Assembly: GCA_964426185.1 (NCBI GenBank)
Contig: CAYRPF010000010.1
Coordinates: 1 to 15,813 of the forward strand
DNA from: an uncultured archaeon
Lineage (GTDB): Archaea; Asgardarchaeota; Lokiarchaeia; Sigyniarchaeales; Promethearchaeaceae
Reading direction: 5' to 3'
DNA: 15,813 nt
The position numbers were made by a program, and so were the translations under genes. This document shows positions 1-15,813 of this stretch, one piece after another. The notes beneath the pieces were generated by a model that saw nothing but the letters and a program-made list of their open reading frames with translations, made no database searches and was not told the DNA's origin. Within the stretch, counting starts at the first letter, position 1; each line of letters starts with the position of its first letter.

Positions 1-57
1 AAATATCTTGACGAACCGCTCGTGTACGACAACTTTCAAGAATACTTCCCTTCTTAA
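1..57 (+). CDS. 3' end of an unidentified gene entering from the left edge (partial)
   Basis: Frame 1 is open from base 1 and reads KYLDEPLVYDNFQEYFPS-stop (TAA 55-57). Its stop overlaps the DUF47 stop by 4 nt (TTAA 54-57), the same convergent arrangement as selB/roadblock. Too short to assign. Confidence 0.5.
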   Translation, partial: KYLDEPLVYDNFQEYFPS

Positions 58-752
58 ACAGCTGTTCGCTTGGCTGTTTTCAAGATTTCAATGTAATCGC
101 TTACATCTTCCACTTTATCTGAGATAGTCTCCAGCATATCAATGAAATTGCATATCTGAAGTGCAACAAACGCATTAAATTCCAATGGCGGTAATTTATT
201 CAACAACTCATAGAGATGCGAGTGAAGCACATCGATTTCATGTTCCATTAACTGAATTTTCTCACATATTCGGAATGTTTCTTTATTATCCATGGAAGGG
301 AGATTCTTAATTAAGTTATATAATATTTTAGTGGCTTCAATAGATAGATGAACAATTTTTTCACAATTTTTCAAGATAGGATCGCCTAATATATATATAT
401 GACCAGAATTCAATCCCATCAATCGTCGTGCTGCTCCATCTGTAGTGTTGGCAATTCTATCAATTCTTTTCACTAAATGTGACAAATCTTCTCGCATTTG
501 GGTGGTAAGTTCACTTTTAGAAATCTGTACTAAAATATTCCTTCTGATAATATCAGCTTCATTTTCGAGTCGATCTACTCGCTTGAAAATTTTGGTGGAA
601 AGGGCTACATCCTTTTCATTCACATAGATTGAGAAGCCACGTTCAAATTCCACCACAGTCTCCAAGACTTTCTGCATGTGGTTATTTGCCATTTCGTAAA
701 TATTCGCATTACTACGATTTTGAAGGAAAGTTTTCAATGACATAGTGCTCAC
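54..752 (-). CDS. DUF47 / TIGR00153 family PhoU-like putative phosphate transport regulator
   Basis: All-helical protein of about 230 aa with two repeated motifs typical of DUF47 (LENEADIIRR...REDL..L...IDRIAN and MEHEIDVL...LETISDKVEDVSD). The true start may be ATG at 743 rather than GTG at 752. Confidence 0.85.
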   Translation of the reverse strand: MSTMSLKTFLQNRSNANIYEMANNHMQKVLETVVEFERGFSIYVNEKDVALSTKIFKRVDRLENEADIIRRNILVQISKSELTTQMREDLSHLVKRIDRIANTTDGAARRLMGLNSGHIYILGDPILKNCEKIVHLSIEATKILYNLIKNLPSMDNKETFRICEKIQLMEHEIDVLHSHLYELLNKLPPLEFNAFVALQICNFIDMLETISDKVEDVSDYIEILKTAKRTAV

Positions 753-754
753 GT

Positions 755-790
755 TAATTATATAATTATAGGGGTTTTTTGTAAAAAATT
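755..790 (-). promoter_or_regulatory. Putative BRE/TATA promoter of the DUF47 gene
   Basis: Minus strand reads AAAAAACCCC-TATAATTATATAATTA, with the TATA-like tract about 20-27 nt upstream of ATG 743, as expected for a leaderless archaeal transcript. The AT-rich background lowers specificity. Confidence 0.35.
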
Positions 791-836
791 GTGTGTATCT
801 CAGAATTCGGAATTGTAATTAATAATTTTTTGGCAA

Positions 837-2078
837 TTAATTAACACGTAATGCTGCCTCCAATTCTGATTGAGGTATATGAGAGAATACAATTACGTAT
901 TGACTCGGATAATAGATGGTGATGGTTTCTCCTACTTGGAAATTATGAACTGCAACTTTTGTTGTTGGAATTTCAATTTTTATGAGTTTTTTTGGAGGTT
1001 CAGGGGTTAATTCTTCCGATCTTGTTTTCATAGAATGAGTTTTATTTCCATTTACAAGATTCTCCAATTGAAACGGGGCTAACATTTCGATTCTCAACCA
1101 AGCACCCATGTATTTTACTTTATTTACTTTTCCCACTATGCTATTGGTTTTATCTTGCCTACGTTTATGGCGCGCTTGGAAATATTGAGATCGAATTAAA
1201 AAGGTAACCTTATCACCAACAGCAAATCTTTTTTCCGTTTTAGCAAAGAGAAAATAACCCTCTTTGGTTAAAATGACTACCCGCTGTAAAGGTTTTTGTT
1301 TAAAACCGAGTTTTTCTACTTCTCTGACTTCGACCACTTTACCATTAAAATAATTCATTTCAGTGGAGAAGAAATTAGCAACAAACAAGTCAAGAGGTTC
1401 ATACAAAATTTCTTGAGGTGTACCAACTTGGCGGATCTTACCATTATCAAGTACTACAATGCGATCTCCCATCATGGCTTCTTGCATGTCATTGGTAACA
1501 TGCACTGTTGTCATCTGCAATTCCTTACTCTTCGCAATTTTCTTGATTTCCCTTCTCAAATTCATCCGTAAACCTGCGTCCAAAGCTTTGAATGGTTCAT
1601 CTAAAATTAGTAAACCTTTCTGTTCTAAAGCCATTATTGCACGTGCTAGCGCAATTCTTTGCTGCATTCCTCCAGAACATTCATGGGGTAATGCTGATCC
1701 ACGGCCTTCTAATCGGACCAATTCCAATACAGCTTCTCCAATTGAATATGTTTCCATTTGATTTGATTCCCGCATATGTCGAGCATAACAGACATTATCC
1801 AAGACTCTGAGATGAGGGAATAAGGCATATGATTCAAACATTACACCACAATGACGTTGATATGGAGGAAATTTAGTAACATCAACTCCATCGAAGAAAA
1901 TCTGTCCGATTGTAGGTCTATAAAGCCCAGAAAAAAGACCAACTAAACTGGTTTTTCCTGCACCAGTGGGGCCGACAATTGTGATATATTCCTGATCTTG
2001 AATGGTAAGATTAATATTATGTAAGATTTTAACGTTTCCTTGAGAAAATGACACATTTCGTAATTCAACTTTTACCAT
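837..2078 (-). CDS. ABC transporter ATP-binding subunit B (PotA/CysA/MalK-like, C-terminal TOBE-like region); degenerate Q-loop and H-switch
   Basis: Walker A GPTGAGKT, signature CSGGMQQR, Walker B LILDEP, D-loop ALD. Q-loop reads VMFE (E82 for Q) and H-switch reads HVTND (N196 for H). Beta-rich C-terminal extension. Confidence 0.93.
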   Translation of the reverse strand: MVKVELRNVSFSQGNVKILHNINLTIQDQEYITIVGPTGAGKTSLVGLFSGLYRPTIGQIFFDGVDVTKFPPYQRHCGVMFESYALFPHLRVLDNVCYARHMRESNQMETYSIGEAVLELVRLEGRGSALPHECSGGMQQRIALARAIMALEQKGLLILDEPFKALDAGLRMNLRREIKKIAKSKELQMTTVHVTNDMQEAMMGDRIVVLDNGKIRQVGTPQEILYEPLDLFVANFFSTEMNYFNGKVVEVREVEKLGFKQKPLQRVVILTKEGYFLFAKTEKRFAVGDKVTFLIRSQYFQARHKRRQDKTNSIVGKVNKVKYMGAWLRIEMLAPFQLENLVNGNKTHSMKTRSEELTPEPPKKLIKIEIPTTKVAVHNFQVGETITIYYPSQYVIVFSHIPQSELEAALRVN

Positions 2079-2125
2079 ATATTATCACTGATTCATTATA
2101 TTTTTCTATATTACGATTTCGTAAA

Positions 2126-3268
2126 TTATTGTAAATCCATTTCTTTTTGCAGATTTTTTGGATATTTGAAGATCCGGACATCTTCCATAAAGAAGCCAAT
2201 TTGGATTTCGTCTCCCACTGAAAATCGATATTTAAATGTTTCAGGTTTAGCAATTTGAATTTCATCACCATTATCAATTTCGATAATAAAGCGTCGCTCT
2301 TTTCCTGTGTGGAATTTCGAAACTACTTTTGCATCTGCTAGAAATATTCCTTCCCAATTTGCCTGAGAATTCTCAAAATCATATCCAATCGGAAACATAT
2401 ATACATCCTCTGGACGGAATGTAATTATCACATTTTCATCTAAACTAAACCGATTATAAGGTGCTGAAATGGTATACTTTGGACCTCCTAATCGAATTTT
2501 AACATGATAGACATTTGGATGATCTATATGAATGATATATCCTTCAAGAATATTGATGCCTCCTAAAAAATTACCTACAAACAAGGAATTTGGATTTTTG
2601 TATAAGGTTTCAGGCGTATCTTCTTGAAGAAGATGACCGTCCCGCATAATAATTATTCGATCTCCAATTGCCATCGCTTCTTCTTGATTGTGAGTTACTT
2701 GAATTGCAGTAAGGTTTGTATCTTTGATGATATTGCGCAGTTCCCAGCGAAATTCAGCACTGATCTTTGGATCAAGAGATCCTAGTGGTTCATCCATAAT
2801 TAAAATACGAGCACCACTACATATCGCTCGTGCAATTCCTAAACGTTGAAGATCTCCGTTACCCCATCCAGTTGGGTACTCGTCTGCACGATCTAATAAT
2901 CCTACAATCTCTAAAGCACGTTCTCCTTGTTTAATTATGTAATCTCGGCCATAACCTTGTACTTCTAAAGCGTAAGTACAATTTTCCCAAACTGTAATTG
3001 GAAATATATTAAAATTTTGAAAAACAAAAGCAATTCCACGCTCTTGAGGAGGAGATTCAGTAACATCTATCCCATCAATGAAGACTTTTCCTTGTGTAGG
3101 TTGAATGAGACCAGAAATCGTCCGTAATAGGGTTGTTTTTCCACATCCGCTTGGGCCAAGTAAAAAAACAAAGTCTGCATCTGGAATTGTCAAATTTACA
3201 TTGTTAACTGCAATTACTTCTCCATTATTAAAAATTTTCGTGACGTTTTCCAATTTAATTTCAGGCAT
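2126..3268 (-). CDS. ABC transporter ATP-binding subunit A (PotA/CysA/MalK-like, C-terminal TOBE-like region); degenerate signature motif
   Basis: Walker A GPSGCGKT, Q-loop FVFQ, Walker B ILIMDEP and H-switch VTHN are canonical. The signature reads WGNGDLQR instead of LSGGQxQR. Confidence 0.93.
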   Translation of the reverse strand: MPEIKLENVTKIFNNGEVIAVNNVNLTIPDADFVFLLGPSGCGKTTLLRTISGLIQPTQGKVFIDGIDVTESPPQERGIAFVFQNFNIFPITVWENCTYALEVQGYGRDYIIKQGERALEIVGLLDRADEYPTGWGNGDLQRLGIARAICSGARILIMDEPLGSLDPKISAEFRWELRNIIKDTNLTAIQVTHNQEEAMAIGDRIIIMRDGHLLQEDTPETLYKNPNSLFVGNFLGGINILEGYIIHIDHPNVYHVKIRLGGPKYTISAPYNRFSLDENVIITFRPEDVYMFPIGYDFENSQANWEGIFLADAKVVSKFHTGKERRFIIEIDNGDEIQIAKPETFKYRFSVGDEIQIGFFMEDVRIFKYPKNLQKEMDLQ

Positions 3269-4947
3269 TATAATTCCTCCTTAGTTTTAGGAGTAAAAAT
3301 CCGCAGTAATAACAACAAAATTGCACTAAGAAATATCACTACTATACTGGCGAAAGCAGCAGCAGAAAAGGCATTTTCTTCCACCCAATCCACAATAAGG
3401 ACTGGAATTGTCCGATCTGCTCCCATAACAATTAAAGTTGCACCTGTTTCCCCCATACTTCTTGTAAATGCAGCAATCATTCCTGCAATAACTCCATTTT
3501 TTATTGCAGGGAATGTTATTTTTCGAAATGTGGTCAAACTCACTGCACCTAATGTAGCACTTGCTTCTTCATGCCCAACATTAACAGAGCGGATTGTTGC
3601 AGCAATTGGTCGAACGACATAAGGAAATGTAAATGTCATGTGGACAAAAATTATCATTTCAATTCCAGGTTTAGCAAAATCTAATCCCGCTGGACCCCAA
3701 AAAAGGAAAACAGCAAAACCTAATGCTGCAGAAGGAATAGTTAGGGGAATATCAAGAATAGTATCCAGTACTGCGTTCATTTTACCCCATTTAGCACGTG
3801 TCAAGATGAATGCAAATGGAATTCCAAATAGAACATCAATAATCACCACAAAGAATCCGATTTCAAAAGAATTCACCAAACTAGTCCAAAGATGTGCCCA
3901 TTTGTTGTCGGCACCCATTAGTTCTATTTGAAGATCGGCCATGTGAATTTGAGACAATATAAAAAATGAAGGGATTAGTATGAAAATAACCATTAAAATT
4001 ATTGCCACGGACTTTAACGCAATTATAAATGGTTTTCGAGATAAGTTATATTCTATATCATAATGAACTTGCCAAAAATTTTTAGTTGCTACATTTCTAC
4101 GCGCTAGAAATTTGACAATTATCAAAAGTATTAAAGAAATTATAATTAAAATTAAAGAAAGAAAAGAAGCACTGGGTAATTGTAATTGCTTTCGTAAACT
4201 GACCACCACAAGGGGAGCGGTTTCAATTAATCCCGCACAAATTATAGTGGCGCCTGTTTCGCCTAAACTTCGCGTAAATGCAAGAATTGCACCTGCAATT
4301 AAACCTTCACGAATTAATGGAAAAGAAATTGTACGAAAAACCGTTAATTTGGGTGCAGATAATGTCATAGCGGCTTTTTCTAGTAATGGATTAACCTTAT
4401 CAATAGCAAGTTTAAGGTTACGAACAATATATGGGAATGTAAATGCTACATGGACAAAAATGACCAAGATTTTTCCAGGATATACTTGAAAAATCCTCCA
4501 AAATAATAAAACTGAAAAACCCAGTGCGCTTGTTGGAACTGCCATTGGAAGATCCACTAATGTATCCAGTATCTTTTTCCCAGGGAATGAATTTCTCGTA
4601 AGAATAACCGCAATTGGAAAACCTATCAAAATATCAATCACAACTGCATAAAAAGCAGTAGAAAAAGAATTCCATAAAGCAGTTTTCATTATTTCCCATT
4701 CTAAGTCTCCCAGTAATTCATCAAAGAAGAGGCGATTACGAATTTCACCAATATTATCTATAACACTTGAAATAATATTCATGATTGGTGCTGCAATAAT
4801 TAAAATAAAGAATCCAATAACCAAAATTTCCAGAATAATTCGATATTTTCGTTTACTAAATTCACGTTCTAAGGTTAACAATATGGATTTTCGCTTTTTA
4901 GGTTTAAATGTTAAATTTTCTAGGTGTTTTTGTAAGTTATAGGACAT
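3268..4947 (-). CDS. ABC transporter permease with two fused BPD_transp_1 repeats (CysT/CysW/ModB/WtpB-like; FbpB/ThiP architecture)
   Basis: About 12 hydrophobic segments and an internal duplication (LVDLPMAVPTSALG vs ILDIPLTIPSAALG; EKAAMTLSA vs EEASATLGA EAA loops; FTRSLGETGAT vs FTRSMGETGAT). Confidence 0.93.
   Translation of the reverse strand: MSYNLQKHLENLTFKPKKRKSILLTLEREFSKRKYRIILEILVIGFFILIIAAPIMNIISSVIDNIGEIRNRLFFDELLGDLEWEIMKTALWNSFSTAFYAVVIDILIGFPIAVILTRNSFPGKKILDTLVDLPMAVPTSALGFSVLLFWRIFQVYPGKILVIFVHVAFTFPYIVRNLKLAIDKVNPLLEKAAMTLSAPKLTVFRTISFPLIREGLIAGAILAFTRSLGETGATIICAGLIETAPLVVVSLRKQLQLPSASFLSLILIIISLILLIIVKFLARRNVATKNFWQVHYDIEYNLSRKPFIIALKSVAIILMVIFILIPSFFILSQIHMADLQIELMGADNKWAHLWTSLVNSFEIGFFVVIIDVLFGIPFAFILTRAKWGKMNAVLDTILDIPLTIPSAALGFAVFLFWGPAGLDFAKPGIEMIIFVHMTFTFPYVVRPIAATIRSVNVGHEEASATLGAVSLTTFRKITFPAIKNGVIAGMIAAFTRSMGETGATLIVMGADRTIPVLIVDWVEENAFSAAAFASIVVIFLSAILLLLLRIFTPKTKEEL
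3274..3282 (-). promoter_or_regulatory. Shine-Dalgarno site and TAATG stop/start coupling between permease and ATPase A
   Basis: Minus strand reads AAGGAGGAA-TTA-TAATG. The permease TAA (3268-3270) overlaps the ATPase ATG (3266-3268). Confidence 0.7.
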
Positions 4948-4993
4948 TTTTATAGCACCAAGGTTTAAATCAAAAAAGGGGATGATTATTATC

Positions 4994-6178
4994 TCATATT
5001 CTATTTCTGGTTTTTAACCATAAATCAGGAATGCGTGCAATAACATTTCCATCTGTTGGAGGAAAAATCTCTCGAATTTGAGAAGGATTAGGTGTAACCC
5101 CATTATTCCAATTAAATGTTGAGTTGTAAAGAATAGCAATTTCGGGATCTTGCAACCATGAAGAATTAATTGGACGAAAACCTACTTCAATGGCGCGTTC
5201 AATCATGGTTTTTTGTTGAAGGAATTTCAAATATTCTTGAGCGACAATTTTTTGGTCTTCACTTACCCAATCTGCATCTAAAATACAGAAGGGATGATCT
5301 GAAAAAAGTGCACCTTCTACTGGATAAATAGCCATTAGTTTTTGGTTCCAATTCTCTTGTGCTTTTTCTGTATTATCCTTAATAAGATTTTCATATAAAA
5401 TTGTTACTTGCAAAGCATCAGGTCCTTGTGAGATCATATATCTTCCTAAAAATCCTGTAGATTTTCCATACAAAATGGCTGCACTCTCAAGTTCACTCAT
5501 CCATTGAGCAAGATTTTGGTCATAAATATTATCTAAAGTTAAATTTTCTGTTTCTAATCCTAAATAGGCGCTAACCATCATTATAGTAGCCATAAAACCG
5601 CTGTTTGAACTGGTTGGATCGGTATGAGCTAGATTCACCAAACCTGGATTATTTACAATTAAATCATGCAGATCATTTAGTCCCGTAATATTATACTGAG
5701 TATAGAAATTTTCCCAAGTAGCAATTACAACTGGAGAAAATATAATTCGAGTGTAGTTCGGTGCTATTGGAATTGATTTTTTGGTATAATCCATCCATTT
5801 TGCGTTTAATAGGGGGATCCAGATATTCGAAGCAGGAGACCATATTACTGGTTTAATTTCCCCATTTAATAATGCAATTAATGAATCACCAGAGCCATAG
5901 GGTTGAAAATCAAGAGCAATATCTTTTAGGGTGGGATCATCCTTTTGTTTTAATTCCCAATACTGCAAAAATAATTCTGATGATTGGGAGATCCAAGACG
6001 ATTTTTCGCTAGAATAACTTAAAGATAAAACTACTACATTGTTTTTCTGTTGATTGAAAATGAAATTCCCTAATCCCGTTCCTAGAAAAAACCCTATAAT
6101 TAACCATATTAAAATTGTAGATGGAAGTATTTTTCGCTGAAGATAACTTTTCGTTTTGTTAGCAGCCCTTTTTCCCAT
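4994..6178 (-). CDS. Membrane-anchored extracellular solute-binding protein (SBP_bac_11 / PBP2-like)
   Basis: Basic N-terminus plus one TM helix (ILIWLIIGFFLGTGLG) with no lipobox. Motifs SSEK, GSG, WSPAS, SPVVIA, HTDPTSSNSG, STG, YEN and YP.EG...DHP. First gene of the ABC operon. Confidence 0.85.
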   Translation of the reverse strand: MGKRAANKTKSYLQRKILPSTILIWLIIGFFLGTGLGNFIFNQQKNNVVVLSLSYSSEKSSWISQSSELFLQYWELKQKDDPTLKDIALDFQPYGSGDSLIALLNGEIKPVIWSPASNIWIPLLNAKWMDYTKKSIPIAPNYTRIIFSPVVIATWENFYTQYNITGLNDLHDLIVNNPGLVNLAHTDPTSSNSGFMATIMMVSAYLGLETENLTLDNIYDQNLAQWMSELESAAILYGKSTGFLGRYMISQGPDALQVTILYENLIKDNTEKAQENWNQKLMAIYPVEGALFSDHPFCILDADWVSEDQKIVAQEYLKFLQQKTMIERAIEVGFRPINSSWLQDPEIAILYNSTFNWNNGVTPNPSQIREIFPPTDGNVIARIPDLWLKTRNRI

Positions 6179-6388
6179 TTGTAAATCATCCTATGAATGT
6201 TTGAATGTAATGGTGAATATATGCAAAACCTATTCCAAAGAGAATTCCAATTATAAAAATTAAAGAAATTTTCAACCAGTAAAACCGTTGATCCTTTTTT
6301 TGAATCACAATAAAAAATAGTCTTTCTTAACTACTAAAAATTCCTAATAAGAACCATATGGAGAGATCATTATAGAAGTGAATCATAT

Positions 6389-6406
6389 GGAAAAGATAGA
6401 AAAAAA
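6389..6406 (-). terminator. Putative oligo-T terminator after ade
   Basis: Minus strand reads TTTTTTTCTATCTTTTCC immediately after the ade stop codon, fitting archaeal T-tract termination. Confidence 0.4.
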
Positions 6407-8194
6407 TTATTTTACTATTAAATCGATGAGCTTAAATGCTTCGACATCGACTAAACCGATATCTGTAATTTTTAATGCTGGGATAACTGCTAATGCCATG
6501 AAACTTAAAGTCATAAATATATTTTGCTCTGAACATCCCATTTTTCGTGCCACTTCCTTAATCGCATTATATTTTGAAACGATTTCTTCTATAGTTTCTG
6601 TGGACATCAAACCACCAATTTGGAGTGGTAGGTATGTATATTTGTTTTTATAGAGAATTGCCATTCCTCCACCTTTTTCCCGGAGAAAATTTCCAAGATC
6701 TGCCATTAATTCATCTGAAGTACCCACAATAATCAAATTATGATTATCATGAGCTACTGTTGATGCGATTGCTCCATCCTTAATACCTATCCCTTTAATA
6801 AATCCAATTCCATGATTTCCCGTTCCATGGTGCCGTTCAAAAACGGCAATTTTAAGTATATCACGTGATAAATCTGGCTCTATAAACATTTTTTCTTCCT
6901 TCTTCTTGACTGGAAGCTCTTCTATCAAGTGTTTTGTAATTAAACTTATAGGAGTGACACCAATTGTATGCACTTTAATTGAATTTTCAAAACCAGTGTA
7001 AGGAATGCGAAAATCCTTTGCCGAAAGACTTTTTGAAAGATTCATGCTCTTTAATAAAGAACCATAATTGTAGGAAGTTATCTTTGGAACAATTTTTCCC
7101 CGTTCAAATACTAATTTGCCTCGATGAAAAACGGAATAAACGGAAACTTCACTTAAATTATCTAAAATGATTAAGTTGGCGCTAAAAGAAGGTTTTATTC
7201 GACCTATTGGAGGGCGGTTAGTTAAAGAAAGAAATTTTTGAAGGTAATTGCCTGCGTTAAAAGTAGCCAATCTAATTGCCTTGATAGTCGCCGTATTTAG
7301 GTCGTCTCCAGCATGTTTTTGGAATAACTGAGCAGTTCTTCTAATAATACGATCTATATGACCATCCTTTAACAAATCACTGGGTGCCAAATCATCAGAG
7401 CAAAGGCTACAATGATCTAGATTGATATTCTTTTTAATCAATTCAGGAAGGATATTATTCAAATCTTGCGTTGCGCTTCCATAACGAAGTGCAATAAACA
7501 TTCCCTTATTGAGTTTTTCAATAACTTCGTCGGCAGATGTCGATTCATGATCGTTCATAATTCGAACTTTTTCGTCAAGATGCCCATTGGAGATATATTT
7601 TTCTAATTCTTCTCCCCTTACCCCAGGACAATGTCCATCAATTAATTTTTCCGCTTGATATGCAATTTCTACTTTGTCACGAGCATCTCCAATATTATAA
7701 ATAATTCCGGGGAAATTCATCATCTCGCCTAAACCATAAACATAATCATCTAAAATTAGTTCTTTAATATCTTCTGGGGTAATTGTTGCTCCAGAATGTT
7801 CCATGTGAGTAGCGGGCACACAAGAAGGGATTCCGATATACATATCTAATGGAACTAATTTGGCTTGCTCAATCCAAACTTTTATTGCTTTTTTACCTGC
7901 TACATTTGTAATTTCATGTGGATCTACGGCCATAGTTGTAGTTCCGTGTTGAACTGCTATAGAACAAAATTGAAGTGGTGGCATCATGCTACTTTCGATA
8001 TGCAGATGACTTTCAATAAATCCCGGCGATACAAATTTCCCTTTTAAATCAATGATTTCACAAGAACTAGGGATTTCTGAATTAGGTGGGTTAATCGATT
8101 TAATTCTGTCATCTTCAATTAGAATTGAACCTTCAAAAATTTTCATCTGTTCAACATTGATAATTTGCCCATTTGTAAGAAGTATGTCACTCAA
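6407..8194 (-). CDS. ade: Adenine deaminase (amidohydrolase superfamily, AdeC type)
   Basis: Motifs SHLHIESSM, DPHEITNV, PSCVPAT, LGEMMNFPG, IDGHCP, DHE, SDD, AVFERH, ASTVAHDNHN, GGLMS, LKITDIGLVDV; 595 aa; TTG start. Confidence 0.95.
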   Translation of the reverse strand: MSDILLTNGQIINVEQMKIFEGSILIEDDRIKSINPPNSEIPSSCEIIDLKGKFVSPGFIESHLHIESSMMPPLQFCSIAVQHGTTTMAVDPHEITNVAGKKAIKVWIEQAKLVPLDMYIGIPSCVPATHMEHSGATITPEDIKELILDDYVYGLGEMMNFPGIIYNIGDARDKVEIAYQAEKLIDGHCPGVRGEELEKYISNGHLDEKVRIMNDHESTSADEVIEKLNKGMFIALRYGSATQDLNNILPELIKKNINLDHCSLCSDDLAPSDLLKDGHIDRIIRRTAQLFQKHAGDDLNTATIKAIRLATFNAGNYLQKFLSLTNRPPIGRIKPSFSANLIILDNLSEVSVYSVFHRGKLVFERGKIVPKITSYNYGSLLKSMNLSKSLSAKDFRIPYTGFENSIKVHTIGVTPISLITKHLIEELPVKKKEEKMFIEPDLSRDILKIAVFERHHGTGNHGIGFIKGIGIKDGAIASTVAHDNHNLIIVGTSDELMADLGNFLREKGGGMAILYKNKYTYLPLQIGGLMSTETIEEIVSKYNAIKEVARKMGCSEQNIFMTLSFMALAVIPALKITDIGLVDVEAFKLIDLIVK

Positions 8195-8200
8195 TAAAAA

Positions 8201-8914
8201 TCACTTCCTCCTGTAATAATCCTCATTTACGGCTATAACGAAAGGAAGTTGCCGGAAATCATCGCCAGAATCAATTCCATAACCTGCAACCCAAACATCG
8301 GGGATGGTAAATCCAATATAGTCAATATTAAGATTCGTTCGAATCTCTTTTACTTCTTGAGTTGGTTGCTCTAATCGTTTATAGAGTAAAGTACAGATTT
8401 TTACTGATGCAGCTTTTTTTTCTTCAATTAAGAATTTTTGCAATTCCGATAAAGTAAAGCCTTGATCAATAATATCTTCTACAATAATCACATGTTCTCC
8501 TTCAATATCGCCACAATCAAGTTGAATATCCACTTCTCGAATTGTTTCCCCTACTTTTTTGATTTCCTTACGGTAAGTTGAAAGTTTCATTGTAAAATAT
8601 TGGATATCAGGTCCATTTTGACGGAATATTTCTCTTCCAAGGTCTGCAGCAAACATGAATGCTCCTGTTAAAACCATTAAAAGATTGAACTTAGGGTTTT
8701 CAATATTATCTTTAATTATTTCGGCTGCTAATTCTTGAATTCTATGTTTTATAACATCTGGAGGGATAAGTAATCTTGAAAATCGTTCATCCTTACTTAA
8801 TTGACTTGATAATATTTGTTCATACGTTTCTGGTCTGCGATGATCGATGACACCTTGTAAAGGTACTTCAATTATATTTCCGTAATCAGTTAAATTTAGA
8901 AATTTTGGATTCAT
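8201..8914 (-). CDS. hpt: Hypoxanthine(-guanine) phosphoribosyltransferase
   Basis: PRPP-binding loop VIIVEDIIDQGFTL, VLTGAFMFAADL, DYIGFTIPDVWVAGYGID...FRQLP; lies between mtnP and ade. Confidence 0.9.
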   Translation of the reverse strand: MNPKFLNLTDYGNIIEVPLQGVIDHRRPETYEQILSSQLSKDERFSRLLIPPDVIKHRIQELAAEIIKDNIENPKFNLLMVLTGAFMFAADLGREIFRQNGPDIQYFTMKLSTYRKEIKKVGETIREVDIQLDCGDIEGEHVIIVEDIIDQGFTLSELQKFLIEEKKAASVKICTLLYKRLEQPTQEVKEIRTNLNIDYIGFTIPDVWVAGYGIDSGDDFRQLPFVIAVNEDYYRRK

Positions 8915-8946
8915 TTTAATCTCACATAATTTTTGGATTTAAATAT

Positions 8947-9810
8947 TTATAGAACAGCCCCATCACGAGCATGTGGACAATGACAATGTTGATCAGAAGG
9001 TATTCTGGGAAGTGCTAATTCTATCAATTTACGAAGATTTTCTGCATTTTTCTCCATGGTTTCCAAGATTTCATCTACACTTACTGCCAAAGGTGCTATT
9101 GGACCTCGGCATTTTGGACATTTTTCTCCATACATAACAATACCACAGTTTGGACATTCACAAGCCCAGACATCAAGGTCTGTAACCGTAGCAATGGAAG
9201 AATAACACATATTCAATTCTGCAGCAAGTACGACCTCAGGATAGACAGTCATTCCTACTACGTCTCCACCCCATTGAGCAAACATTCTTGATTCTGCGCG
9301 GGTCGAAAAGCGAGGACCATTAATACATACATAAGTTCCGCCATTTTGCATATTAAGACCTAATTCTTTTCCTGCTTGATAAAAAATTTCATTCATTTCA
9401 GGACAGAATGGATCGGCTTGGCTGATATGACACACTTCGCCACCTTGATAAAAGGTTTCTTCTCGACCTTTAGTTCGATCAATATATTGATCAATAACTA
9501 TAAAGACGCTTTTATCGGTTTTTGGAGTCAAACCCCCAACTGCACAAGGAGAAAATAATCTTTTAACACCCAACTCCTTCATTGCCCAAATATTGGCGCG
9601 ATAGTTTAATTTATGTGGTGGAATTTGATGATTTGGTCCATGACGGGATAAAAAAGCCACCTTCTTTCCATTAAACATTCCAATTGTAATTAAATCTGAC
9701 GGAGCACCGTATGGGGTATATAATTTATATCTTTTTGCATTTTCTAACGATATATCTGCCCCAGTTCCTCCGATAATTCCTATTTCAATATCATGTTCTG
9801 TATAACTCAT
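8947..9810 (-). CDS. mtnP: S-methyl-5'-thioadenosine phosphorylase with Zn-ribbon insertion
   Basis: IGIIGGTG, TPYGAPSD, SRHG..H.IPPH..NYRANIWAMK, GPRFSTRAES, DVVGMT..PE..LA.E, TDLD catalytic motif and C-terminal CHC. Confidence 0.93.
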   Translation of the reverse strand: MSYTEHDIEIGIIGGTGADISLENAKRYKLYTPYGAPSDLITIGMFNGKKVAFLSRHGPNHQIPPHKLNYRANIWAMKELGVKRLFSPCAVGGLTPKTDKSVFIVIDQYIDRTKGREETFYQGGEVCHISQADPFCPEMNEIFYQAGKELGLNMQNGGTYVCINGPRFSTRAESRMFAQWGGDVVGMTVYPEVVLAAELNMCYSSIATVTDLDVWACECPNCGIVMYGEKCPKCRGPIAPLAVSVDEILETMEKNAENLRKLIELALPRIPSDQHCHCPHARDGAVL

Positions 9811-9869
9811 ATTTTTCTACCAACTTACAAAATAATCTTAATTTCAAGAAATAATTAGTCGTGAATCGT

Positions 9870-9949
9870 AATGAAGGAATCCATAAAATTCTTCATTTTA
9901 TTTATAAAGAGAAAAATCCATAAAACATGACGTATTTAATCTAATGGAT
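9870..9949. promoter_or_regulatory. Divergent mtnP / beta-CASP promoter region with palindromic TATA (TTTATAAA 9901-9908) flanked by 11-bp direct repeats
   Basis: AATCCATAAAA occurs at 9878-9888 and 9915-9925. There is also an imperfect inverted repeat AATGAAG...CTTCATT at 9870-9897. Confidence 0.4.
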
Positions 9950-9956
9950 AATTAAA

Positions 9957-11249
9957 ATGGTAAAATTACGCTTTCTTGGAGCATGTAGGGAAGTAGGTCG
10001 AAGTGGTATTTTGATAGAATCCGAAGAAACGGGAGATAAAATACTACTAGATTATGGAATTAAATCAGATCATACAACTTTATTTCCTGAACATGTAAGT
10101 GGTCGAGATTTAAGTGGGATTGTTCTCACTCACTCACATATAGATCACTGTGGAGGGATTCCTCTTTTTTACATATCAGGATCAGTTCCATTATTTTGCA
10201 CTGAATTAACCTTTCGAGTTTCAGAAATCTTATTATATGATATGTTACGAATTAGCCAACAATATCTTCCTTTTGGTAAACGTGAAATCCGGAAAATGAA
10301 TCAATATGCCAAATTCCTTCCTTACAAAACTAGGAAAAAAGTTGGGAAGAATTCTTGGATAACTCTATATAATGCAGGACACATTCCTGGTTCTGCAATA
10401 GTTTTAGTAGAAATAGATAATAAAAAAATTTTGTATACGGGTGATTTCAATCTCACTCAAACAAGATTAGTAGAATCAGCAGATATGTCAAGTTTCCCTC
10501 CAATTGACGCTTTAATTATAGAATCTACATACGGAACAACCTCTCACCCTCCTCGTGAAGAAACAGAAAATGAATTCGTGAAAACAGTTGAAAGTATTGT
10601 GGAAGACGGAGGAATTATTCTAATTCCAGCATTTGGAGTGGCGCGAAGTCAAGAAATTCTTATGATATTAAACAAAGATCGTGCACCTTCTTATCCAATA
10701 ACTATTGATGGGATGGCAAGATCAATTATCGAACAATATTCCCGATTTCCAACAATGTTTCGTAATTTTGAGGAAATGATTAGTGCATTCGATAATGCCC
10801 GGATTGTGAATCAAAATCGGAGAAAAGTTGAACGTGCAAATGCCGCAAATAATTCTGGAGTCATTGTTGCACCTTCTGGAATGTTAAAAGGCGGTACTGC
10901 GCGATATTATGCCTCAAATATTTACAATGATCCAAAAAATGCAATAATTCTCGTTTCATACCAAGTAGAAAATACTCCTGGCCGAATTCTTTTAGATACC
11001 AAAAAGTATCAATTAGATGAGAACGATATACCTCATGAAATCGCTGCTCAAACATATCATTTTGATTTCAGTTCTCATTCTGGGAAAGATGAATTATTAG
11101 AATTTATCAAAGGCATAAAATTTACGCAAGAAAGAGAAGTATTTTGTGTGCATGGAGATGAAGAAACAATGATTGAATTTGCCAAAGATATTGAAAAACA
11201 AGGGTATAATGTATATATTCCTTATTTAGATCAAAAATATGAATTGTAA
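9957..11249 (+). CDS. Metallo-beta-lactamase/beta-CASP ribonuclease (aCPSF2-like, no N-terminal KH domains)
   Basis: FLGA..EVGRS, LLDYG, THSHIDHCG (HxHxDH), AGHIPGS, YTGDF, ESTYG, PSGML.GG, FSSH, VHG. At 430 aa it lacks the KH extension of aCPSF1/FttA. Confidence 0.9.
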   Translation: MVKLRFLGACREVGRSGILIESEETGDKILLDYGIKSDHTTLFPEHVSGRDLSGIVLTHSHIDHCGGIPLFYISGSVPLFCTELTFRVSEILLYDMLRISQQYLPFGKREIRKMNQYAKFLPYKTRKKVGKNSWITLYNAGHIPGSAIVLVEIDNKKILYTGDFNLTQTRLVESADMSSFPPIDALIIESTYGTTSHPPREETENEFVKTVESIVEDGGIILIPAFGVARSQEILMILNKDRAPSYPITIDGMARSIIEQYSRFPTMFRNFEEMISAFDNARIVNQNRRKVERANAANNSGVIVAPSGMLKGGTARYYASNIYNDPKNAIILVSYQVENTPGRILLDTKKYQLDENDIPHEIAAQTYHFDFSSHSGKDELLEFIKGIKFTQEREVFCVHGDEETMIEFAKDIEKQGYNVYIPYLDQKYEL

Positions 11250-11260
11250 ACTCAAAGAAA

Positions 11261-11283
11261 TTGGTTTTTTCGTTTTTAATTTT
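11261..11283 (+). terminator. Putative oligo-T terminator after the beta-CASP gene
   Basis: TTGGTTTTTTCGTTTTTAATTTT lies 12 nt after the stop codon, in a convergent intergenic gap. Confidence 0.45.
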
Positions 11284-11286
11284 ATA

Positions 11287-11964
11287 TTAAATTTTGTTAA
11301 ATGCATCATAAATCTCAGAAAGCGAAGGTCGATGGTATATTTCTGAACATTTTTGCTGATTTAGTGCAATATTAAAGAAATTTACTAATATATGGGCAGA
11401 AGCACCCCAGATCTTATACTCTTTTTTTGTTTTTTTATCATGATATATAATACTTAAAAGGTGAAATTCTTTACTGTTAGATTTAAAAAGAATTTCATCA
11501 AATTTTGGGAGGTCGAGGAAAAATTGAAAAGGGATTTGAACGATTTCATCCACTTCTTCGCTGTTTACAAAAAAATCACGTGATGTTAATTGATTTTTTA
11601 TATATCCTATAAAAGGACGAATGATATATCCAGTTAGAGTTGGTAAATCATCTAATGTGCCCCAAATTTCAATATTTGCAGGATCTAATCCAATTTCTTC
11701 TGATGTTTCTCTGATTGCTGTCTGTAATAAATCTTCATCCTGAGAAGAATCAAATTTTCCTCCGGGAAAGCTCATTTCTCCATTATGGTGTTTTAATGTC
11801 TTTGATCTTTGAGTCATTAATAGAAAGAGGGTTTCTTTTTTTTTGCAAATCAAAATCATTACTGCTGCAGGGGTGAGAGAAGGAATCGAGAGACGTTGTG
11901 GATGATAATGTTGGATTTTATTTTTCATTTGTTGAATTAAATCATTCCAAATATTACTCATCAA
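11287..11964 (-). CDS. Nudix hydrolase, CoA pyrophosphatase family (NudL/PCD1/NUDT7-like)
   Basis: AAVMILI, LLMTQRSKTLKHHNGEMSFPGGK (CoA-Nudix motif), Nudix box TAIRETSEEIGL, EEVDEI, IWGASA. Start is probably ATG 11961. Confidence 0.9.
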   Translation of the reverse strand: MMSNIWNDLIQQMKNKIQHYHPQRLSIPSLTPAAVMILICKKKETLFLLMTQRSKTLKHHNGEMSFPGGKFDSSQDEDLLQTAIRETSEEIGLDPANIEIWGTLDDLPTLTGYIIRPFIGYIKNQLTSRDFFVNSEEVDEIVQIPFQFFLDLPKFDEILFKSNSKEFHLLSIIYHDKKTKKEYKIWGASAHILVNFFNIALNQQKCSEIYHRPSLSEIYDAFNKI

Positions 11965-11992
11965 TTATAATAAGAGGATTTACTTTATTATC

Positions 11993-12331
11993 ATGTGGAA
12001 AACTATGCCTAAAGTTAATCCTAAACATCGAAAACTCCGAGCGGAAACGATAAATATGGGAGTAAAAAAGAGCACTGGAACATGCGGAATCGAGAAATGC
12101 AGTCAACCAGTAAAACAACACGTAGCAAAAGCTAACATTGATAAATACGCAACACAATTGAAGTGGAGTATTAAAGAAAGCAGTAAGAAACCCCGAAAAA
12201 TTGGATTATGTAAAGAACATTATAAGCAATTTCATAAGTTACAAAAGAAGGATGAAAAATACACCCGTCCCAGAATGTTTGATTCGGAAAAGAAGCCTTC
12301 CCGTTATAAATCCAATGTATTCTTGGAATAA
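11993..12331 (+). CDS. Small basic putative Zn-finger protein (C-x4-C...C-x2-H)
   Basis: Lys-rich ORF with CGIEKC and LCKEHYKQF. The likely true start is ATG 12056 (MGVKKSTGTC). A T-tract follows at 12334-12355. Confidence 0.75.
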   Translation: MWKTMPKVNPKHRKLRAETINMGVKKSTGTCGIEKCSQPVKQHVAKANIDKYATQLKWSIKESSKKPRKIGLCKEHYKQFHKLQKKDEKYTRPRMFDSEKKPSRYKSNVFLE

Positions 12332-12333
12332 AA

Positions 12334-12355
12334 TTATTTATTTTTTTTATTTATT
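12334..12355 (+). terminator. Putative oligo-T terminator after the Zn-finger gene
   Basis: TTATTTATTTTTTTTATTTATT directly after the stop codon. Confidence 0.45.
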
Positions 12356-12358
12356 GAC

Positions 12359-12496
12359 CTAGGGACCAATTAAACCATTTGTGGCCATTTCCTCAAAATA
12401 TTTCGAGATTAGCGAAATTTGGCCATTTCTTAACCCAATAGCAAGAAATGTGGTTACTATCAACAATGCAATAATACTCATTACAATTTTTCGCAT
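12359..12496 (-). CDS. Small single-pass membrane protein (45 aa; 48 aa from ATG 12505), absent from the ORF track
   Basis: Manual translation gives MRKIVMSIIALLIVTTFLAIGLRNGQISLISKYFEEMATNGLIGP-TAG: basic N-terminus and one hydrophobic helix. It fills an otherwise empty 235-bp gap. Confidence 0.6.
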   Translation of the reverse strand: MRKIVMSIIALLIVTTFLAIGLRNGQISLISKYFEEMATNGLIGP

Positions 12497-12566
12497 AACA
12501 ATCATTGCTGTGTGAGATACTTTTTATTTTTTATTTAGCGATTATTGAAAAATTAGAAAAAAGTAT

Positions 12567-13475
12567 TTAAATCCATTTCGATTTTCGAGGTTGGGAGTAA
12601 TTTTGTAAGATTTTTATTCTTTCTTCTTTTTTTTCTAAGTCCTTTTCTATTCCTGCTTTCTGTTCGTTATATTCAGATTCATCAATTTCTCGCGCTTTAA
12701 AACGCGCTTGTATCATTCCTAATTTATTTTTTAGGCGTTTAGATTCTGCTTTTTCTTTTGAAATCCAAATTATGACATTATCTCGCAACTGTTGAAGTTC
12801 ATCTTCATATTTTCGATATTCTGAAGAATATTCTAATTTCAACTGCTCATAAATCTCTTTCTTCACTTTTCTTCTCTTATATTGGCGTTTTAACTCAATC
12901 AACTGTTCTCGTTGGATTTCCATCAAATCTTCCAATTCATCCATGCGAAATTGACCTTTGGGGCCTAACTTACGTCTAATTTCTTCTTCTTTTGCCATAA
13001 GTTCTTCTTTTACTGATTTGAATGCTTCTAATTTAGCACTTATCTTATTTGCATATTCAATATCATGCTCGAAACGATCAGAGTCTACTTCATCCTTTAA
13101 TTTATCAAGCTTACTCATTAATTTCTTCTTTTTCTTTTCAATGACAGCTAAATCCATTTTTGCTTCTAATTGCTCTACTATATTTTTAGGCAATTCAACT
13201 TGAGCTTGAAAAATTGCTTTGTTTTTCCCTTTTTTTTCTGTTTGTTTTTCTATATTTTTGGAATCTTTATCTGGTTTTATCTGAAATTCAGGAAGTTCTT
13301 CAGATGTAGATTTCGCAGTTGTGACACTTAATTCTTTATTAATCTCATTTCGTTCTTCAGCAGTATACTTGGATTCTGTTTTTTGTAGTTTGGATCCGCA
13401 AAAAATGCAGAATTTATCCGAATCTCTTACCATTCGTCCGCAGAATGGGCAAGGAATTTCTTTAAAGTTTGCCAT
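12567..13475 (-). CDS. N-terminal zinc-ribbon plus CdvA-like coiled-coil protein
   Basis: CPFCG...KFCIFCG Zn-ribbon, a low-complexity linker and long K/E heptad helices. Two helix-turn units (YKRRKVKKEIYEQLK; ARFKAREIDESEYNEQK) resemble the CdvA-like/SHOCT 'GEISEEEY' pattern. Confidence 0.7.
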   Translation of the reverse strand: MANFKEIPCPFCGRMVRDSDKFCIFCGSKLQKTESKYTAEERNEINKELSVTTAKSTSEELPEFQIKPDKDSKNIEKQTEKKGKNKAIFQAQVELPKNIVEQLEAKMDLAVIEKKKKKLMSKLDKLKDEVDSDRFEHDIEYANKISAKLEAFKSVKEELMAKEEEIRRKLGPKGQFRMDELEDLMEIQREQLIELKRQYKRRKVKKEIYEQLKLEYSSEYRKYEDELQQLRDNVIIWISKEKAESKRLKNKLGMIQARFKAREIDESEYNEQKAGIEKDLEKKEERIKILQNYSQPRKSKWI

Positions 13476-13590
13476 AATTCATTCAACCTATTTCCAATAA
13501 ATTATTTATTATCTATGAGAACTAATATGTGGTTGCATATTTAATATTTTTAGGAACCGAACTTTTGATATTATTACGAGATCGAGAAAT

Positions 13591-15066
13591 ATGGAAAAAA
13601 AAACTCGCCATTTAATTCCAGTTCACATAGGATTAATGGGGCATATAGATGCAGGTAAAACAGCTATCGCTCGTTGCTTTACTGAAATTATTTCCACAGC
13701 AGGGCTCGATAAACATTCACAATCTCAAGAACGGGGAATAACTATTGATTTAGGCTTCACTTTTTTCCAGCTAGATCAATATATGATTACCCTAGTTGAT
13801 GCTCCTGGGCATGCAGACTTAATTCGAAGTGTTGTAAGTGCTGCAAGAATCATAGATATGGCCATTTTGGTAATAGATGCAACGAAAGGGCCTCAAGTGC
13901 AAACGGGGGAACATTTATTAATTCTGGATATGCTTGAAATTCCGTATGTAATAGTATTATTAAATAAAATCGATTTAATATCTGAAATTCAAATCTCTAT
14001 ACTGGAAGAGAAAATTCATGAAATATTCAAGCAAACTCGTTATCACGGAAAAATTTCAATATATCCCGTTTCAGCAAGGAAATGTGAGGGATTTAAGCTT
14101 GTAAAACAAAATATTCTGAATTATTTGAATAAAAATCCTGTTTCACGCAATATTTCAGGTAATTTTAAGTTCTTATTTGATCACCATTTCTTGATTAAAG
14201 GAAAGGGAACTATTCTAACAGGAACAGTTTTGTCAGGAACTCGGAATATAGGAGAATCAATAACTATTTTGCCTTTAAACCAGCAGTTTAAAATAAAATC
14301 TATCCAAAAATGGAAAACATCTACTGAATCTATACAAGCCGGAGATCGTTGTGGTATTGCTGTCAAAGGATTGAATCCAGATTCAATCCATCGTGGTGAT
14401 TTTGCAGTAGATACGCTTAAACCTTTTGTTAAATGCCAAATTCTTCATGTAAATCTCAAAATTAGTAAGTTTTTTGACCATTCTTGCAAGTTTGGACAAA
14501 ATCTTACAGTAATTCATAATATGAAACCCTATAATTCAAAGATCTATCCCGTCTTGCAAAACCAAATGGATGATAAACTGATTTTGGAAATGTTACCAGA
14601 TTCAAAAGAAAAAAAGGAAGTTCTTGCTTTTATTTGGTTAGAAGAAGAGGGATTTTTCCAAAAAGGTGATGATTTGTTAATAATGCGCATGGATCTTCCT
14701 CCAAAACAGTTAAGAATCGTTGGTATTGCTAATATACTTTCCTTTGAAAAACCACCTATAACAATTTATCGAAAAAAAGTCAAAATTGGAAAGGTCATTC
14801 GTCCCAATTACTCAATTAATTCTGTCATTGTAAAAAACCTAGCACAATCTATTAAAGGTGCTCAATTTATAATGAAATATAATCCAGATCCGCCTTTTAC
14901 ACAAATTATCGCTCCATTTGGTAGCAAAGGATTAGTCGAAGTAAAATATAATAAGCAAACTTTACAAAAAATTACACAAAAAAGTGAAATCACAGAAGGG
15001 TTTCCTATATCCGTGAAGATCCTAAAGCAATTTACCTTAGATTTTTCAAAATCTTATCATCTTTAG
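13591..15066 (+). CDS. selB: Selenocysteine-specific elongation factor, archaeal/eukaryal type (aSelB/eEFSec)
   Basis: GHIDAGKT, STAGLDKHSQSQERGITIDLGF, DAPGHADL, QTGEH, NKID, DHHF.IKGKGTILTGT, GDRCG, RMDLPPKQLRI and a short domain IV with APFGSKG. No bacterial winged-helix extension. Confidence 0.93.
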   Translation: MEKKTRHLIPVHIGLMGHIDAGKTAIARCFTEIISTAGLDKHSQSQERGITIDLGFTFFQLDQYMITLVDAPGHADLIRSVVSAARIIDMAILVIDATKGPQVQTGEHLLILDMLEIPYVIVLLNKIDLISEIQISILEEKIHEIFKQTRYHGKISIYPVSARKCEGFKLVKQNILNYLNKNPVSRNISGNFKFLFDHHFLIKGKGTILTGTVLSGTRNIGESITILPLNQQFKIKSIQKWKTSTESIQAGDRCGIAVKGLNPDSIHRGDFAVDTLKPFVKCQILHVNLKISKFFDHSCKFGQNLTVIHNMKPYNSKIYPVLQNQMDDKLILEMLPDSKEKKEVLAFIWLEEEGFFQKGDDLLIMRMDLPPKQLRIVGIANILSFEKPPITIYRKKVKIGKVIRPNYSINSVIVKNLAQSIKGAQFIMKYNPDPPFTQIIAPFGSKGLVEVKYNKQTLQKITQKSEITEGFPISVKILKQFTLDFSKSYHL

Positions 15067-15545
15067 TAATTTCCTTCTCCAATAGCGATATTCGATAGCA
15101 AATCAGTTAATTTAGTGAAATACTTGCTTAAACGATAAAAATAATAACCTAATTTTGAAATTCGTTTACTATGGGATAGAAGCATAAATTGACTTTCATC
15201 TGAGGTAGTAATTATTGTATATCCATCTTCTCCTGTAATTACAATTTGATTCAATTTTCCGTAATTTAATCCCTCAGAAACTTTACTTGCTAAAGAAACT
15301 AGAGTTGCTGGTGATGCAGAATGCTGATCTACATCCGTACGAGCATGAGTCGAACTCGCAATACGCAGTCCAGTTTTTGTAACTAGTGCAGTTCCTTCTA
15401 AATCCGTAGAACTTTCAAGAGCTTCAAGCATTCGATGAAGATCATGTTGTAAATCGTCATCAAGATCTATTTCTGACATCTCTATTTTACCTAGGTTATT
15501 ATATACATTAATTATTTTGCTTAAAGAAATTTGTTTCGAATCCAA
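15063..15545 (-). CDS. Roadblock/LC7 (MglB/LAMTOR2-like) domain protein
   Basis: LEGTALVTKTGLRIASS...SASPATLVSLASKVSEGLNYGKLNQIVITGEDGYTII...KLGY matches the Robl_LC7 pattern. The likely start is ATG 15479 (MSEIDL), not TTG 15545. Its stop overlaps the selB stop by 4 nt. Confidence 0.85.
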   Translation of the reverse strand: MDSKQISLSKIINVYNNLGKIEMSEIDLDDDLQHDLHRMLEALESSTDLEGTALVTKTGLRIASSTHARTDVDQHSASPATLVSLASKVSEGLNYGKLNQIVITGEDGYTIITTSDESQFMLLSHSKRISKLGYYFYRLSKYFTKLTDLLSNIAIGEGNY

Positions 15546-15602
15546 TTTTATAGGATAAGTTTCCTAAGATTTTAATAGGATCAAAAAAAGAATAAAATAA
15601 TC

Positions 15603-15813
15603 ATGAAAATCAAACATCAAATGGTTTATCTGATGCTTATATGCATTATTTCGAGTATTTATCTAGTTCCAATAATTTCTGGGGCTGATAATTCCCAAAA
15701 TATTGCACGGAATCAAGATTCACTTTCATATAATTTAAGATACAATATCTTTGATTCAAATGGAGAAGTATATTTTTATCCAGTTGGGATTGTATCAACC
15801 GAAGTTGGTGGCT
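15603..15813 (+). CDS. 5' part of a secreted or cell-surface protein (partial, runs off the window)
   Basis: Open from ATG 15603 to the window end: MKIKHQMVYLMLICIISSIYLVPIISGADNSQNIARNQDSLSYNLRYNIFDSNGEVYFYPVGIVSTEVGG, with a Sec-type signal peptide pattern. Confidence 0.7.
   Translation, partial: MKIKHQMVYLMLICIISSIYLVPIISGADNSQNIARNQDSLSYNLRYNIFDSNGEVYFYPVGIVSTEVGG

Follow-up and report, generated by a model that had tools for sequence, protein, structure and literature searches.

The two ABC ATPases encoded side by side in this Asgard archaeal locus are best explained as an asymmetric motor, in which a fused permease is served by one copy of each ATPase and a single consensus ATP site hydrolyses, a reading to which sequence comparison lends a probability of about 75%. 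The motif deviations of the two non-identical ATPases all map to one composite site, and the same split is found in 81 operons, bearing out the complementary defects proposed in the sequence-only reading. Judged from the motifs and their distribution, the asymmetric motor is real, conserved and well supported, and its design is known from exporters and some sugar importers.

The window, the whole stretch of 15,813 nucleotides that was analysed, belongs to a host genome of 3.26 Mb that is 92% complete. It carries a unit of five genes on the minus strand, in the order binding protein, fused double permease, ATPase A, ATPase B and DUF47 protein:

4994 to 6178, minus strand: solute-binding protein, membrane-anchored, with an N-terminal helix and a class II SBP fold (AlphaFold model; PF13531 SBP_bac_11 in orthologues)
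3268 to 4947, minus strand: fused pseudo-heterodimeric permease, CysT/WtpB/ModB-like, with two BPD_transp_1 halves (PF00528 twice)
2126 to 3268, minus strand: ATPase A, with intact cis motifs, a degenerate signature and a TOBE-type C-terminal domain
837 to 2078, minus strand: ATPase B, with a near-canonical signature, altered Q-loop and H-loop, and intact Walker A Lys and Walker B Asp-Glu
54 to 752, minus strand: DUF47/PhoU_div protein, the last gene of the unit (PF01865, E 1.8e-23)

The permease stop overlaps the start of ATPase A, and ATPases A and B are separate genes with a 47-nt spacer, unlike the fused chain of CUT2 importers. [quoted passage not shown] A promoter and terminator scan gave no excess over shuffles. 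The motif positions on which the reading turns are as follows:

2852 to 2866, minus strand: degenerate signature WGNGD of ATPase A (residues 135-139), part of site 2; SGG is absent in 81 of 81 A orthologues
1833 to 1835, minus strand: Q-loop Gln replaced by Glu82 in ATPase B, part of site 2; Glu in 76, Ala in 4 and Gln in 1 of 81 orthologues
1491 to 1493, minus strand: H-loop His replaced by Asn196 in ATPase B (VTND), part of site 2; Asn in 62, Gln in 5 and His in 14 of 81 orthologues
1665 to 1679, minus strand: signature CSGGM of ATPase B (CSGGMQQR), paired with the cis set of A in consensus site 1; SGG in 81 of 81 orthologues
2040 to 2042, minus strand: Gln13 of ATPase B at the A-loop aromatic position, lineage-specific

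All residues and coordinates that had been given for the motifs of A and B are present in the sequence. ATPase A has the Walker A motif GPSGCGKTT (nt 3131-3157) and a complete cis set comprising the A-loop F13, Q84 (3017-3019), MDEP with the catalytic E160, and VTHN with H193. In ATPase B, the Walker A motif is GPTGAGKTS, and the Walker B motif is LDEP with the catalytic E161 intact, so that the exporter hallmark, a replaced Walker B catalytic Glu in the degenerate site, is absent here. The Met in the signature of B is normal for the family, LSGGM being found in 25/25 single-ATPase relatives. The proposed A-loop defect of B stands only in part: Gln13 falls in the Y/F column of multi-sequence alignments, whereas in the pairwise alignment F11 of B matches F13 of A, which makes the assignment alignment-dependent, and the loss is confined to a few lineages. 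Loss of the A-loop aromatic as a family trait was ruled out, as Y/F is retained in 67/81 B orthologues.

Each ATP site of such a dimer is built from Walker A/B and the A-, Q- and H-loops of one subunit plus the signature of its partner (PMC7756269). Because the sites are composite, an AB dimer would combine a flawless site with one altered at several motifs, and in an AA or a BB dimer both sites would be altered. A model of the A+B complex scored 0.74 in three runs against 0.13 for the best control, a value that speaks for likeness only, given the solved MalK, PotA and ModC dimers; the mark for this score is reached by 58/80 solved and 2/110 mismatched pairs. Contact agreement between runs was at least 84% and partner pLDDT at least 81, with a score that does not rank AB over AA or BB. 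The modelled interface comprises Walker A, the D-loop, the H-loop and crossed C-terminal domains.

The co-variation of signature loss in A with Q- and H-loop loss in B was surveyed across 132 operons, in which gene order and the wording of Walker A, not the scored motifs, served to assign each ATPase its type. All motifs are canonical in the 25 operons with a single ATPase. In the 26 operons with two ATPases and B first, the cis motifs are canonical with the sole exception of a His to Asn change in L218, and the A-type signature is intact or mildly altered (LSGGA, LSSGA, LSRGA); 17 B-types of this group have a Pro directly before the Q-loop Gln, which is again at site 2. The remaining 81 operons have A first, as here, come from several Asgard families and Bathyarchaeia, and are asymmetric. 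Their A proteins keep the Lys, Gln, Asp, Glu, His and A-loop aromatic in 81/81 cases and have SGG in none, the degenerate signature occurring as 19 different pentapeptides. Their B proteins have lost the Q-loop Gln in 80/81, the catalytic Glu in 14/81 (Asp in 10, Gln in 4) and the Walker A Lys in 3/81 (replaced by Pro), and 11 of the 14 that keep the H-loop His are without the catalytic Glu instead. The routes of this cis decay differ by lineage: the Walker B Glu has become Asp in two clades and Gln in two, the His has become Asn or Gln, and one lineage has lost the Walker A Lys. Throughout, the SGG of B is invariant in 107/107 two-gene operons. In a single operon, L212, the signature of A is changed and B is intact. 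The apparently natural A-only operon L048 was ruled out, since its frame enters unrelated sequence in a 63% complete assembly. From their motifs, the relatives with one canonical ATPase (25) or two near-canonical ATPases (26) form a natural series with the asymmetric operons and look like intermediate evolutionary steps.

On the permease tree, a minimum of 40 changes was counted at site 2 in two-ATPase operons (24 in the signature of A and 16 in the cis motifs of B), versus 0 at site 1; this is an unrooted FastTree tree with long-branch warnings, built with the trait columns left out. In the ATPase tree, also unrooted, A forms one clade (100/99) and B forms one clade (100/98). The founding change, loss of the A signature together with Gln to Glu in B, probably occurred once, given that A and B are each recovered as a single clade with good support, and the 81 operons are for that reason not independent. 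The independent evidence therefore lies in the later repeated losses, which all fall at the same site, and the later signature changes may be drift within an already relaxed site. In unsaturated pairs, dN/dS computed pairwise on the first 240 codons lies at 0.03-0.11 for A and B alike, with one B outlier of 0.29 at a dS of 0.13. Purifying selection acts on both genes, and B is maintained as strictly as A; the A/B asymmetry is therefore not decay. In the inferred order of events, a homodimeric ATPase gene would most likely have been duplicated inside the family, after which selection would have been relaxed on one composite site and have stayed tight at its counterpart. Operons with a single ATPase gene may represent the ancestral state or a secondary one.

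In the proposed mechanism, the fused permease would bind one A and one B. Site 1, formed by the Walker A/B, A-, Q- and H-loops of A and the SGG of B, would hydrolyse ATP and drive the cycle. Site 2, formed by the cis motifs of B and the ruined signature of A, would be degenerate, with hydrolysis slow or absent, and would serve as a structural or regulatory contact. The SGG of B is invariant while its catalytic loops decay, and B is therefore best explained as completing the site of A. Site 2 probably still binds nucleotide in this lineage, because B keeps the Walker A Lys and Walker B Asp. The catalytic inactivity of site 2, like the terms 'single active site' and 'dead site', is what we infer from the motifs. 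In MRP1, Asn or Gln at the H-loop of NBS2 gives wild-type-like transport (PMC7756269), and because Glu161 is present and an H-loop Asn is tolerated there, site 2 is perhaps slow, not dead. One active site can suffice in an importer, according to the part of PMC3971661 that cites HisP.

An A/B heterodimer could also hydrolyse at both sites, unequally, with site 2 slowed or re-tuned, for instance by Glu82 in place of Gln at the Mg2+, and not switched off. This is unlikely, but it has points in its favour: B keeps the Walker A Lys, the Walker B Asp and the catalytic Glu here and in 67/81 orthologues, amide substitutions in the Q-loop and H-loop can be tolerated in MRP1, and Glu82 and Asn196 are themselves conserved, which suggests a role. 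It fits less well with an A signature that, in this lineage, is without the Ser contacting the gamma-phosphate and that varies freely among its 19 pentapeptides, or with the loss, in several lineages, of the catalytic Glu or the Walker A Lys from B genes that show no sign of decay. It is improbable that the motor is an A homodimer with a non-canonical signature, or that the ATPases act separately, with B as a regulatory or accessory protein outside the motor dimer. A does have all cis catalytic residues, and ABC-fold ATPases with divergent signatures exist. Yet the SGG of B persists in all 107 two-gene operons despite the decay of its cis motifs, and degeneration of the A signature is limited to operons that also have a B gene, the 25 single-gene operons all having LSGGM.

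Random decay, through drifting pseudogenes or assembly artefacts, is hardly credible. B is split or missing in a few metagenome bins (a frameshift in L033/L060 and a contig break in the 63% complete genome of L048), but the frames are intact in the closed genomes of MK-D1, Ca. L. ossiferum and Ca. H. repetitus, and a 100% identical copy lies on a separate metagenome contig (L055). The pseudogene reading is ruled out by the low dN/dS and the absence of site-1 changes. The sequence-only reading had likewise argued for co-evolved asymmetry over random decay, and the observations that would have spoken against it, canonical motifs in close orthologues or relaxed dN/dS, were not made. The preferred reading remains the A/B heterodimer in which one site is consensus and the other degenerate.

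The permease was found in 25/41 close relatives, in 104/301 genomes of the phylum and in 101/201 genomes of the class of a Bathyarchaeia genome, and the five-gene arrangement is retained throughout the host's order. Named records with the importer include the cultured MK-D1, Ca. L. ossiferum, and Sigyn-, Hel-, Borr-, Sif-, Heimdall- and Bathyarchaeia. No further ATPase of the A/B family was found in the 92% complete host genome, whose remaining PotA/MalK-like ATPases belong to different operons. A tblastn search of ATPase B against plasmids returned generic relatives only, at ~35% identity, and a look-up by identity of the protein of a single-ATPase relative gave no match.

Among permease profiles, the CysT, WtpB and ModB models score best (TIGR00969, 221 bits with a cut-off of 240; NF040839, 207 with a cut-off of 340; TIGR02141, 192 with a cut-off of 183), so that only the ModB cut-off is passed, and narrowly. 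The nearest solved permease relatives are ModB/WtpB (2ONK and 3D31). The other scores stay below the cut-offs for WtpABC/ModABC (WtpC 211 and 197 bits against 440, and ModC 130 for B against 285), for CysPTWA (CysA model 214 and 204 bits against 343) and for PstSCAB (PstA 73 against 193, PstC 72 against 196, PstB 136 against 343); from CysPTWA, the unit also differs in its fused permease, its two ATPases and a non-significant CysP match. The AlphaFold model of the binding protein has a pLDDT of 89.6. Its top folds are tied at Z about 25 (sulfate-binding protein 1sbp/5um2, thiamine-binding protein 2qry and STM0429 4r6y), and its top Foldseek match is a sulfate-binding protein. This copy has no Pfam or NCBIfam hit, its orthologues carrying PF13531, and a PDB sequence search with it gave no match. 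An orthologue aligns with ModA at E 0.052, within a shared clan (PF13531), and a motif-by-motif alignment with E. coli CysP is weak (E 0.03, probability 1.6%). The binding protein is not PstS-like by its top fold matches, and by profile it does not clearly match ModA, WtpA or CysP.

The cargo is probably an oxyanion, and by gene neighbourhood the odds are even that the substrate is phosphate or a phosphorylated solute. DUF47 is described as a phosphate transport regulator of Pit systems (PMC9239043), is present in 106/131 related loci, and would here regulate the uptake of a phosphate-type cargo. Genes for AbrB-PhoU regulators adjoin 24 of the 131 loci, in several lineages; PiT adjoins 19 and an alkaline-phosphatase-superfamily gene 17, in both cases largely within a single family; and three genomes (G003, G004 and G009) have pst genes next to the locus. 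No PstA match was found in the host genome (E 1e-25) or in the single-contig genomes G001 and G011. Mutual exclusion with PstSCAB was not seen, as many relatives carry both and several neither. Sulfate/thiosulfate or molybdate/tungstate is a more doubtful cargo. The permease profile scores point to it, including the narrow pass of the ModB cut-off, as do the best Foldseek match of the binding protein and its weak CysP alignment. Against it, sulfur-assimilation and Mo/W genes are absent among the annotated recurring neighbours, whereas phosphate genes recur, and the host genome has a separate TupABC-like tungstate importer. A broader picture is rather speculative: an archaeal phosphate-type importer family unrelated to PstSCAB, whose living members would record the evolution of a single-active-site motor, with the degenerate site and DUF47 acting together as a regulatory nucleotide/phosphate sensor.

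Why many ABC transporters give up one ATP site, and how much ATP an importer spends per cycle, are questions studied almost only in exporters. In the present family, one type of permease scaffold carries what would be homodimeric, symmetric-heterodimeric and asymmetric motors, which makes the cost and benefit of a degenerate site directly comparable, and cultured hosts exist in MK-D1 and Ca. L. ossiferum. The importer may also be a missing phosphate uptake route in Asgard archaea without PstSCAB.

The closest families by permease and ATPase sequence are ModBC/WtpBC (2ONK, 3D31), CysTWA and PotABC, which share the TOBE-type C-terminal domain. They use one canonical ATPase as a homodimer, as checked in the E. 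coli PotA and CysA sequences, whereas the ATPases here fall below all cut-offs and the permease is fused. The pentose importer XacGHIJK of Haloferax volcanii is an archaeal type I system with two different ATPase genes (PMC11519228), but XacJ and XacK are both canonical, unlike the A/B pair, so that two ATPase genes do not alone imply asymmetry. The idea that they always do is ruled out by the Xac pair and by those B-first operons in which both signatures are LSGGM.

Degenerate sites are common in exporters, including TM287/288, TmrAB, TAP1/2, MRP1/ABCC and CFTR (PMC3971661, PMC7756269). As in these heterodimeric type IV exporters, the deviations here lie on one composite site, in the signature of one subunit and the cis motifs of the other, and some B orthologues (L047, L049, L112 and family f9) have the classic Walker B Glu to Asp change. 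Unlike them, this system is a type I importer: it has a binding protein, its permease is MetI-like, and its ATPases are free subunits with TOBE-type tails. Its earliest shared cis change is in the Q-loop (Gln to Glu) and does not concern the catalytic Glu. The layout had been described as typical of exporters and not expected in PotA/CysA/ModC-type importers. Such importers do normally use a homodimer, but among importers at large the layout has precedents in RbsA/NupO and GlpS/GlpT. A literature search found no account of this importer family or of a degenerate site in a PotA/CysA/ModC-type importer, most subscription journals lying outside its scope, and none of the GlpS/GlpT asymmetry.

For the CUT2 importers RbsA and NupO, a degenerate site has been reported from sequence (PMC11466899). 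In the checked sequence of E. coli RbsA, the N-terminal domain keeps its cis motifs and has the signature LSIGD, and the C-terminal domain keeps LSGGN but not the Walker A Lys, with Glu in place of the Gln and Ser in place of the His. RbsA is thus an importer with one degenerate site, including Gln to Glu, as here, but the CUT2 systems have both domains fused in one chain, another permease fold, a sugar cargo and a more thoroughly inactivated site. The glycerol importer GlpSTPQUV of Rhizobium and other Alphaproteobacteria (named in PMC7912956) was checked in Rhizobium pRL9 and has two separate MalK/PotA-type ATPase genes with a complementary split: GlpT has intact cis motifs and the signature LTADQ, and GlpS has LSGGQ, Thr or Ser in place of the His, and no A-loop aromatic. 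This split is conserved in Rhizobium, Azospirillum, Paracoccus and Maritalea; it differs from the archaeal one in its CUT1 sugar permeases and in the Q-loop Gln kept in GlpS. In the free tree, GlpS/GlpT branch apart from the Asgard/Bathyarchaeia clade (100/98), though a joint grouping is not rejected by AU tests on the ATPases alone (p 0.34 and 0.48). Separate origins are favoured from the sequences, because the archaeal family includes canonical members and the permeases are unrelated. The surprise is limited, since the design principle is known and importer precedents exist; to these, the archaeal family adds a three-state series of single-ATPase, near-canonical paired and asymmetric operons and the 40-to-0 contrast between the two sites.

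Upstream of the importer operon, the window carries purine salvage genes on the same strand, immediately adjacent to the operon, followed by genes of other kinds:

window:6407-9810, minus strand, purine salvage cluster (adenine deaminase, an HGPRT-like protein and MTA phosphorylase)
window:9957-11964, beta-CASP metallo-beta-lactamase ribonuclease (plus strand) and Nudix hydrolase (minus strand), convergent
window:11993-12331, basic ORF of 112 aa containing Cys/His
window:12567-13475, minus strand, protein with a zinc ribbon and a long charged part, the latter probably a coiled-coil
window:13591-15066, plus strand, SelB, the elongation factor for selenocysteine (passes the TIGR00475 cut-off and has an aSelB_III domain)
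window:15063-15545, minus strand, Roadblock/LC7 protein

The ends of the Roadblock/LC7 gene and selB overlap by 4 nt, and a Pfam search with the 112-aa ORF gave no match. Adenine deaminase likewise adjoins the importer operon at four related loci (L028, L031, L032 and L052), all within the same family, and this adjacency is therefore probably local synteny rather than a pointer to the importer cargo.

A gene of the importer's binding-protein family lies within 5 kb of 4 out of 26 B-first operons and 10 out of 25 single-ATPase operons. Many such operons among loci L156-L162, L168-L171 and L223-L245 have no such gene within that distance; where it is missing, the binding protein is encoded elsewhere or is unrelated. 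Two types of neighbour recur in locus family f3, typified by L083:2687-3382 (21 loci) and L107:9765-10397 (6 loci), and Pfam and NCBIfam searches returned no match for either.

A single 902-aa frame joins the binding protein and the permease at L073:3774-6482, and genomes G393 and G508 have long frames (926 and 951 aa) that may be fusions of the same kind. At L104:3-2186, a 727-aa permease frame is followed directly by B with no recognisable ATPase core of A, likely reflecting an internal deletion or misassembly. Family f12 (L201-L205), whose loci probably belong to Ca. Freyarchaeota, has the importer's binding-protein family with the permease split into two genes, and its single canonical ATPase is encoded 6-7 kb away on the opposite strand.

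In one metagenome bin, a frameshift that may be an assembly error splits B downstream of the ATPase core (L033:5542-6841; L033 and L060 are the same contig). In family f18 (L147, L150 and L151), the second ATPase, B, has wholly lost Walker A (e.g., GPSNGGPSF) and carries Gln in place of the catalytic Glu, with LSGGM retained. ATP binding by this protein would probably be impossible, and it is the most extreme form of B.
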